From contig CAKUUG010000004.1 in NCBI GenBank assembly GCA_934692665.1, positions 1,915 through 65,914 on the forward strand: DNA of 64,000 nt. The letters are read 5' to 3'. A program made the position numbers and the translations under genes. Source of the DNA: an uncultured Candidatus Melainabacteria bacterium (GTDB taxonomy: Bacteria > Cyanobacteriota > Vampirovibrionia > Gastranaerophilales > Gastranaerophilaceae). Numbering within the stretch: position 1 is the stretch's first letter; every line of letters begins with the position of its first letter. Shown one piece after another: positions 1 to 64,000 of this stretch. The notes under the pieces are model-generated. The model worked only from the letters and a program-made list of their open reading frames with translations. It searched no databases and was not told the origin of the DNA.

Positions 1-851
1 ATATCGATTTCTGAAATCCTGTATTCAGGGAAACCACATCTTTTTAGAATATCTTTGTGTATTTCTTCTAAAGCGATAACTTTTTTAGGTGTTTTTGCAA
101 GATTTTTAAAAGCTTCGCGATACAAAAAGATATTGGGAGTTTCTTCAAGTTTTTTTGTTAAAAATTTAAATGCTATATCAACATCTTCTACTGTTGTTGT
201 ATTTGGGTCTAAATTTTCTAAATATTCACGTTTACAACTCCCACCCATTCCGGCGTCGTTTTCTAGGGCAGACATAAGATTCACGGCATGTAGTACTGCA
301 GGGTTGCTTTTGCAATTTTTAAATACTTCAGGCGAATTAAAGTAAATGCCGCATTTTTCCAAATGTTCTACAATTTCTTCATCAGTAATGTTATCTTTAT
401 CAAAAGCGGTTTTTAATTTTACATCATCCAAGTCTTTTTCTACTTTTTTGTAATAATCATTTATATTAATTGGAGAATCAAAAATTTTTTCGTGATCAAA
501 GTCTTCAGTTTTGTCCGGTTTTTTTGTACCTGTAATACCACAAACAATAGCTGCCATCACGGTTGCGATTTTTGCTTTGCTTTTTTTGATGGTTTCACCG
601 ACTTTACCGATAAAGTCTTTTGCTTTGTCAGGGTTTTTGATATATGCAATGGTGCATACTGCAGCAGCTGCTATAGAAGATATAATCAACCCTTTTTTTA
701 GATTTTGAGATGATTTGTTGTTTGTTTTTATGTCTAATTTGTCTTTTTGGTCTTCTATTTTTGTGTTTATTATTGTTTTATTATTTTTTTGATTTTTGTT
801 AAGAAGTTTATTTGTTGTTTTTGCTTGTGTAAATCTGTTGATTTCTGGCAT
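1..851 (-). CDS. hypothetical membrane-anchored protein, partial (3' end off-window)
   Basis: Absent from the ORF track because it has no stop in the window. Hand translation of the minus strand from ATG at 851-849 stays open to position 1 (283 codons): MPEINRFTQAKTTNKLLNKN... It has hydrophobic segments GLIISSIAAAAVCTIAYI and IATVMAAIVCGITG. The short plus-strand ORFs at 55-935 are shadows of it. Confidence 0.55.
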   Translation of the reverse strand, partial: MPEINRFTQAKTTNKLLNKNQKNNKTIINTKIEDQKDKLDIKTNNKSSQNLKKGLIISSIAAAAVCTIAYIKNPDKAKDFIGKVGETIKKSKAKIATVMAAIVCGITGTKKPDKTEDFDHEKIFDSPININDYYKKVEKDLDDVKLKTAFDKDNITDEEIVEHLEKCGIYFNSPEVFKNCKSNPAVLHAVNLMSALENDAGMGGSCKREYLENLDPNTTTVEDVDIAFKFLTKKLEETPNIFLYREAFKNLAKTPKKVIALEEIHKDILKRCGFPEYRISEID

Positions 852-995
852 GGCATCCCTTTTTTATTTTGGCAACAATCATGTAAAAACAGCAACAAGC
901 AAAAAATTGCTAGTATTTTGATAAACAATTTTTAATTTTAAACAAAAATTTGCGTGTAATAAATTTATAAAGATTTATTTTGAAAAACTTATTGT

Positions 996-1781
996 ATGAT
1001 ATTATTTTTTAAAAAGGCGGTAAATATGGTAAATTTTATAGGAAAAGATTGGCAAATTAATAATATAAACACGGTTTTGTTTGACAAAGACGGAACTTTT
1101 TTGAATGATCACAAATACTGGGGCAAGCTTGCAGAATGTAGAATAAATAAAATCATCAAACATTTCAATTTAGATGAAAAATTGTTTACAGAATTGTGTT
1201 TTGCAATTGGACATAATCCAATCAAGTGCAAATTGATTAAAAACGGGCCTGTTGGAGTTTTGTCCAGAAATGAAGTTGTTGATTTTATGGTTAATGAGCT
1301 TAAAAAATACAACGTTTCTACAGATTTTCAAGAAATTTCCGATTTGTTTGATATCGTTCACAAAGAATTTTCGCAAAATATTGAAAATTTCGTAGAATCT
1401 CTAGAATATTCTGAAGATTTTATAAAAAAATTAAAAGAAAAAGGTTTGAAATTGGCAGTTGTAACTTCTGATAATTATGAACATACGTTGAAAATTTTGA
1501 AAATATTAAATTTGGAAAAAATGTTCGATTGCGTAATTGGAAAAGATAGCTGCAAAAAAGAAAAACGAACAGGAGAGCCTGCACTTTTGGCTCTTAAAGA
1601 AATGAATTCCAAAAAAGAAGAAACTATAGTAATAGGAGACGCCTTGATGGATTATGAAATGGGAAAAAATGCAGGTCTAAAGGGCGAAATTCTTGTTGCA
1701 ACAGGACAAACGGATATTGAAGATTTGCAAAAATGTTCAAAATGCACTGTAAATAACTTAAATGAGGTTGAAATAAAATAA
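996..1781 (+). CDS. HAD-superfamily hydrolase (IA-like phosphatase)
   Basis: HAD motif I VLFDKDGTFLND, motif II VVTSD, motif IV GDALMDYEMGKNAG. The in-frame ATG at 1026 (MVNFIG) is an alternative start. Confidence 0.8.
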   Translation: MILFFKKAVNMVNFIGKDWQINNINTVLFDKDGTFLNDHKYWGKLAECRINKIIKHFNLDEKLFTELCFAIGHNPIKCKLIKNGPVGVLSRNEVVDFMVNELKKYNVSTDFQEISDLFDIVHKEFSQNIENFVESLEYSEDFIKKLKEKGLKLAVVTSDNYEHTLKILKILNLEKMFDCVIGKDSCKKEKRTGEPALLALKEMNSKKEETIVIGDALMDYEMGKNAGLKGEILVATGQTDIEDLQKCSKCTVNNLNEVEIK

Positions 1782-1782
1782 A

Positions 1783-2748
1783 ATGTTATATGATTTGTTT
1801 AAAGAAAAAAAATGTTTCAAATTGATTTGTGGAGCAGGAAATGAAGATACAATAGAAGTTGAAAAACTGACAACATTATATTCAAAAGCGGGCTGTAATT
1901 TTTTTGATGTTTGTGCAAAAAAAGAAGTAATAGAAGCCGCAAAACGTGGTTTAAAAAGAGCAGGAATAGAAAAAGACAGATATTTGTGCATCAGTGTCGG
2001 TGCAGAATCTGACCAACATTTCTGCAAAGCAAATATAAAAGACGATTGTATTAAATGTGGAAAATGTAAAAACGCCTGTGAACAAAGTGCAATTGATTTT
2101 CAAGACAATAAATACACAGTAAACCAAACAAGATGTATAGGCTGCAAAAGATGTATAAATGTTTGTCCGAAAAACAATATTGAATTGTTACAGAAAAAAA
2201 CCGATTTAAAAGAAGTTTTGCCTCCTTTGGTAAAATTGGGACTTGATTGTATCGAGTTTCATGTGATTGGAAACGAAGGTAAAGAAGAACTTTTGACCAG
2301 ATGGAATGAAATTATGAACGAGTTTGACGGGCCTTTGAGTATTAGTATTAATCGCAGTGCTTTGGGTGATGTTGATTTGATTCAGTGTGTTAGGGATTTG
2401 ACAGATGTAAGAAAACCTTATACCACAATAATCCAAGCTGATGGCATACCAATGTCAGGCGGAAAAGACAATTTTAAATCAACCCTGCAGGCTGTTGCTA
2501 TAGCAGATGTTTTTAAAGGTTCTGATTTACCTGTTTATGTAATGTTGTCCGGCGGAACAAATTCAAAAACATCAGAACTTGCAAAATTGTGCGAAGTTGA
2601 AATTGAAGGCGTCGCAATAGGTTCTTATGCCAGAAAAATTGTAAAAGAATATATTTCACAAGATGACTTTTTAGAAAATGAAGAAACATTCAACAAAGCA
2701 CTATCTATCGCAAAAAATCTCGTTGATTCTGTGCAAAAATGGTTGTAA
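1783..2748 (+). CDS. 4Fe-4S dicluster protein, LdpA-like
   Basis: N-terminal FKLICGAGNED motif, as I recall for cyanobacterial LdpA. Two ferredoxin-type clusters, CIKCGKCKNAC and CIGCKRCINVCP. Starts 1 nt after the HAD stop. Confidence 0.6.
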   Translation: MLYDLFKEKKCFKLICGAGNEDTIEVEKLTTLYSKAGCNFFDVCAKKEVIEAAKRGLKRAGIEKDRYLCISVGAESDQHFCKANIKDDCIKCGKCKNACEQSAIDFQDNKYTVNQTRCIGCKRCINVCPKNNIELLQKKTDLKEVLPPLVKLGLDCIEFHVIGNEGKEELLTRWNEIMNEFDGPLSISINRSALGDVDLIQCVRDLTDVRKPYTTIIQADGIPMSGGKDNFKSTLQAVAIADVFKGSDLPVYVMLSGGTNSKTSELAKLCEVEIEGVAIGSYARKIVKEYISQDDFLENEETFNKALSIAKNLVDSVQKWL

Positions 2749-2771
2749 AAAAACATTTTGTGTTGTAGAGT

Positions 2772-3070
2772 AAAAACATAAACTGTGCGAAGCTGAAATA
2801 TCAGACTGACGAAGTCTGATATTGAAAGCGAAGACCTTAGATAGGCGACGTTTCAAATCTTTGATTTGACAGGAGCAAAAACATAAACTGTGCGAAGTAA
2901 ATTAAATCGTTGAGATTTAATTTACGAGAGGCCTTAGATAGCCGCCGTTACGACTGAAGCGAAGCGAAAGGAGTGAAGAAATCTTTGATTTCACAGGCGG
3001 AAAAACATAAACTGTGCGAAGTAAATTAAATCGTTGAGATTTAATTTGTGAAAGAGCTTAGAAGATAAAT
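2772..3070 (+). repeat. three tandem structured repeat units (105, 124 and about 70 bp), each opening with AAAAACATAAACTGTGCGAAG
   Basis: The 21-nt head is exact at 2772, 2877 and 3001. Each unit carries an AT-rich hairpin (ATATCAGACTGACGAAGTCTGATAT, or TAAATTAAATCGTTGAGATTTAATTTA), a CCTTAGATAG box and a second hairpin (TCAAATCTTTGATTTGA). CGAAG motifs recur throughout. Confidence 0.85.
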
Positions 3071-3076
3071 AAAAAA

Positions 3077-3152
3077 GGACGATTAGCTCAGCCGGTAGAG
3101 TACTACATTGACATTGTAGGGGTCACGTGTTCGAGTCACGTATCGTCCACCA
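3077..3152 (+). tRNA. tRNA-Val (anticodon GAC), CCA encoded
   Basis: Hand-folded cloverleaf: acceptor GGACGAT/ATCGTCC, D arm GCTC-AGCCGGTA-GAGT, anticodon arm CTACA-TTGACAT-TGTAG, T arm ACGTG-TTCGAGT-CACGT, ACCA tail; 76 nt. Confidence 0.9.
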
Positions 3153-3153
3153 T

Positions 3154-3182
3154 AAAAGAGCCTTTTTAAAAAAGGCTCTTTT
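3154..3182 (+). terminator. rho-independent terminator after tRNA-Val
   Basis: AAAAGAGCC-loop-GGCTCTTTT hairpin with T tail. Confidence 0.7.
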
Positions 3183-3361
3183 AATATGCAAAACCATGAC
3201 TTAAAAAAGTCTGCATGTTACAGATTTTTTGAAAAAATGTCAATAATTTGGTAACAAAATTTTACAAACAAGTCTATACTTTTTACATTCACTATGTTAA
3301 AATATAAATAGCTCATCTACCATTCGAAAAGATATTAGTGTAGAAAGAGTGTCGAATCCGC

Positions 3362-3886
3362 CTATTTACGGGCGGTTTCTGCTTTTAGATATTTTTCGTA
3401 TGATTTTTGCAGTTGTCTTTTTTTGTGTTTGTATTTTACGGGGTAAGAAGTTATAAATACGTAATAATTAGGTGCTTCTCTAAGAATTATTACAAAATCT
3501 TTTTCTTCAAACCAAATAACCAGATTTTTTCTATTTTTTGAACGTTCTTCTCTAAAAATTTTTAATCCGACATATTGTGATTCAATGATTGCCCTATTCC
3601 AAGCGATTCTTTCACATCTATCTTTTGCAAAATCTCTAGAAGTATTGCCATTTTCGTCTTTTGTGTCTTCAGTTGTCATGTGGTGAAATGTTTGCGGTTT
3701 TCCATTTACCATCGGTTCTTTTTGCAATCCGATATGTTTGCCGTTGAAAATAGGTCTCGAATTTATAAAATCTTTTTTAAACATTTCAAAAACTTGTTCA
3801 TAATAATCTTCAAATGGGATATTTTCGTCGTGTTCAAACAACTTTGGCAACCAAGAAAAATTAAAATTCATTACATTCGTTTCCAT
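3362..3886 (-). CDS. hypothetical protein, downstream partner of the DUF3800 gene
   Basis: 174-aa ORF overlapping the upstream gene by 26 nt. No family recognised. Features: FHHMT, RCERIAWNRAIIE, and a strand-rich basic C-terminus (YYVFITSYPVKYKHKKRQ). The stop codon sits inside hairpin CCGCCCGTAAATAGGCGG. Confidence 0.7.
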   Translation of the reverse strand: METNVMNFNFSWLPKLFEHDENIPFEDYYEQVFEMFKKDFINSRPIFNGKHIGLQKEPMVNGKPQTFHHMTTEDTKDENGNTSRDFAKDRCERIAWNRAIIESQYVGLKIFREERSKNRKNLVIWFEEKDFVIILREAPNYYVFITSYPVKYKHKKRQLQKSYEKYLKAETARK

Positions 3887-4598
3887 TCCATCTGAATAAA
3901 TTAAATTTTTCTTCTCTTAATAGTGTTGATTTTGTTAGTATGTAACCCCTTTCGTTAATTCTTGATATGATTCTTTTTTTGGCAATACTGGTGGTTTTTT
4001 GTCTATTTTCATAAGAAATAGCACCTATAATCAAATCTGACAATTGAACCAACTCTACTTGGTGTGATTTTACTTCTTGAATTTTATTGATTATTTTTCC
4101 TTTAAAAGAGTATTGTTGCGACAGTTTTTTCTCTAAGCACTCTTTTAATTTTTCGATTTTTTTTGAGCCATTGGTATCCTTTATATCCAAATAAATATTG
4201 TATGTATTATATGGTTTAAATACTGTTTTTAGCATTGTGTAATACATTTTGTAGTAAAATTCGTCAAATTCCTCTGTATTGTTGAATTTGAGAGAATCTT
4301 TGTTTGGGACAAAAAGACTTCTGAATGTCAAATCCGAATTGTCAAAAAAGTAATCAATCACATCTATATAGAAGTTTAGTTTGCCGGATGAAACTTTTGT
4401 CCATTTCATTTCAAATCTGTTTTTTTCTACATATTTGTTTTTTAGGTTATATTTTTGTTTTATTTCTCTTATTCTTTTGAATATTTCTTTTGTTTTATTA
4501 TTTGGACAAATAATTCCGCCCCAAACCATAACTTTTTGTTTGTCATTTTGCAGATGGCAGCTTTCATCACAATAAATATTTATTTCACTTGACTCCAT
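3861..4598 (-). CDS. DUF3800-family protein
   Basis: N-terminal IYCDESCH motif, EMKWTKV, and C-terminal QLSDLIIGAISY. This layout matches my recollection of Pfam DUF3800. An extended -10 (TGCTATAAT) lies upstream near 4625-4635. Confidence 0.7.
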   Translation of the reverse strand: MESSEINIYCDESCHLQNDKQKVMVWGGIICPNNKTKEIFKRIREIKQKYNLKNKYVEKNRFEMKWTKVSSGKLNFYIDVIDYFFDNSDLTFRSLFVPNKDSLKFNNTEEFDEFYYKMYYTMLKTVFKPYNTYNIYLDIKDTNGSKKIEKLKECLEKKLSQQYSFKGKIINKIQEVKSHQVELVQLSDLIIGAISYENRQKTTSIAKKRIISRINERGYILTKSTLLREEKFNLFRWNGNECNEF

Positions 4599-4785
4599 AA
4601 AATCGTCCTTTTTTTTATTTTTTCTATTATAGCATACAAAAAGGGCATGTTCTACTGATTCTGCTTGTCCTAGCGTTGTAAAAAAAACTATAAAAAGATA
4701 AGTTATATTTTTTTAAATAGAAGAGTATTTGTGAACTATTTTTCATCAAAAAGCGTTTAGAATCTTTGTGATTTAAAAAAATGCT

Positions 4786-5049
4786 CTAGTTATCTATTTC
4801 TGTTGTTGATGAATTTATTGACAATTCGGCAATGAGTCTTGAAACTTCGTAGCCTGAAACCATTACTTCTAAAATAAGTTGCGAATTAATAAGAATTTTG
4901 TCGCCATATTCCATAGTATCAGGATTTAAGCACAAAAATTCAACAAAATCTTCTCCAACATAGAGAATTTTGCCAAATTCTGCTGCCGTTGCCCAACGCA
5001 TGAATACGACTGTTTTTTCAAATAATTTTAGTTTTTGTATCATCCTCAT
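4786..5049 (-). CDS. small hypothetical protein (87 aa)
   Basis: Clean ORF divergent from the lipoate-ligase-like gene. No motif recognised. Confidence 0.5.
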   Translation of the reverse strand: MRMIQKLKLFEKTVVFMRWATAAEFGKILYVGEDFVEFLCLNPDTMEYGDKILINSQLILEVMVSGYEVSRLIAELSINSSTTEIDN

Positions 5050-5060
5050 ATATACATGAT

Positions 5061-5726
5061 ATGATTTTATTTATGAAAGTCAATTTTGTTAATGATAATT
5101 GTAACATTGTAAATGATGGCAAAACCAATATGAAGCTAGATCTTGAAATGCTTGATTTTGCAATCAAAAACAAGATTGATTATGCGATGGTAAGGTTTTA
5201 TCAATGGTATCCAAAGTGTATTAGTCTCGGAAAAAATCAAAAAAATGACATAAAAAACACTGATATCGATATCGTTACACGTCCGAGCGGCGGAAGAGCA
5301 TTGTTGCATGATAGAGAATTGACTTATTGTTTTGTTTCACCTGTTTTTAAAGACAGCATTATAGAAAGTTACAAAGACATCTCGAACGGATTGATTTTGG
5401 GGTTTAGGAAACTCGGGATAGAGCTTTCTTATGGTTCAAATGAAAAGAAGAATCTTGCTTACTGTATGAATATTTCAACAGGTGCAGATGTTTCATACAA
5501 AAACAAAAAATTCATAGGTTCTGCTCAATATAGAAGCAGAGGTTATCTTTTGCAGCATGGTTCTATCCCTTATGAATTGGATTTTGATTTGATAGATAAA
5601 ATTTTTAACCAAAAAACCTTAAAAGAAAATATTGTTACATTGAACGAAATAAATCCGAACCTTTCAACAAAACAAATAATAGAAGCATTAAAAGAAGGAT
5701 TTGTTGAATATTTTTCAGCTATTTAA
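5061..5726 (+). CDS. biotin/lipoate A/B protein ligase family protein (octanoyl/lipoyl transferase-like)
   Basis: RPSGGRALLHDRELTYCFV and KFIGSAQYRSRGYLLQHGSI are typical of the BPL_LplA_LipB catalytic domain. Confidence 0.75.
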   Translation: MILFMKVNFVNDNCNIVNDGKTNMKLDLEMLDFAIKNKIDYAMVRFYQWYPKCISLGKNQKNDIKNTDIDIVTRPSGGRALLHDRELTYCFVSPVFKDSIIESYKDISNGLILGFRKLGIELSYGSNEKKNLAYCMNISTGADVSYKNKKFIGSAQYRSRGYLLQHGSIPYELDFDLIDKIFNQKTLKENIVTLNEINPNLSTKQIIEALKEGFVEYFSAI

Positions 5727-7709
5727 AATTTCGTTAATTTTTGCTATTGTTTTTGGAAAATACCAAGCCAAATACTGCGAACGTGTATAAGAATCACTGC
5801 CTCTTTCTCCATAATCAGAAAGAAGAATATTTGTTTCTGCAACAAATTCTTTTAATGCCATAGAGTTTTCTTCTTCAATATCGTTTATGTCTTCTTCTTC
5901 ATCATACGAATCGAAATTTTCGTAATATTCGTCCATATAATTTTCGCTATCATTATTATCCAAATACATTCCAAGACTAGAAGGCAAGAAATAACCGATT
6001 ATTTCTTGGGATGCTGTTGGGTATTCTTTTAAAAATTCTTTTAATTCTCTGCTATAAATATCAATCAGTTCTTTATTTCCACTGATTTTGCCAAAGTCTT
6101 CATTATCATCATCATAATCCAGAGAATGCATTACTTCATGGTAGAAAGAAGCGGAATTTATGCCGATATTTAATTCACTGGGAGGAATAAAACAAGATTC
6201 TATATCATCAACAATGCATATTTCATCTATTGTTTTTGTCATCTCTAGGATTTTATCTAATGGCATAGATTTTAGCATTTCAAAAAATTCATCCGAAGAT
6301 TCTTCAAAATCAGAAATTTCTTCAGATTCTTCAGGCAACATATCCGAATTAGGTATTTCATCTGTTAATTCACACAACATGTCCGAAATAGGAATTTCTG
6401 TTATTTCGCCGTTTGGGTCTTTTATTTTGATTATTTTGTTTTCATCATCAAAATCGCCAAAATACTCTTTTGAATTTATGGTAGTTTTTGTTTTTGTATC
6501 CGAAATTTTTTCCCAAGTTCTGTTTATATCGAGCAAAGTTTCGCCATTGTCATCTTTGATTTTGTATTTGTATAATTTTGATATTGTTTTTCCGTTTTCG
6601 TCTGTTTTTTGGATATATTCTCTTTTTGTATTTGTGTCTTTGTAATTAAAATCTTCCGAAAATTTTGTAGAATTTCCGTCCTTTTCAACAGTTGCTATTT
6701 TCTTGCCTGAAATTTCTCCATTTTTTATCATTTTAATTACATCAAAATCTTCCGGATAATCATGCAAATCAAACTCTTCTATTTCATAAACCCCGCTTAA
6801 CAAATCTGATTTATGAGTGTAGATAATTTTTCTCGGCTCGTCTGTTGCTTTGTCTTTTATGACTTCTATCTGCTCTTCTACATTCGGATCATAAGCAAAA
6901 TCAAAAGTAGAAACGCCGCTCGTCTGCATTTGGACAGTTCTATTTGCATTATAATCCCAGCTGTGAACATTTCCATCGGGGTCTTTTTGTGTTGTTGTTT
7001 TTATTATGTCGCCTGTTGGCGGAAGTGTGATTGTTTTTAGTATTTTTGTGCCGTTTTTTAAATTTATGATTTTTGAAGCAACAAGAGAACTTTCTCCATT
7101 GTCTGCTCTTGTATATGCGATTCTATAACCTTTGCCTACTTCATCTAAAAAATTATTGACTCTTTTTTTATCCATATAACTGTCTACATAAGATATAACA
7201 GGATCTGTTGCACCTTTTTTGTACAATCTTGAAACATCATTGTCACGATTAAGCACTTCTTGAATACAATCACAAATACCATAAGACACGCAGAAGCTTG
7301 CTTGGTGCGGATTTACGTTTTGTTTCAATAGGTTTTTGTACTGTTGCATTTGGTCTTCATCAAAGTTGACCGTTTCTTCAACATCAGACAAAGAAAGCAA
7401 ACCCGAAGTCAAAAAATCAAATACTTCTTTATCTTTGATTTTTTTTGCAAATTCTTCCAACAATTCAGGTTTTAACCTAGAAACAGGCATCAAATCTTTT
7501 GTTGTTATTGATTGATTTTCGAGCAAAAGCTTCACTGTTTCATTATTTTTCAAAAAACCAAGATTCTTTTCGCATTCTTCTTCATATCCGGAAAAAGAAA
7601 TATTTTTTTGAAAAACATCATTAGCTATTGTTTGTTTTAGAGGTTTTTGTGCTATGTTTTTAGCAATTTTTGAATATTTTAACGTATTTGTGATGGCATT
7701 TATTTTCAT
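5715..7709 (-). CDS. large hypothetical protein with HExxH zincin motif, beta-hairpin repeats and an acidic tail
   Basis: 664 aa. HEVMH within SASFYHEVMHSLDYDDD. Repeated D-x-N/D-G hairpins (DPDGNVHSWDY, DENGKTISKLYKY, DDNGETLLDI, DPNGEITEI). Long D/E/Y-rich C-terminal stretches. Confidence 0.7.
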   Translation of the reverse strand: MKINAITNTLKYSKIAKNIAQKPLKQTIANDVFQKNISFSGYEEECEKNLGFLKNNETVKLLLENQSITTKDLMPVSRLKPELLEEFAKKIKDKEVFDFLTSGLLSLSDVEETVNFDEDQMQQYKNLLKQNVNPHQASFCVSYGICDCIQEVLNRDNDVSRLYKKGATDPVISYVDSYMDKKRVNNFLDEVGKGYRIAYTRADNGESSLVASKIINLKNGTKILKTITLPPTGDIIKTTTQKDPDGNVHSWDYNANRTVQMQTSGVSTFDFAYDPNVEEQIEVIKDKATDEPRKIIYTHKSDLLSGVYEIEEFDLHDYPEDFDVIKMIKNGEISGKKIATVEKDGNSTKFSEDFNYKDTNTKREYIQKTDENGKTISKLYKYKIKDDNGETLLDINRTWEKISDTKTKTTINSKEYFGDFDDENKIIKIKDPNGEITEIPISDMLCELTDEIPNSDMLPEESEEISDFEESSDEFFEMLKSMPLDKILEMTKTIDEICIVDDIESCFIPPSELNIGINSASFYHEVMHSLDYDDDNEDFGKISGNKELIDIYSRELKEFLKEYPTASQEIIGYFLPSSLGMYLDNNDSENYMDEYYENFDSYDEEEDINDIEEENSMALKEFVAETNILLSDYGERGSDSYTRSQYLAWYFPKTIAKINEILNS

Positions 7710-7757
7710 ACCATTTTAAAAAACGTGAAAATATTTTTTTGCTACTTTTAAAAAAAA

Positions 7758-8993
7758 CTAATACTGAAAACCGTCTTCTTTCATTCTTCTTATTATTTCT
7801 TTTAAATCATCGTTTTGTGCAACAACAGACAATCTCACGTATCTGGTTGCATCTTTGTCAAATGCAGTCCCCGGAACTACGACAATGCCTGATTTTTCAA
7901 GCATTTGATTTGCATAATCTACACAATCAACGAATCTTTCTGGTATTTTTAACCACAAATAAAACGTCGCTTTTGGCATTTTTACGTTATAGCCTAAAGA
8001 AACAAGCCCATCAACAAAGCCTTGTATTTTTTCTTTGAATTTTTTGTTTTGAGAATCAATGTATTTTTGACCTTCAACACTTTCTAATAAATCAGCACTA
8101 GCATATTGCAGAACTTTAAATATGCCTGTGTCGATAGTTGATTTCATACGAGAGAGCATCGTAATGCCTGTTGAATTTCCGACTGCATAACCAACACGCC
8201 AGCCTGTCATTGCGTATGATTTTGACATTGAATAAAATTCAACGCAACATTCCATCGCTCCATTGCATTCTAGAGCAGAATGCGGTTTAAATTCTTCTTC
8301 ATAATACATTTCAGAATACGCATTGTCTGAAATCAAAATTATTCCATTTTTGTTGCAAAAATCAACGCAATGTTGCAAATATTCTTTGTTACAAGTACAT
8401 CCCAGAGGGTTGTTCGGATAATTTATAATGAGAGCTTTTATTTTGTTTTTGTCGCAGCCTTTTTTAATCAGTTTGTCTAATTCTTCTTCCAAATTTGGCA
8501 TGAAGTTATTTTCTTTGTTCAATTCAATCCCATAACCAAACGCCCCTGACGAACGTATCATTTGGGAATAAGAAGCATATCCGGGTTTTGGAACAAGAAT
8601 GATGTCTTGTTCTTTTGGGTCTTCTTTGTAGTTTACGATTGCTTTTATCATGTTTGCAATACCTTCTTTTGAACCAATCAAAGAAAATACTTCTGTATTT
8701 GGGTTCAAATCTACATTGAATCTTTCTTTCATTCTGTGTGCTACAGCGTTTAGAAATTTCTTTTCACCTTTTGGTGTAGAATATGTACCAAGAGAATCAT
8801 CAGCAATGTATTCTATAGTTTTTTGTTTAACAAAATCAGGCACAGCATCCACCGGAGCTCCCATAGAAAGTGCTATTGGTTTTCTATTTTTTTTAATTAA
8901 TTCAGGAGTCAATTCGATTTGACGTGCTTTGATTTCAAACATAATGTAGTTTTTCATTGTTTTTATTTGATTGTTAAACAAATCTTTATTCAT
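7758..8993 (-). CDS. class I/II pyridoxal-phosphate-dependent aminotransferase
   Basis: NYPNNPLG and the PLP-lysine motif SMSKSYAMTGWRVGYAVGN; 411 aa. Confidence 0.85.
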   Translation of the reverse strand: MNKDLFNNQIKTMKNYIMFEIKARQIELTPELIKKNRKPIALSMGAPVDAVPDFVKQKTIEYIADDSLGTYSTPKGEKKFLNAVAHRMKERFNVDLNPNTEVFSLIGSKEGIANMIKAIVNYKEDPKEQDIILVPKPGYASYSQMIRSSGAFGYGIELNKENNFMPNLEEELDKLIKKGCDKNKIKALIINYPNNPLGCTCNKEYLQHCVDFCNKNGIILISDNAYSEMYYEEEFKPHSALECNGAMECCVEFYSMSKSYAMTGWRVGYAVGNSTGITMLSRMKSTIDTGIFKVLQYASADLLESVEGQKYIDSQNKKFKEKIQGFVDGLVSLGYNVKMPKATFYLWLKIPERFVDCVDYANQMLEKSGIVVVPGTAFDKDATRYVRLSVVAQNDDLKEIIRRMKEDGFQY

Positions 8994-9218
8994 ACTTTTC
9001 CCTTTGGTGATATTTTTTACTGGAATATCATACCATCATTTGATTTTTTAGTAAATTTTTTTTAAGTTTTGTGTTAAAAAATTTTTTTCGGGTATTGATA
9101 TTAATATGAGAGGTATTTTTTGTTAAATTAAGTGGAAATTGTATTTTAAATTTGTGTAATATAGTGTATAATAATATATGCCAGATGCAGATTATCTGTG
9201 CTAGAAACGGAGAAAACT

Positions 9219-9569
9219 ATGCATATTCACGTTAATGGACGTAACATCGAAATTACCGATGCAATCAAAGCATACGTTAAAGAAAAAGCAGGAAAAGTAG
9301 CTGCTCACTATGAACAAATTGATTCAATCGATGCGGTTTTATCGGTAATTAAAAATCCTTCCGTTACAGAATCTCATGTTGCAGAAATTATCTGCAAAAT
9401 AGGCGGTGAAACAATCACTGTTGAAGAAAAAGCCGAAAGTATGTATGCTTCTATTGATTTGGTTTGTGACAAATTAGATAGACAAGTGAAAAAGCTAAAA
9501 GAAAAAGGTTCATCAAAAGCAAAAACAGAATCAATTAGAACAACGACAGCAACAGCAACAGTTGAATAA
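9219..9569 (+). CDS. hpf: ribosome hibernation promoting factor (short HPF/RaiA type)
   Basis: MHIHVNGRNIEITDAIKAYVKEKAGKV is the typical sigma-54 modulation/S30EA N-terminus. GGAG lies 6 nt upstream of ATG 9219, so the track start at 9198 is less likely. Confidence 0.85.
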   Translation: MHIHVNGRNIEITDAIKAYVKEKAGKVAAHYEQIDSIDAVLSVIKNPSVTESHVAEIICKIGGETITVEEKAESMYASIDLVCDKLDRQVKKLKEKGSSKAKTESIRTTTATATVE

Positions 9570-9591
9570 AAATAGAATAATTGAAAAAACT

Positions 9592-9616
9592 AAAGCACCC
9601 ATTTTGGGTGCTTTTT
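9592..9616. terminator. bidirectional terminator between hpf and atpC
   Basis: AAAGCACCC-ATTTT-GGGTGCTTT flanked by A and T runs. Confidence 0.7.
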
Positions 9617-9641
9617 AAGTAGAATATTTAAAAAAATGAAA

Positions 9642-10049
9642 TTAGAAATGTTTGTCTTTTGCAGAAATTCTTGCAATAGCTTTTGCAAGTGCAATTTGTG
9701 CCCTTGTCATATCAAGATTTTCATCTTTTGCTTTTAGCCTTGCTTGTGCTCTTTCTTTTGCTTGTTTTGCACGAGCTACATCAATATCACAATCTAGTTC
9801 TGCGATGTCTGTTAGTATAGTTGCTCGATTGTCAGAAAATTGCAATATTCCGCCCATTATTGCAACGCACTGAGTACCTTTTTCTTTTACTGCTTTTGCT
9901 ACTCCGATATCCAGTGCACACACAACAGGAACGTGATTTTTTAATATTCCCATTGAGCCGTCTGTTGTTTTTACATACAATTCATCAATATCGTCTTCAT
10001 AAACAATTTGTTGATGAGTTATGACTTTTAAATGAATATCATTTGCCAT
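9642..10049 (-). CDS. atpC: F0F1 ATP synthase subunit epsilon
   Basis: 135 aa immediately downstream of atpD. Typical epsilon N-terminal beta domain (LKVITHQQIVYEDDIDELYVKT) and helical C-terminus. Confidence 0.9.
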   Translation of the reverse strand: MANDIHLKVITHQQIVYEDDIDELYVKTTDGSMGILKNHVPVVCALDIGVAKAVKEKGTQCVAIMGGILQFSDNRATILTDIAELDCDIDVARAKQAKERAQARLKAKDENLDMTRAQIALAKAIARISAKDKHF

Positions 10050-10054
10050 AAAAA

Positions 10055-11482
<1,428 letters not shown>

Positions 11483-11563
11483 TTATAGTTATCTAGATTA
11501 TAACTTATTTGATTTTTTAGAAAGTAAAAAAATTTTTAATTTCATCCTTTTGGATGAGAATAA

Positions 11564-12433
11564 TTATTTAAAAATTTTTAATGAAAAATCACTTCCTTTT
11601 AAAATTATATATTCAAAAGTTTTTTCAATAACAGAATGATTTTTTAGATTTTTGCTTTTTTCATCTAATGGCAAAAATTCATAATTTTCCAATTTTATGT
11701 ATCTTCTGTTTATTTCAACATAAGGACTGGCCCACGGATAAAGTGCTCTCAAGTGCCTATCTACATCGGCTTTTGGCTGGTTGAGATTTATTATAACTTC
11801 TTTTGTTGTGATTTGGTGTTCGTATGTAGCGTATTTTTCGTCTTGTTTTATTGGTTGAAGCTGATTTTTGTCTGCCAATTCGAGCAAATCTTTTACCATT
11901 TCGACTGCGAGTTTGCAAGTTTTGTTTTTTAATGTTTTGCCATTTTCATTTTCTGAAATAGTAATTGCTTCTGACAATAAAATATCGCCTTTGTCGAATT
12001 TTTCATTCATAAAATGTACAGTGAGCCCTGTTACTTTTTGATTTAAATAAATTGTCCAAAAATAAGGATTTGCCCCTCGATTTTTAGGCAAAAGTGCCGG
12101 ATGAAAGTTTATACAAGGTACAGTGGACAATATTTCAGAGCCGAATTTTTCACCCCAAGAGCCGACTATTATCATATCGGGTTTAAGTTTTTTGATTGCA
12201 GAAAGAAATTTTTTGTCATTTACGCTTTTTGCTTTTATTTCTTTTAGTTTTTCAGATTTTATGATTGTAAAATCTTCTGAAGGATTAAAAATATCTTTAA
12301 AAAAAAGTTCAAAACCGCTATATCGTCTTCTATCAGAGCGAAAAACTGCCAAAATCTCGTGGTTTGAGGATTTTATTCCTTTAATCAGAGAAAAAAGCAT
12401 TTGACCATATCCGACTAAAACAATCTTTTTCAT
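11564..12433 (-). CDS. formyltransferase family protein (Fmt-like)
   Basis: INFHPALLPKNRGANPYFW matches the formyl_trans_N active-site region, and a C-terminal Fmt-like domain is present. Whether the substrate is tRNA or a sugar is not decidable. Confidence 0.7.
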   Translation of the reverse strand: MKKIVLVGYGQMLFSLIKGIKSSNHEILAVFRSDRRRYSGFELFFKDIFNPSEDFTIIKSEKLKEIKAKSVNDKKFLSAIKKLKPDMIIVGSWGEKFGSEILSTVPCINFHPALLPKNRGANPYFWTIYLNQKVTGLTVHFMNEKFDKGDILLSEAITISENENGKTLKNKTCKLAVEMVKDLLELADKNQLQPIKQDEKYATYEHQITTKEVIINLNQPKADVDRHLRALYPWASPYVEINRRYIKLENYEFLPLDEKSKNLKNHSVIEKTFEYIILKGSDFSLKIFK

Positions 12434-12547
12434 TTTTAGAATTATATATTAAAAAAATAGAACAAGAAAGAATTTTTTTTGGCTATTAAAAACTTCTTTT
12501 CTTGTTGTATAATATGTACATATTTTTAGAAAGAGGGAGAAAGTTTT

Positions 12548-14695
12548 TTGAAAAAATTAGTTGTCGTATTATCGGTATTGTTGTTTTTAAATGGAAACTT
12601 TGGTGTCGCAAAAGAAGTTTCGCAAGCTGACATTCAACGATATAGTGCATATTATTCTAATGGTATGCAGTTTTTCAAAAATCAACAATTTTCTTCCGCA
12701 ATAACAGAATTTAAAAAAGTTCTTAGATTTTCACCCTACGACAAAACGACCCAAAATGCCCTTGCAAACACATATTACGCAAGAGCTCAGTATTATCAAA
12801 AACAAACAAAAGAATACAAAAAAGCACTTCTTGACTACAAAAGTGCGTATTTCTATGCAAAATACTGGCAAGACACTCCGCTGGATTCAAATTTGATTTC
12901 TTCATCTCTTAAAGAAATCAACGATTTAGAAAAAAGATTGGCAGTTTCGTCTTCTTTGGAATCTCGTATCCAAAGTGCAAAAATCCTAAAAGCCCAAGGG
13001 GAATTGGCTGCTGCAGGATATGAATTGGAACAGGTAAAAAATACAAAATACAAAGAAGTTGCTTATGAAAATTTGGGAAATATCTTCAAAAACCTGAACA
13101 ATCTGGCTTCTGCAATGGATTGTTACAAAAGTGCGATAGATATCAATCCAAAAAACCCAAGAACCCACTTTTGGTATGGAACAATGCTTGATGAAGCAGG
13201 AAATTTTGAAGCAAGTATGGAACAATTCAATCTTGCTTTGCAATATGGGGACAAAAGTCCTGAGTTGTTAGAAGTTCTTGAAAACAAATGGACTCAAAGC
13301 CTCGTTAAAAATCCTAACAATTCTCAAAACTATGTCAATTTGGGTGCGATTTATCAAAAACAAGGCAACTATGATGGAGCAAAAGCCCAGTATCTAAAAG
13401 CTTTGAACCTTAATCCAAATGATGAAGTTATATTGTACAATTTGGCTTCTTTGTATATCGAGCAAAAGAACTACAATGGAGCAATCGGCGTCTACAATGA
13501 GCTTTTGAGTAAAAATCCAAAAAACGCCGAAACTCTAAACTACAAAGCAGAAACATTAAAAAAACTAAACAAATTTGATGAAGCAATAAATGTTTATGAA
13601 AATATATTGGCTCTAGAACCTAACAACCAAAATGCTAAAGCGGAAATTGACGATATAATTTTGAATCATTTTTCAGGCGAAAAATTGCAAAATTACATGC
13701 AACAATTAGCTTTGAAAAACCCAAACAACTACGAAGCACAGTTTAATTATGCTCTTGAGCTTCATAAAAACAAAAATTACCAAAAAGCGACTGAATTTTA
13801 CAATAAAGCAATAGCCCTAAATTCTTCTAAAGAAGAAAGCTACATTAACCTTGCTCAGATTTATATCGAACAAAAAAATTATGAAAAAGCAAAAGAAACA
13901 ATAAATAAAGGGCTTATGATTTTGCCGAACAATTCAAAACTAAGCCAATATTTGCAAGAAGTCAAAAACTATGATGCAAATGCACAATATGACCTTGCAA
14001 CAAAATTGTTTGAACAAAAAAATTACAAAGCTGCAATTAATGAATATCTAAAAATTCAAAACAAAAACGATGATGTAAAATCAGCAATTGCCGGTTGTTA
14101 TTGGGAATTGAAAGATTATCAAAATGCCAACAAATACTATCTTGACATTTTGAAAAATCAACCAAACAATACAGAATATCTAACATCGAGTGCTTGGGCG
14201 TATTATTCTTTGAATGATTACAATAATGCAAAATCAATGGCAAATAGGGTTCTTTTGCTTGACAAAACTAATGCTGATGCAAAAAATATCATAGCAAACA
14301 TAGAAGAAATCCAAACCCAAGATATGCTGCAAACAGCTATTTCTCAATATGAAAAAGCAGATTTTACAACAGCATTGATTACATTGAACAACTTTTTATC
14401 TAAAATGCCAAACGATGAATATGGGCTATATTACAAGGCTCTAACTCTTGATGAATTAAAAAAACAACAAGAAGCAATAAAAATCTATAAAACTCTGATT
14501 TCTAAAAATCCAAATTTTGCAGAAGCGTATTATTCTTTGGCACTGGATTTGGACAATACAGAAAATTATAAAGAAGCAATAACAAACTATGAAAAATATT
14601 TGTCTCTAAAACAAGGACAAAATGATGAAACGACGAATTTTTCGACATCTAGAATAAAAGAATTAAAAGATTATTTAGCAAGTTTAAAAAAATAA
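12548..14695 (+). CDS. secreted TPR-repeat protein
   Basis: N-terminal signal-like MKKLVVVLSVLLFLNGNFGVA, then many 34-aa TPR units (A..YY..A..L.P.N). Confidence 0.85.
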   Translation: MKKLVVVLSVLLFLNGNFGVAKEVSQADIQRYSAYYSNGMQFFKNQQFSSAITEFKKVLRFSPYDKTTQNALANTYYARAQYYQKQTKEYKKALLDYKSAYFYAKYWQDTPLDSNLISSSLKEINDLEKRLAVSSSLESRIQSAKILKAQGELAAAGYELEQVKNTKYKEVAYENLGNIFKNLNNLASAMDCYKSAIDINPKNPRTHFWYGTMLDEAGNFEASMEQFNLALQYGDKSPELLEVLENKWTQSLVKNPNNSQNYVNLGAIYQKQGNYDGAKAQYLKALNLNPNDEVILYNLASLYIEQKNYNGAIGVYNELLSKNPKNAETLNYKAETLKKLNKFDEAINVYENILALEPNNQNAKAEIDDIILNHFSGEKLQNYMQQLALKNPNNYEAQFNYALELHKNKNYQKATEFYNKAIALNSSKEESYINLAQIYIEQKNYEKAKETINKGLMILPNNSKLSQYLQEVKNYDANAQYDLATKLFEQKNYKAAINEYLKIQNKNDDVKSAIAGCYWELKDYQNANKYYLDILKNQPNNTEYLTSSAWAYYSLNDYNNAKSMANRVLLLDKTNADAKNIIANIEEIQTQDMLQTAISQYEKADFTTALITLNNFLSKMPNDEYGLYYKALTLDELKKQQEAIKIYKTLISKNPNFAEAYYSLALDLDNTENYKEAITNYEKYLSLKQGQNDETTNFSTSRIKELKDYLASLKK

Positions 14696-14704
14696 AGGAA
14701 AATT

Positions 14705-15136
14705 ATGAAAATATTGGTACTGAACGGTCCAAACCTGAATCTGTTGGGAACTAGAGAACCCGAAATATATGGCAATACGACACTAAAAGATATAAATTCT
14801 TCTCTTGTTGAATATGCAAAAACTTTGTCAAAAAATATCTCACTCGAATTTTTTCAATCTAATTCAGAAGGAGAAATAATAGACAAAATTCAACAAACTG
14901 ATGCAGAAGGTTTGATTATCAATCCGGCAGCCTATACTCATACGAGTATTGCAATATCTGACGCTATAAAAGCAACAAAAATAAAAGCTGTAGAAGTCCA
15001 TTTGTCCAATGTTTCTAATAGAGAAGATTATAGAAAAATTTCTTATGTATCGAATGCTTGTATAGGTACAGTTGCCGGTTTTAGAGAAAACAGCTACAAA
15101 ATGGCACTGTTTGGATTGTTTAACGAATTAAAATGA
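14705..15136 (+). CDS. aroQ: type II 3-dehydroquinate dehydratase
   Basis: MKILVLNGPNLNLLGTREPEIYG and INPAAYTHTSIAI motifs. Confidence 0.95.
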   Translation: MKILVLNGPNLNLLGTREPEIYGNTTLKDINSSLVEYAKTLSKNISLEFFQSNSEGEIIDKIQQTDAEGLIINPAAYTHTSIAISDAIKATKIKAVEVHLSNVSNREDYRKISYVSNACIGTVAGFRENSYKMALFGLFNELK

Positions 15137-16002
15137 ATAAAGAATTTGAATTTTTAAACATAATTTCAAAATCACTTTCTGACAATAGTTTTTTAGGAAG
15201 CGATTGTGCGTATTTGGATGAATACAAAATTGCAATTTCAAAAGACATTTTAATAGAAGATGTGCATTTTTCACTTTCTTTTATGACGCCATCAGAAATT
15301 GCAAGAAAAGCACTGTTGGTTAATATTTCTGACATTTTAGCCTCTGGTGCGAAGCCAAAATACGTGCTTATCGGTTTGAGCGGCAATTTAAACCAAAAAT
15401 TTATAAAAGAATTTTACAAAAGTCTAAATGACACAATAAACGAATTCAACATAAAAATAATAGGCGGTGATTTGACAAAATCAGACAAAATCGTCGTTTC
15501 GGTTACGATTTTGGGCGATTATAAAAACAGAAATGTTTCTTCCAGATTTAATGCAAAAGATAACTACATAGTAGCGGTAAAAGGTGAATTTGGCTCGTCT
15601 TCTCAAGGGTTGGAAGATTTAATCAATAAAAAAGAAAATTACTTTACGGCTTTTCACAAAAATCCAACCCTATACCCAGAGCTATCTGAAAAAATTTCTA
15701 CAAATACTGAATTTCCTTATGCAATGATGGATTCTTCTGATGGGCTTTTGGATTGTTTGAATCAAATTTCAGAAAAAAGCAAAGTGAAAATCGAAGTAGA
15801 TTTCAATAAAATTCCAACAAAAATTGATGACAAAAACCGTATTTTGAATGGTGGAGAAGACTATAGTCTGGTTGTTTGTTTGGATAAAAGAGATTTTATA
15901 AAATTTCCTTCTCTTGTAAAAATCGGTGCTTGTTCAAAAGGTGAAGGGGTTTTTGTAGACAATGAAAAAATGATTTTTGAAGGATACAAACATTTTGACT
16001 AA
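15133..16002 (+). CDS. thiL: thiamine-monophosphate kinase
   Basis: AIR-synthase-like motifs DILIEDVHF, LLVNISDILASGAKPKY and GGDLTKSDKIVVSVTILG. Overlaps the aroQ stop by 4 nt. Confidence 0.85.
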   Translation: MNKEFEFLNIISKSLSDNSFLGSDCAYLDEYKIAISKDILIEDVHFSLSFMTPSEIARKALLVNISDILASGAKPKYVLIGLSGNLNQKFIKEFYKSLNDTINEFNIKIIGGDLTKSDKIVVSVTILGDYKNRNVSSRFNAKDNYIVAVKGEFGSSSQGLEDLINKKENYFTAFHKNPTLYPELSEKISTNTEFPYAMMDSSDGLLDCLNQISEKSKVKIEVDFNKIPTKIDDKNRILNGGEDYSLVVCLDKRDFIKFPSLVKIGACSKGEGVFVDNEKMIFEGYKHFD

Positions 16003-16636
16003 AATATCAACAATAATCACGTCAGGCGGAAATTCAACACGCTTTGGCTCGAACAAATTACTTGAAAAACTCGGAAAATATTCTGTTATCGAAACAACAA
16101 TTTCAAAATTTTTGGATTTGGCAGATGAAATAATAATTCCCTGCAAAGAAGAAATAAAAAAACATATTTTAAAGTCTTGTTTGTACAATGAAAAAATAAA
16201 ATTTGCTCCATCCGGTTCAACTCGTCAAATAAGCGTCTATAATGGGATTCTTGCTTGTTCAAATCCAAAAATCGTCTTAATCCATGATGGTGCAAGACCA
16301 TTCATCAACAAAGAAACCATTAAAAAAACAATAGAAATGACTTTTGAAAAAAAAGCCGTTGTTGTAGGAAATTTTGCTGTTAATACAATAAAAACAGTAG
16401 AAAACGGAAAAATTACAAAAACTCTGGACAGAAAAAAAATCTTCGAAGCCCAAACCCCACAGGCATTTGAATATGAACTAATCAAAAACATTCACACAAA
16501 ATACAAAGACAAAACAGATTTTACAGATGATTCTTCTATGCTGGAGGCTTGTGGCATTGAGGTTTTCGTTTTGGAAAACGAATTTAATAATACAAAAATT
16601 ACGACAAAAAAAGATTTAGAAAATTTTATAAAATGA
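15977..16636 (+). CDS. ispD: 2-C-methyl-D-erythritol 4-phosphate cytidylyltransferase
   Basis: IITSGGNSTRFG, IHDGARPF and EAQTPQAF motifs. Confidence 0.9.
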   Translation: MKDTNILTKISTIITSGGNSTRFGSNKLLEKLGKYSVIETTISKFLDLADEIIIPCKEEIKKHILKSCLYNEKIKFAPSGSTRQISVYNGILACSNPKIVLIHDGARPFINKETIKKTIEMTFEKKAVVVGNFAVNTIKTVENGKITKTLDRKKIFEAQTPQAFEYELIKNIHTKYKDKTDFTDDSSMLEACGIEVFVLENEFNNTKITTKKDLENFIK

Positions 16637-16745
16637 TAACTATCCAAAAAGCCAATAAAACCTTATGCTAAAGCATATTTAAAAACTTGCTTAAATGCTT
16701 TAAATTGTAAAATATAAATTTTTTATAAAGAATTAAGAGGTTTTT

Positions 16746-17054
16746 ATGCTTTTAGATAAAAAATACAATCAAAATGAAAACTATTATTCAAACGAATTTA
16801 AAAATGTTTCAAAAGAAATATTGCCTTGGCTTGAAAATATAGCGATGGAATATAGGTGTAAAATCGAAAAAAAAGAATGGAAAAGTAAATACAACAACTA
16901 TGTAATCTATGATTACGAGCCGTTTTGTTCTGATGGCTTTGAAATAAATGTTACTCTTTCGTCTTATCAAAATGAATTTTTGAATTTTGTGAGATATTTG
17001 TATGACAACAAAGTTCAAACAATCGGATATCTGAAAAATTGCTTAACTCTATAA
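16746..17054 (+). CDS. hypothetical protein (102 aa)
   Basis: ORF preceded by AGAGG RBS. No family recognised. Confidence 0.5.
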   Translation: MLLDKKYNQNENYYSNEFKNVSKEILPWLENIAMEYRCKIEKKEWKSKYNNYVIYDYEPFCSDGFEINVTLSSYQNEFLNFVRYLYDNKVQTIGYLKNCLTL

Positions 17055-17206
17055 AAATCAAATTTATAAACGACTTGCACAAAAGAAAATTAAGCGATAG
17101 AATATTAAGAAATATAAAATTTCGGTCTTTTTCAATAATAGACTAGCAAAATTTTTTATTTTTATGTTTTGTATAAGAAATTGAATTTTATTAAACACAG
17201 CCGCTA

Positions 17207-17566
17207 ATGGAGAAAATAATGAGTAACGATATATCAAGAGATTTGACTAGCTATGACAAAGTTAAGATTCCATCAGGCAGAATAGAATCAACAAAAACAA
17301 CCGAATCTATTTCTGTATCTGAAGAATTGAAAACTGGTTCTGAAGCTATGCAATGTCTTGGTGCAATGGGCTGTGCACAAGTAAACATGCAAAAAAATTC
17401 TATCAGAAAATCAACAGAAGAATTTATGAATGATCCTTTTTTGTATGAAACAAAAATGAATTTTTGTGATAGTTTAATAAAAGATGGATACGATATTTTT
17501 AAAGCTATGGAAATTACAGATAATTTTTTTGACTGTTTAAAAGATGAAAATACATATAGGGATTAA
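17207..17566 (+). CDS. hypothetical protein (119 aa)
   Basis: ORF with GGAG upstream and a promoter-like TTGCAC-17-TAGAAT near 17075-17105. No family recognised. Confidence 0.5.
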   Translation: MEKIMSNDISRDLTSYDKVKIPSGRIESTKTTESISVSEELKTGSEAMQCLGAMGCAQVNMQKNSIRKSTEEFMNDPFLYETKMNFCDSLIKDGYDIFKAMEITDNFFDCLKDENTYRD

Positions 17567-17567
17567 G

Positions 17568-18230
17568 ATGGAAACAATATCAAAAAATTTAACAATACTG
17601 AATCACCCCGTAATAAGCCACAATTTGGCAATAATTAGAGATAAAAATTCTTCTTGCGAAATATTCAAAAACGCACTCAAACGTATTACTTATGCATTGA
17701 TTTTTGAGGCGACAAAAAATCTTCATACAACAAAAAAAGAAGTCGAAACTCCTTTGACAAAGACAGTTTGCGATGTTTTTGATAATGAGAGTCAACTTAT
17801 CATTGCACCTATTTTGCGTGCAGGGATGATTTTTTGCGAAATCGCACAAGAAATGCTTCCTTTCGCAAACGTTCATCATATCGGGATGTACAGAGATGAA
17901 GAAACTCTTGAGCCTGTTTGGTATTATGATAAAAGAAAAGAAATCAAAAAAGACAAATCAAAAGTCCAAGTTATTTTGCTTGATCCTATGCTTGCAACAG
18001 GCAACAGTGCAATTGATGCAATCAAAAACTTCATTTCAAAAGGCGTGTTAGAAGAAAATATCGTATTTATGAGTCTTATTTCTTCGCCTGTTGGCATAGA
18101 AAAAGTTGCAAAAACATTCCCAAAAGTTCAAATAATCACGGCTCATCTGGACGATTCTCTAAATTCAAAAGGTTACATTTTACCGGGGCTTGGTGATGCA
18201 GGAGATAGAATATACAATACTATTGATTAG
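17568..18230 (+). CDS. upp: uracil phosphoribosyltransferase
   Basis: ILRAGM, LLDPMLATGNSA and C-terminal YILPGLGDAGDRIYNT. ATG 17568 lies 1 nt after the preceding stop; the track start at 17544 overlaps the upstream gene. Confidence 0.92.
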   Translation: METISKNLTILNHPVISHNLAIIRDKNSSCEIFKNALKRITYALIFEATKNLHTTKKEVETPLTKTVCDVFDNESQLIIAPILRAGMIFCEIAQEMLPFANVHHIGMYRDEETLEPVWYYDKRKEIKKDKSKVQVILLDPMLATGNSAIDAIKNFISKGVLEENIVFMSLISSPVGIEKVAKTFPKVQIITAHLDDSLNSKGYILPGLGDAGDRIYNTID

Positions 18231-18240
18231 TTTTTTAAAA

Positions 18241-18675
18241 CTATTTCACATCAAAAATAAATTCATCCCCGCCAAAATGTTTTAGTCTGACATTCTTCTT
18301 TCCGTGGATTGTGATGAGTGATTTAATTTCGCCATTTTTGTAGTTTTTAAATTCACTTCTTGAAACGGTAGGGTAAATATAAAACAAATGGAAAGTTCTG
18401 AATTTTTCATCATTTAAAAGAAGAACTTTCTTTTGTGTCATGCGTTTATTTTTTATTGAATATTTTTTGTTTCTGTCAAATTCAGAAACCAAAACAATTT
18501 CGTAATCGGGAAAAAGTTCTTGTACTTGTTCTTTTGTTAACAATTCACTGTTTTCATAAAATTTCAATTCATCTTCGTTGAAGATTATTGTTCGATTGTC
18601 AAATTTTAGTTCATAATTTGCAAAAGCAGGTAAAATCATCAATGAAAACAACACAGAAAACAAAACTTTTTTCAT
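18241..18675 (-). CDS. hypothetical secreted protein (144 aa)
   Basis: Signal-like MKKVLFSVLFSLMILPAFA. No family recognised. Confidence 0.55.
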   Translation of the reverse strand: MKKVLFSVLFSLMILPAFANYELKFDNRTIIFNEDELKFYENSELLTKEQVQELFPDYEIVLVSEFDRNKKYSIKNKRMTQKKVLLLNDEKFRTFHLFYIYPTVSRSEFKNYKNGEIKSLITIHGKKNVRLKHFGGDEFIFDVK

Positions 18676-18752
18676 AAAAACTTCCTTTTTTATTTCACTT
18701 TAGCATAAAAACAATTTTTGATAAAAACAAAAATATGCTATAATTTTTCTAT

Positions 18753-20996
18753 ATGAAAAAACTCAACATAGCATTTATTTGGCATTTTCATCAACCAAAT
18801 TACCAAGCTGATTTTGATGGTGACTTTTTACTTCCTTGGGCAAGACTCCATGCGGGCAAAGATTACCTCGATATGCTAAAATGGACAGACAAATTTCAAA
18901 ATTTAAAACTGAATTTTGACTTTTCGCCTGTGCTTTTATCGGCTTTGCAAAAGTATTTGGATGGTGCAATGGATTTGCATTTGAGGGTTTTTTTGAAAGA
19001 TGAAAATGAAATAACTGAAAAAGAAAAGATTTTCATCTTGAACAATTATTTCGACTTGAATTACAAAAATATGGTTCTAAAAAATCAATATTTTACAGAA
19101 CTGTACAACAGACGCTCTGATGCGGAAAATCTCAATGTCGATATGTTCACAAACCAAGAATACTCGGACATTATGGCAAATTTCACTTTGCTTTGGATTG
19201 ATGAAAGTTTTAAAAACGACTATTCTATTTTAAAAGGGCTTTTTGAAAAACAAAAAAACTACACTTTAGCAGATAGAAAAAAAATCTACGAAATTCAACT
19301 CGACATAATGAGAAGAATTTTAAAAGAGTACAAACAATACCAAAATGAAAACAAAATCGAAGTTTCAACAAGTCCGTATTATCACCCTGTTTTGCCTTTG
19401 TTAATTGATTTTAAAAATAAATCAATAAAAAACAAAGAAAATCTTCCCCAAAATCAAAACTTTTATGAAGATGCAAAACAACAAGTCGAGCTTGCTATCA
19501 AAAAATATGAAGAAATCTTCGGCAAAAAACCAAACGGTTTTTGGTTGTCTGAGCAATGTATCTGTCCAAAAACTGCAGAATTGTTGTCGAATTATGGTAT
19601 AAATTGGACAATTTCTGATGAAGGGATACTGTCAAAAACCCTAAAAAGAGAATTTATAAGGGATTTTGAAGGCAATTTGGAAAATCCTTTTGATTTGGCA
19701 CAAGTATACAAAACAAAAAGCAAACACCCTATAAACATTCTTTTTGGCGATTCGTTTTTTTCTAATTTGATTAACTTTGGATATGGAAATTACGATTATC
19801 GAGTGGCTGCTAATGATTTGTATGAAAAAATAAAAATAATCCAATACAAACTTCAAAATTCTCCAAAAGAAAACCACATTATCACAATTGCAATGGATGG
19901 AGAAAATTGTTGGGAAACATATCAAAATGATGGCAACGACTTTTTGAATGCTTTGTATGGACTGATTTCAGAAGACGCTACATTAGAAACTGTGCTTGTT
20001 AATGATTTTATCAAACAAAACAAACAAGAACCTATTGAAAACTTGCAATCGGGTTCTTGGATAAAGAGAAATTTCGACTTGTGGATAGGTGAATCAACAA
20101 AAAATGTTGCTTGGCTATATTTGTCCAGTGTTGAAAAAGACTTTGAAAAATATAAACAAACTGCTCTAAAAACAGCAAAAACAGGAGAAGAAAAACAAAA
20201 ATTAAAAGAAAAATTGTTTCTAGCAAAAAGAGAAATCTTAATTGCACAAAGCAGCGACTGGTATTGGTGGTATGGAGAACCCAACGAATCAAAGAGCGAC
20301 GGGATTTTTGACTTCTTGTTCAGAAGTCACCTGATGAATGTCTACCAAATATTAAATTTAGAAATCCCTCAGTATTTGTCTATTCCTTTGGCAAATGCAA
20401 CAACAAGACCACTCAGAAATCCGATTGGAAAAATCACCCCAACTCTAAAAGCAACAAACGAAGATATTTCTGAATGGGAAAATGCGGGTTTTATCTTTGT
20501 GCCTGATAGTCCGACATCTAATATTTCCAGATTAATCAAAAATATTCATTTTGGTTATGATGATATGAATCTTTATTTTAGATTTGAACTGAACAAAAAT
20601 TCTGTCAAAATAAACTGGGCAAACATAGAAAACCAAATTGCGATTTATTTTTCTAATGAAAATGCACAGAATTTTTCTTCTATTCGTTTTGTGAACAAAA
20701 ACGAAAACATCTATCCTATCTTGAAAAACCAATTTTCAAACGAAGTCCGCTTTGTTTTTGATAGTCAAAAAATTTCAAAATTGCATTTTTCAAAGTCAAT
20801 AAACTGGACTTTGTGGAATCAGACAATTCCCAAAAATTCAAAAGTCGCATACAAAGACGTTATAGAAATAAAAATAGCTTTAGAAGAATTTGAAATTTCA
20901 AGAGGAAATCTTTCGTTTTTCATCATTGATGCAACAAACGAAATAATAAACGAAGTTTATCCGCAAGATGTCTTGATAAATTTAAAATTTGAATAA
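18753..20996 (+). CDS. glycoside hydrolase family 57 protein (amylase / glucanotransferase-like)
   Basis: N-terminal IWHFHQPNY, and later SPYYHPVLPLL and MDGENCWE, are typical GH57 catalytic-domain motifs. Confidence 0.85.
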   Translation: MKKLNIAFIWHFHQPNYQADFDGDFLLPWARLHAGKDYLDMLKWTDKFQNLKLNFDFSPVLLSALQKYLDGAMDLHLRVFLKDENEITEKEKIFILNNYFDLNYKNMVLKNQYFTELYNRRSDAENLNVDMFTNQEYSDIMANFTLLWIDESFKNDYSILKGLFEKQKNYTLADRKKIYEIQLDIMRRILKEYKQYQNENKIEVSTSPYYHPVLPLLIDFKNKSIKNKENLPQNQNFYEDAKQQVELAIKKYEEIFGKKPNGFWLSEQCICPKTAELLSNYGINWTISDEGILSKTLKREFIRDFEGNLENPFDLAQVYKTKSKHPINILFGDSFFSNLINFGYGNYDYRVAANDLYEKIKIIQYKLQNSPKENHIITIAMDGENCWETYQNDGNDFLNALYGLISEDATLETVLVNDFIKQNKQEPIENLQSGSWIKRNFDLWIGESTKNVAWLYLSSVEKDFEKYKQTALKTAKTGEEKQKLKEKLFLAKREILIAQSSDWYWWYGEPNESKSDGIFDFLFRSHLMNVYQILNLEIPQYLSIPLANATTRPLRNPIGKITPTLKATNEDISEWENAGFIFVPDSPTSNISRLIKNIHFGYDDMNLYFRFELNKNSVKINWANIENQIAIYFSNENAQNFSSIRFVNKNENIYPILKNQFSNEVRFVFDSQKISKLHFSKSINWTLWNQTIPKNSKVAYKDVIEIKIALEEFEISRGNLSFFIIDATNEIINEVYPQDVLINLKFE

Positions 20997-20999
20997 AAA

Positions 21000-21659
21000 C
21001 TAAAAATTAACAAACATTTTCAGTTTTCCGTTGTCATTTCTGTAATTTAGCCAACCTGTTTTTTGGGAATTTCCAAAATCCAAAACTTTAGTGAGTACCC
21101 AGTTTCCTTGAAATAACCAAGGAGCAATATGGCGAGGCATATCAGCAACGCCAAGCGAATTTGTTTGTTTTACCGGTGCAGAATACATTGTTCTATCGGG
21201 CTTTTGTACGTCTTTAAAAAAATACATTCCGTATTTTTTTCCATAATAATCAAAAAATTCTCTTGTTGTGTAATATTTGTTTTTGCTCTCTTCTACCCAA
21301 CCGCAAACAGGGCTTTCTGCTTGATTGAAACAAACCAAAGACCATCCTTCTGTTTCATCTATTGTGGACAAAAACGCCAATTTTTTGTCTTCTTTATATA
21401 CAACAAAAATATCATCCAGATTGCATTTTTGTTTGTTAATCGAGCATTGGGGTTCACTTTTGAAATCAAAATTTAGAGTTTCCAGTATTTTTCCATCATT
21501 TTTTGCTTCTTGCCTCATAATTAAAGGAGAATGAACGAGCGTAAAACCTACTCCTGCTCTTTTTATTGAACTCGTATAATAAGGCATAACCTCGATTTGA
21601 GCAAAAACAGAAGTCATTACAGCACTAAACAAAAATAAAAATAGAACGATTTTTTTCAT
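21000..21659 (-). CDS. hypothetical secreted protein (219 aa)
   Basis: Signal peptide MKKIVLFLFLFSAVMTSVFA. GWVEE and GWLNY hint at SH3b-like modules (weak). Confidence 0.55.
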   Translation of the reverse strand: MKKIVLFLFLFSAVMTSVFAQIEVMPYYTSSIKRAGVGFTLVHSPLIMRQEAKNDGKILETLNFDFKSEPQCSINKQKCNLDDIFVVYKEDKKLAFLSTIDETEGWSLVCFNQAESPVCGWVEESKNKYYTTREFFDYYGKKYGMYFFKDVQKPDRTMYSAPVKQTNSLGVADMPRHIAPWLFQGNWVLTKVLDFGNSQKTGWLNYRNDNGKLKMFVNF

Positions 21660-21726
21660 ACCAATATTATTATAAAATTTTTTGGATTTTGCAATTAGTA
21701 AAATATTTTTATTGTAGAATAAAAAT

Positions 21727-23001
21727 ATGATTGAAAGATATTCCAGAGAAAAAATGGCAAAAATATGGGAATTGGATTCAAAATTCTCGTATTATTTGGA
21801 TGTAGAATTGGCGGTTGTAAAAGCCCAAGTCGAATTGGGTAATTTTAGCGAAGAAGTCTACACGAACATAAAATCGACAGCAAAATTTGATGTTGAAAGA
21901 ATAAATGAAATAGAAGCTATAACCAGACACGATGTTATTGCTTTTCTCCAAAATGTGAACGAAAACGTCGGAAGTGTTTATTCGCCTTATATTCACAGGG
22001 GATTAACGAGTTCTGATGTTATAGATACAGCTTTTGCTTTGCAAATCAAAGACGCATCAAAAATAATAAATGAAGATTTGGATATTTTGATTGCGAATGT
22101 AAAAAATCTCGCTTTTAAACACAAAAATACAGTGTGCTTGGGAAGAAGCCATGGAATTGCCGCAGAGGTTATTACTTTTGGTTTTAAGTTATTGAATTTA
22201 TTAGACATGCTAAAAAGAGCCAAAGACCGCTTCAATTATGCACTGGAAGATATTTTGACAGGGCAGATTTCCGGCCCTTGTGGAACATATTCAAATATCA
22301 ATCCTCTGGTCGAAGAAAAAACCTGCAAGATTTTGGGTTTAAAACCTGCAAAAATTTCCACTCAAGTAATCGCTCGTGACAGGCATGCATTTTTTATTCA
22401 AGCAATAGCACTTATTGGTGCAGTTATTGAAAGTTTTTCTATAGAAATCAGACATCTGCAACGTTTTGAAGTTTGCGAAGTTGAAGAAGGCTTTTCATCA
22501 GGACAAAAAGGCTCTTCTGCTATGCCGCACAAAAAAAATCCGATAGCAAGCGAAAACCTCTCAGGATTGGCTAGGATTTTGAGAAGTAATACAATTTCTG
22601 CTATGGAAAATATTGCTCTATGGCATGAAAGAGATATTTCTCATTCATCTGTTGAAAGGGTAATTTTCCCTGATAGCACTATTTTGATTGATTATATGCT
22701 TAATCGCTTTAATAATGTGATTACAAATCTTGTAATAAAAGAACAAAATATGCTAAAAAACATAGACAAATATGGTGGAATTATTTATTCGCAAAGTTGT
22801 CTTTTAAAGTTAACAAACGAAAAAAGAACAAGAGAAGAAGCATATAAAATTGTCCAAAAAGAAGCGCTGGATGCATTTAATAACAATGGCAACTTTAGAG
22901 AAAATATGAAAAAATACTTGTCAGAAGAAGAGATAAACGAGTGTTTCAGTCAAAAAAGTTACCTTCAAAATATAGACAAAATTTTTAAGAGATTTGAATA
23001 A
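21727..23001 (+). CDS. purB: adenylosuccinate lyase
   Basis: Fumarate-lyase signature SSAMPHKKNP; N-terminal MIERYSREKM is typical of PurB. Confidence 0.95.
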   Translation: MIERYSREKMAKIWELDSKFSYYLDVELAVVKAQVELGNFSEEVYTNIKSTAKFDVERINEIEAITRHDVIAFLQNVNENVGSVYSPYIHRGLTSSDVIDTAFALQIKDASKIINEDLDILIANVKNLAFKHKNTVCLGRSHGIAAEVITFGFKLLNLLDMLKRAKDRFNYALEDILTGQISGPCGTYSNINPLVEEKTCKILGLKPAKISTQVIARDRHAFFIQAIALIGAVIESFSIEIRHLQRFEVCEVEEGFSSGQKGSSAMPHKKNPIASENLSGLARILRSNTISAMENIALWHERDISHSSVERVIFPDSTILIDYMLNRFNNVITNLVIKEQNMLKNIDKYGGIIYSQSCLLKLTNEKRTREEAYKIVQKEALDAFNNNGNFRENMKKYLSEEEINECFSQKSYLQNIDKIFKRFE

Positions 23002-23054
23002 AATCAAACTTCTTTTTGTGCATAATTACTATACGCATATAAAAAGGAACGCTT

Positions 23055-24362
23055 ATGCCTGAAATCAGACTATGCCCTCTAGTAACACAACATTTTAAAT
23101 CGCAAACAAAACCAACCGAATCAAAACCAGAATACAATTCTTCAAACCAACCAAAATTCGACAAAAAGAAACTGGCTTTTTCTACAATGGCGGCGATTGG
23201 CGTTGTGGGGCTTGCTTTTGGTATTGTACATCACAAGAAGAACAATTTAGAACAAATCCAAGAACCGCTGCAGACATTTGCAGGTGATTTTGAAAAAGGT
23301 GTAAAAAAATTCTTTAATAATGGAAATTCTATCAATGGTGTAAAACTAAATAAAGGCAGAGCAATAAACGTTGATGGTAGCGGTTTTTCTGGCGTTATGA
23401 AAACAATGAACAACAAAAATGAAAAAATTACGCTGGAATATGTTGATGGCTATGTTAAAAAATCAACAAAAAATGAAAAATTATTCAAGACTTTTGACTA
23501 TTCTTCTTTGGCTAATGGACAAAAAACAGTCGTAATAGATACATTTGATGAAACAGGAAATTCAACAAACAAAATCCAACAAAAATTTTACGATAATGGC
23601 AAAATTGCAAAAACAATAAGACCAAGAGCTACATCAGGCGATATTAGAGAAAAAGGCAATATAATACTGGAATTTTCAAAAGACGGAAAAATGCTCTCTG
23701 ATATTGAAACCAGAGAATGTATGGGAATCGAAAAAGCTATATTTTATTCTAAAGATGGTAAAACAATAGAAAGAGAATTAAAAAGAAAAGTCTCTGACCT
23801 AAACAACTACAGCTTTTATGAAGAAACATTGTTTGCAGACGGTTCGCCTTTAAGACAAAAAACTTGTCGCTATAGTATTGATTTTGGGTTTGATGTTGAT
23901 ATAAATACAGATACTTTTAAACAAACAATGAATACGCCTGATATTATAAAGTTGTTCAAAAATGGAAAACCTGATAAAGGAATAATTGCAGGAAGAAAAG
24001 ACGGTGCAATATTTTTAAAAGATTTGTCAGATGAAAAATCTCTGGATGATTTTAGGATTTCAAAATACTACACAGAACCAAGTTTGACTTTGAGCCGATA
24101 TGATGCTAAAACAGATACTTTTAAAAAACTAACTTTAGAAAATAACGAATGGACAAATGGTGAAAGCGAAAAAAACATTTCTCCTTTTTCTAAAAAAGAA
24201 TTGCTTCAAAAAGCAGATGAATTGGATGAAGCAATGAGAATTTTGAAAGAAGACAATATAATAGTAAACCAAAGAGGAAAAGAAGAAGGCGACTTTGATT
24301 TGTATCCGGAAAAATTCACAGCTCATATTCAAAAAATAAGAAATTATGCAACAAGTTTATAG
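23055..24362 (+). CDS. membrane-anchored hypothetical protein with beta-hairpin (MORN-variant/YD-like) repeats
   Basis: N-terminus MPEIRL..., TM segment LAFSTMAAIGVVGLAFGIV, then repeats such as KFYDNGKIAKTI, EFSKDGKMLSDI and FYSKDGKTIERE. Confidence 0.65.
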   Translation: MPEIRLCPLVTQHFKSQTKPTESKPEYNSSNQPKFDKKKLAFSTMAAIGVVGLAFGIVHHKKNNLEQIQEPLQTFAGDFEKGVKKFFNNGNSINGVKLNKGRAINVDGSGFSGVMKTMNNKNEKITLEYVDGYVKKSTKNEKLFKTFDYSSLANGQKTVVIDTFDETGNSTNKIQQKFYDNGKIAKTIRPRATSGDIREKGNIILEFSKDGKMLSDIETRECMGIEKAIFYSKDGKTIERELKRKVSDLNNYSFYEETLFADGSPLRQKTCRYSIDFGFDVDINTDTFKQTMNTPDIIKLFKNGKPDKGIIAGRKDGAIFLKDLSDEKSLDDFRISKYYTEPSLTLSRYDAKTDTFKKLTLENNEWTNGESEKNISPFSKKELLQKADELDEAMRILKEDNIIVNQRGKEEGDFDLYPEKFTAHIQKIRNYATSL

Positions 24363-24367
24363 TAATA

Positions 24368-25030
24368 TTATTTGTGTTTTTCAATAGTTTTTGAAAAATC
24401 GTTCACTTTTCCACTGAATTTTCTTTCTTTTTCTTTAAATAATGTTGTAGAATTGTCGATTTGGGTTTTTGCATCATCCATTTTTGTATTCATTTTAGAA
24501 AAATTATCTGATTTTAGTTTTGAAACAGAATCAAGCATGTTTTTTGTAGAATTTTTGTCTATTCCTTTGACAAATTTTTCTATTTCTTCTACTACATCAA
24601 CAAGCCCTATTGCCTCCAAAATCACATCATGGAGTCTGATATTGTCACCTGTTAGTATTCCTACCCTGCAATCACCATCCGGCGGCATTAATTCAATAGA
24701 TTTTGAACCTCCAAGCCCGTAAAACTCTACTCTTGCTACTGTTCCGTTGGGTATTTTCATGTCTTTTTTTGTCACAAGAATTTGTACGTTTATATGTTTT
24801 CCTGATGCTTTTAGTCTTCTTACATATCCTACATTAATGCCCATAAAACGAACCGGAGAGCCTTTTGTGATGCCATCAATATCTTTAAATTGAATAGTAT
24901 AGACATTAGGTTCTACAAACAATTTTGAATATCCAAAAATAGCTCCCGTAAATACAATCAATAAAAGAGTAGTCCAGACTATTATTTCAGCAACAATATA
25001 ACGTTTCATCATAATAAAATTATAAAACAA
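24368..25030 (-). CDS. MlaD/MCE-domain protein
   Basis: N-terminal TM followed by YTIQFKDIDGITKGSPVRFMGINVGYVRRL, the typical MCE core. The start may be M7/M8 (25012/25009). No mlaE/mlaF adjacent. Confidence 0.7.
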   Translation of the reverse strand: MFYNFIMMKRYIVAEIIVWTTLLLIVFTGAIFGYSKLFVEPNVYTIQFKDIDGITKGSPVRFMGINVGYVRRLKASGKHINVQILVTKKDMKIPNGTVARVEFYGLGGSKSIELMPPDGDCRVGILTGDNIRLHDVILEAIGLVDVVEEIEKFVKGIDKNSTKNMLDSVSKLKSDNFSKMNTKMDDAKTQIDNSTTLFKEKERKFSGKVNDFSKTIEKHK

Positions 25031-25069
25031 GAATTCTATTTTTTAATACGCTTATATTATTATTTTTTA

Positions 25070-25140
25070 TTTCAGTCGTAACTGTGGTTTTCTAAGTTTT
25101 CGCTTTCAGTATCTTTCAACTTCGTATAGCTTTATGCTTG
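25070..25140 (-). repeat. degenerate inverted copy of the CGAAG repeat family
   Basis: The reverse complement reads CATAAAGCTATACGAAG...GAAAGCGAAAACTTAGAAAACCACAGTTACGACTGAAA. This parallels CATAAACTGTGCGAAG...GAAAGCGAAGACCTTAGATAG...CGTTACGACTGAAG at 2772-3000. Confidence 0.6.
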
Positions 25141-25166
25141 ACAGTAAAAAATTTTAGATTTATAGT
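25138..25166 (+). promoter_or_regulatory. sigma-70-type promoter of the Cys-rich/csoR-like operon
   Basis: TTGACA (25138-25143), 17-nt spacer, TATAGT (25161-25166). Confidence 0.65.
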
Positions 25167-25172
25167 GTGACT

Positions 25173-25189
25173 ATACCCTAGGGGGGTGT
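25173..25189 (+). promoter_or_regulatory. CsoR/RcnR-family operator-like pseudo-palindrome
   Basis: ATACCC-TA-GGGGGGTGT lies 6 nt downstream of the -10. It is a G/C tract flanked by AT-rich inverted arms, as known for CsoR/RcnR-type operators. Confidence 0.6.
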
Positions 25190-25250
25190 TAAAACCTTAA
25201 TTAATAATATATTAATTAGAAGCACAAATAGTAAAAAATAGGAGAAAAAA

Positions 25251-25613
25251 ATGAAAAAATTACTTTTAGGATTATTATTCATGGGGTTGATGGTATTCAC
25301 TGCAAATGCTGCATCTGCTTGTGATTGTGGTTGTCAAAAAGAAAACTGTAAATGTAACTGTCACAAAGAACAAGTAAAAGATTGTACTTGCGATTGTCAC
25401 AATGGAAAAGAATGTACAAAAGAAGACTGCAACTGCACTTGCCACAAAAAATGCAAAAGATTCTGCAAATGTGCTTGTCACAAAAAAGCAATAATCAAAT
25501 GCAATTGTGATAAAAAATGTGATTGCGATAAAAAATGCGATTGCCAAAATGGTGGAAAATGCGACGAAGACTGCAGCTGCCAAAAAGACAATTGCAAAAA
25601 TTGTAAAGAATAA
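25251..25613 (+). CDS. exported cysteine-rich (CxC) metallothionein-like protein
   Basis: AGGAG RBS and Sec signal MKKLLLGLLFMGLMVFTANA/AS. By my count the mature ~99 aa contains 28 Cys, almost all as CxC, four of them as CxCH. Internal CDKKCDC repeat. Confidence 0.75.
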   Translation: MKKLLLGLLFMGLMVFTANAASACDCGCQKENCKCNCHKEQVKDCTCDCHNGKECTKEDCNCTCHKKCKRFCKCACHKKAIIKCNCDKKCDCDKKCDCQNGGKCDEDCSCQKDNCKNCKE

Positions 25614-25656
25614 TAATTGGTGATAATATTTCTATATACTGTTAAAAAGGTAAAAT

Positions 25657-25929
25657 ATGCACTGTGACAAACAAAAGACTTTAAGATTATTAAAAACCAC
25701 AAAAGGTCAAATAGAAGGTTTGATTAAAATGGTAGAAGAAAATAGAGATTGTATCGAAATCAGCAATCAGATTCTGGCTGCAAGTTCTATCCTCAAAAAA
25801 ATAAACCTCGATATTCTAAAAGGACATTTTTCTCATTGCATAAAAGACTCTTTTAATTCAGGAAACGAACAAGAAATTGAAGAAAAATTTGAAGAAATAA
25901 ATTCAATTCTTGCTAAAATATTAAAGTAA
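25657..25929 (+). CDS. CsoR/RcnR (DUF156) family metal-sensing transcriptional repressor
   Basis: LLKTTKGQIEGLIKMVEENRDCIEISNQILA...LKGHFSHC aligns with the B. subtilis CsoR core. The Cys/His/Cys ligand positions are conserved, and His2-Cys3 sits at the N-terminus. Confidence 0.88.
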   Translation: MHCDKQKTLRLLKTTKGQIEGLIKMVEENRDCIEISNQILAASSILKKINLDILKGHFSHCIKDSFNSGNEQEIEEKFEEINSILAKILK

Positions 25930-25953
25930 AAGGTGCATTAATCTGCACCTTTT
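25928..25953. terminator. terminator hairpin after the csoR-like gene
   Basis: AAAAGGTGCA-TTAATC-TGCACCTTTT. Confidence 0.7.
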
Positions 25954-26078
25954 GGCTTTTCTACCCAAACATAAGTTGCTTCTTTTATTTCGTTTATTTT
26001 TTTGTAATAAAAAGGATTTTGGGCATTTTTATCGTATTTTTTCATTTTTCTATATAAAAAGTGGAAGTATTTTATCAT
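25938..26078 (-). CDS. possible small ORF (46 aa)
   Basis: Below the track size cut-off. GGAGGA lies 6 nt upstream of the ATG at 26078: MIKYFHFLYRKMKKYDKNAQNPFYYKKINEIKEATYVWVEKPKGAD. The stop lies in the terminator loop. Confidence 0.3.
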   Translation of the reverse strand: MIKYFHFLYRKMKKYDKNAQNPFYYKKINEIKEATYVWVEKPKGAD

Positions 26079-26294
26079 ATTTCCTCCTTTCTAATTTTAA
26101 AAAGGGGTAATTTTATTATCGCAATTTTAAAATTTTTTAAATTACCTAATTTGCCAATTCATTTCTTGTCTATTTGGACTGTTCTTGTAAAATCAAATTT
26201 AGCACATATAATAGTCATCTACACCAGATATATGAATTTTGTTTATACCGGTAATTTTTTAGGCTAAAATAGACCTCAGGGGAGAATTTTACTT

Positions 26295-27449
26295 ATGAAA
26301 AAAACTCTAATTATAACTTCTATAATAATATTTGTGTGCGTTTTGACACGTTTTTCATTTACAAAATACAATGAAATCCAAAGAAATAAACAACTACAAG
26401 CTGCCTCGACTCCTGTTGTTGAACAAAATCAAGTAGAAGAAAAAGAAATATTCAAATCAATCGAAATCCCAGGTAGAGTACAATCAATGGACAAAGTTGA
26501 TTTGGTTGCCAGAATCGAAGGATACTTGCAAAAGAAACATTTTTCTGAAGGTGACTATGTAAAAAAAGGACAAGTTCTTTTTACAATAGAACAAACCCAA
26601 TATATAAATGCCCTAAACGATGCAAAAGCACAATTGCAAAATGCAAAAGCAACTCTATATAAAGCAACACGTGATTACGATAGAGGTGCAGAGTTGGTTA
26701 AAAAAGACTACATCTCAAAATCAACTTATGACGGATTATATGCGGACAAATTGGCTGCTCAAGCTTCTGTAAAATCAGCTTCTGCTGCTGTAGCGGAAGC
26801 CCAAAGAAGATTGGGTTATACAACAATAAAAGCTCCAACAGATGGCAGAATCGGTTCTCTTCAAATTCAAGAAGGAAATTATGTCACAATAACAAACGGT
26901 ACGATTGCAACAATCACAAAAACTAACCCAATTTATGTAAAATATTCTGTTGATTCAAAATTATTTAATGAAATAAGAGAACAAGATTTTATCCCAAAAA
27001 AAGGCAGCGAGCCGATAAAAGTGGAAGTTATTTTGCCTTCCGGACAAACTTATCCGATAAAAGGTGTCCAAGATTTTTGGGATAACCAAATTTCAAATAC
27101 AACAGGCACACTTGATTTTCGTGCAACATTTAAAAACGACGAAAACATCCTAATCCCCGGAGATTTTGTAAAAGTAAAAGTATATTCTAACCAAAAAAAC
27201 AATGTTTTGGTCGTTCCGATGGAATTTGCTCTACAAGATTCAACAGGCAGATATGTTTATGTTGTAGACAAAGACAACACCGTACAACAAAAATACTTTA
27301 AAGATAACGGACAATACGAAAAATACTGGATTATTGAAAGCGGATTAACAAAAGACGACAAATATATTTCGACCAATATAACAAAAATCATGCCAAAAAT
27401 GAAAGTAAAAACCGAAATAAAACAAAAAGAACAAAACCAAGAAAAGTAA
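26295..27449 (+). CDS. efflux RND transporter periplasmic adaptor (MFP/HlyD family)
   Basis: N-terminal TM, lipoyl/beta-barrel motifs (RVQSMDKVDLVARIEGYL, GYTTIKAPTDGRIG) and a coiled-coil hairpin. Confidence 0.9.
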   Translation: MKKTLIITSIIIFVCVLTRFSFTKYNEIQRNKQLQAASTPVVEQNQVEEKEIFKSIEIPGRVQSMDKVDLVARIEGYLQKKHFSEGDYVKKGQVLFTIEQTQYINALNDAKAQLQNAKATLYKATRDYDRGAELVKKDYISKSTYDGLYADKLAAQASVKSASAAVAEAQRRLGYTTIKAPTDGRIGSLQIQEGNYVTITNGTIATITKTNPIYVKYSVDSKLFNEIREQDFIPKKGSEPIKVEVILPSGQTYPIKGVQDFWDNQISNTTGTLDFRATFKNDENILIPGDFVKVKVYSNQKNNVLVVPMEFALQDSTGRYVYVVDKDNTVQQKYFKDNGQYEKYWIIESGLTKDDKYISTNITKIMPKMKVKTEIKQKEQNQEK

Positions 27450-27560
27450 ATTAAATTGACGAGATTTGATTTATAAAAGACTTTAAATAAGCGACGTTTC
27501 AAATCTTTGATTTGACAGGAGCGAATAAAATGTACGAAATAAAAGACTTCTGACCAACAA
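27446..27560 (+). repeat. single copy of the CGAAG repeat family between the MFP and RND genes
   Basis: GTAAATTAAATTGACGAGATTTGATTTA hairpin plus GCGACGTTTCAAATCTTTGATTTGACAGGAGC. The latter is identical over about 32 nt to 2845-2876. The copy ends with ATAAAATGTACGAAA, resembling the head motif. Confidence 0.8.
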
Positions 27561-27600
27561 GGCTTTTATGCAGTCCGTACCACAATTAAGAGGAAACAAT

Positions 27601-30600
27601 ATGCTAGATTCAAAATTTTTTATAGACCGTCCTAGATTTGCACTTGTTATATCAATTGTAATTATACTTGTTGGTGTAATAGCGATGACAAAACTTCCTC
27701 TCGAGCAGTATCCGAACGTTACTCCTCCACAAGTTAGGGTTAGTGCGACGTATATGGGTGCGAGTTCTGACGTTATTGAATCAACTGTTGCGGCTCCGAT
27801 TGAGTCTGCTGTAAACGGTGTTGAACACATGTTGTATATGACATCAGATTCAAAAGATGGCTCTTATTCGCTTAATATTTATTTTGAAGTAGGTTCTGAC
27901 CCTAATATGAACGTAGTAAACGTTCAAAACAAAGTTTCTTTAGTAACATCTCGTCTTCCGTCTGATGTATCTCGTTATGGTTTGACTGTAAAACAAAACA
28001 CAGGTGGCGGCGGTTTGTTGTATTATGGTATTTATTCGCCGGACAATTCTGTCGATTTGATTACTTTATCAAACTATGCTGCGATATATCTAAAAGATGA
28101 ACTATCACGTATTGATGGTGTTGCAGAAGTACAAGTTTTTGGTGGAAAAGACTATTCAATGAGAATTTGGCTGGACAGCCAAAAGCTTGCTGCATTGAAT
28201 GTTTCGCCATCAGAAGTATCAAATGCAATCAATGCCCAAAATGCCCAAGTTTCAGCCGGTGCTTTGGGTAATGAACCTATAATAGATAAAAAAGAAATGG
28301 CGATTACACTGAGAACTCCAGGACGTTTAAAAACTGTCGAAGAATTTGAAAATGTAATTGTTCGCTCTGGTGTAAACGGACAAGCAATAAAAGTAAAAGA
28401 TGTTGCTCGTGTTGAGCTTGCGGGTGAAAATTATGTAACAGAAGGAAAAGTTGACAATTCTGCAGTTGCTGTAATGTCTGTAACACAATTGTCATACGCA
28501 AATTCAATCGCAGTTGCTGATGCTTGTAACAAAAGAATGGAAAAACTTTCACAGAATTTTCCTGAAGGCATAGAATACAGCGTTTTCTACAATGCTACCG
28601 ATTCTGTAAAAGATTCATTGGAAGAAGTAGTAAAAGCGATTGTTCTTGCTGTATTTATCGTTGTTGCAACTGTATATTTATTCCTTGGCGATTGGAGAGC
28701 CAGTGTCATTCCGTTTGTTGCGATTCCTGTTTCTTTGATTGGTACATTTGCTGCTTTTGCTGCTTTTGGCTTTTCAATAAATACTTTGACTTTATTTGGA
28801 CTGGTGCTTGCGGTCGGTACGGTTGTTGACGATGCGATTGTTGTTGTTGAAAACGTACAAAGGCACATTGAATTGGGTCTAAAACCGAAAGAAGCAGCTA
28901 TTGTTTCTATGGAAGAAGTTTCGGGGGCTGTTGTTGCAACATCTCTTGTATTGATGGCGGTTTTTGTTCCTGTTGCGTTTATTCCAGGGATTACAGGAAA
29001 AATGTACCAACAATTCGCAATAACAATTGCGGTTTCAGTGGGTATTTCAACAGTAATGGCTTTGACATTGGCTCCTGCTTTGTGTGCAATTTTCTTGCGT
29101 TCTAAAGAAGATATGCCCCAAAGAAGTTTTTATGAAAAATATAGAGAACTTTATAATCACTACTGGGAAGATAAAAAAGAATTAAAAGGAATAGAATTAA
29201 TAAAAGCTTGGGGTGAATTTTTGGCTTATGGCTGGGATGTTTCTTTAAAGAAATTTGACAGATGGTTTGAAAGAACCAAAATGAGCTTTATTGATGGGGC
29301 AAAATATTTTATCGAAACACCAAAAAGAACCATCATAACTTATATTATTCTTGTTTTGATGTTGGTTGGAATATTCAAAATAATTCCTTCAGGATTTTTG
29401 CCGGAAGAAGATAACGGTTCTGTTTTCACTTCTGTATTGTTAAAAGATGGTACTTCACTTTCAAAAACAGGTGAATTAACTGAAGAATTGACTAATGAAT
29501 TTCTAAAAATTCCGGGAATAAAAAGTGTTCTTGCTTTGGGTGGTTTCAATGGTCAAAATAGTGCGATTTTGATTTCAAATCTTGATGAATGGAAAACAAG
29601 AGTTTCTGTTCCTTGGTATAAATATATCTTTTTATCAAAAGAAAAGAAACAAGCTTCTCACAAGAGTTTGCAAGATATTAAACAAAGTGCAAATCAATTG
29701 GCTGCAAATTATCCAAACGCCAGAATATACACATTCGTTCCTCCTGCAATCAGCGGTTTGTCTATGTTTGGCGGTTTTGAATACCAACTGTTAGACAAAG
29801 CTTCAAGAACTCCTGAAGAACTGTATTCTTTGGCTTCTACATTGATTAGAACAGCAAACCAAAATCCAAAATTGACAAGCGTTATGACACAATACAATCC
29901 GCAAACTCCACAATTAATGCTAAAAATTGACTATGCAAAAATTATGGCTTTAGGAATTAATGTGCAAGATGTTTATACTGCATTAGCTTCGCAATTCGGT
30001 ACATATTATGTAAACGACTTTAACTTGTACGGACGTGTATTCAGGGTTATGATGTCGGCTGATGAACAGTATCGTTCAGCAATCGATTCTATTGACAAAG
30101 TATATGTTAAAACAGGAGATGGAAAATCTGCTCCATTGTCGAGTTTGATTACAATAGAACCTACAACCGGTGCTTATGATATTACGAGATTTAATATGTA
30201 TCGTTCTATCCAAATCCAAGGTAACCCAGTAGCAGGTCAGTCTTCCGGTGATGCTTTGAAAACAATGGAAAAATTGTCTAAAGAAAACTTGCCAAAAGAT
30301 GCCGATTTTGCTTGGTCAGGAACATCTCTACAAGAAATTCAATCACAAGGACAAACAGGTATCGTTCTTGTTATGTCATTGGTGTTTGTTTATTTGTTTT
30401 TGGTTGCATTGTACGAATCTTGGATGTTGCCGGTTGGTGTAATGTTGATTGCACCTATTGCGATGTTGGGAGCGGTATTGTTCCAGTATGTCTTTGCAAT
30501 ATTTCCGCTATGGAGTCAGTTGTCACTTGATTTGTATGCCCAAATCGGTTTGATTATGTTGATTGGGTTAGCTGCAAAACAAGCAATTTTGATTGTTGAG

Positions 30601-30933
30601 TTTGCAAAAACAGAAAGAGAAAGCGGCTCCGGTATAATTGAAGCAGCAGAAAAAGCAATCACAATACGATTCAGAGCTGTAATGATGACAGTTTTGGCGT
30701 TTATATTTGGTATTCTTCCTTTGGTTGTCGCAGTAGGCCCAGGTTCTGAATCAAGAAAATCACTGGGCGTAACCGTGTTCGGCGGCATGACAGCAGCTGC
30801 AATTATTGGTACAATAATGGTGCCTGCTTTTTATGTGATTATTCAGAGTCTTAGAGAATCGACTTCTAAAAAATGGAACAAAAAAAATAGTCAGGCTATA
30901 ATAAAAGAAGATGGAGGAAACGATAAAAAGTGA
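27601..30933 (+). CDS. RND efflux permease (AcrB/HAE-1 type)
   Basis: [17 protein letters not shown]-terminus and TM4 motif [29 protein letters not shown] precedes ATG 27601; the track start at 27568 lies inside the repeat element. Confidence 0.93.
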
Positions 30934-32480
30934 ATAAAACAATAAAAACTTTATTTTTGTTATTATGCTTTTTGTCTTCTTTTAATGTTGTTTTTTCTCA
31001 AGAAGATTTGAGTAACGACACAGCTTCTCGCCAACAATTGGACAAAGGTTTGAAAATTTTCAAAAAAGACAAACCGAAAAGAACAAGAGTAAAAGCTGAA
31101 AAACCAAAAAAACAATACAAAATAACGAAAAAAGTTCAAGAAGAATATAAAATCCCGACAGATGTTTATATGCCTGTAGGTGAAAAATCAGATAAATTGA
31201 TAAAATTAGAAGGAAGTGTCGCAAAGTCTGTTGAACTAAACATGGCAGATTGTATAGAGTTGGCTTTGATTAACAATCCAAAAATCCGCTCTGCTTATGC
31301 CCAATCAGAACAAGCAAAATACCAAAAATTTGAAACTCTTGCAGGTTATACCCCTAGACTCGATTGGACAAGTTCAATGAACCATAGTATGCCTGATTTG
31401 AGTATGATTAAGAATATGAAAGGTGCAGCATATAACAAATACACCCTTGGGCAAATCGGCGTAAAACAACTTGTTTGGGATTTCGGTTATACTCAAAACA
31501 AATACACAATTAACAAAATTGACTATGAAAAATCAAAAACTCAAATAGATAAAACGGTAAACGAAGTTTTGTGTGCCGTAAAAGATGCATATTACAATCT
31601 TTTGTATGCTTTTGATAAAAGAAAAGTTGCAATGGATACGCTAAACCAATATGAACAAACATACAATCAAGCACTTGCTTTTTGGGAAGTAGGTACAAAA
31701 ACAAAAGTTGACGTATTGTTTGCACAAACAAATATGGAAGATGCCAGAAGCCAGTTGATTTCTGCAAATAATAATGTCGATATTGCATATTCTCAGCTTA
31801 ATAATGCAATAGGCTTGCCGTTTTCTGATCCTTATACAGTAGATACATCGCTGAAATATGAACCTGTTAAAATTTCAATGAAAGAAGCTGTAGAAATCGC
31901 AAACGAGTCCAGACCTGATTTAAAAAGTGCAATGCTCAATGTCGATGAAGCAAACCAAATGGTAAAATTGGCGTGGAAAACGTGGCTTCCGAGTTTGGAA
32001 TTTCAGGCTAGTTATGCTCGTGGCGGTGTAGATAGTTTTACTGCAAGAGAATGGTGGAGTTATGGCGGATATTTGACGTTTCCTACTGTAAATCCTGTCC
32101 AAACAGGCTTCCAAATCAAAGAAGCAAAAGCAGCCTACAAACAAATGCAGTATGATACAAAAGCCCAAATTAACGATATTTATTATGAAATTCAAACAGT
32201 CTATACCAGATTAAAAGATGCAAAAGCAAGAATTCCTGTAATGAAAGTTGCAATGGACAAAGCACAAGAAAACTATGACATTACATCAGGAAGATACAAA
32301 GTAGGTTATGGCGATGTAATCGAACTAAAAGATGCACAAGTTGCACTTGCTAATGCGAAATTGAACTATTTTCAAACAATATATGACTACAATTCAGCAA
32401 GAGCAAATTTAGAAAAAGCAATAGGACAAACTCTCAAACCTGAAACTTCAGAAGCTGTTGAAAATTTTCAAGAATTGTAA
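30930..32480 (+). CDS. TolC-family outer membrane efflux protein
   Basis: Signal peptide and duplicated OEP repeats ([32 protein letters not shown]). 4-nt overlap with the pump gene. Confidence 0.88.
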
Positions 32481-32573
32481 GACTTTTTAAAATTTCTTTA
32501 TCTATTCTTAATAAACACAAACCAAAAATTGTGTTACTATAATAATAACAAATACAATCAAGAGGAGAAAAAG

Positions 32574-33695
32574 ATGAAGATTCCTATAATCAATTCAAAA
32601 AGACAATACGAAACAATCGCATCGGAAGCTGAAAAAGCTGTTTTGGAAGTTATGCGTAGCGGTTCTTACATTTTGGGCGTTAATAACAAAGAATTTGAAA
32701 AAGAAATGTGCGAATATTTGGATGTAAAACATTCTGTTGCGCTAAATTCAGGTACAGATGCTTTGCATTTGGCTTTGAGAGCACTTGATATAAAAGAAGG
32801 CGACGAAGTAATTTCAACAGCATTTACATTTGTTGCAACATCGGAATCAATCGGTATTGTTGGTGCAAAACCTGTTTTTGTTGATATTGACCCTGATACA
32901 TTCAATATTGATGCATCAAAAATCGAAGCTGCTATCACTCCAAAAACAAAAGCAATCATTCCTGTTCATTTGTATGGACAACCTTGTGATATGGATGTGA
33001 TTATGGATATTGCAAAACGCCACAATCTGTATGTTATAGAAGACGCTTGCCAAGCAATCGGTGCTGAATATAAAGGCAAAAAAGTAGGTACTATAGGCGA
33101 TGTTGGATGTTTTAGCTTCTATCCTACAAAAAACCTCGGTACAATGGGTGATGGCGGAATGCTTACGACAAATTCGGAATACATCAAAGACAGAGTTTTG
33201 GCTCTTAGAAACCATGGTGGTGCAGTTCGTTATCATCATGACGAAATCGGCGTTAACTCTCGTCTAGATGAAATTCAAGCTGCAATTTTAAGAGTTAAAT
33301 TGCCATATATCAACAAATGGAACAAATTAAGACGTGAACATGCTGCATATTATAACGAATTGTTCTCAAAATGTGATTTAATCCAAACTCCAAAAGAACT
33401 AGATGGAACATATTGTGTTTATCACCAATATACAGTAAAAGTTCCAAATCGTGATGAAGTTCACAAAAAATTGGCAGAAGCAGGAATTGGTGCAATGATT
33501 TATTATCCTATTCCTTTGCACTTGCAAAAAGTTCATGCAAAATACAATTTCAAAGAAGGAATGCTTCCTCATACAGAAAAAGACACGACTCTTGTGTTGA
33601 GCTTGCCTATGTTTGCGGAAATTACAAAAGAAGAACAGCAAACAGTTGCAAAAACATTAATTGAAATTGTTGAAAAAATGACTGCAAAAGTTTAA
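32574..33695 (+). CDS. DegT/DnrJ/EryC1/StrS family sugar aminotransferase
   Basis: NSGTDALHLALRAL, FSFYPTKNLGTMGDGG and SRLDEIQAAILRVKL. GAGGAG RBS precedes ATG 32574. Confidence 0.9.
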   Translation: MKIPIINSKRQYETIASEAEKAVLEVMRSGSYILGVNNKEFEKEMCEYLDVKHSVALNSGTDALHLALRALDIKEGDEVISTAFTFVATSESIGIVGAKPVFVDIDPDTFNIDASKIEAAITPKTKAIIPVHLYGQPCDMDVIMDIAKRHNLYVIEDACQAIGAEYKGKKVGTIGDVGCFSFYPTKNLGTMGDGGMLTTNSEYIKDRVLALRNHGGAVRYHHDEIGVNSRLDEIQAAILRVKLPYINKWNKLRREHAAYYNELFSKCDLIQTPKELDGTYCVYHQYTVKVPNRDEVHKKLAEAGIGAMIYYPIPLHLQKVHAKYNFKEGMLPHTEKDTTLVLSLPMFAEITKEEQQTVAKTLIEIVEKMTAKV

Positions 33696-33711
33696 ATATT
33701 TTTTCATTCGC

Positions 33712-33744
33712 AAAAAAGCCTGCAAAAAAATGCGGGCTTTTTTT
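33712..33744 (+). terminator. rho-independent terminator
   Basis: AAAAAAGCCTGCA-loop-TGCGGGCTTTTTT. Confidence 0.65.
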
Positions 33745-33824
33745 ATCCACAAAATAAACGATTTTATATAGCGTAATTTTTCATTTATATTATAATAATA
33801 GATATATTAAAGAGGAATTTAACA

Positions 33825-34439
33825 ATGTATGGTATAAACGAATACAAAATTTTAGACTATGTGCCAACAGTAATAGAAGCATCAAGCAGGGGCGAAAGGT
33901 CGTTCGACATCTTTTCAAGATTGTTGAGAGAAAGAATTATATTTTTGGGTTCTGAAATTGATGACGATGTTGCAAATTCGGTTGTTGCACAGTTGTTGCT
34001 TTTGGATTCGGAAAATCCTGAAAAAGATATCATGTTGTACATAAATTCTCCAGGGGGTGTTATTACAGCTGGTATGGCGATTTATGATACAATGAAACTT
34101 ATAAAAGCTGATGTTTCAACTATCTGCTTGGGTGATGCTGCTTCTATGGGAGCGTTTTTGTTGTCAGGTGGAACAAAAGGAAAACGTCTTGCATTACCAA
34201 ATTCCAGAATCATGATTCACCAACCATTGGGTGGAGCAAAAGGACAAGCAACCGATATCGAAATTGAAGCAAAAGAAATTTTGAGAATGAAATCTATGTT
34301 GAATGGGCTTCTTGCTGAACATACGGGACAAAAGCTTGAAACAATCAAAAAAGACACAGAAAGAGACAATTTCATGACTGCCCAAGAGGCTCTTGAATAT
34401 GGTTTGATAGACAAAATTATCACAAAAGACCAAGTGTAA
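33825..34439 (+). CDS. clpP: ATP-dependent Clp protease proteolytic subunit
   Basis: [37 protein letters not shown] and catalytic Ser context [11 protein letters not shown]. Confidence 0.97.
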
Positions 34440-34462
34440 AAGATTTAATATTGATATACGGA

Positions 34463-34498
34463 AAAACCTGCGAAATTTTTTGCAGGTTTTATTTTTTT
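34463..34498 (+). terminator. rho-independent terminator after clpP
   Basis: AAAACCTGC-loop-GCAGGTTTT followed by a T run. It is followed by TTGACA-17-TACAAT (34509-34537). Confidence 0.7.
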
Positions 34499-34576
34499 AA
34501 AAAGCATTTGACAAATAAAAAGAACTATTTTACAATTGTTTCTATCAATAGTAACAAAAAGGTCAAAAATTCACTT

Positions 34577-34852
34577 ATGAAAGAGATTTCAGCATTAATA
34601 CATTCTTTAAACAATGAAAAAGAAATTGAAAAATTTCTTTATGAAATTTTGACCGAGACAGAAATTTCTACTTTATCAAAACGATGGCGTATTTTGAAAT
34701 TATTAGCCCAAGAGACAACCCAACGTGAAATAGCAAACAAGCTCAATGTTAGCTTGTGCAAAGTCACCCGTGGTTCTAAAATTTTAAAAAACAAAAACGC
34801 AATCACAACAAAATTTTTGAATAAAGGAGAAAAAAATGGAAACCTTGAATAA
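34577..34852 (+). CDS. Trp-repressor-like (TrpR/YerC/YecD family) DNA-binding protein
   Basis: [47 protein letters not shown] resembles the TrpR helix-turn-helix (ITRGSNSLK). The start is placed at ATG 34577 because the track ORF start contains the clpP terminator and promoter. Confidence 0.75.
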
Positions 34853-36029
34853 TATTTTACCTGACGAGAACGGATTTTTTGGCGAATTTGGCGGACAATT
34901 CGTAAATGACGAATTGAAAGAAGAATTTAAAAAAATAGAAAAAACATTTTTGTTTTTGAAAGATGACAAAAATTTCAATGATGAATTGAATTATTTGTTA
35001 AAAAATTATGTCGGACGACCAAGCCCTGTTTATTTTGCAAAAAATTTGTCCAAAAAATACGGAAACAAAATATTTTTAAAAAGAGAAGACTTAAATCACA
35101 CAGGTGCACACAAAATCAATCATGCATTGGGTGAGATTTTGCTTGCAAAAAAAATGGGTAAAACAAAAGTAATCGCAGAAACAGGTGCAGGTCAGCATGG
35201 TGTCGCAATCGCAACAGCGGCGGCTTTAATGAATTTGGAATGCGATATTTACATGGGCGAAATTGATATTAAAAAAGAAAAACCAAACGTCGATAGAATG
35301 AAAATTTTGGGTGCAAATGTAATTTGTGTTTCATCAGGCACTAAAGCATTAAAAGACGCTGTAGATAGTGCATTTGTTGCGTATTTGAAAGAATACAAAA
35401 GTGCAATTTATGCGATAGGTTCTGCTGTTGGGCCTCATCCGTATCCAATGATGGTTGAATATTTTCAATCTATTATTGGAAAAGAAGCAAAAAAACAATT
35501 TTTTGAACAAACAAACAAAAATCCGGATTTTGTAGTTGCTTGTGTTGGTGGCGGCTCTAATGCTATCGGATTATTTAGCGGATTTTTGAATGAAAAAGAT
35601 GTAAATATTATTGGTGTAGAGCCTTTGGGAAAGGGTTCTAAAATAGGTCAAAATGCCGCAAGCATTACTTTTGGAACAACGGGGATAATCCATGGTTTTA
35701 GATGTAATTTGCTTCAAAATGAAAAAGGTGAAATCCAAGACGCATACAGTATCGCAAGTGGGTTGGACTATCCGGGGGTAGGTCCAAAGCATTGTTATTT
35801 AAATAAAATTGGAAGAGTAAAATATGATACGATAGATGATAAAGAAGCAGTTGAAGCGTTTTATGAATTGTCATCTTTAGAAGGTATTATTCCTGCTCTA
35901 GAAAGTTCTCATGCTGTTGCTTATGCTATAAAAATGTCAAAGAATATGAAAAACAAAAATATTTTAGTAAATCTTTCAGGCAGAGGCGACAAAGATATTG
36001 AATTTGTTTTAAATAATTACAAAAAATAA
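34836..36029 (+). CDS. trpB: tryptophan synthase beta chain
   Basis: [23 protein letters not shown] and GGGSNAIG motifs; 397 aa. Confidence 0.95.
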
Positions 36030-36066
36030 CACATCAAAATTAATTCCTTTTTATTATTTATGTCAT

Positions 36067-36094
36067 AAAAAACCCCTGAACTTTTTCAGGGGTT
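36067..36094. terminator. hairpin terminator between convergent trpB and the GH57 branching enzyme gene
   Basis: CCCCTGAA-CTTT-TTCAGGGG flanked by an A run. The T run reads on the minus strand. Confidence 0.65.
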
Positions 36095-36113
36095 AAAGTT
36101 ATATTTAATTTTG

Positions 36114-37883
36114 TTATTTTATTGCACCAAGTGCTTTAAATTCGTTTATTCTTTTTTCGCCATATAATGGAACAAGACGTTTTTCTTGTTGAGGTATCAA
36201 ACCTTCATCGATAGGCAAATAAACTCTATAATCAATGTCTGCAAAGCAGTTGTCTATTGATTCAATTTCAGACAATTTCTTTTCGTCGATTGAATTGTTT
36301 TCTATCATATCTGCTATTGTTTCAAAGCGAGCAACGTGTTCTCTGAATCTGTCTGTTGCATAGTCTTTTGCTTGCCATGTTGTAATCAAGAACGGCCAAT
36401 CAGAACTTTGCAACAACAATTCTTCTCTTGCAAGTTGGTTTAAAGCACGTTTCAACAGATTGTCCGATGGAACATCTTCGTATTTTGAAACGATATCAAT
36501 TATACGTTTTTCTGTTGCATGAATAATAGGCCACATCCATTCTGTCAAGTGGTTTTGCCATACCCAGAAATGTCCACCTTGTCCCCAAGATGATTCAGGA
36601 ATTTGAATAGCCTCTGTTGGCGGATGAGCTGCCAAATATTCTCCGGCTGTCATCATTTCTACTTCCGGAACATATTTGTTTAATTTTTTAATTACTTGTT
36701 TAATAAATTCGATACCTTCAAACCACCAGTGTCCGTACAATTCTGTATCAAATGACACCATTACAAGACCTTCTTTGCCATTGTGAGAATTTTTGTAATC
36801 ATTCAACAAATGGTAAATAAGATTTGTGTAGTGATCAGAGTTTGAATTAACTTGGTTCATTGCGAGAACTGGGTCGTAGAGCATTTTGTCGCCTAGGTCA
36901 GTAGTAGAGGAAGTAATTCTCCAGTAGTGCATACCGGAATTGCAGTCTTTTCTGTGAAATTCTCTATATACACCATCTCCTGGGTATCCATCTGCTGCTG
37001 ACCAAACTTGAAATCCTGCTCTATCGTTTCTACCCATCACGGCAACTTGTGCATCAGGTAACCAATAAGCACTATAAGTGTCATATCCGGTTGCCTCTCT
37101 TTTTGGTAATGGTATATACTCAATATTTCCGTAAACTCCGATATTTCTACGGTTTCCGATAGAGTTTCCACCTTCTATTACGTGTGATTCGGTGAAAAAG
37201 TATTCTATGTCATTATTCTGTAGTGTTACTTCTATAGCAGGACGCCATTTTTTCTTTCCGTCTTTTCCTGTGTATTCGTAACCTTGTCTGTATGCACATT
37301 CAGGAAGCCAGCACCCTTTTGCTTTTTTGCCAAAAAGTTTTTTTGTTGTGTCTGAACCTACTTTGAATTGTGCATTTAAGTTTGTATCTGTTGCAAGAAG
37401 TGGTGAAAAACCGTGAGTTGCACCTGATGTTGTAATTTCTATGCAACCCAAGTCTTGCATCCTTTTGAATCCTGCAATCAAATCTTTGTTAAATTTGTTG
37501 ATAAATAAATCTTTTATTCTGTTATACCAGTCAAAATAATACTTTGCCAAGTATTTCAAATGTTGACTGTGTGCGACTTCTGGGTCAGGATATCTTTCCA
37601 AATCCTCAGAAACAGCTTTTATACGTGAATCAAGATAGTCAATAAAACCTTGTTTCAAATGTTCGTCATTAAGTTGTTCTGCCAAAATCGGAGTAATCCC
37701 AACGGTTAATTTTGCTTTGATGCCTTCGTCGTATAATTCAGAAATCATGTTTAATAATGGAACATAAGTTTCTTCCATACATTCATACAAGCACTCTTCC
37801 CCAAATGGCCACATTCCTGCCATTCTATAATATGGAAGGTGCGAGTGCAACATAAAAACAAATTGCCCTACTTTTTGTGTCAT
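36114..37883 (-). CDS. GH57-family 1,4-alpha-glucan branching enzyme-like protein
   Basis: FVFMLHSHLPYY N-terminus, FDTELYGHWWFEG and a C-terminal helical domain, as in GH57 branching enzymes (DUF1957 type). Confidence 0.8.
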   Translation of the reverse strand: MTQKVGQFVFMLHSHLPYYRMAGMWPFGEECLYECMEETYVPLLNMISELYDEGIKAKLTVGITPILAEQLNDEHLKQGFIDYLDSRIKAVSEDLERYPDPEVAHSQHLKYLAKYYFDWYNRIKDLFINKFNKDLIAGFKRMQDLGCIEITTSGATHGFSPLLATDTNLNAQFKVGSDTTKKLFGKKAKGCWLPECAYRQGYEYTGKDGKKKWRPAIEVTLQNNDIEYFFTESHVIEGGNSIGNRRNIGVYGNIEYIPLPKREATGYDTYSAYWLPDAQVAVMGRNDRAGFQVWSAADGYPGDGVYREFHRKDCNSGMHYWRITSSTTDLGDKMLYDPVLAMNQVNSNSDHYTNLIYHLLNDYKNSHNGKEGLVMVSFDTELYGHWWFEGIEFIKQVIKKLNKYVPEVEMMTAGEYLAAHPPTEAIQIPESSWGQGGHFWVWQNHLTEWMWPIIHATEKRIIDIVSKYEDVPSDNLLKRALNQLAREELLLQSSDWPFLITTWQAKDYATDRFREHVARFETIADMIENNSIDEKKLSEIESIDNCFADIDYRVYLPIDEGLIPQQEKRLVPLYGEKRINEFKALGAIK

Positions 37884-38157
37884 AATTTTATAAGCCTCCG
37901 ATTTTTTAATTTATATTATATTTATATCACAAATTATAATAAAAAATAATCATTTAGAATTAGTACATGAGAATAAATTTACTAAAATTAATATAAGTAT
38001 AAAGAAGTACTATTTTAGTGCATTGTGCGAATGTTATTTTTTAATTAAATTATTTTTTAAAAAATAGCAAAAAAAATTCTTTACAGTTTTTGTACAACAA
38101 AATAGTGTTGTTTTTTAATAAAAAAAATGCTATCATCTATCAAAACGAGGAAAAAAT

Positions 38158-38475
38158 ATGGTAGATAACAGAGGTATCACTTCAATTTCTGGAATGTTTA
38201 AAGCTGACAATGCTTCTGCAAACAAAATGTCAGATGAAAAGCAAGGTCAAGGCGGAGAATATTTCGCACAAGAGATGCCTGAAGAAGAAGATCAAATTCA
38301 ACAAACACCATACCAAGACCGCTCTGCACAATTGAGGGCGTCATTGGATAGTCTTGCAATGATGAATGCCGGTTCTATAAATTTTAAACACATTAAATAC
38401 AACAAAAAAACAAAAGAAGAAAAAGAGCAAAAAGATTCTGAAGAAGAAATAGAAGAATCAGTTTTTGATGAATAA
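38158..38475 (+). CDS. hypothetical acidic protein (105 aa)
   Basis: GAGGA RBS. Low-complexity E/K-rich C-terminus. No family recognised. Confidence 0.5.
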   Translation: MVDNRGITSISGMFKADNASANKMSDEKQGQGGEYFAQEMPEEEDQIQQTPYQDRSAQLRASLDSLAMMNAGSINFKHIKYNKKTKEEKEQKDSEEEIEESVFDE

Positions 38476-38492
38476 AATAACAAACAAAAAAT

Positions 38493-38527
38493 AAAAAAGA
38501 GATTAGTAAATTCTAATCTCTTTTTTT
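38493..38527. terminator. bidirectional terminator
   Basis: GAGATTAG-TAAATT-CTAATCTC flanked by A and T runs. Confidence 0.7.
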
Positions 38528-38543
38528 AATGTAAAATTTGTGA

Positions 38544-39788
38544 TTAATCATTTTTGTTTGCGTCGATTTTTGTTCCATCCGCCAATTTTTTGTAAACCAT
38601 ATTGCCATCGACATCATAGTGAATTTCTGTGCCGTCAGGATAAATTTCGTCTCTCAAATTGCCGTTCATGTTGTAGTGTTTTGTGACTCTTTTTTCTGTT
38701 ATTTCGTAGGTTACTCTACCTTTGTTATCAAAATGCTTTTCAGAAGCATCTGTATATATGTCGGTCAATTTTCCTGCTTCGTTGTAGAATTCTTTGACTC
38801 CGTCAGGAAATTCTATCATTGTCAAATTGTTTGTTTTCTTGTCATAGCGTTTTATTATGCCATCTGCTGTAATTTCATTTAACAAATTTCCATTGGCATA
38901 GTATGTTCTTGATGAGCCATCAGGAAATTCGATACCAGTTAGTCTTCCGTCTTTTCCGTATGAAAGTCTGGGTTTGTCTAAATGTTCATGACGCATTTGT
39001 TTTGTTTCTTTAATGATTTCACCATCTTTGTCATAGAATTTTTCTGTACCACAAGGAAGGACTTTGCGACGCAATCCTCCGGCTTCATTGTAGTATTTTT
39101 TAGTTCCATCGTGAAATTCTTCCATTACTAGTTTGCCTGTTGTTTCATCGTAACGTTTTGTTGTTCCGTCAACGAAAAGCTCACTTGCGATTTTACCGTT
39201 TTCGTGGAATATTTTTAATGTTCCATCAGGAGTTCCCAAAGAAGATAACTTGCCATTTGGTCGATATGTAAATCTGGTTTCACCGGAAGAAATGTCATAG
39301 ATGCCACTGTTTTCTACTTTATACATTTTGCCGTTTCTAATAGAATATTCTTTTGCAAAATTCTTCGAGCCACTTCTTTCGCTTGATTGCAAAACGCCTT
39401 TTTCATATACCAAACTTATATCATCACCGTCTTTTAGAGCACCTTTTACTTCGCCTGAAAAAGGTTTTCCGTTTGGATAAGTGCAAACACCTTTTTTGAT
39501 TTGGACATCACCCAAAGATGCTTTGTTGACAAATGTATTGACAGCTTTTTGCGAAGCTTCCAAATCTACTGAAGGCAATTTTGTACTAGGTGTAGTTTTG
39601 ACAAAACTATTAGAAAAAACGTTTCTTATTGCATCAAAAAGACCTATTTTCTTTGATGCAAAGCTCAAATTGTTGCTGTTGTTTACATATTGAGCTTCTT
39701 TTGGTACAGATTGATTGTTATTTTTTGCTTTTGCTGTTTGATAAGAATAATTTGAAAAATTGTTGACGGCATGAATCATAATAAACAC
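38544..39788 (-). CDS. beta-hairpin repeat protein (YD-repeat / MORN-variant-like)
   Basis: 414 aa. At least 10 repeats of about 19-20 aa, e.g. DGTTKRYDETTGKLVMEEF, HDGTKKYYNEAGGLRRKVL, CGTEKFYDKDGEIIKE, PDGVKEFYNEAGKLTDIY. Confidence 0.7.
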   Translation of the reverse strand: MFIMIHAVNNFSNYSYQTAKAKNNNQSVPKEAQYVNNSNNLSFASKKIGLFDAIRNVFSNSFVKTTPSTKLPSVDLEASQKAVNTFVNKASLGDVQIKKGVCTYPNGKPFSGEVKGALKDGDDISLVYEKGVLQSSERSGSKNFAKEYSIRNGKMYKVENSGIYDISSGETRFTYRPNGKLSSLGTPDGTLKIFHENGKIASELFVDGTTKRYDETTGKLVMEEFHDGTKKYYNEAGGLRRKVLPCGTEKFYDKDGEIIKETKQMRHEHLDKPRLSYGKDGRLTGIEFPDGSSRTYYANGNLLNEITADGIIKRYDKKTNNLTMIEFPDGVKEFYNEAGKLTDIYTDASEKHFDNKGRVTYEITEKRVTKHYNMNGNLRDEIYPDGTEIHYDVDGNMVYKKLADGTKIDANKND

Positions 39789-39863
39789 TTTCCTTTCTTT
39801 TCATTTTTTACAAGTACGGTAGATGTTTAATTTTGATATCTTTTTATACAATTTTTACAAAAG

Positions 39864-40436
39864 TTAATAATTCTTACTTTTTTTCAGATATTTTTTGTAT
39901 AAATCTATGTAAAATTCTTTGCTGAAGAAATACCCGATTTGTTTAAATGGGATTGGAATTTTTTTGGTTACAAAATTAAAGAAAAGAAAAATTATGTATG
40001 AAGGAAGTATTGTAAGTGCAATATCCATCCCACCCGCTTCATCTGCATCATAATTTAATTTAAACGTATGCAGATTCAAATAAGAAAAATAATAATAAGC
40101 ATAACTTATTAATAACAAACACAAAAAGCTCTTCCAAAATTTAAGTTTGGAAAAATACTTAAGTATCCCACATAATTTTGCAATAACATAAGTATTAAAC
40201 ACAAAACAAACAATGCCAAATATTATAAAAGCAAATATATCTATTCCATTACCTGTAGGTTCAGGATTCAAAAAAGCATCAATTTTAGAAAAACAATTTA
40301 CGGCAACTCCCATTATAGGACCTGTAATGTATTCAAATATAAACAGTGCAAGCTCTCTCATCACAACAAGAAAAATTAAAGAACGAATTATTCCTTCTAA
40401 TAAAATTTTTTGTTTGTCTGTTAAATTTAGTTCCAT
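39864..40436 (-). CDS. multi-TM membrane protein, immunity-like (copy A)
   Basis: 190 aa with 4-5 hydrophobic helices. Its ATG lies inside the last 10 nt of the upstream toxin-like ORF. About 83 percent identical (hand alignment) to the 189-aa copy at 41552-42121. Confidence 0.75.
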   Translation of the reverse strand: MELNLTDKQKILLEGIIRSLIFLVVMRELALFIFEYITGPIMGVAVNCFSKIDAFLNPEPTGNGIDIFAFIIFGIVCFVFNTYVIAKLCGILKYFSKLKFWKSFLCLLLISYAYYYFSYLNLHTFKLNYDADEAGGMDIALTILPSYIIFLFFNFVTKKIPIPFKQIGYFFSKEFYIDLYKKYLKKSKNY

Positions 40437-40452
40437 ATTTCATCCAATATAT
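39864..40452 (-). repeat. left arm of ~590-bp inverted duplication
   Basis: The first 83 nt and last ~125 nt of the coding region are identical to the right arm, plus 16 nt upstream (ATATATTGGATGAAAT). Confidence 0.85.
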
Positions 40453-41377
40453 CTTTTGGTATTATTATATCATGGATTGTGAAAAATGGTTTTAGAACAC
40501 CTTTTTCCATTTGGCTAGCTCCGGCTCTAATCAATTTGCTTTTTTCATTTTTATTAAAATCATAAGTATCATACATTTTGATATGCAGGTTACCTTTTTC
40601 ATCCAGAAAAATATTTCTAAAATCAGCTTTTCCTATTGCATTGTGAAAATTATTTTTTAGACCAAGTCCCATTTTGTTGTGTTCCGGAAATCCGGCTGAA
40701 AATTCTCCTTTTTGTAAAATTTCTTGTTTGTGACTTTTAACCATATTCAAAAAATCTTCGTTTTGGATTAGTCTTTTGACCGGTTCTGAATTTGGTTTGA
40801 AATAATAACCTTTGATTTTATTTATATCAAAATTGTAATCTTTAAATTGTTGGGATATTTTTTCTTTTAAATATTTTTTTTCAGATTCCACTTTTGAATC
40901 ATTGTAATTGTCTAATGAAATTGTGTCTTTAATATAATTTCTATCTTTCATATCAATACCATGAGCCAAATCTAACATACCTGCCCCATCAAGTCCTGCA
41001 ATTACTTTAGCAAACAAATCTAAATGTTCATAATTTTTCCCGATAATTGATTCTATTCTTTCTTGAGTTACGTATTTTTTTCCTAATTTTTTAATCTTTT
41101 CTTTTGCAAGTTTTTTAAGCTCATCTATTGGAGCATACAAAACCTTCGCCGGAGTCGTTACATCTTTTAGGATATTCAAAAGATGGCTTCTGTATTCTTC
41201 TTTAGATTTTACTTTTTTAGATAATTTGCCATATAAAATATCTGCAGGTGATTGTTTTGTTTCAGTTTTTTCAATTCTACCCTTCAAAACACCTTCGCTA
41301 TCGGTGTTGCTTTCTCCATCACTAAATGTAAATCTTCCTATTCTGTCACGTGGATGTTTACTTTCGTCCCAAGTCAT
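40427..41377 (-). CDS. toxin-like hypothetical protein with N-terminal WDESKHPRDRIGRF motif
   Basis: AGGAGG RBS 7 nt upstream of ATG 41377 (MTWDESKHPRDRIGRFTF...), so the track start at 41401 is less likely. No signal peptide, no Cys. C-terminal ~200 aa unrecognised. Confidence 0.7.
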   Translation of the reverse strand: MTWDESKHPRDRIGRFTFSDGESNTDSEGVLKGRIEKTETKQSPADILYGKLSKKVKSKEEYRSHLLNILKDVTTPAKVLYAPIDELKKLAKEKIKKLGKKYVTQERIESIIGKNYEHLDLFAKVIAGLDGAGMLDLAHGIDMKDRNYIKDTISLDNYNDSKVESEKKYLKEKISQQFKDYNFDINKIKGYYFKPNSEPVKRLIQNEDFLNMVKSHKQEILQKGEFSAGFPEHNKMGLGLKNNFHNAIGKADFRNIFLDEKGNLHIKMYDTYDFNKNEKSKLIRAGASQMEKGVLKPFFTIHDIIIPKDILDEIWN

Positions 41378-41535
41378 ATTTTTTCCTCCTTCTAGGTACA
41401 TTTTAATTATGAACTATTTTTTTAAAAAACGCATCAAAATAGCCAAAACTCTGGACTGTAGTCCAAAATATCAGGAGTCTGGATTGATAAATTGCAAAAA
41501 TATGTTATAATCAGCAAAAAGATGAAAAACAGTGA

Positions 41536-42121
41536 ATATATTGGATGAAATATGGAACTAAATTTAACAGACAAACAAAAAATTTTATTAGAAGGAATAA
41601 TTCGTTCTTTAATTTTTCTTGTTGTGATGAGAGAATTATACTCTTTTATATTTGAATGCATAACGGGTCCTGTAATGGGAGTTGTTATAAATTGCGTTTC
41701 TGAGATTGATGCTTTTTTGAATCCGGAACCTACAGGCAATGGAATGGATATATATGCTTTTATAATATTTTGTATTATTTGCATGGTATCTAATACTTAT
41801 GTTGTTGCAAAATTATGTGGGATACTTAAGTATTTTTCCAAATTTAAATTTTGGAAGAGCTTTTTGTGTTTGTTATTAATAAGTTATGCTTGTTATTATT
41901 TTTCTTATTTAAATCTACATACGTTTAAACTAAATTTTGATACAAACGACACTCCTGGAGGTTTTTATGCTCCGTCGATAATTCCTGTGTATTTGATTTT
42001 TCTTTTCTTTAATTTTGTAACCAAAAAAATTCCAATCCCATTTAAACAAATCGGGTATTTCTTCAGCAAAGAATTTTACATAGATTTATACAAAAAATAT
42101 CTGAAAAAAAGTAAGAATTAG
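41536..42121 (+). repeat. right arm of ~590-bp inverted duplication
   Basis: See the left arm. Divergence is concentrated in one loop (NFDTNDTPGGFYAPSIIPVY versus NYDADEAGGMDIALTILPSY). Confidence 0.85.
41552..42121 (+). CDS. multi-TM membrane protein, immunity-like (copy A', orphan)
   Basis: Paralog of 39864-40436 in inverted orientation. Preceded by 16 nt identical to the 3' tip of the toxin-like gene. Confidence 0.75.
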   Translation: MELNLTDKQKILLEGIIRSLIFLVVMRELYSFIFECITGPVMGVVINCVSEIDAFLNPEPTGNGMDIYAFIIFCIICMVSNTYVVAKLCGILKYFSKFKFWKSFLCLLLISYACYYFSYLNLHTFKLNFDTNDTPGGFYAPSIIPVYLIFLFFNFVTKKIPIPFKQIGYFFSKEFYIDLYKKYLKKSKN

Positions 42122-42127
42122 TAAAAA

Positions 42128-45100
42128 TTATTGTTCAATGTATCCAATCAATTTTTCAAGCACTGTCTGGATTGAAGTCATTTTGTTTTCTATGATTTCT
42201 ACTCTGTTGGATAGCATTTTTGTTTGCGTCATATTTTCGTAGAAAATATCAATAAACTGGTTAGGATTGAAACTTTCGGTTTGTGCTTGCGAAAGCAGTT
42301 CAACCTTTTTGTTTAATTCTGCAATTCTTACATCTTGGTTTTGAGAATTTTTAATCAAAAGTTTAAGAGCGTTTTCGATTTTGCCATTAAATTCTAAAAC
42401 ATCTCTTTTTGATTTTTCGCTTTGGACAAGACGAGTCTTTATGTCTTCAAAACCTTTTTGTTCTAGTTCATCTATTCTTTCTGCAACGTCATCAATTTTT
42501 ATTGAAACATCTTTAAACCAGCCTGTTAGATTTCCAATTTCTGTTTCAACATCACGATTTACTTTTATGTTTTCGATAGACATTGCTCTCAATTCAACAA
42601 CTTTTTCAAAAACGCTTCTTAATTCGTCATTGTTTGCTGAGTGCTTTTCTATAGCTAATTTTATTTTTGCAAGGTCGGATTCAATATCTTCCAGTGTATA
42701 AGAATAGTTTGAATTTTCTTCGTTTGTTCTTATTTTTCTGATAGAATTTTCTATTTTTGAAAATTCGCCTTCCAAGTTTTCTTTTATTTCTTGAGAAATA
42801 TTGGCTTTCAAAAATTCAAAATTAGAAAGATATTCTTGAACTTTTGCCGACAATTCGTCGATATTTGAGTTTTGTGTATCCAACAAAGATGTATCTTTTG
42901 GTTTTTCAACCAAAATAGAGATTTTTTGGATATTGTCTTTTAGTTTTTGGTCAATATCTTCTTTTGTTGAATTGAAATATTCTTTTAGTTCAGAACTTCC
43001 TTCTTCTAAATCTTGTATTTTTTCAGAAATTTTTGATATAGCATTCAAAATCGAAGCTATGTTTTTGCTTTCTTCAATGTTTGAAATCTTCATTGACAAA
43101 TTAGAAGTAGAAGTTTGAATTTCTTCCAACAATTCTTTTGCATTGTGAATTTGTTGAAGATTTGTTCTGTCGATTTTTGTTTCTATATCAACAACAGTTT
43201 CTCTTAGTGATTTTTTTTCAACAATATTGTCCAAATCAGCCCCGATATAACTATCGAGCAATTTGTCGACTTTTGCTTCAAAAGATGAAATCGAAGTTTT
43301 GTTGTTTTTTCCGATATTAGAAATGCCTTCTAAAATATCACCCCTAATTCCATCCAAGATATCTTGAGTGTGAGCGTTGTTGGAGTTTATTGCATCGTTG
43401 ATTTTTTCAACAGCATCTTGCGTAAAATTCTCCAAGCCGACTTCTAGATTTGTTACTTTGTCGGTGACTTTGTCGAGATTGTCAATTTGTTTTAAAGAAA
43501 AATCTTGAAAATCTGTTTTGAAATTTACAAATTCTTTTTGTATTCTTTCATTTAATGATTCAACATTGTCAATCAAATGGTCAGAAAGCTTTTGTAAATC
43601 GACTTTTAGGGTATCAAGAGTTTCTATATTTATTGTTTTTGTGTCGTCTTGAATTTTGTCTACAGCATCCTTTAAATTGCTCTGAAGCGTTGCTATAGTG
43701 TCATTAAACGAGCTTCTTACTTGGCTTAAGTTGTTGCTGTTTTCTGTAACAACATGGGTTCTAAATATTTCCAATCTGTCGGCAATTGTCGGAATGTTTT
43801 CTGAAATCTGAGTCAAAATTTGCATAGAAGAAACTGAATTTATGTCATTCAGACTTGTTTGCATGTTTTGGATTGAAGATTGAATTTCAAAAACAGTGTC
43901 TCTTAAATTGTCAGACAATTCTTTTATGTTTTTTCCGATATCTTGGTCTTTTAGTTCTGCTAAAGCACGTTCAATCGGTTCTTGCAGGATTTTTATGTTG
44001 CCTGAATTTATTGCTGACAAATCTTTTTTGAAATTCGTCAAACCCATGATGAGATTTTTGATTTCTTCTTTTGCAGCGTTTAAATATCTTTCAAAATCCT
44101 GTCTATGATTGTGCGATTTGTACAAAATTTCGTCATTAATCAGTCCGTGGACGTTTTTTAGTTCGTTTCCGAGTCCTTTTACTGTTTCTGTAAGGTTTTG
44201 TACTTCTTCTTTTGAAGAAATTACGCTGCCTGTGAGACTTTGTACGTTGTTGCCTATTGCATTGACTGAAGTATTTAAATTGAACACTTCAGTTTTGACT
44301 CCGGAGTCGTCGCTTGCAGTGTTAACTACTTTTTGTATTTCGTACTTAACACTTTCCAATTGATTTTTTACTTCTGCAGATAGTGCCTGAAGTTCTATTT
44401 TTGGGTCTATTGTTTTGATGTTGTCTTGTATGGTTTGCATTGCAACGTTGAGATTTTGAACGTTTTGCAATGCATCATTGAAGATGTTTTCTCTATGTTG
44501 AATAGCATCAATCAAACCCGTTAAGTCTTTGTATTTTGAATCAATAATAGCAATAGCCGAGATAACGGAATTTACGTTTCCTGTGATTGTATCTAAGTCG
44601 CTTTTTATTGATAAATATTGCTCTCTAGAGGAATTTTGTTTAATTTGCGACAAAAAGTCTGCAAAATTTTTGTTTAAGGTGATTGTAATGTTTTCAAACC
44701 CATGGGAAAAATTTGCAAAATTTTCGGTTAATTTTGCGATTTGCAAAGATGTGTCATTGTTTTTTTGAAGTTCAATATTATTAAATATTTTTTGTAAAGT
44801 TACATCTTGTGCACTAAGTTTTGAAAATGTTACAGAAGTATCATTCAAGAGTCTGGAAATTTCTGCTGCCATTTTTGGATTTTGGCTGTTTTGGGCATTC
44901 ATTAAATTTCTGACTGAATCTTCTAAAGTTTTTATTAGTTGATTTGTTTGACCGTATTTAACTTCAATGGTTTTTCTAAACTCATTGACAAGGGTTGTTG
45001 CTATTTTTTCACTTGTTACATTATTAAGATTTTCATATCTTTGAGAAAGGCTGGTTAGAGCGTTGTATATTTCTCCTTGTGACATTGATGATTTGGCATA

Positions 45101-45157
45101 CAGACCTTTGATGGCTTCAGTTAACTGGTCTAATCTGATTTCTACACTATCTACCAT
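42128..45157 (-). CDS. giant coiled-coil-rich protein (~1009 aa)
   Basis: Heptad-like, N/I/K/E/S/L/Q-rich sequence throughout, with no TM, Walker or enzymatic motif. ATG at 45157 (MVDSVEIRL) is preferred over the TTG at 45208. Confidence 0.7.
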   Translation of the reverse strand: MVDSVEIRLDQLTEAIKGLYAKSSMSQGEIYNALTSLSQRYENLNNVTSEKIATTLVNEFRKTIEVKYGQTNQLIKTLEDSVRNLMNAQNSQNPKMAAEISRLLNDTSVTFSKLSAQDVTLQKIFNNIELQKNNDTSLQIAKLTENFANFSHGFENITITLNKNFADFLSQIKQNSSREQYLSIKSDLDTITGNVNSVISAIAIIDSKYKDLTGLIDAIQHRENIFNDALQNVQNLNVAMQTIQDNIKTIDPKIELQALSAEVKNQLESVKYEIQKVVNTASDDSGVKTEVFNLNTSVNAIGNNVQSLTGSVISSKEEVQNLTETVKGLGNELKNVHGLINDEILYKSHNHRQDFERYLNAAKEEIKNLIMGLTNFKKDLSAINSGNIKILQEPIERALAELKDQDIGKNIKELSDNLRDTVFEIQSSIQNMQTSLNDINSVSSMQILTQISENIPTIADRLEIFRTHVVTENSNNLSQVRSSFNDTIATLQSNLKDAVDKIQDDTKTINIETLDTLKVDLQKLSDHLIDNVESLNERIQKEFVNFKTDFQDFSLKQIDNLDKVTDKVTNLEVGLENFTQDAVEKINDAINSNNAHTQDILDGIRGDILEGISNIGKNNKTSISSFEAKVDKLLDSYIGADLDNIVEKKSLRETVVDIETKIDRTNLQQIHNAKELLEEIQTSTSNLSMKISNIEESKNIASILNAISKISEKIQDLEEGSSELKEYFNSTKEDIDQKLKDNIQKISILVEKPKDTSLLDTQNSNIDELSAKVQEYLSNFEFLKANISQEIKENLEGEFSKIENSIRKIRTNEENSNYSYTLEDIESDLAKIKLAIEKHSANNDELRSVFEKVVELRAMSIENIKVNRDVETEIGNLTGWFKDVSIKIDDVAERIDELEQKGFEDIKTRLVQSEKSKRDVLEFNGKIENALKLLIKNSQNQDVRIAELNKKVELLSQAQTESFNPNQFIDIFYENMTQTKMLSNRVEIIENKMTSIQTVLEKLIGYIEQ

Positions 45158-45313
45158 TGGTTTACTTTTTTCCTTTTCCCCTTTTGTTATTCTAACAGAA
45201 AAATACAAATAATTTAAAAATTGTAATATTAATTAATATTTTTATTGGGTTGTTCATTATATTTTTTTTAGATAAAATTGAGTGTATAAAAAAGAAAATT
45301 TGAGGAAAATATT

Positions 45314-46651
45314 TTGCAATTTAGTCTTAATGAAATCGAAAAATGTTTGGATTGTGAAATTTTATATAAAAAAGAAAACATAAATTCAGAAGAACTATTT
45401 AATATTTCAACAGATACCAGAAAACTCCAAAAAGGTGATGTGTATTTGCCTTTGAGGGGAGAAAATTTCGATGGACACAACTTCATACAAAAAGCCTTAG
45501 AAAACGGTGCTAGGGGCTATTTTACACAAGACAAATTTAAAATCGACGAATCTGCTGATTTTATTATTTATGTAAAAAACTCTCTAATTGCGTATTTGGA
45601 ACTTGCATATTATATAAGAAAAAAAATTAACCCTTTAGTTGTTGCAATAACAGGCTCTTGTGGAAAAACAACAACAAAAGAAATGTTGTATAGCGTTTTT
45701 AGTCAACAATTCAAAACCCACAAAACATTTCTCAACCACAACAACGAAATAGGTTTTTGTGAAACAATGTTTCTTATGCCAAAAGACACGCAAGTCGTAA
45801 TTGTAGAAATGGGCATGAGAAATTTGGGCGAAATTGAGTTGTTGTCACAATATTCAAATCCGGATGTTGGCATAATTTCAAACATTGGTTCAGCTCATGT
45901 AGAAAGATTGGGAACTCTCGAAAATATTGCAATTGCAAAATGCGAAATTGCAAAAAACCTCAAAAAAACAGGACTTTTTGTTGGAGTGGATTGTGAAAGA
46001 TTAAAAAACAATCTGGTTTACGAAGGCGAAAAGATTTTCACTTCTCTAAAAGATGTAAAAAACATCAAAATGTCAAAAGACATCACGAGTTTTGAATTTG
46101 AAAACGAAACATTTGAAATAACACAAGCAGGTGAATACAATATTTCTAATGCATTGCTTGTAATTGTTGCAGCTTTGAAAAACGGTGTTACTCTACAAAA
46201 CATTAAAAAAGGTCTAAAATCCTACAAACCTATAGAAAAACGTTGGGAAAAAACAGAAATCAACGGGCTGACGTTTATTAATGACAGCTATAACGCAAAT
46301 CCCGAATCTATGCTTGCTGTTTTAAAGACTTTTATTGCAATATATAATAAACCGATTGCTATTGTATTGGGTGATATGCTGGAATTGGGCAAAGATGAAA
46401 TTGCATATCACAAACAAATCGGCGAATTTTTGTCAAATTACTCAGATATTTTGCTTTTGACAGTTGGAAATTTGGCTCGTCACATTGCAAGAAATACAAC
46501 ATTGAAAAGTATAGAATTTGACAACAATGAAGATTGTGCAAAATACATTTCAAATAACATACAAAAAGGTACAACAATACTATTAAAAGCATCTCGTTCA
46601 ATGAAATTTGAACAAATAATCGAAAACATTAAGAATGGTGAAAAAATATGA
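45314..46651 (+). CDS. murF: UDP-N-acetylmuramoyl-tripeptide--D-alanyl-D-alanine ligase
   Basis: ITGSCGKTTTKEM P-loop and DSYNANPESM, with position upstream of mraY. Confidence 0.92.
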   Translation: MQFSLNEIEKCLDCEILYKKENINSEELFNISTDTRKLQKGDVYLPLRGENFDGHNFIQKALENGARGYFTQDKFKIDESADFIIYVKNSLIAYLELAYYIRKKINPLVVAITGSCGKTTTKEMLYSVFSQQFKTHKTFLNHNNEIGFCETMFLMPKDTQVVIVEMGMRNLGEIELLSQYSNPDVGIISNIGSAHVERLGTLENIAIAKCEIAKNLKKTGLFVGVDCERLKNNLVYEGEKIFTSLKDVKNIKMSKDITSFEFENETFEITQAGEYNISNALLVIVAALKNGVTLQNIKKGLKSYKPIEKRWEKTEINGLTFINDSYNANPESMLAVLKTFIAIYNKPIAIVLGDMLELGKDEIAYHKQIGEFLSNYSDILLLTVGNLARHIARNTTLKSIEFDNNEDCAKYISNNIQKGTTILLKASRSMKFEQIIENIKNGEKI

Positions 46652-47610
46652 TAATGATTAGCGTAGCCGGACTCATCGCAATAGTTTTGTGTTTACTGTT
46701 CGGAGTTCCGTATTTGGACTATATGAAGAAAAAGGCTTATTCTCAATATTTGAGGGAAGAAGTAGCGCAAATGCATTCTTATAAAGAAAAAACCCCGACA
46801 ACAGGCGGTGTGTTTATAATTTCTGCAATATTGCTTGCTTCTTTGGTTGCACTTTTTATGGCACAATGTGTTACAACAAGAGCCTTGATTGTTTTGATTA
46901 CTTTGATTTTTTATACATTAACAGGTTTTGAAGATGATTATAAAAAAATCAAAGCAAAACAGAATCTTGGGCTTAGTGCAAGAATGAAATTATTGTTCCA
47001 AATCGCAGTTGCAATGCTTCCTGCGTATTATATTATTTCTATGCATCAGACACAAATTTCTTTTTTGAACTTTAGTTTTGATTTGGGTTGGTTTTATCCA
47101 ATTTTGGCAGTTTTTATGATGGTTGGTTCATCAAATGCAACAAATCTCACTGATGGTCTTGATGGTTTGTGTTCTTCTTCTTGTGTTTTTGCTTTTTTGG
47201 CTTGTTGTATCATTTGTTTTTTAAACAATAATATTGATTTAGCAATAATTTCGGTTGCTGCAGCGGCTTCTTGTCTTGGTTTTTTATATTTCAACAAAAA
47301 ACCTGCAAAAATATTTATGGGCGACACCGGTTCTTTAGCGTTGGGTGGATTGCTCGCAACTATTTCCATTATGGGAAAATTTGAACTTTGGTTAATTCCG
47401 ATTGGTATAATTTTTATTTTAGAAACTTTGTCTGTCATGATTCAAGTAACGAGTTTTAAATTGACAGGAAAAAGAGTGTTTAAAATGAGTCCTATTCACC
47501 ACCATTTCGAACTTTCGAATTGGAGTGAAAACAAAATCGTTATCGTGTTTACATCAATTACTGCGGTGTTTTCTTTAATTGCAGTTTTAATGTATTATTT
47601 TATTAAATAG
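46648..47610 (+). CDS. mraY: phospho-N-acetylmuramoyl-pentapeptide transferase
   Basis: NATNLTDGLDGL, MGDTGSLALGG and SPIHHHFE motifs. Confidence 0.96.
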   Translation: MIMISVAGLIAIVLCLLFGVPYLDYMKKKAYSQYLREEVAQMHSYKEKTPTTGGVFIISAILLASLVALFMAQCVTTRALIVLITLIFYTLTGFEDDYKKIKAKQNLGLSARMKLLFQIAVAMLPAYYIISMHQTQISFLNFSFDLGWFYPILAVFMMVGSSNATNLTDGLDGLCSSSCVFAFLACCIICFLNNNIDLAIISVAAAASCLGFLYFNKKPAKIFMGDTGSLALGGLLATISIMGKFELWLIPIGIIFILETLSVMIQVTSFKLTGKRVFKMSPIHHHFELSNWSENKIVIVFTSITAVFSLIAVLMYYFIK

Positions 47611-47622
47611 TAAGGCAAAATA

Positions 47623-48963
47623 ATGGAAAATAAAAAGAAAAAAGCGTTAATTTTGGGTTTTTCAAAAACAGGTATAGCTTGTGCAAAATATTTAAAAAAA
47701 CAAGGCTATTGTGTTTATGTTTCAGAATTTAATGAAAAAAAAGAAAAAGACAAAGAATTAATCTCTGAAATGCAAATTTTAGATATAAATCTAGAATTCA
47801 ATGGACATAGTGACGAATTTATCAATGGTGCTGATTTTTGCATTTTATCGCCTTCTATTCCGACTGATGCACCGGTTTTGCAGAAATTAAAAGAAAAAAA
47901 TATAGAATATTTTTCTGATATTGAATATGTTTCGAGATTAAACAACAATGAAAAAATGATAATTATCACCGGAACAAACGGCAAAACAACAACAACCGCC
48001 CTTACATCTCACATATTATCAGAAAAATTTAAAGCTCCATTTTGTGGAAATATAGGTATCTCGCCTGTTGAATATTTGAGAAAAAATGTAGATTATTTTG
48101 TAATTGAAGCAAGTTCTTATCAATTGAACTATTCTGATACATTAAAACCAAAAATCGGTATATTCACAAATTTGACCCCTGATCATATTTTGTGGCACAA
48201 AAGTATCGAAAATTATTTTGAAGCAAAAGCAAAACCTTTCTACAATATGGACGAAAACGATTTTGCAATTTTGAATTATGATGACGAATACACAAAAAAA
48301 CTGGCTTCAAAAATAAAAGCGAAAGTCTACTATTTTTCACTTTTTGAGCCAAAAGAAGAAAATACAATTTATTTAAAAGATGATAAAATAATTTTCAACA
48401 ATGAAGAAATAATAAACATCAACGAAATGCAAATTATCGGGCCTCACAATGTCCAAAACGCAATGTGTGCGATATTGTCTGCTATTGTTTTAGGCTTGGA
48501 TACAAAAACAATACAAAAAGCCCTAAAATCTTTTAAACCTATAGAACATAGGCTCGAATACGTGAGAACATTGGATGGAACAGATTATTACAATGATTCA
48601 AAAGCAACAAATCCTGAAGCGAGCATTGTTGCAATAAATTCTTTTAAAAACAAAAGAGTCGTTCTGATTGCAGGCGGCAGGGACAAAATGACTTCTTTAG
48701 AAGAATTTATTGACAATATAAAAGAAAAAATCTCAAAAGTAATTTTAATAGGCGAAGCAACAAAAAGATTCCGTGATGAATTGTCTGAACATGGTTACAT
48801 CAATACAGTAAATTCAAAATCACTGGAAGAAGCAATAGATATAGCTTCATTAGACAAACCTGATGTAGTGTTGTTGTCACCTGCGTGTGCAAGTTTTGAT
48901 ATGTTTGAAAGCTACGAAAAAAGAGGAGAAGCGTTCAAAAATTATGTCTTATCTAAAGAATAG
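47623..48963 (+). CDS. murD: UDP-N-acetylmuramoylalanine--D-glutamate ligase
   Basis: ITGTNGKTTTTAL and YNDSKATNPEA, with dcw position. Confidence 0.93.
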   Translation: MENKKKKALILGFSKTGIACAKYLKKQGYCVYVSEFNEKKEKDKELISEMQILDINLEFNGHSDEFINGADFCILSPSIPTDAPVLQKLKEKNIEYFSDIEYVSRLNNNEKMIIITGTNGKTTTTALTSHILSEKFKAPFCGNIGISPVEYLRKNVDYFVIEASSYQLNYSDTLKPKIGIFTNLTPDHILWHKSIENYFEAKAKPFYNMDENDFAILNYDDEYTKKLASKIKAKVYYFSLFEPKEENTIYLKDDKIIFNNEEIININEMQIIGPHNVQNAMCAILSAIVLGLDTKTIQKALKSFKPIEHRLEYVRTLDGTDYYNDSKATNPEASIVAINSFKNKRVVLIAGGRDKMTSLEEFIDNIKEKISKVILIGEATKRFRDELSEHGYINTVNSKSLEEAIDIASLDKPDVVLLSPACASFDMFESYEKRGEAFKNYVLSKE

Positions 48964-50092
48964 AGCCTACAACACTCGCACAAACAAATCATTTGTTGAA
49001 ACTCCTGCGGACAATATTTTGATTGTTGTTGTGATTTTTATTGTTGTTTTTGGAATCATGGCAGTGTTTTCGGCTTCTGCACCAAAAGCAATAGCACAAG
49101 GCGAAAATCCTATATCTTTTGTAATAAAACAGGTAGCTTGGCTTGTAATTGGGATTTTTGGGGCAAGTTTTTTTGCAAAATTTGACTACAAACGATTGAA
49201 ACGCTGGGCATCTCCTTTGGCTGTTATAGTGCTTATAACTTTGTTATTGGTACAGTTTTCACCTTTGGGTGTAACTGTAAACGAAGCGAAACGTTGGCTT
49301 GTTATTGGGCCTTTACAGTTTCAGCCTTCAGAATTGGCAAAACCTGCTGTTGTATTGTATTTTGCAACATTGTTTTCAAGAAATTCTACTATAATTGATT
49401 CAAAAAAATATCCGTTTTATTTTATATTCGGTTTAATGTTATTATTGATATACAAACAACCCAATCTTTCTATGATAATCCTGCTTTTGGTCACTTCTGT
49501 TGCAATGTTTTATGTTGCCGGAGGTTCATTGAAATTAATCCTATCGACAGGAGCAGCAGGGCTTTTGGGTGTTGTTTCCACAATTCGTGATTACCAATTA
49601 CAAAGAATAAAAGTCTGGCTGAATCCGTTTTCTGACGCATTGGGTGCAGGATACAACATCATTCAGTCACTGGTTGCATTTTCTTCCGGAGGAATTTTTG
49701 GTGTTGGTTTTGGAAATTCAAAACAAAAACTCGCTTGGCTTCCTGAAGGGCATACAGATTTTATTTTTGCAATAATAGGCGAAGAATTTGGATTTTTCGG
49801 GTGCTTTTTCTTGATTTGTTTGTTTTGTGTGTTGTTGCACAGAGGTTTTAGAATAGCAAAAAAATGCCCCGATATGTTTGGAAAAATTCTTGCTGTTGGA
49901 ATAACATTTTCAATATGGTTCCAAGCGTTCACAAACATGGCTGTTGCAAGCTCTTTTGTTCCTGCGACAGGTATTCCCTTGCCATTCATTAGTTATGGCG
50001 GTTCAAGTTTGTGCGTTTCATTGTGCATGATTGGTGTATTGATTAATATTTCAAAGAAAAAAGTTCAAAGGATAATACACTATGTTGAATAA
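48944..50092 (+). CDS. ftsW: SEDS-family peptidoglycan glycosyltransferase (FtsW)
   Basis: About 10 TM segments, PSELAKP, LPEGHTDFIFAIIGEEFG, and dcw position. Start set at ATG 48944 (MSYLKN), overlapping the murD end by 20 nt. Confidence 0.88.
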   Translation: MSYLKNRAYNTRTNKSFVETPADNILIVVVIFIVVFGIMAVFSASAPKAIAQGENPISFVIKQVAWLVIGIFGASFFAKFDYKRLKRWASPLAVIVLITLLLVQFSPLGVTVNEAKRWLVIGPLQFQPSELAKPAVVLYFATLFSRNSTIIDSKKYPFYFIFGLMLLLIYKQPNLSMIILLLVTSVAMFYVAGGSLKLILSTGAAGLLGVVSTIRDYQLQRIKVWLNPFSDALGAGYNIIQSLVAFSSGGIFGVGFGNSKQKLAWLPEGHTDFIFAIIGEEFGFFGCFFLICLFCVLLHRGFRIAKKCPDMFGKILAVGITFSIWFQAFTNMAVASSFVPATGIPLPFISYGGSSLCVSLCMIGVLINISKKKVQRIIHYVE

Positions 50093-51206
50093 AAAGAAAG
50101 AAAATATATATTTTGTTGCAGGAGGCGGCACGGGTGGTCATATTTATCCGGCAACAGCAATAATAAAAGCACTTCTGGAAAACGGAATTAAAAACGAAAA
50201 TATTTTTTATTTGGGTAATAGAAAAAATCTGGAATTTGAAATCGCAAAACAAAATAACTTTAATTTTTTGTCTTACAATGTCGAAGGAATGCCCAGATGT
50301 GCAACATTAAAACTTCTGTTATGGGGAATTGAATTGTTCTTTGCAACATTAAAAGCGTTTTTGTACGTCTTAAGATATCGTCCGAGTGTGGTTTTTGCAA
50401 CAGGTGGTTATGTTTGTGCACCGATATTATTTTGTGCAGTGTTTTTAAATATTCCATTTGTGTTGCATGATTGTGATATTCAACCGGGGATTGTGACAAG
50501 GTTCTTTTCTCGTTTTGCAAAATCTGTTTCGCTTGCTTTTTCTGATGCAAAAAAATACATTCAAAATGACAACGTGAATATAAACGGAAACCCGATAAGA
50601 CAAGAATTTAAAACAATATCAAAAACAGAAGCAAGGAATGAACTCTCTTTAAAAGATGATTTTACGATTATGATAATGGGGGGTTCACTGGGTGCAAAGA
50701 CTATAAACAAAGCGTCTTTGAAGATATTGAGAGAATTTGGCAATAAAAAAGGTTACAAAATAATCTGGCAAACAGGCAAAAAGAATTTTGACAAAGTTAC
50801 AAAAATAATCTTGGATGAGTTTGAAGAATTGCCTGATAATCTCCTTCTGCAGCCTTATTTTGACAAAATGTACATAGTTCTTCTAGCGTCTGATGTTGTG
50901 ATTTCTCGTGCAGGGTCGTTGAGTTTGTCAGAGATTTGTGCATGTTCTTTGCCTTCTATATTGATTCCTTATCCTTTTGCGAGCCAAAATCATCAAAAGA
51001 AAAATGCTCAATGCTTGGTTGAAAAGCATGCTGCAATAATGCTTGAAGACAAAGACTGTAATGAAGAAACGCTATTCAAAACACTAATGGATTTGATTCA
51101 GAATAAGCAAGAAATTTCTGAACTATCATACAATGCGTACAAATTGTCAAAATTAAACGCATCAGGTGCGATTATTGAACAGATTAATGAAGCTATAAAA
51201 AAATGA
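50082..51206 (+). CDS. murG: undecaprenyldiphospho-muramoylpentapeptide beta-N-acetylglucosaminyltransferase
   Basis: GGGTGGHIYPA N-terminus, GGSLGA and SRAGSLSLSEI. Confidence 0.93.
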   Translation: MLNKKKENIYFVAGGGTGGHIYPATAIIKALLENGIKNENIFYLGNRKNLEFEIAKQNNFNFLSYNVEGMPRCATLKLLLWGIELFFATLKAFLYVLRYRPSVVFATGGYVCAPILFCAVFLNIPFVLHDCDIQPGIVTRFFSRFAKSVSLAFSDAKKYIQNDNVNINGNPIRQEFKTISKTEARNELSLKDDFTIMIMGGSLGAKTINKASLKILREFGNKKGYKIIWQTGKKNFDKVTKIILDEFEELPDNLLLQPYFDKMYIVLLASDVVISRAGSLSLSEICACSLPSILIPYPFASQNHQKKNAQCLVEKHAAIMLEDKDCNEETLFKTLMDLIQNKQEISELSYNAYKLSKLNASGAIIEQINEAIKK

Positions 51207-52378
51207 ACTCATCACAACAAATATTAACGTCTTGCGAAAAATTTCGTATAAATTTGGATTTGAAAAGTGTGAAATTAGTTTTGGCACTTTTGGACAATCC
51301 TCAAAATTCTTTTAAATCAATCCACGTTGCAGGAACAAACGGAAAAGGTTCGACTTGCAAAATAATAAACGATGTTTTAGTCGAACATTTTAAAAATACC
51401 GACAAAAAAATCGGGCTTTTTACTTCTCCACATCTTTTTTCTTATACAGAAAGAATAAAAATCAACAACGAAGATATCCCTGAGTATGTCTTTAATCGTC
51501 TAATAGTGGACATTGACAATTTTTCAAAAAAACATAATATCAATTTAACAGAGTTTGAATTGCTCACTGTGACTGCGTTTTATTATTTTTATATAAAAAA
51601 AGTTGACTATGCAATTATTGAAGTCGGATTAGGTGGAAAATACGATGCAACAAACGTCTTGAACCCAATTGTAGAAGTTATTACGACAATAGATTTTGAC
51701 CATACAGAGCGATTGGGTGATAGTATTTCAAAAATTGCTCTTCAAAAAGCAGGTATAATAAAACAAAATTCAATAGTTGTAGTTTCAAAAAACAACCTTG
51801 GTTTTGATGTGATTGAAAAAGTGGTAAAAAACACTTCTTCAAAATTGGTATCAACAGAACCTATTGACGCTAAAATAAATTTAAGAGGTGATTTCCAAAA
51901 AGAAAATTTGTCTTTAGCACTTTCTGCTATAGAAAATTTGAATTTAAACATTTCAGAAGAAACAATAAAAAATGCCCTAAAAAATGTAGAGTGGAAATTC
52001 AGACTGGATTTTGACAAAGAAAAAAATCTTCTTATTGATGGCGGGCACAATCCCTCAGGAATAGCGGCTTTGAGGGAATATTTGGATAAAGAATTTAAAA
52101 ATGAGAAAAAAACTTTTATTTTCGGTTGCCTAAAAAATAAAGACTACAAAAAAATGTTAGATTTATTAATCAAAGACGAAGATGAATTTTATTTTTATGA
52201 ATTTGATTATCCTAATGCACTAAAATTTGATGAATTAGATGAAAATATAAAATCAAAAGCAAAAAAGCTAAGCACTAAAAAAGAAGTCGAAAATATAATC
52301 AAAACAACAAAAAATCTCAAAATTGTTTGCGGTTCTTTGTACATGTTGGGGATTGTTTTTAAGGATTTTATTGTATAA
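51203..52378 (+). CDS. folC: folylpolyglutamate synthase / dihydrofolate synthase (Mur-ligase family)
   Basis: IHVAGTNGKGST P-loop, FTSPHL, and EVGLGGKYDATNV. Confidence 0.85.
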   Translation: MNSSQQILTSCEKFRINLDLKSVKLVLALLDNPQNSFKSIHVAGTNGKGSTCKIINDVLVEHFKNTDKKIGLFTSPHLFSYTERIKINNEDIPEYVFNRLIVDIDNFSKKHNINLTEFELLTVTAFYYFYIKKVDYAIIEVGLGGKYDATNVLNPIVEVITTIDFDHTERLGDSISKIALQKAGIIKQNSIVVVSKNNLGFDVIEKVVKNTSSKLVSTEPIDAKINLRGDFQKENLSLALSAIENLNLNISEETIKNALKNVEWKFRLDFDKEKNLLIDGGHNPSGIAALREYLDKEFKNEKKTFIFGCLKNKDYKKMLDLLIKDEDEFYFYEFDYPNALKFDELDENIKSKAKKLSTKKEVENIIKTTKNLKIVCGSLYMLGIVFKDFIV

Positions 52379-52385
52379 TTTTTTT

Positions 52386-54134
52386 ATGATTAGTATGAAC
52401 AAATTTCTGGAAAATATTGAACCTTTTCAAACAGATTTTTATAGAAAAGATTGGCGATTAAAATTAAACTCGAATGAAAATCTATACGGCGTTTCAGATT
52501 TGGTTTTTAATGTTGTAAAAAGTATCAACAAAGAGGATATTTCTTATTATCCTGCTTATGGAAAATTAATCGACAAATTGGCAAAATTGTACGAGCTTTC
52601 AAAAGACAACATTCTGCTAGCAAACGGATGTGACGAAGCACTAAAAATTATAATGGAAACATTCATTGAAGAAGACGACGAAATTTTGACATATAATCCT
52701 ACTTTTTCAATGCCTTTGTTGTATGCAAAACACAATGGCGGAAAAGTGAAACAGATAGAATACGATGAAAATTTCGTTTTTAATAAAGACAAAATAATAG
52801 AAAATGTTTCGCCAAAAACAAAAATAATCTATATTGCCACTCCCAACAATCCTACAGGTGATTTGGTCAGACCTTCTATTGTTGAGATTTTGGCACAAAA
52901 ATTGCCTAACGTTTTGCTTGTTATTGATTGTACATACATAAATTTTGCACAAAGCGTTGTTATAGAAGATTATATAGATTTGATGAAAAAGTTTGATAAT
53001 ATTGTAATTGTAAAATCTTTTTCAAAAGATTACGCCCTAGCCGGTTTGAGGATTGGTTTTGCACTTTCAAATGAAAATATTATCAAAAATATGAAAAAAA
53101 TCACTCCCCCTTACAACGTCAATGTAATTGCAATAAATTGTGCAATTACTGCATTGAATGACGAAAAAAGGCTAAACGAAATCAAAGAATCAAATGAAAA
53201 TGCCAGAAACGAACTTTTTAACGGTCTTAAGGAACTGGGATTTGAGCCTTTTGAAAGCCAAGGTAATTTTATTTTGTGCGATTTTAAGTCGTATTGTGAG
53301 TTTTGCTATGAAAAATTGAAAAAAAATGGCGTGATAGTCCAGAATTTTCCAAAAAACTCCCCAATTCCAACTTGCCTTAGAATTACTGTTCCAAAAATGA
53401 GTGGAGTAAAACTTGTTCTTGAATTGTTGAAAACAAAAGACCTTTTAATTTTTGATGTAGATGGCGTGATTTTCGACGTTTCAAAATCATATTTGATGGC
53501 AATAAAAGAAACTTTTGAATATTTCACAAAAAAAGAAATTGAAATATCAGAAATTCAAGAAACAAAAAACCATGGCGGTATGGATTGTGATTGGGATGTT
53601 GTTCAATTTTTGCTTAGAAAATACGGATACAGCGTAGAAATGGCCGACATAATCAGTGTTTTCCAAGATTTGTTTTACAATCCAAACGACAAAACAAAAA
53701 CAAAAAAATATCTTATAGATGAAGAAAAACTTTTGATTTCGCCGGAAATTTTTGAAAAATTGATTCAAAAATATGACTTGGTTGTATTTTCGGGTAGATT
53801 AAAAGAAGAAATAAAATACTCTTTTGACAAATTCGATATTGATAAATACTTCTATTATTATGTAACGAGTGACGATTTGCCGAAAAATATGCTAAAACCT
53901 CATTCAAAAGGCGTGTTTGAGATTTTGGAACATTGTCCGCATAAAGGAATAAAATACCTAGGTGATAGCGTTGATGATATAATTTCCGGAAACGGTGCTG
54001 ATGTTGAAACGATAGGTGTTGTTTCTCCTGATAGTCAATTTGGCGTGATGGTGAACAATTTTAAACACTTGGGTGCTACATATATCCTTGACGATATCAA
54101 AAAAGTGGTTGAATTCTTGAAAGATATAAAATAA
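52386..54134 (+). CDS. fusion protein: histidinol-phosphate aminotransferase (HisC-like) plus C-terminal HAD hydrolase domain
   Basis: N-terminal ~355 aa: LNSNENLYG, ATPNNPTGD, and PLP lysine KSFSKDYALAGLRIGFA. C-terminal ~225 aa: HAD motif I LLIFDVDGVIFDVS, motif II VVFSGR, motif IV GDSVDDI. Start at ATG 52386 or 52395, after the folC stop. Confidence 0.8.
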   Translation: MISMNKFLENIEPFQTDFYRKDWRLKLNSNENLYGVSDLVFNVVKSINKEDISYYPAYGKLIDKLAKLYELSKDNILLANGCDEALKIIMETFIEEDDEILTYNPTFSMPLLYAKHNGGKVKQIEYDENFVFNKDKIIENVSPKTKIIYIATPNNPTGDLVRPSIVEILAQKLPNVLLVIDCTYINFAQSVVIEDYIDLMKKFDNIVIVKSFSKDYALAGLRIGFALSNENIIKNMKKITPPYNVNVIAINCAITALNDEKRLNEIKESNENARNELFNGLKELGFEPFESQGNFILCDFKSYCEFCYEKLKKNGVIVQNFPKNSPIPTCLRITVPKMSGVKLVLELLKTKDLLIFDVDGVIFDVSKSYLMAIKETFEYFTKKEIEISEIQETKNHGGMDCDWDVVQFLLRKYGYSVEMADIISVFQDLFYNPNDKTKTKKYLIDEEKLLISPEIFEKLIQKYDLVVFSGRLKEEIKYSFDKFDIDKYFYYYVTSDDLPKNMLKPHSKGVFEILEHCPHKGIKYLGDSVDDIISGNGADVETIGVVSPDSQFGVMVNNFKHLGATYILDDIKKVVEFLKDIK

Positions 54135-54224
54135 AATTTACTATGCTTCAAAAATGAACAAAATACTTTTTTGTTTCGTTATACATTATGAAAAGCGTGT
54201 TAAAAGTTTATCAAGGAGAAATTT

Positions 54225-54497
54225 ATGTCGGACGAAATTAAAGAAACAATAGAAAAAGAATGTGAATGCAAATGTGAATTCTGTAAAGCTGTAAAGAAAA
54301 TTTTGGCTATCGCATTGGGTACTTTTATTGGTTTTTATTGTGCAATGAGTTTGTTTTTTGCACTCCACAGACCTCCAATGCCCCCTTGTGACGGTTTCAA
54401 AAGACCACCATATAGCGATGTTCAAAAATTTGAACACAAGAAAATGAAAAACCACGAAAAGCAAATGCCACAAAGACAAATTGAAAATGATGATTAA
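54225..54497 (+). CDS. small membrane protein with N-terminal Cys cluster
   Basis: GGAG RBS. Contains CECKCEFC, then TM ILAIALGTFIGFYCAMSLFFAL, then a Pro-rich PPMPPCDGFKRPPY and a basic tail. Confidence 0.6.
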   Translation: MSDEIKETIEKECECKCEFCKAVKKILAIALGTFIGFYCAMSLFFALHRPPMPPCDGFKRPPYSDVQKFEHKKMKNHEKQMPQRQIENDD

Positions 54498-54504
54498 AAT
54501 TTTG

Positions 54505-54530
54505 AACCCCGATACTATATCGGGGTTTTT
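54505..54530 (+). terminator. rho-independent terminator
   Basis: AACCCCGATA-CTAT-ATCGGGGTTTTT. Confidence 0.75.
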
Positions 54531-54577
54531 GGAAATGTAACAAAAAACTTAATTGTGTTTAAAAATAAATAATATAC

Positions 54578-54606
54578 TTGAAATTTTACAATGCTTGTGG
54601 GATAAT
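54578..54606 (+). promoter_or_regulatory. putative promoter of the tRNA-Met/Ile2 gene
   Basis: TTGAAA, 17-nt spacer, GATAAT preceded by TGG (extended -10). Lies 18 nt upstream of the tRNA 5' end. Confidence 0.5.
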
Positions 54607-54624
54607 TTTTTTGTTCACGAATGT

Positions 54625-54698
54625 GGCTGGGTAGCTCAGCTGGCTAGAGCGTTCGGCTCATACCCGAGAGGTCGAGAGTTCAAGTCTCTCCCCAGCTA
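54625..54698 (+). tRNA. tRNA with CAU anticodon (elongator Met or Ile2/lysidine)
   Basis: Acceptor GGCTGGG/CCCAGCT (G1-U72 wobble), D arm GCTC-AGCTGGCTA-GAGC, anticodon arm TTCGG-CTCATAC-CCGAG, T arm GAGAG-TTCAAGT-CTCTC. No encoded CCA. Confidence 0.85.
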
Positions 54699-54701
54699 AT
54701 A

Positions 54702-54732
54702 AAAAGAATCCTTGAAAAAGGGTTCTTTTTTT
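54702..54732 (+). terminator. terminator-like hairpin after the tRNA
   Basis: AAGAATCC-loop-GGGTTCTT followed by a T run. Confidence 0.6.
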
Positions 54733-54863
54733 ATGTTCAATTTGTGAAATTGAAAAGAGTGAATTTTTGCTAGAGTGACGAGTTAAGCTCAAACTTGTTT
54801 ATTTAAGCAATTTCATTGAATGAAAATTTTGTTTTCACAAAATTGGAATTGAATGTTAAAATT

Positions 54864-55048
54864 ATAAGCGAAGCGATTGCTCCGAGACGAATACTTCAAG
54901 AAAGTCATAATTTTGCAAATAAAAAATTTGGCTCGTCTCACTCTGCCGAAAAAATGCGAATCGTTGAGCATTTTTGAGAGGGCATAAGCGAAGCGATTGC
55001 TCCGAGACGAATACTTCAAGAAAGTCATAATTTTGCAAATAAAAAATT

Positions 55049-55059
<11 letters not shown>
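54864..55059 (-). repeat. two exact 76-bp direct repeats (period 120 bp) that include the 3' end of tRNA-Phe
   Basis: 54864-54939 equals 54984-55059: ATAAGCGAAGCGATTGCTCCGAGACGAATACTTCAAGAAAGTCATAATTTTGCAAATAAAAAATTTGGCTCGTCTC. The last 10-13 nt are the tRNA-Phe 3' acceptor end. Confidence 0.9.
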
Positions 55060-55316
<257 letters not shown>

Positions 55317-55370
55317 TTACTTTATAATACCAAATCAACTTCTATAGTCAAGCATTAATATTCAAACAAA

Positions 55371-56408
55371 CTAATTTTCGAGCAAAATTTTTATTGCTTC
55401 GCCATCTCGATGCATTTCTATTGCACGTTTTGCGTACTTCATGTCCATTTTTCTTGTGATTAATTTTTCTACATCAATTTTGCCATCGGCAATCATTTTC
55501 AGCGCTTCTCTAAAGTATTTTGGCGTATGATGGAATGAGCTTATTATTTTGACTTCATCATAATGCAAACGGCGAGTGTCGATATTTACCGAAGTTCCTG
55601 AAGCACATCCGCCAAAAAAATGCACATAGCCACCTTTTCTTACAAGTGAAAACATTTTTTCCCACATCGAAGGCAAACCTACGCACTCTATTGCAACATC
55701 CAATCCCCTGTTTTCTTCTGTTTCGTTCATGACGATTTCTGCCGGATCAGGGTATTTCTTTAAATCAATCACAATATCAGCATTGGCAAATTCTTTTGCA
55801 AGTTTGAGTTTCAAGGGGTTTCTGCCCATCGCAATTACTCTTGCACCTTTTAATTTTGCTAATTTTGCAAACATCAACCCAATAGGCCCAATGCCCACAA
55901 CCCCCACAGTATCGCCTTTTTGGATAGGAGTTTTTGAAATACCATGGACAACATTTGACAAAGGCTCTGTAAAAGCAGCTTTTGCGAATGACAAGTCATC
56001 AGGTAAAATAAGCGTGTTTTTTTCAACGATTCTTTTTGGAATTTTTATGTATTGAGCATACGCCCCATTCAACAAATCGAGATTTTCGCACAACTCATAT
56101 TCGCCACGTCTGCAATAAAAACACTCTCCGCAAGGTGCAGAATTTGCACACACGACCCTGTCTCCCACTTTTACATTTGAAACGTTTTCATCAACTTTAT
56201 ACACAACTCCGGAAAACTCATGCCCAAAGCCTGAAGGTACTTTTTTGATGAGTACGGGGTGACCTCGTTTGAATGTTTTTACATCTGTTCCACAAGTAAG
56301 AGCTGCCTCGACTTTGACGAGAATTTCTCCTTCGTTTAGTTCGGGGACTTTTACTTCTTCATATCTGATATCATTCGGTGCATAATATTGCACAGCTTTC
56401 ATTTTCAT
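55371..56408 (-). CDS. zinc-dependent medium-chain dehydrogenase (sorbitol/threonine dehydrogenase-like)
   Basis: GHEFSGVV catalytic zinc motif, structural zinc CGECFYCRRGEYELC, and Rossmann GVVGIGPIGL. Confidence 0.85.
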   Translation of the reverse strand: MKMKAVQYYAPNDIRYEEVKVPELNEGEILVKVEAALTCGTDVKTFKRGHPVLIKKVPSGFGHEFSGVVYKVDENVSNVKVGDRVVCANSAPCGECFYCRRGEYELCENLDLLNGAYAQYIKIPKRIVEKNTLILPDDLSFAKAAFTEPLSNVVHGISKTPIQKGDTVGVVGIGPIGLMFAKLAKLKGARVIAMGRNPLKLKLAKEFANADIVIDLKKYPDPAEIVMNETEENRGLDVAIECVGLPSMWEKMFSLVRKGGYVHFFGGCASGTSVNIDTRRLHYDEVKIISSFHHTPKYFREALKMIADGKIDVEKLITRKMDMKYAKRAIEMHRDGEAIKILLEN

Positions 56409-57388
56409 ACTTTTATATACGCCTTAAAAATTTTATTGTTAAAACTATCATCGACTGCATTTGCCAAATTGTCAAGAGAATAATAAGAAGAAAGATTTGA
56501 AACAGTGACTTTTTTTGAATTCAAAAGTTCACAAGATAATTTTAAATCTTTTGGATGGGGAGAATAACTGGAAATTATGCTCAATTCTCTATAATAAATT
56601 TCATTATTCGAAAAGCCGGCAAAATCATCCTCTACAGAAGAGAAAACAATTATTTTTCCACCGTCTATTACATTGTCGAGAGCTGTTTTTATTGCTTTTG
56701 AGCTACCTGCAGTTAAAAACACTACATCGTATTTTTTGTTTTTTTCGTAAGAAAAACCGTTTGAAGAAGCGATTTTCATTCTTTCTTCGTTTATATCAAA
56801 TCCAAAAACATTAACATCAAAGGCTTTTAGTCCTTTCATCATCAAAAGTCCAATCGAACCCAATCCTATCACCAAAGAAGAAAATTTTGAATTGTTGTCG
56901 TTTTGGTATTCAAAGCCGCTTCTTCTGATTGCACGAATGCAGCAAGAAAGAGGCTCTAAGAAGGCTTTTTCGTCATCTTTTAAGTCATTTGACATTTTGT
57001 AGACTGTATTTTTCAGATGGTTTTCGTCGACTCTGATATATTCAGAAAAACCGCAAGGAAAGATGTTTGATTTTTTGAATGTTTTGCACATGGAAGATGA
57101 GCCGTTTTTGCAATATCCACAGCTTCCGCAAGGATAATGATGCCCAAGAGCGACAACATCGCCTATTTTGAAGTCAGTTGAAGAATTTATTTCTTCTATT
57201 GTTCCAACTACTTCGTGGCCTAGAATGATGTTTTTTTCATTTTCAAGAGTTGAATGTTTTATTTTGACCAAATCAGAACCACACAATCCGCAGCCCAAGA
57301 CTTTTATTATTGCTCCGGTGTCGTTGAGCTTTGGTTTTTCTGTTTGGATTATTTCTATTTTTCCATTTATTAATTTTGCACTTTTCAT
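56405..57388 (-). CDS. zinc-dependent medium-chain dehydrogenase (second paralog)
   Basis: GCGLCGSDL, GHEVVGTIEE, CGSCGYCKNGSSSMC and GLGSIGLL. Start set at ATG 57388 (MKSAKL) because the longer track ORF runs into the upstream terminator. 4-nt overlap with the next gene. Confidence 0.82.
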   Translation of the reverse strand: MKSAKLINGKIEIIQTEKPKLNDTGAIIKVLGCGLCGSDLVKIKHSTLENEKNIILGHEVVGTIEEINSSTDFKIGDVVALGHHYPCGSCGYCKNGSSSMCKTFKKSNIFPCGFSEYIRVDENHLKNTVYKMSNDLKDDEKAFLEPLSCCIRAIRRSGFEYQNDNNSKFSSLVIGLGSIGLLMMKGLKAFDVNVFGFDINEERMKIASSNGFSYEKNKKYDVVFLTAGSSKAIKTALDNVIDGGKIIVFSSVEDDFAGFSNNEIYYRELSIISSYSPHPKDLKLSCELLNSKKVTVSNLSSYYSLDNLANAVDDSFNNKIFKAYIKV

Positions 57389-57447
57389 AAAATATTTTCT
57401 GCCTTTAGCTTTTATTCTAACACAAAAAATCAAACATTTTTATGTAC

Positions 57448-57481
57448 AAAAAGCTCTCTTTTTGTTGAAGAGAGCTTTTTT
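57448..57481. terminator. terminator hairpin after the pilin-like gene
   Basis: AAAAAGCTCTCTT-loop-AAGAGAGCTTTTT. Confidence 0.7.
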
Positions 57482-57506
57482 AAACTTTTGTTAACTAAAC
57501 AAATCT

Positions 57507-58175
57507 CTAGTCGTGTTGGAACATCGCACGTTGAGCAACAACACCGAATGGATAAGCGTTTTTGTCTGTAACGATAATCGGGAATACGTCTAGGATTTTT
57601 GATCTACCTTTTGTACCCGGAACTTTGTAAGAACCTTTTGTTTTTCTTGGGTTTGGTCTTCTTTGTCCGTTTACATCAACAATAATCAAACAAGGCAAGT
57701 TTGCAACGTTACCATCATCATCTTGGATGTTACCTTCAGGTGTTGCACAGTGATGATTGTTTGTTTCGAATGTTCCACCCATACCTTGGTTTGGTGTTGA
57801 TGGAAATTCATATCTCATACCGTCTGCCGTAAAGAATGCCCAGTTTGTAGTGTTTCCCCAAGAATAAGAAGTTGAAGTAGAAATTACGTTCATTCTGTTT
57901 CTAAACATTTCAAACAGAGAATCTTCTGCTCCGGGGGTAGTCATTGAAACTGTTTCTATAGGGCCATAACCTTCTAGAGCGATATTCATTTCGATTACTT
58001 GGTTCAATGTTGATAATGCTTTTTTGAGAGCTGATTTGTATTCGTGTTGTTCTGTATTTACTAAGATAGCAGGAATCGTTAATGCCGCAATTACACCGAT
58101 GATTACCAATGTAATTAATGCTTCTGCGAGTGTAAATCCGCTATGTTTCTTTCCAAAATAAGTTCTAATTTTCAT
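57507..58175 (-). CDS. prepilin-type N-terminal cleavage/methylation domain protein (type IV pilin/pseudopilin-like)
   Basis: Leader MKIRTYFGKKHSG, then FTLAEALITLVIIGVIAALTIPAIL (G/F cleavage site, Glu+5). Confidence 0.88.
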   Translation of the reverse strand: MKIRTYFGKKHSGFTLAEALITLVIIGVIAALTIPAILVNTEQHEYKSALKKALSTLNQVIEMNIALEGYGPIETVSMTTPGAEDSLFEMFRNRMNVISTSTSYSWGNTTNWAFFTADGMRYEFPSTPNQGMGGTFETNNHHCATPEGNIQDDDGNVANLPCLIIVDVNGQRRPNPRKTKGSYKVPGTKGRSKILDVFPIIVTDKNAYPFGVVAQRAMFQHD

Positions 58176-58359
58176 TTTTTTTTTTTTTGTAACTTTCTAT
58201 TTTTTGTTCACTATAATACTATCAAAGTTTTTTGTAAATTACAATTTTTTTACGATACTTCGTACATATACTGTATTTAATAATTCGTTATATTATTTTG
58301 AATTCCACCAACGTGCAGAGTATATCATACTTATTCAATAATGACAACAAAATCTTAAG

Positions 58360-59217
58360 TTATTTTAACAAATATTCCTCAAGTGCTCTTATTTTCATCA
58401 ATTTCCAATCAGGTCTTTGTCCTGTCCAAATCTCTGTTGCAGCAACTGCCTGAAATACCAACATATCCAGACCGCAGACGTATTTTTTTCCGCTTTCGAT
58501 TGCATTGTTGATTAATGGGGTTTTTAGGGGGTTGTATACGATATCATAAACAATAATGTCGTCTTTCATTGTTTCAAAGAGTTGTTTGTCGATTAGACAA
58601 TTTTTTTCATCAAAACCCTTCATTCCAACAGGTGTTGTGTTTACTAAAATATCTATATCATCGAAACTTTTCATCAAAGAATTTTGTATAGCATTAAATT
58701 TTACATCTGGGAAACCTGCTCTTAGAGTGTCTAGAGTGTCTTTTGAATTTATAACGTTTCTTGTATAAATATCAATTTCTTTTATGCCCAACTTAAAAAG
58801 CCCTGTACAAACCGCCCTGCTTGCTCCACCTGTACCTAGTACTGCTGCTTTTTTGCCTTTTAAATTACAATTTTTTAACGGCTCCATAAAACCGACAACA
58901 TCTGTATTATAACCCGACATAGAAAGGTCTTCTTCGATTTTTATGGTATTAACGGCACCTACCATATTTACGTATTCATCATATTTTGACAAAAACATAG
59001 CAACAGGAACTTTGTGAGGGATAGTGACATTAAAGCCATAAAAACCCCCTGTTCTGAGGCGTTTTAATCTGTTAATCAAATCTTCGGGTTCAGTTGGTAA
59101 AAGCTCATAACTGTATTGAAGATTTAAACTTTCAAATGCTGCTTTGTACAAAACGGGACTCAAAGAATGCCCCAAAGGATAACCTACAAGACCTAGTTTG
59201 TATATTTTTTCTTCCAT
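58360..59217 (-). CDS. aroE: shikimate dehydrogenase
   Basis: GYPLGHSLSPVLYKAAF, GFNVTIPHK, GYNTD and GTGGASRAV. ATG 59217 follows the topA stop (59219-59221) by 1 nt; the track start at 59280 overlaps topA. Confidence 0.92.
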   Translation of the reverse strand: MEEKIYKLGLVGYPLGHSLSPVLYKAAFESLNLQYSYELLPTEPEDLINRLKRLRTGGFYGFNVTIPHKVPVAMFLSKYDEYVNMVGAVNTIKIEEDLSMSGYNTDVVGFMEPLKNCNLKGKKAAVLGTGGASRAVCTGLFKLGIKEIDIYTRNVINSKDTLDTLRAGFPDVKFNAIQNSLMKSFDDIDILVNTTPVGMKGFDEKNCLIDKQLFETMKDDIIVYDIVYNPLKTPLINNAIESGKKYVCGLDMLVFQAVAATEIWTGQRPDWKLMKIRALEEYLLK

Positions 59218-59218
59218 T

Positions 59219-61513
59219 TTATTCTTCCATATCTCTTGAATATTTGCAATTTTTGTTTGAACAAGCGATTTTGTTGCCACGTTTCAGATATTTTTTCACA
59301 AGCAAACTTCCACATTCAGGACATGTTTCGCCTCCGTTTGGTTCTGCCCAAAGAGCAAACGAACAATCAGGGTATTTTGAACAACCCCAGAAAAATGTTC
59401 CATAACGTGATTTTCTTTTGACCAATTCGCCATCTCTACCGTTTTTGGCACATTCCGGACATTTTACGCCGGAAGATTCTAAAATAGAAAATCTTTTTTT
59501 GCATTTGTCATTCAAACATTGGTAGTATTTTCCATAAGGGCCTGTTTTTATGACCATATCAGAGCCGCATTTTTCACATTTTTTGTCTGTAGGTTCATCT
59601 TCTACAACAGGTGTTTGTTGCTCTCCGTCCATCGGAAGAGCTGTTTTGCATTCGGGATATCCGGAACATGCCAAAAACTGTTTTCCAAAACGAGAAATCT
59701 TCACCACCATACGTTTTCCGCAATTTGGACAGATTTTGTCTGTTTCTATATCTACTCTTTGCATGTTGGCTTTTGCATCTTCCAGCGTTTTTGAAAAAGG
59801 TTTCCAGAAGTTGTTCAGATATTCTACGCTATTTTGTTTGTCTTCTGCAATGTCATCAAGACCCGCTTCCATCTTGGCTGTGAATTTGTAATCCATAATT
59901 TGGACAAAATGTTCGTTTAGTTGCTTGCAGATGGCTCTACCTAGAGGAGTTGGTTTTAGAGATTTTGTTTCTGTTTTTTCAACATAATTTCTTTGTTGAA
60001 TTTTTGTGATAATAGGTGCATAAGTAGATGGTCTGCCGATTCCATATTCTTCCAGCTGTTTTACCAAACTCGCTTCTGTATATCTGGATGGAGGCTGAGT
60101 AAAATGTTGTTCGGGTTTTAATTCTTCCAATTTTAAAACATCACCTACATTCAATTCAGGGAATTTTTTTGCGATTTCTATGTTTTCGTCATCTGTGTAG
60201 ATTTTTGTAAAACCATCAAACACGATTTTTGATGAACCCATTTTGAAGATATATTTGTCTGCTTTTATGTCAACTGTGATGTTTTTGACTTTTGCATTTG
60301 TCATTTGAGAAGCCATAAACCTATCCCAGATGAGTTTGTAGAGTTTGTATTGTTCTGATGTTAAGTATTTTTTTATACTTTCGGGTGTTTTTTCGATATA
60401 CGAAGGTCTGATTGCTTCGTGGGCATCTTGTGTATTTGCTTGGTTTTTCTTTGTGTATACGTTTGGTTTTTCCGGATAGTATTTTTCGCCATAATTGTCT
60501 AGAATGAAATCTTTTGCGGCATCTCTAGCGTCATCAGAAATTCTTGTTGAATCTGTTCTCATATAAGTAATCAAACCCACAGACCCATCGCCCAAATCAA
60601 TACCTTCGTAGAGTTTTTGTGCAACTTGCATAGTTTTTGATACACCATAGCCCAATTTTGAGCTTGCTTCTCTTTGCAAAGTCGATGTTATAAAAGGTGG
60701 TTGGGGTTTTCTTGTTGTATCACGTGGAGTGATTTTTGATACTTCATATTTTGAATTTTGAAGGATTTTTAAGGCTTCGTTTACTTCTTTTTCATTGTGA
60801 AGCTCGAGTTTTATGTCTTTTCCTTTTTCGTCAATTATTCTTGACAATTCTGCTGAAAAATTAACTTTTTCTTTGTTTAAAAGTGCCTCAACAGACCAAT
60901 ACTCAACAGGCACAAACGCTTCTATTTCGTCTTCTCTTTCGCAGATTATTTTTAGTGCAACAGATTGTACACGACCTGCAGAAAGTTTGTAGTTTTTCAT
61001 TTTTTCCCACAAAATCGGACTTATTTTGAAACCTACGAGTTTGTCCAGAATTTGTCTGGTTTTTTGAGCTTCGACTTTTAACATGTCGATTTGGTGAACA
61101 TTTGCAACAGCGTCTTTTATTGCATGGGGCGTGATTTCATTAAAAACAATTCTAAAAATCTTGTCTTCAGGAAATTTTAGGCATTCTTTTACATGCCAAG
61201 CAATAGCTTCCCCTTCTCTATCAGGGTCGGATGCCAGATAAATTCTGTCTACTGTTTTTGCAAGTTTGTTTAATTCTGTTACTACTTTTTTCTTTTCGGG
61301 TATGATTTCGAATGTGGGTTTGAAGTTGTTTTCTATATCAAATCCCAATCCCTTAGAAGCCAAATCTCTTACATGCCCCATAGAGGCCTGTATAATAAAG
61401 TCTTTGCCCAGAATTTTTCCGATTGTTTTTGATTTTGCAGGTGATTCTACTATAACCAGAGTTTTTAGATTGTCTTTTGTATTTTCTTTAGATTTTGTTG
61501 CTTTAGTTGCCAT
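59219..61513 (-). CDS. topA: DNA topoisomerase I
   Basis: TOPRIM LVIVESPAKSKTI, DPDREGEAIAWH, active-site region YMRTDS and C-terminal CxxC zinc ribbons. Confidence 0.97.
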   Translation of the reverse strand: MATKATKSKENTKDNLKTLVIVESPAKSKTIGKILGKDFIIQASMGHVRDLASKGLGFDIENNFKPTFEIIPEKKKVVTELNKLAKTVDRIYLASDPDREGEAIAWHVKECLKFPEDKIFRIVFNEITPHAIKDAVANVHQIDMLKVEAQKTRQILDKLVGFKISPILWEKMKNYKLSAGRVQSVALKIICEREDEIEAFVPVEYWSVEALLNKEKVNFSAELSRIIDEKGKDIKLELHNEKEVNEALKILQNSKYEVSKITPRDTTRKPQPPFITSTLQREASSKLGYGVSKTMQVAQKLYEGIDLGDGSVGLITYMRTDSTRISDDARDAAKDFILDNYGEKYYPEKPNVYTKKNQANTQDAHEAIRPSYIEKTPESIKKYLTSEQYKLYKLIWDRFMASQMTNAKVKNITVDIKADKYIFKMGSSKIVFDGFTKIYTDDENIEIAKKFPELNVGDVLKLEELKPEQHFTQPPSRYTEASLVKQLEEYGIGRPSTYAPIITKIQQRNYVEKTETKSLKPTPLGRAICKQLNEHFVQIMDYKFTAKMEAGLDDIAEDKQNSVEYLNNFWKPFSKTLEDAKANMQRVDIETDKICPNCGKRMVVKISRFGKQFLACSGYPECKTALPMDGEQQTPVVEDEPTDKKCEKCGSDMVIKTGPYGKYYQCLNDKCKKRFSILESSGVKCPECAKNGRDGELVKRKSRYGTFFWGCSKYPDCSFALWAEPNGGETCPECGSLLVKKYLKRGNKIACSNKNCKYSRDMEE

Positions 61514-61519
61514 TATTCT

Positions 61520-62656
61520 CTACCATTCGCATTTATAAAATTTGTTATCAGCTTGTTTAATTAAACCGTTAAGTTCCAATTCTGTCAAGGTTGCCATAAG
61601 ACAAGAAGAGTTTGTTTCGGCTTCTTGTAGTATTTCATCAAAGGTTTTAGCCTCAAGCGTCATTATATCATATATTCTTCTTTGAGTTTCCGTTAAGTCG
61701 TATGACGGGTCGAATTTTTCTTTTATTTTGAAATTCCAGCCCAAGATTTCAAGAATATCATTAGTATAACATACAATTCCGGCACCTTGTTTTATCAAAT
61801 GGAAAACCCCTTCTGTATTGGGGTTTGAAATTCTACCCGGCATGCACATAAGTTCTCTGTTGTAGTCTAGTGTCAAGTTTGCACTAATCATAGCTCCGCT
61901 TTTTAATTGAGCTTCTGCAACAAAAGTTCCTTCAGACATTCCGACAACTATCCTGTTTCTTTGGGGAAATGTGTATTTTGTAGGTTTTGTTCCCAGTGGA
62001 TATTCGCTAAAAATTACACCTTTTTTTTCTAAAATTTCATCGAACAATTGGGTATTTTGTGTTGGATAAATTATATCCAATCCTGAACCCACTACTGCAA
62101 TGGTTTTTAAATCTACGCTCAAAGCCGCTCTATGTGCTGCAGCATCAATTCCATAAGCCAAGCCTGAAACAATAACGACAGGATTTGTATAAAATCCTCT
62201 TAATATTACAGACATAGCACCCACGCCTTCATTTGAGGCTTTTCTAGAGCCGACGACTGCTAGAGTATATTTGTAGTTAATATTTTCGATATCGCCTTTA
62301 TAATATAAAAGAAGCGGAAAATCAGGAATTTGTCTTAAAAGTGGAGGATATTTTTCGTCTTCATAAGTTACTATTCCTATTTCTTTATCTTTTAGAGCAT
62401 TTTCAAAACATTCATCTAAATCCAGTTTGTTTTTCTTTTTTAAAAAGTCTTTTGGAACTTTCATTCCTGTTTGTTCTGAAAAATTCATTAAATCGTTTTC
62501 GTCGACGTTGAAAGCTCTTTCTATATCAAAATCAAAAAATTCAAATAATTTTGATTTGAATATAGGGCGAAGATTTAAATAACTAAATCCTATGTAGTAT
62601 TTGTTTTTGTCTGTTTTTTCGGTCGTAGTCAGTTTTAGTTGGTATTGTTTTTTCAT
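61520..62656 (-). CDS. dprA: DNA-processing protein DprA
   Basis: VVGSRKAS, SGLAYGIDAAAHRAAL and FPQRNRI. Conserved dprA-topA adjacency. Confidence 0.92.
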   Translation of the reverse strand: MKKQYQLKLTTTEKTDKNKYYIGFSYLNLRPIFKSKLFEFFDFDIERAFNVDENDLMNFSEQTGMKVPKDFLKKKNKLDLDECFENALKDKEIGIVTYEDEKYPPLLRQIPDFPLLLYYKGDIENINYKYTLAVVGSRKASNEGVGAMSVILRGFYTNPVVIVSGLAYGIDAAAHRAALSVDLKTIAVVGSGLDIIYPTQNTQLFDEILEKKGVIFSEYPLGTKPTKYTFPQRNRIVVGMSEGTFVAEAQLKSGAMISANLTLDYNRELMCMPGRISNPNTEGVFHLIKQGAGIVCYTNDILEILGWNFKIKEKFDPSYDLTETQRRIYDIMTLEAKTFDEILQEAETNSSCLMATLTELELNGLIKQADNKFYKCEW

Positions 62657-63582
62657 TTTGTTTTCTTTAGTTCATTGTATTCTTTTTTTATCGCATTGAT
62701 ATCAAAAGTAAGAGTACTTTGATTTTCAAAAACGAGTTCTAATGTGTCAATTTCTGAGTCTTTGTCCCCATCTATTTCAAACAATTTTGCCATAATATAA
62801 TACATATCGCCATTGTCGTTGTTTTGGGTGAATTTTATTACAATATCTTTTGCTTCTTTTATTTTTTCTTGTTTAATTAATATTTGGCATAGAAGTTTGT
62901 ATGCTTCCAAGTCTTTTGGGTTTTTTTCTATTGTCTTTTTGAGCATAATGACAGCATCATCATATCTTTTTAATTCGTAATAAATTTGTGCTGTATTAAA
63001 ATAAGCCCAAGAATAATCAGGCGAAAGTTCGAGTACTTTTCTGTATTCAACGAGTGCGAAGTCGTATTCTTTTATTTTTTTGTATTCACAAGCCAAATGA
63101 AAATGAGCGAAATAGTCGCTATAATTGTATTCGATTGCTTTTTTGAAACATTTTATTGCATAATTTGAGTCGTTTTTTTTGGAATACAAAATACCTATCG
63201 AAAAAAAAGCATTTGCGTCTTCGTTTTTGTAGAATATTACTTTTTTGAGGTCTTGAATTGCTTCTTCAATATTTCCTTTTTGTTCTTCAACAAGTGCCAA
63301 ATTGTACAAAAAATCAGGCTCTTCAGGTTTTATTTCTACTGCTTTTTTGTAAGCAATCAAAGCATTGTCCGGATTTTTTAATTTTTCCCAACAAATTCCA
63401 CAATTGAAATACAAATCAGCATCATTTGGAAAAATTTCTAAAAGATATTTTATGTGAGAAAGAGCAACTTTTTCAAACCCTAAATCCAAACAAAACATTA
63501 TCAATTCACGTCTTGCTTGAAAATTCTTGGGATTGAGTTTTATTTTAGTTTGAAGATTTTCAAATTTTTCAATATCATTCAT
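62653..63582 (-). CDS. TPR-repeat protein
   Basis: Repeated 34-aa units (AYKKAVEIKPEEPDFLYNLA, etc.). 4-nt overlap with dprA. Confidence 0.8.
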   Translation of the reverse strand: MNDIEKFENLQTKIKLNPKNFQARRELIMFCLDLGFEKVALSHIKYLLEIFPNDADLYFNCGICWEKLKNPDNALIAYKKAVEIKPEEPDFLYNLALVEEQKGNIEEAIQDLKKVIFYKNEDANAFFSIGILYSKKNDSNYAIKCFKKAIEYNYSDYFAHFHLACEYKKIKEYDFALVEYRKVLELSPDYSWAYFNTAQIYYELKRYDDAVIMLKKTIEKNPKDLEAYKLLCQILIKQEKIKEAKDIVIKFTQNNDNGDMYYIMAKLFEIDGDKDSEIDTLELVFENQSTLTFDINAIKKEYNELKKTK

Positions 63583-63979
63583 CTTCTTTGTTTAATGTTT
63601 CATCTAAATCAACATCTATAATTTTGCCGTCAAATTCCATTACTGGAGAAGTTTCTTCTTGGTATTCTTCGTTTTCTTCAAAATCGTCATCTTGAACAAT
63701 TTTTTCGATAACGATTTGTGCCATATCTAGAGCTACTTTCTTTTTTGTGTCCGGTGAACATTTTTCTAACATTTGGATTGCTGTTCTAACAGTTGAATCG
63801 ATATCATACCAGCGTGAATGACCTCTTTGTATTCTGCCATCTTCAACAGCAGACATAATATCTTCAACATTTTCGTATTTATTGTCTTGAATGTTGTGTT
63901 CGATAATTACTTTAATCAAATTGAGTGCAACTTCGATTTGCTTTGTGTCTGTAGAAGTCGAAAGGGTTCTCATTGACAT
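63575..63979 (-). CDS. hypothetical protein (134 aa, acidic C-terminus)
   Basis: ORF overlapping the downstream TPR gene by 8 nt. No family recognised. Confidence 0.5.
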   Translation of the reverse strand: MSMRTLSTSTDTKQIEVALNLIKVIIEHNIQDNKYENVEDIMSAVEDGRIQRGHSRWYDIDSTVRTAIQMLEKCSPDTKKKVALDMAQIVIEKIVQDDDFEENEEYQEETSPVMEFDGKIIDVDLDETLNKEDE

Positions 63980-64000
63980 TGATAAAACGGGGTCTTTGTC

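Follow-up and report, generated by a model that had tools for sequence, protein, structure and literature searches.

A candidate CsoR-controlled family of exported, metallothionein-like proteins in gut Melainabacteria

The window, i.e. the whole 64-kb stretch of DNA that was analysed, contains a two-gene unit in which a promoter is followed by an operator, an open reading frame (ORF) for a cysteine-rich cargo protein, csoR and a terminator, and all five elements were found at the expected coordinates (Table 1). The sigma-70-type promoter TTGACA-17-TATAGT, proposed in the first-pass annotation, is present with 11 of 12 consensus matches and has the top score within the region, and TTGACA is found at the equivalent position in most related loci. 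The terminator that had been placed behind csoR also stands, as a hairpin and T-run with a predicted folding energy of -16.4 kcal/mol (z=-4.7). In this arrangement csoR shares a transcript with the cargo gene and is therefore expected to be autoregulated. The DNA was confirmed to be of melainabacterial origin, as the first-pass annotation had supposed. An Rfam scan of the window returned three tRNAs only, with no match in the 61-nt leader, and tblastn searches against plasmid and phage collections gave no match and thus no sign of mobile-element carriage for the module.

Table 1 Features of the cargo-csoR operon in the analysed window.
Feature	Position	Strand	Description
Sigma-70-type promoter	25138..25166	+	-35 TTGACA 25138-25143, 17-nt spacer, -10 TATAGT 25161-25166
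Predicted CsoR operator, ATACCCTAGGGGGGTGT	25173..25189	+	6 nt after the -10; spans the predicted transcription start
Ribosome-binding site AGGAG	25240..25244	+	6 nt before the ATG; read from the sequence
Cargo ORF	25251-25613	+	120 aa
Predicted Sec-type signal peptide, residues 1-23	25251..25319	+	MKK, then LLLGLLFMGLMVF, then TANAASA; predicted cleavage ASA/C
Mature Cys-rich domain (predicted)	25320..25613	+	97 aa plus stop; metallothionein-like
18-bp tandem repeat	25497..25544	+	2.7 copies; encodes the (CDKKCD)n stretch
csoR	25657..25929	+	90-aa CsoR/RcnR-family repressor; ligands C32, H57, C61
Intrinsic terminator	25927..25964	+	11-pair hairpin 25927-25954, then T-rich tail

The pseudo-palindrome that had been noticed just past the -10 element is likewise present. 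It is a 17-bp G-tract pseudo-palindrome of type 2 (TAC-X9-GTG), and its core pattern, TACCC-N(1-6)-GGGGT, occurs only once in the 64 kb, where 0.04 occurrences are expected. In the published type-2 CsoR motif, G/C tracts lie inside TAC-X9-GTA inverted repeats, with the consensus ATATACCCCTNAGGGGTATAT (PMC3902906). Compared with this motif, the window site, TAC-CCTAGGGGG-GTG, fits, with the X9 spacing kept and one mismatch in the right arm.

The cargo protein starts with a predicted Sec-type signal peptide, as first described. Signal peptides were judged by inspecting their n, h and c regions. The hydrophobic core of the window protein has 13 residues, followed by Ala at both -3 and -1, and all full-length relatives that were read share this n/h/c layout, with A at -1 and one of V/A/I/S/T/G at -3. 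Cleavage had been placed at ANA/AS, with a mature part of about 99 residues; cleavage after A23 (ASA/C), giving 97 aa, is more likely, as the homologues place it there. The sequence AASA/C fits what we take to be the permissive PROSITE-style rule for a lipobox. Measured against the lipobox [LVI][ASTVI][GAS]C with its invariant +1 Cys, the window protein has Ala, not Leu, Val or Ile, at -3, and its relatives mostly have a bulky residue (F, L, M or Y) at -2. The +1 Cys is missing in four csoR-linked members (including those of L011, L027 and L028) and in P0001, and processing by signal peptidase I is therefore favoured over lipoprotein processing; for the window protein, lipidation is the less likely alternative. 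No twin-arginine motif was found in the leader of the window protein. We infer the export of the cargo from sequence features only.

The predicted mature domain contains 28 Cys residues (29%), as had been counted, 22 Lys+Arg, 17 Asp+Glu, 4 His and no Met. Only four of its residues are hydrophobic or aromatic, including a single Phe. Nearly all Cys had been described as arranged in CxC; 23 of the 28 lie within 14 overlapping CxC motifs. All four reported CxCH motifs (CNCH, CDCH, CTCH and CACH) were found in the window protein, but the motif is not conserved across the family. The internal repeat CDKKCDC was traced to the 18-bp tandem repeat, the product of which is CDKKCDCDKKCDC, and this repeat marks the recent expansion of a putative metal-ligand module.

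Family members are 72 to 220 aa long, depending on how many units of the CxCxC type they have gained or lost, and their mature domains have 20-29% Cys, no Met and almost no hydrophobic residues, with CxC as the dominant motif. The window protein and 14 relatives combine low mass, Cys-richness in CxC motifs and few hydrophobic residues, as metallothioneins do. AlphaFold2, run with the 52-sequence alignment, predicted the signal helix and no fold beyond it (pLDDT 58.7, pTM 0.26), and the mature region showed only 4-residue helical turns of low confidence; a model with no fold is compatible with, though no evidence for, a protein that would fold around metal.

In order to place the cargo protein, databases of sequences, profiles and structures were searched. 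Nineteen family members were matched in 1.84 billion representatives and 52 in 5.8 billion proteins. A single-sequence search of the 5.8 billion proteins returned one relative and missed the query itself, and it took an exhaustive scan with HMMER plus a search by profile to bring out the family; the metagenome scan used an alignment of 8 closer sequences. No match to the window protein was found in Pfam or NCBIfam at E<=1. Neither this protein nor its 52 relatives had a significant match in Pfam, NCBIfam or the PDB (sequence searches at E<=10, plus a profile), which agrees with the earlier view that the ORF stands outside characterised families. One of the 52 family members showed a sub-threshold match to Metallothio_5 (E=0.009), and no name is attached to any of them in any source. 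Judged by its sequence, the cargo is a member of a small unnamed family outside any described one.

The second gene encodes, as annotated, a repressor of the CsoR/RcnR family, with a match to PF02583 over residues 4-86, spanning the ~80-residue three-helix unit (E=3.4e-22; 79.1 bits, cut-off 22.8). Its best solved relatives in a PDB sequence search are the copper CsoRs 4m1p, 4adz and 2hh7. The Cys-His-Cys ligand set that had been recognised, C32/H57/C61, is in register with the Cys/His/Cys of the Geobacillus, Streptomyces and M. tuberculosis CsoR proteins. It matches the x-C-H-C fingerprint of Cu(I)-sensing CsoRs, in which helix 2 provides a Cys and helix 2' a His and a Cys four residues apart. 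Cys32 is found in 52 of 52 clade members and His57 and Cys61 in 50 each; the two members outside these last counts are unmatched by the motif pattern, which does not imply ligand loss. The additional His2-Cys3 at the N-terminus exists in the window repressor, and a His at position 2 or 3 is found in 31 of the 52 clade members, but Cys3 is rare (3/52). The best NCBIfam match is RicR, at 56.8 bits against a cut-off of 175. Two elements, RLXR in helix alpha-1 and a conserved Gln in helix alpha-2, contact DNA in this family, RLXR being common in CsoRs without defining them (PMC3902906). The Gln is conserved in the window repressor (Q38); the RLXR position reads LLKT in register, with R10 one position earlier and K13 and K16 nearby.

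Ten independent loci (window/L008, L010/L017, L009, L011, L015, L025, L026, L027, L028 and L031) have a cargo-family gene immediately before a close homologue of csoR, and at least ten related genomes thus carry the pair. Each has an operator of the form ATACCC(C)-N2-4-GGGGGTGT, located 2-14 nt after the -10 element. The cargo-csoR pair was found at five of five blind-sampled csoR homologues of 61-65% identity, so that the conservation of the ORF beside csoR, on which the first-pass annotation had made its proposal depend, was borne out. That proposal survived the three of its four checks that sequence analysis can answer: the ORF falls into no characterised family, a signal peptide is predicted and the linkage to csoR recurs. 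Family members without csoR are also without the operator, which is missing from the csoR-less loci L001, L012, L013, L014 and L016. The recurrence of operator, signal peptide, Cys pattern and gene order in 10 independent loci is beyond chance. The nearest CsoRs outside the clade, one from Anaerovorax odorimutans (58% identity) and another at 56%, adjoin genes for HMA-domain P-type ATPases, and the operators at those loci read ACACCCC-N3-GGGGG.

We read the locus, with moderate confidence, as an autoregulated two-gene metal-stress module that pairs a Cu(I)-sensing CsoR with an exported, Cys-rich copper sponge. Copper appears to be the likeliest signal because the nearest CsoRs adjoin HMA P-type ATPase genes and the Cys-His-Cys Cu(I) ligands are kept, and the cargo probably traps copper outside the cytoplasm. 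We infer that the cargo binds metal, that the signal is Cu(I) and that the protein ends up in the periplasm, not at the surface or outside the cell. Without the inducing metal, a CsoR tetramer would sit on the G-tract operator over the transcription start and keep both genes off. When cytoplasmic Cu(I) rises, the Cys32-His57-Cys61 site would be filled, CsoR would leave the DNA and the operon would be transcribed. The cargo precursor would be made unfolded and metal-free, exported by Sec and cut after Ala23. A 97-residue, Lys-rich chain of 29% Cys and no hydrophobic core would then be released into the periplasm of a diderm anaerobic gut bacterium; the envelope is taken to be diderm because the same window encodes MlaD and, in addition, an RND pump that has a TolC-like OEP. 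There, thiolates of the CxC and CxCxC motifs, joined by His in some members, would form metal-thiolate clusters and sequester copper, and possibly other thiophilic metals, before they reach the cytoplasm. Once the Cu(I) level drops again, CsoR would return to its operator.

Two points of general biochemistry count against a sponge of this kind: exported Cys residues are usually oxidised to disulfides, and the characterised periplasmic Cu(I) binders CusF, PcoE and SilE use Met and His, not Cys. The complete lack of Met in the mature domain was counted on the same side.

Other explanations of the locus were weighed against the copper module. The same module might serve a different metal, with a repressor that senses Zn, Cd, Ni or Co and a cargo that acts as an exported thiolate sponge of the Zn/Cd type, and we consider this unlikely. 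Support for it comes from L009, where a gene for a FieF/MntE-like CDF divalent-cation exporter lies 34 nt after csoR, and from the His at position 2 or 3 in 31 of 52 clade repressors, which gives an H-C-H-C set like that of the nickel sensor InrS (5fmn, also among the solved relatives of the repressor). Both are reminiscent of Ni/Co/Zn-sensing relatives and were counted against copper, and CxCH motifs, which contain His, are frequent in roughly half of the cargo proteins. However, the CDF linkage occurs in a single locus, His2 is missing at some of the csoR-linked loci, among them L009, L027 and L031, and 4 of the 10 csoR-linked cargo proteins have no His. The top solved matches are copper CsoRs and, through a similar operator, the nearest relatives with canonical cargo control genes for HMA P-type ATPases; the InrS-type or nickel alternative raised in the first-pass annotation is accordingly less likely than Cu(I). 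A cargo without a metal is a little less probable again. It would be a disulfide-cross-linked component of the envelope or surface, for which the small Cys-rich outer-membrane protein of chlamydiae is a model, or else an antimicrobial or adhesive peptide that is cationic and Cys-rich. In either case the copper or stress response would be incidental. The predicted export and the richness in Cys and Lys would suit such a protein, the conserved basic-hydrophobic tail F.FFKK..KCNCE of many family members could anchor or sort it, and several paralogues have neither csoR nor operator. It is harder to reconcile with the tight linkage to a metal-sensor repressor repeated in 10 loci, with CxC spacing typical of metal-thiolate clusters or with a chain that has neither a predicted fold nor a hydrophobic core. 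Moreover, half of the csoR-linked proteins have an odd number of Cys, so the family does not require every Cys to be paired in a disulfide, and the host lineage is taken to be strictly anaerobic, which would make oxidative cross-linking unfavourable.

That the module responds to electrophiles or to reactive sulfur species, in the manner of CstR and FrmR, with the cargo as a sacrificial thiol or persulfide sink, seems improbable. The CsoR/RcnR family does include non-metal sensors, the repressor has a weak NCBIfam similarity to FrmR and the gut is rich in sulfide, but the His ligand is kept across the clade where the aligned persulfide sensor structure, 7mq1, has Asn. Pro2, which we take to be the hallmark of FrmR, is missing from the window repressor, and its operator and nearest relatives are of the copA-regulator kind. 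Finally, there is a negligible chance that csoR alone is real and the Cys-rich ORF a spurious low-complexity frame. Repeats of this kind give long ORFs in several frames, such as an antisense ORF of 102 aa at 25275-25583, and in L025 the gene caller of one source picked the wrong frame. Against this, the cargo gene differs from that of its 98%-identical relative in L008 by 23 synonymous and 4 non-synonymous changes (pN/pS 0.03), pN/pS in the + frame is 0.03-0.15 in five cargo pairs in which Cys is never substituted, and conservation extends to the ribosome-binding site, the promoter and the signal peptide. Some 60 homologues keep the Cys in register, with variable residues between them. This homologue set and the purifying selection refute the spurious frame; the cargo ORF is a real gene under strong purifying selection.

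A search of the literature on periplasmic, exported or signal-peptide-bearing metallothioneins and on copper systems of Melainabacteria found no equivalent, so that the claim of novelty held for the module as such, but its logic has precedents in RicR-MymT (PMC4801387) and Csp1 (PMC7558416). In Mycobacterium tuberculosis the CsoR paralogue RicR controls the Cu-metallothionein MymT (PMC4801387), a 4.9-kDa cytosolic protein that binds up to six Cu(I) (PMC7558416). The regulatory logic is the same, i.e. a copper-responsive repressor of the CsoR family over a small Cys-rich copper-binding protein. Unlike MymT, the window protein is predicted to be exported, is twice as long, has 28 Cys and shares an operon with its repressor. 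MymT is not known to carry a signal peptide or to share a transcript with its repressor. Pfam and NCBIfam profiles detected no sequence relation of the window protein to known metallothioneins.

The canonical CsoR-CopZA and CsoR-CopA operons (Bacillus, Streptomyces, Geobacillus, Anaerovorax) share with the window the repressor family, the C-H-C set and a G-tract operator of type 2 that follows shortly after the -10 element. They differ in their cargo, which in the window is an exported Cys-rich protein instead of a P-type ATPase or chaperone, and in the RLXR of helix alpha-1, which the window repressor lacks in register; its LLKT was counted against the copper module. Csp1 of methanotrophs is, like the window protein, bacterial, exported from the cytoplasm and Cys-based, and its thiolates hold a large number of Cu(I) ions (PMC7558416). 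It folds before export, which proceeds by Tat, into a four-helix bundle whose core is lined with Cys, in contrast to the Sec-type leader and the lack of predicted mature helices seen here. The window protein had no match to a Csp profile in Pfam, no twin-arginine and no four-helix bundle in the AlphaFold2 model.

SmtA/BmtA and PmtA are also small, Cys-rich metal-binding proteins of bacteria, and SmtA comes from the cyanobacterium Synechococcus, in the phylum-level neighbourhood of Melainabacteria. These proteins are cytosolic, with about 9-10 Cys and a zinc-finger-like fold. Pfam profiles revealed no similarity of the cargo to SmtA/BmtA or PmtA, and PmtA has no signal peptide by SignalP (PMC11237414). 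PcoE/SilE, CusF and SmbP embody the same concept, an inducible, exported, multi-site buffer for soft metals in the periplasm, but the window protein has no Met and relies on Cys. Those buffers use Met and His ligands and are controlled by two-component systems instead of CsoR. With the Cu(I) metallothioneins of fungi and animals (Neurospora Cu-MT, beta-domains) the cargo shares CxC-dominated spacing, about 30% Cys and the lack of an aromatic core. Those proteins, which have a motif of the type 'DCGC..G..C.C', are eukaryotic and cytosolic and have no detectable homology to the window protein.

We classify the cargo as a new, putatively exported metallothionein-like family under predicted CsoR control. 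More tentatively, it may be the first natural Sec-exported metallothionein, from a family restricted to gut Melainabacteria and without homology to any described one, which here sits beside csoR where the nearest relatives sampled have a copper ATPase gene. Cytoplasmic copper could then be answered by more than pumping alone, namely by a thiolate buffer of high capacity that works outside the cytoplasm, a strategy that would be workable only in a permanently reducing, anaerobic periplasm.

Bacterial copper defence consists of efflux pumps, chaperones, oxidases, periplasmic buffers based on Met and His and a few cytosolic stores based on Cys. If the copper reading is true, a secreted protein of 29% Cys dedicated to a CsoR switch would be a new tool in this defence and would raise a chemical puzzle, i.e. 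how thiolate clusters stay reduced in an extracytoplasmic setting. It would also mean that the cargo of a metal sensor can be swapped, from pump to sponge, among closely related repressors (56-65% identity). To our knowledge, Melainabacteria are uncultured gut bacteria of which almost nothing has been studied experimentally, and a testable function would be useful for them. The cargo is a compact, naturally exportable and repeat-expandable putative metal-binding module of practical interest for metal capture and biosensing, and the 17-bp operator with the 90-aa repressor would make a minimal inducible switch.

Neither copA nor copZ lies within the 64-kb window and a pattern search found no second operator in it, so the window does not show the remainder of the copper regulon, a point counted against the copper module. 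The RND efflux operon downstream (26295-32480) was considered as a part of the regulon and rejected, as its pump is of the HAE1 multidrug type, not CusA/CzcA, and it has no operator. It has a promoter-like site of its own, which was also counted against membership.

The region 25138–25964 contains every element named in the first-pass annotation, i.e. a promoter, an operator, a Cys-rich ORF (the cargo), a CsoR-family repressor and a terminator, and that observation holds in every particular. The cargo begins with MKK-LLLGLLFMGLMVF-TANAASA, and the part that follows this leader lacks Met and contains 28 Cys, 23 of which take part in 14 overlapping CxC motifs; there are also four CxCH motifs. 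Its CDKKCDCDKKCDC stretch is the product of an 18-bp tandem repeat present in 2.7 copies. Since the low-complexity DNA of this region holds long ORFs in several frames, e.g. an antisense ORF of 102 aa, selection was tested on the cargo frame. Comparison of the plus frame with the 98% identical L008, from a Melainabacteria MAG, identified 23 synonymous and four non-synonymous differences (pN/pS 0.03); four further close family pairs gave 0.06–0.15, and no Cys was replaced in any of these pairs. These ratios rule out a spurious ORF and establish the cargo as a genuine gene.

Coordinates of the module, its neighbourhood and related loci
Feature	Locus	Position	Remarks
Promoter TTGACA-17 nt-TATAGT	Window	from 25138	11/12 consensus matches, best of the region
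Operator ATACCCTAGGGGGGTGT	Window	25173–25189	Begins 6 nt past the -10
Ribosome-binding site AGGAG	Window	25240–25244	
Cargo ORF	Window	25251–25613	120 codons
csoR ORF	Window	25657–25929	90 codons; 43-nt gap to cargo ORF
Terminator, strong hairpin and T-run	Window	25927–25964	-16.4 kcal/mol, z=-4.7
RND efflux operon (adaptor, 1121-aa permease, OEP)	Window	26295–32480	Directly downstream of the module
ORF without Pfam match	Window	23055–24362	435 aa
ORF without Pfam match	Window	5715–7709	664 aa
ORF without Pfam match	Window	21000–21659	219 aa
Intergenic hairpin	L010	10385–10475	U-run after hairpin
Intergenic hairpin	L009	10433–10534	
Intergenic hairpin	L011	4283–4364	
Region of subgroup palindrome	L018	4640–4760	
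Region of subgroup palindrome	L019	260–380	
Region of subgroup palindrome	L023	3890–4007	
Region of subgroup palindrome	L024	1050–1172	
Cargo paralogue without csoR or operator	L012	4001–4432	
Cargo paralogue without csoR or operator	L013	4001–4507	
Cargo paralogues without csoR or operator	P0025–P0030, P0037, P0043–P0047		
Tail motif as C-terminus	P0003, P0006, P0007, P0009, P0016, P0019–P0021		
Cargo ORFs of blind-sampled repressors	L025, L026, L027, L028, L031		91–220 aa, 21–42 Cys

The cargo has no match in Pfam, NCBIfam or the PDB. Searching 5.8 billion proteins with the single sequence returned one relative; 19 emerged when 1.84 billion cluster representatives were scanned exhaustively with HMMER, and a profile search yielded 52 family members. 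None of the members found carries a Pfam domain or a name. The first homology search missed the query itself, and an exact-sequence cluster look-up reported the window protein absent, yet the encoding-contig look-up located nine metagenomic contigs that encode exactly this protein, with a Hadza gut assembly among their sources and an identical context on every one. Absence in a word-indexed search is therefore unreliable for this low-complexity cargo. In L025 the source's gene caller took the wrong frame (3139–3450, a product without Cys); the true cargo ORF is 3093–3485, with 130 aa and 32 Cys. Low-complexity cargo genes are probably under-represented in protein databases, and thus the family is likely to be larger than counted.

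All full-length members have a putative signal peptide of 22–23 residues, in which position -3 is V/I or a small residue, position -2 is bulky and position -1 is Ala. They also share repeats of the type KDCDCGC(H/Q)KGEKC.C, usually preceded by an N-terminal CDCGCQ. For the window protein, relatives without Cys at +1 point to cleavage by signal peptidase I, and a lipoprotein fate (AASA/C) is possible. Mature domains are roughly 50–200 residues long and contain 20–29% Cys, very few hydrophobic residues, almost no Met (a single one in one member) and 0–8 His, so that His is not a family ligand. Many members end with a conserved basic-hydrophobic tail, F.FFKK..(I)KCNCE(E/K), which may serve for sorting or anchoring; the window protein has the motif at an internal position (IIKCNCDK, residues 81–88, 25491–25514), with a repeat-derived extension after it. 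In an AlphaFold2 model built from the 52-sequence alignment only the signal-peptide helix is confident (pLDDT 58.7, pTM 0.26), a result compatible with a metal-templated fold and not evidence for one. Paralogues lacking both csoR and operator end either in an acidic tail rich in Thr/Glu/Gln or in a conserved KKGCPL..II.E motif. In L013, a Cation_efflux gene lies about 2 kb from the paralogue on the opposite strand.

The 90-aa repressor matches PF02583 (E=3.4e-22). Among solved structures it is matched best by three copper sensors, from Geobacillus (4m1p), Streptomyces lividans (4adz) and M. tuberculosis (2hh7); InrS, a persulfide-sensor-type structure and Thermus CsoR come next. Residues C32, H57 and C61 are in register with the Cu(I) ligands of solved CsoRs. 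In the clade formed by the repressor and 51 close homologues (51–94% identity), Cys32 is found in 52/52, and 50/52 have both His57 and Cys61, the other two being unmatched by the motif pattern used. The RLXR motif, common in CsoRs (PMC3902906), reads LLKT in register, and the conserved Gln is retained. Of the "extra His2-Cys3" singled out in the first-pass annotation, only one half is a clade feature: many members have His at position 2/3 (31/52), but Cys3 is rare (3/52).

Cargo and repressor are linked from both sides. With the cargo as the starting point, five loci have csoR as the next gene downstream (window/L008, L010/L017, L009, L011 and L015, where it is cut by the contig end). Starting from the repressor, five homologues of 61–65% identity, sampled blind with long contigs as the sole criterion, all had a Cys-rich signal-peptide ORF immediately upstream, together with the operator. 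Two more distant homologues (58% identity, Anaerovorax odorimutans; 56%, another assembly) adjoin HMA-domain P-type ATPase genes and have operators of the form ACACCCC-N3-GGGGG. Judged by these neighbourhoods, the clade is dedicated to Cys-rich cargo, with copA-type regulators as its nearest canonical relatives, and Cu(I) is therefore preferred over a Ni/Co reading. Between the cargo stop and the csoR start, three related loci form stable hairpins (-20 to -23 kcal/mol, z -3.5 to -5.8) that could be partial terminators giving a high cargo-to-repressor ratio; none comparable is present in the window (25611–25660, -1.9 kcal/mol).

The 64 kb of the window contain a single copy of the operator core TACCC-N(1-6)-GGGGT (0.04 expected). 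The window site reads TAC-CCTAGGGGG-GTG; published CsoR sites follow ATATACCCCTNAGGGGTATAT as the consensus in Streptomyces and TAC-X9-GTA between G-tracts as the general motif (PMC3902906). A 17-bp element, ATACCC(C)-N2-4-GGGGGTGT, was found in 10/10 csoR-linked loci, 2–14 nt past the -10, and is absent from the csoR-less loci L001, L012, L013, L014 and L016. Of the computational evidence for a functional site, this phylogenetic footprint is the strongest. One csoR-less subgroup (149–151 aa, 37 Cys) has another palindrome in the same place, directly after the -10: TACCCCAC(A/T)GGTA, i.e. TAC-X7-GTA, with GTC as the right arm in L018. No csoR was found in the 1.2–3.5 kb downstream covered by the four contigs, and a CsoR-like repressor with its gene at another site may control the subgroup in trans.

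We propose that apo-CsoR sits on the operator, covering the transcription start, and would be released when cytoplasmic Cu(I) binds at C32/H57/C61. The precursor made from the bicistronic mRNA would be exported by Sec, unfolded and metal-free, and cut by signal peptidase I after A23; once in an anaerobe's reducing periplasm, the resulting Lys-rich, core-less, 28-thiol polypeptide would bind copper and perhaps further thiophilic metals. As part of the operon, csoR would reset the switch. The analysis shows the module's architecture, the selection on the cargo, the protein family, the repressor's ligand residues, the operator footprint and the linkage of the two genes, whereas export, binding of metal, which metal it is and where the protein ends up are inferred.

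A divalent metal as the signal is less preferred than Cu(I). A FieF/MntE-like CDF gene that follows csoR by 34 nt in one locus (L009, 10837–11724) hints at a divalent-metal link, or the locus is simply a composite metal island, and many clade repressors have His2; both features are patchy, however, and the copA-linked relatives of the repressor argue otherwise. Sensing of reactive sulfur or an electrophile is a further reading; the conserved His (Asn in the aligned persulfide-sensor structure), the operator and the repressor's relatives all speak against it. The cargo could also be a disulfide-cross-linked envelope protein or a cationic peptide, a reading possible for the csoR-less paralogues and hard to square with a dedicated metal sensor, CxC spacing and odd Cys counts; the latter occur in 5/10 csoR-linked members, so that the family cannot require every Cys to be paired in a disulfide.

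For the copper-responsive module proposed here, RicR-MymT is a precedent for the regulatory logic (PMC4801387), and Csp1, a Tat-exported helical bundle, for exporting a Cys-based Cu(I) store (PMC7558416). A search of the full-text literature on periplasmic, exported or signal-peptide metallothioneins and on Melainabacteria copper systems found no equivalent. The known bacterial metallothioneins other than PmtA (SmtA/BmtA, MymT) are not known to have a signal peptide. PmtA was detected on the cell surface, yet SignalP finds no signal peptide in it (PMC11237414). Given these precedents and a literature search that found no equivalent, we class the cargo as a new protein family and the module as not a categorically new mechanism: CsoR-controlled copper response would be the known part, the exported metallothionein-like cargo the new one.

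Two MAGs with the title "uncultured Candidatus Melainabacteria bacterium" came out of a genome-collection scan; the match in one of them is 98% identical to the window protein. Taxonomic labels cover three loci, and that of L009 (CAZNEN010000015.1), titled as a Muribaculaceae MAG, looks doubtful: its cargo, csoR clade, operator and AT-rich promoter resemble those of Melainabacteria loci, and the mismatch could stem from a binning error or horizontal transfer. The window (32% G+C) also has a gene of the MlaD family and encodes an RND pump whose outer-membrane factor is TolC-like, which implies a diderm cell with a periplasm. The RND operon is of the HAE1 multidrug type, not CusA/CzcA; it has no CsoR operator and has its own near-consensus promoter-like site, TTGACA-18-TACAAT (26343–26372), inside the 5' end of the listed adaptor ORF. 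Among the ORFs without a Pfam match, the 435-aa one has no NCBIfam match either, and the 435-aa and 219-aa ORFs are conserved, with their context, in other contigs.

Follow-up and report, generated by a model that had tools for sequence, protein, structure and literature searches.

Introduction

The locus described here raises the question of whether a short gene of unrecognised family, overlapped by a membrane-protein gene and facing an inverted copy of the latter, represents a toxin with its immunity protein, and which role the inverted copy would then play. It lies in a 64,000-nucleotide stretch of DNA, hereafter the window, from a member of the Gastranaerophilales, which are common, uncultured gut relatives of cyanobacteria and for which no paper describing an interbacterial weapon has been found in our literature search. 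An original prediction had proposed a toxin-like gene coupled to an immunity-like gene and accompanied by a displaced immunity copy. With moderate confidence, we read the locus as an effector-immunity module that is encoded on the chromosome and belongs to a polymorphic-toxin-like family. It defines three unannotated families, namely an N-terminal delivery-type module, a toxin-like domain without structural neighbour, and a four-TM immunity-like family.

Organization of the Locus

The list of open reading frames (ORFs) holds the toxin-like effector gene on the minus strand at 40427..41377, with a predicted product of 316 aa. Its longest ORF reaches further upstream (40427..41401, minus strand, 324 aa); translation, however, almost certainly begins with the ATG of position 41377 (MTWDESKHPRD...), because this codon is preceded by AGGAGG at 41385-41390 of the minus strand, the strong ribosome-binding site already named in the original prediction, and because every homolog begins with M-x-W-x-E. 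The gene for the coupled membrane protein, imm1 (39864..40436, minus strand, 190 aa, about four TM helices), starts with an ATG inside the final 10 nt of the 316-aa gene, so that the two genes overlap by 10 nt as expected for the proposed translational coupling. The inverted paralog imm2 (189 aa) occupies 41552..42121 on the plus strand. The YD/MORN-variant gene reported beside them has been recovered as a 414-aa minus-strand ORF (38544-39788) with MORN_2, RHS_repeat, and YD_repeat matches, and it is not a conserved partner in the flanks of relatives inspected. The module is flanked in the window by trpB, GH57, murF, mraY, and similar genes, and its local GC content is slightly low (27.6% vs 32.1% for the window).

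Two divergent promoter regions separate the toxin-like gene from imm2. A consensus scan has placed a promoter-like site, TTGATA-16 nt (with TG)-TATAAT, at 41484..41511 on the plus strand, oriented toward imm2, whose ATG follows about 40 nt downstream. With 11/12 consensus matches it is the top scorer in the interval of 38.4-42.4 kb, and an equivalent TTGAxA-16/17-TATAAT is retained in the relatives L009 and L012, which together with the window makes three species; imm2 has its own near-consensus, conserved predicted promoter. Just 5' of the toxin ribosome-binding site, the block GCGxTTTTTxxAAAAATAGTTCATAAT (41406..41437, minus strand) is near-invariant in the window, L009, L068, and L012. It probably serves as promoter of the toxin gene, with CATAAT at 41406-41411 as the -10 element, as an operator, or as both; the consensus promoter scan made no call on it. 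Between both promoters, the perfect palindrome TGGACTGTAGTCCA (41452..41465) is a possible regulator-binding site, which L009 retains except for one mismatch in the right half of the palindrome and L012 does not retain.

A Shared N-Terminal Module and Its Phage-Related Motif

Alignment and profile search delimit an N-terminal module of ~100 aa (residues 1-101, 41075..41377, minus strand), which is made up of a W-x-E-x-x-HPR-x3-G-x-F motif (residues 3-17, nt 41327-41371, minus strand, by alignment), a disordered linker, and helices with ILY, LLxILG, and ATPxxxLY motifs; residues 19-42 show low pLDDT in the AF2 model. The starts of the 111 homologs found for the 316-aa protein read M-x-W-x-E-x-x-HPR. 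A search with the module profile has matched 765 proteins, among which the full module stands at the N-terminus of short proteins and is fused to Peptidase_M23 (7 proteins), Phage_lysozyme (6), SAA (3), GH108 (2), and DUF6973 (2) domains as well as to the lipase domain Lipase_3. In many of the 765 proteins, the motif alone recurs 3-18 times, within giants of 700-7334 aa that carry ART-PolyVal, Zeta_toxin, or Phage_Mu_F domains, and in IMG/VR it has been found in portal, portal-MuF, and minor-head proteins. The motif had been ascribed to phage- and conjugative-element-borne multidomain proteins, and the profile search, the polyvalent giants, and the viral portal and MuF matches bear out this affiliation; neither Iyer et al. 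(2017; PMC5512222) nor a full-text literature search has yielded a mention of it. A shared N-terminal region that is joined to alternative C-terminal domains is the architecture of polymorphic toxin systems as defined by Zhang et al. (2012).

As anticipated, the toxin-like protein has no signal peptide. Searches against Pfam and NCBIfam have returned no secretion-route domain in it (T2/T5/T6/T7SS, PVC, PrsW, or MuF), and its only tie of this kind is the HPR motif shared with phage-head proteins. The window protein gives no match to Phage_Mu_F (PF04233); P0075, alone among the relatives, gives a partial one under Pfam's cut-off (E 0.0026, 18.9 bits vs 29.6) and opens with the C-x-x-C...HPNCRC end of the MuF domain, i.e., with a truncated MuF-like N-terminus.

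The C-Terminal Domain

The remainder of the protein consists of one C-terminal (CT) domain, the putative toxic domain, which AF2 delimits to residues 106-316 (40430..41062, minus strand) and predicts with high confidence (pLDDT 93.1, pTM 0.90) as a fold of mixed alpha/beta type that includes a six-stranded sheet. Conserved in it are DxAGMLDLAH, K173, SEPxxR, GNLHxKxYDTYDFN, and LKPFFTIHDIII. The domain had been called unrecognisable and so it has proved: sequence searches have found no match in Pfam, NCBIfam, or PDB, and Foldseek has given nothing significant against PDB (best E 0.14, TM below 0.2) or BFVD (best E 0.02, TM 0.23). The domain is absent from the 2.9 million viral contigs of IMG/VR. 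It also sits behind other N-termini, including that of the MuF-like P0075. As it shows no recognisable catalytic fold or homolog, the label "toxin" is a purely contextual one.

Membrane Proteins, Gene Linkage, and Tip Remnants

By alignment, imm1 and imm2 are identical at 158/190 positions (83%), which agrees with the earlier estimate by hand. A Kyte-Doolittle scan shows three clear hydrophobic segments and a weaker fourth at about 100-118; four TM helices with N-in/C-in topology would fit, and the charge distribution agrees with it, so that from the four to five helices predicted originally the multi-spanning character has been retained with a number of about four, although only three segments are clear by hydropathy. 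The differences between the paralogs had been assigned to a single loop. They are indeed densest in the TM3-TM4 loop (residues 129-148), but the other predicted periplasmic loop varies too, with changes scattered at 30-85. The same pattern recurs in the TM family as a whole (63 members, without Pfam domain), in which the scaffold is conserved and two hypervariable stretches coincide precisely with the two loops predicted to lie outside (in the periplasm). Since dN/dS between imm1 and imm2 amounts to 0.29-0.47 and is therefore under 1, the paralog comparison does not demonstrate diversifying selection, and covariation of the toxin's variable helix with the TM loops is not significant among the only 8 non-redundant pairs. 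In an independent Hadza contig, imm2 is present in the same layout.

The TM family is genomically linked to the CT domain. A TM-family gene lies within 450 bp downstream of 28 of 37 complete CT genes and of 19 of the 28 tip remnants with enough downstream sequence, and several of the remaining genes and remnants are followed by other multi-TM ORFs instead. The TM gene follows the CT domain regardless of the N-terminus (L007), and downstream of the SAA-type effector a 74-aa signal-anchored protein is found in its place; a CT-specific downstream immunity gene, as described by Zhang et al. (2012), is thereby seen as genomic linkage only. Orphan cassettes composed of a toxin 3' fragment and a TM gene have been observed as well, with 19 tip-plus-TM cassettes in other genomes, and tip remnants beside TM genes are common across Gastranaerophilales. 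Two inverted orphans in L002 each keep about 100 nt of toxin tip, 95-nt tips precede other TM proteins in L007, and in L071 a 29-aa tip ORF (MEKGNLKPFFTIHEII..) overlaps an orphan TM gene. Arrays reach four consecutive TM paralogs, and that of L021 comprises three toxin genes among seven TM-family matches.

Several copies of the module occur per MAG, with a patchy distribution and at differing insertion sites in housekeeping contexts, i.e., murF/trpB in the window, rplT/DUF711 in a second genome, and inside the mla operon in a third. The genome loci of the homologs are mostly labelled Gastranaerophilales/Melainabacteria, and MAGs with these labels are so far almost the only ones in which the module family has been seen. 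No secretion apparatus, phage head gene, or recombinase has been found among the ORFs scanned in the 64-kb window or in the inspected flanks of relatives, and the locus is not situated in a prophage beside portal, terminase, or capsid genes. In a related strain, integrase DNA abuts the toxin gene.

The Inverted Arms

Comparison of the repeats has resolved a left arm at 39864..40452, which comprises imm1 and 16 nt of the toxin 3' end past the overlap, and a right arm at 41536..42124, which comprises a 16-nt toxin-tip remnant and imm2. Each arm measures 589 nt, and their identity of about 91% is far beyond chance. Between them lies a unique, potentially invertible segment of 1083 nt (40453..41535), which contains the toxin body along with the two divergent promoter regions, so that the inverted arms of ~590 bp at a distance of ~1.1 kb have been found as proposed. 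The identity is distributed over blocks of 147 nt (95%), 305 nt (89%), and 99 nt (100%) and is perfect over 99 nt at the inner ends (40354-40452 / 41536-41634) and over 125 nt at the outer ends (39868-39992 / 41996-42120), and the first 83 and last 125 nt of both ORFs are identical, again in line with the original prediction. Synonymous differences are zero in both end blocks vs a dS of 0.33 to 1.2 in the middle, for which we estimate a chance probability of ~4e-5. The perfect identity of both arm ends (99 + 125 nt) around a diverged middle indicates that the arms have recently recombined with each other.

The 16 nt before the imm2 ATG (41536-41551) are identical to the toxin codons ..ILDEIWN*, and thus the identity continues upstream of the orphan start into the final codons of the toxin gene, as had been noted. 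The interpretation as a displaced CT/immunity cassette has been only partly sustained. Remnants of toxin tip plus TM gene do exist in many genomes, but the window copy is no silent cassette of this kind: it has 26 nt of conserved toxin tip (16 upstream of the ATG, the rest overlapping the 5' end of imm2), no alternative toxin domain beside it, a predicted promoter of its own, and a layout that is conserved in the closest clade.

Proposed Function and Its Alternatives

In the effector-immunity reading, the ~100-aa N-terminal module with its W-x-E-x-x-HPR-x3-G-x-F motif would serve as a delivery or processing handle, and the 210-aa CT domain would damage the cell envelope from the periplasmic side, a site of action suggested by the peptidoglycan hydrolase and lipase domains that sister proteins carry behind the same N-terminus. 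The coupled four-TM protein imm1 would be the cognate immunity protein and would neutralise the toxin probably via its two hypervariable periplasmic loops, and imm2 would be a second immunity gene with a strong divergent promoter and different loop alleles, which probably guards against a toxin variant from other strains. The conserved junction of toxin 3' end and immunity 5' end and the conserved immunity 3' end would act as recombination substrates, at which the arms in the window's lineage have recently exchanged sequence at both ends, and homologous recombination between the arms might now and then flip the 1.1-kb toxin segment with the toxin sequence unchanged. A bolder extension, which we regard as unlikely, takes the HPR motif for a portable tag that docks cargo on a phage-head/portal-type machine or marks it for processing. 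The effectors would then amount to polyvalent proteins in "monovalent" form, encoded on the chromosome and packaged in trans into particles of a phage-like kind, be it a resident prophage, a gene-transfer agent, or a tailocin-like particle, which inject wall- and membrane-attacking enzymes into neighbours; the membrane immunity alleles would define kin groups, and recombination between the inverted arms would serve to shuffle these alleles and pair them anew while the toxin stays fixed.

The arms may also be viewed as a programmed invertible switch, which would exist to flip the toxin segment, couple the toxin translationally to either immunity allele, and put the strong divergent promoter before the other one, resulting in phase variation of immunity expression. 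Both promoters do lie on the invertible segment, the inner and outer blocks have been homogenised around a diverged middle, and the closest clade has kept the toxin gene between inverted TM genes, in the 77%-identical relative L009 at the same 1083-nt spacing. In addition, the contig L068 (2172 bp) joins 41535 to 40452, exactly the junction expected after a flip, and its crossover maps to the interval from 40425 to 40253; however, this junction falls inside the 99-nt perfect repeat, which a de Bruijn assembler may mis-thread at the 1.66x coverage of L068, and so the contig could be an assembly artefact. All long contigs share one orientation: the other contigs of the window's species have that of the window (one displayed, the rest collapsed with it as "similar places"), as does the sister species relative to trpB. 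Arm identity is just 81-91% in L009, L011, and L002. Shufflons and invertons operate with short inverted sites and a dedicated invertase, whereas the arms here are 589-nt paralogous genes, and no recombinase or invertase, including tyrosine recombinases, has been found among the ORFs scanned against Pfam or among those adjoining the locus. The predicted change of phenotype on flipping is small, because neither the toxin sequence nor the set of promoter-bearing genes is altered, and we consider a programmed switch quite improbable.

Two further explanations dispense with competition between bacteria altogether. The CT protein might be an envelope enzyme with a dedicated holin-like or exporter-like membrane partner, active in autolysis, wall remodelling, or content release, and the paralogs ordinary duplicates. 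Lysozymes, M23 endopeptidases, and GH108 enzymes among the sisters have typical endolysin or autolysin activities, none of the sisters has a signal peptide, so that access to the wall would require some membrane partner, the TM protein resembles holins in its small size and multiple membrane spans, and phage proteins share the motif. Yet the TM family tracks the CT domain and neither the N-terminal module nor the wall hydrolases; its arrays, tip-bearing orphans, and hypervariable outside loops suit immunity genes; the enzyme-then-membrane-protein order with overlapping codons is the usual one of effector and immunity genes; and the distribution is patchy and multi-copy at variable sites. This explanation, too, seems to us quite improbable. 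That the locus is a decaying remnant derived from the polyvalent-protein module of a phage or plasmid, in which one motif-plus-domain unit and a superinfection-exclusion-type membrane protein have been left by a lost prophage without a role in bacterial competition, we hold to be very unlikely. The affinity of the motif to polyvalent, portal, and MuF proteins, the truncated MuF-like N-terminus of one relative, the slightly low GC content, and the integrase DNA in the related strain would accord with such a relic, but the ORFs are intact, ribosome-binding site and promoter elements are conserved over three species, more than 100 full-length homologs exist under purifying selection, the CT domain is missing from the viral contigs searched, and no phage genes appear in any flank inspected. 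If the module should be non-toxic, what is left is a pair of lineage-specific genes with no assigned function.

Comparison With Known Systems

The favored effector-immunity reading is closest to the polymorphic toxin framework with its orphan CT/immunity cassettes, as established for CDI, Rhs, and MafB (Zhang et al., 2012; PMC3482391). Common to both are a constant N-terminal module with alternative C-terminal domains, a CT-specific small gene directly downstream, extra immunity genes that stand behind leftover pieces of the toxin 3' end, and the presence of several loci in one genome, at chromosomal sites that vary. In contrast to those systems, the window protein has only 316 aa, is devoid of RHS, filamentous, or other repeats and of a recognised secretion domain, and its N-terminal module, toxin domain, and immunity family are all without a Pfam or NCBIfam model; the remnant in the window is a conserved 26-nt tip and not an alternative toxin domain, and the additional immunity gene stands upstream in inverted orientation, with a predicted promoter of its own.

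With the MuF polymorphic toxins of temperate phages (Zhang et al., 2012; Jamet et al., 2017, PMC5576092), the locus shares the effector-plus-immunity organization, the HPR-G-x-F motif of MuF, portal, and minor-head proteins, and, in P0075, the end of a MuF domain. Unlike them, the window protein contains no MuF domain, the locus lies outside a prophage with no portal or terminase neighbours, and the Pfam-assigned CT domains of the sisters are envelope-directed (wall hydrolases, lipase) and not nucleases or (p)ppApp synthetases. In phages and conjugative elements, a polyvalent protein combines 2-15 domains (Iyer et al., 2017), and in the ART-PolyVal, Zeta_toxin, and MuF giants the motif W-x-E-x-x-HPR-x3-G-x-[FW] precedes each of up to 18 domains, whereas the 316-aa window protein, with its one CT domain, is in effect a single "motif plus cargo" unit that is encoded on the chromosome and has an immunity-like gene as its partner. 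Such short chromosomal effectors, tied to an inter-domain motif of phage and plasmid proteins, provide a testable handle on the role of the motif.

Among immunity proteins, Cai of colicin A and others that belong to pore-forming colicins are comparable, as are the multi-TM ones of membrane-targeting T6SS effectors. As a predicted inner-membrane protein of ~180-190 aa with four TM helices, both termini inside, and a toxin-adjacent gene, imm1 resembles them; there is no sequence similarity, however, the partner is predicted as a globular alpha/beta domain without PDB match and not as an all-helical pore-forming bundle with a hydrophobic hairpin, and variability in the window's TM family is concentrated in the loops and not in the TM helices. 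Acquired interbacterial defence (orphan immunity) islands of gut Bacteroidales are mentioned in PMC13402684. As in these islands, toxin-less immunity genes gather beside other effector-immunity pairs (L071, L021, L002) and presumably protect against non-self toxins, but phylum and protein families differ, no integrase-driven gene-cassette structure has been seen, and the Melainabacteria orphans retain toxin tips.

The module would carry the established polymorphic-toxin theme into a further phylum, by way of new protein families in which the roles of toxin and immunity are putative. If the arms truly flip, immunity would be re-paired by homologous inversion, as compared with deletion or displacement in CDI and Rhs loci.

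Anatomy of the Locus

The longest open reading frame of the toxin-like gene covers 40427..41401 on the minus strand, and its translation almost certainly starts at the preferred ATG at 41377, because a strong AGGAGG ribosome-binding site is located at 41385-41390 (minus strand) and nearly all homologs open with M-x-W-x-E-x-x-HPR; the predicted product of 316 aa begins MTWDESKHPRDRIGRFTF. Within the final 10 nt of this gene lies the start of a 190-aa membrane-protein (TM) ORF, imm1 (39864..40436, minus strand), and its 189-aa paralog imm2 (41552..42121, plus strand) is inverted relative to it, toxin and immunity being putative roles. The two TM proteins share 83% identity, with the differences concentrated at residues 129-148 in one predicted loop. 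A repeat finder has delimited inverted arms at 39864-40452 and 41536-42124, with 1083 nt between them, which align in blocks of 95%, 89%, and 100% identity; the perfect block of 99 nt (40354-40452 and 41536-41634) takes in the 16 nt 5' of the imm2 ATG, which equal the toxin terminal codons ILDEIWN*. A 414-aa gene adjoining the module encodes MORN_2, RHS, and YD repeats. The original prediction had drawn this anatomy, i.e., the three ORFs with ribosome-binding site and coupling, the inverted arms with a ~83% identical paralog, the toxin-tip codons, and the repeat-bearing YD/MORN neighbor, and it has been borne out in every checkable detail. The GC content of 39864-42124 is 27.6%, compared with 32.1% in the whole window and ~35% in the trpB/GH57 flank, so that its composition is mildly atypical.

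The best sigma-70-like site of a 4-kb region (TTGATA and TATAAT with a 16-nt spacer containing TG; 41484-41511, plus strand) faces imm2 40 nt 5' of its ATG, and the equivalent hexamers are kept in two other species. On the minus strand, a conserved block ending in CATAAT (41406-41437) is found upstream of the toxin ribosome-binding site, and the two divergent promoter elements enclose a perfect 6-2-6 palindrome, TGGACTGTAGTCCA (41452-41465), which may be an operator; it is nearly kept in the 77%-identical relative (one mismatch, right arm) and not in the 58%-identical one. The placement of the toxin between inverted TM genes is recurrent across the closest clade, with identical 1083-nt spacing in the 77% relative. 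Based on the imm2-facing promoter site, the conserved promoter elements, and the layout recurring in the closest clade, the unit is best described as a divergent pair of a stand-alone putative immunity gene and a toxin-immunity operon. Imm2 had been proposed to be a displaced C-terminal (CT)/immunity cassette, of which the toxin-tip remnant has stood, whereas its own predicted promoter and the conserved layout speak against a silent relic. Unlike classical orphan CT/immunity cassettes, which offer an alternative toxin end, the imm2 copy provides none and holds just the conserved 26-nt toxin tip.

N-Terminal Module and HPR Motif

According to homolog searches, the toxin-like protein is composed of two independent pieces, the first of which, an N-terminal module of ~100 residues, comprises the HPR motif (W-x-E-x-x-HPR-x3-G-x-F), a disordered linker, and helices with ILY, LLxILG, and ATPxxxLY signatures. 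This module has been found fused to Peptidase_M23 (7 proteins), Phage_lysozyme (6), an SAA-like domain (3), GH108 + PG_binding_3 (2), DUF6973 (2), and a class-3 lipase (one Pfam match; four sequences with G-x-S-x-G). Its profile has yielded 765 matches among 1.84 billion representative proteins; short proteins carry the entire module at the N-terminus, and giants (700-7334 aa) just the ~25-residue motif, 3 to 18 times per protein. The motif-bearing giants have ART-PolyVal, Zeta_toxin, or Phage_Mu_F domains and are therefore polyvalent proteins. In the one giant examined end to end (P0175), the motif recurs between repeated ART-like and other domains, a regularity suggestive of a site for processing or docking. 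P0175 (7334 aa) has 18 motif matches in the representative-protein search, in the form D-W-D-E-x-K-HPR-G-E-H-G-[KR]-[FW], and a second giant, P0176 (5313 aa), has 16.

In IMG/VR, more than 600 stretches contain the motif pattern, and the ORFs checked are portal proteins, portal-MuF fusions, and minor-head/DNA-pilot proteins. The HPR-G-x-F motif is borne by phage contigs of this collection (L079:6507-8453, L082:6534-8453, L090:1850-4564), toward the C-terminus of portal proteins (around residues 495-504 in proteins of some 640 aa) and, in a 905-aa fusion protein, where the portal and MuF parts meet. The link to phage- and mobile-element-borne multidomain proteins, made in the original prediction, is thus correct. 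A full-text literature search with several spellings has returned no paper describing the motif, which is unmentioned in the papers on polyvalent proteins, MuF toxins, and polymorphic toxins, and a tblastn search of GenBank phages with the 22-aa motif, too short a query, has given one marginal match.

Effectors with the same N-terminal module and SAA-like or lysozyme C-termini occur in clusters on two database contigs (L071:412-2402 and L072:3594-6998), each beside a small protein (74 aa, 134 aa) with a signal anchor or lipoprotein-like leader, which could be the immunity protein of the adjoining effector. A HigB/HigA-like pair (Gp49/HTH_3) is located near these clusters.

C-Terminal Domain

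The CT domain of ~210 residues is also found behind unrelated N-termini, one of which starts as a phage MuF domain ends, with C-x-x-C...HPNCRC (sub-threshold Pfam match). An AlphaFold2 model from a 58-sequence alignment has shown a confident alpha/beta structure (pLDDT 93, pTM 0.90). With this CT-only model, Foldseek has found no PDB or BFVD match with E below 0.001 (PDB, best E 0.14, TM below 0.2; BFVD, best E 0.02, TM 0.23), and the full-length toxin model, dominated by floppy helices, has matched nothing. The toxin and TM proteins have given nothing significant against Pfam, PHROGs, and NCBIfam, a 54-sequence profile has found no match among PDB sequences, and none of 2.9 million viral contigs carries the CT domain; its early designation as unrecognisable agrees with these results. 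A recurrent weak match to the CTD of the B. fragilis T6SS effector BtpeA (E 0.05-0.17, TM 0.19) has been discarded as unusable. Residues D136, K173, S197, R202, D252, D270, T271, D273, and N275 are invariant or nearly so in the family, the last four falling within Y-D-T-Y-D-F-N, and this conservation pattern looks enzymatic.

Several variant copies have been observed. On contig L007 (10001-14688), an island between mlaEF and mlaD/lpxK carries the CT domain behind a truncated MuF-like N-terminus, followed by its own TM gene and two further cassettes, each with an unrelated 251-aa membrane protein preceded by a 95-nt toxin tip, and an HPNCRC-coding remnant lies at 13833. In a related strain (L070:1-1006), whose downstream sequence is 99.3% identical, the final 63 codons of the toxin gene are fused in frame, at a junction corresponding to window position 40616, to a foreign segment of 816 nt (GC 37-39% vs 31%) that encodes the N-terminal half of a tyrosine integrase; imm1 and the MORN gene come after the toxin codons. 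The joint may reflect a mobile-element insertion or a deletion within the toxin gene, or the scaffold may be chimeric. A similar fusion joins the N-terminal part of glgB to the last ~80 aa of the toxin (P0100).

The TM Protein as a Putative Immunity Family

In a tblastn linkage scan of 66 loci, which has counted complete CT domains with enough downstream sequence, 28 of 37 have a TM-protein homolog within 450 bp downstream, and in several of the remaining cases multi-TM ORFs of other kinds come next. The TM gene comes after the CT domain despite a different N-terminus (L007), and an effector with the same N-terminus and an SAA-like C-terminus is followed by the 74-aa signal-anchored protein instead. 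On one contig (L021), seven TM-family matches, in runs of as many as four, are scattered among three toxin genes; in 19 cases a 3'-fragment of the toxin gene (20 to 120 codons) has a TM gene behind it, and one relative (L002) has two inverted orphans, each with a toxin tip of ~100 nt. Downstream of the SAA effector pair on L071, a 29-aa ORF (MEKGNLKPFFTIHEII..) overlaps an orphan TM gene.

In the family alignment, the N-terminus, core, and C-terminus are conserved, whereas residues ~40-80 and ~128-146 are hypervariable; judged by hydropathy and the positive-inside rule, these two stretches would be the periplasmic loops of a four-TM protein with N-in/C-in topology, in line with the multi-TM reading of four to five helices made beforehand. 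Loop alleles also seem common to different species, imm2 being similar in its loop to P0117 and imm1 to P0115 and P0116. Covariation of toxin and immunity proteins has not been significant in a partial Mantel test with eight pairs. The TM protein appears to behave like an immunity gene, and its linkage, arrays, and loop variability, considered alongside sister effectors that degrade wall or lipid, suggest that the putative toxin would attack the envelope from its periplasmic face and would be neutralized at the membrane.

Recombination and Orientation

A codon-by-codon comparison of imm1 and imm2 has revealed no differences in the first 99 nt and the last 125 nt of the arms (the latter 39868-39992 and 41996-42120), a dS of 0.33 in codons 29-127 and of 1.17 in loop codons 128-149, and a dN/dS of 0.29-0.47 in the diverged regions; the identical ends and diverged loop anticipated from the sequence are thereby quantified. 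As estimated from the synonymous divergence of the middle, the chance of zero synonymous change in both end blocks is about 4e-5, which argues for a recent homogenization of the arm ends through gene conversion or recombination; another possibility is import of the middle via the conserved ends. A similar mosaic is seen in another sample, two contigs of which (L094:1-1309 and L095:1-1315) both break inside the shared N-terminal module, end with the 738 nt of the toxin 3' part and a TM gene, and differ in their flanks (flagellin/DnaB vs PNPase). They are 93.6% identical, zero-mismatch tracts of up to about 390 nt alternating with differences that cluster in the linker helix of the toxin and in loop 1 of the TM protein. 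At first sight a single toxin seemed to be paired with two distinct immunity genes, a reading that has been rejected, as base by base they are two mosaic paralogous loci.

The predicted flipped orientation has been seen in one low-coverage contig from a different Hadza sample (L068; 2172 bp, 1.66x), which joins 40951-41535 (toxin 5' part and promoter region) to 40452 down to 38866 (imm1 and MORN gene), exactly the junction expected after a flip. It shares nine of nine SNPs with L070, of the same strain lineage, and lacks the two tip SNPs of L070, which places the crossover between 40425 and 40253. A switch within or just beyond the repeat would fit homologous recombination and, equally, a de Bruijn assembler threading an under-sampled 99-nt repeat. 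In look-ups with the toxin, imm1, and imm2, the other contigs of the species show the window arrangement, one being displayed and the rest grouped by the same neighboring proteins, a grouping that could hide other orientations, and the sister species has the window's orientation relative to trpB. A scan of JGI metagenomes with a 28-mer from the toxin start has given no matches and no added orientation evidence. An occasional RecA-type inversion of the toxin segment is plausible but unproven.

Genomic Setting and Rival Explanations

The window is ordinary chromosome with trpB, GH57 enzymes, murF-mraY and downstream ORFs, an AcrB/OEP efflux pair, topA, and ATP synthase, and the identical arrangement is found on one Hadza gut-metagenome contig. 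The relatives are encoded in MAGs mostly labelled Gastranaerophilales, Melainabacteria, or Vampirovibrio (two Gammaproteobacteria, one Clostridium), at differing sites: between rplT and a DUF711 gene, beside a redox enzyme, or inside the mla operon. In the 77%-identical sister species, the module directly adjoins trpB; compared with its contig (L096:1949-2797), the window (34836-39788) holds ~3.8 kb more between trpB and imm1, namely a GH57 gene, a 105-aa gene, and the MORN/YD gene, which indicates an insertion or deletion at the module edge. Within 38158-38526, the highly acidic 105-aa protein precedes the sole terminator-like hairpin of the region (38493-38526), and on the other side a 1026-aa protein abutting the locus (42128-45208, minus strand) has weak, sub-threshold matches to helical/coiled-coil families (Apolipoprotein, SMC/Rad50-type); in other species, neither adjoins the module. 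The coiled-coil gene and the MORN/YD-repeat gene have been rejected as system parts, since relatives lack them at that place.

Among the window ORFs scanned, no phage, secretion-system, or recombinase genes have been found, and Rfam and tRNA scans have given nothing near the locus, including no adjoining tRNA gene; that the locus is a decaying phage relic we regard as very improbable. A lysis or export pair, as another reading of the coupled toxin-like and TM genes, is considered unlikely. A programmed switch that inverts the toxin segment draws on the exact flipped junction, which at such coverage repeat mis-threading would produce as well. We judge it to be an unlikely explanation, because the locus has no recombinase gene in its vicinity, the arms have the length of whole genes, and a flip leaves both the toxin and the promoter supply of the two TM genes as they are.

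Comparison with Known Systems

We consider it reasonably probable that the locus represents a new family of polymorphic-toxin-like effector-immunity modules, so far found almost only in MAGs labelled Gastranaerophilales/Melainabacteria. Its hallmarks would be a delivery-type N-terminal module built around a polyvalent-protein motif, a putative toxin domain that, judged from its model, appears to have no known fold relative, a four-TM putative immunity family with variable loops predicted to lie outside, and a conserved layout in which the toxin stands between inverted putative immunity genes that probably recombine. Compared with known systems, the module does not classify as a MuF toxin, a polyvalent protein, a colicin-type pore former, or a site-specific invertible element, and its architecture conforms to that of a polymorphic toxin system.
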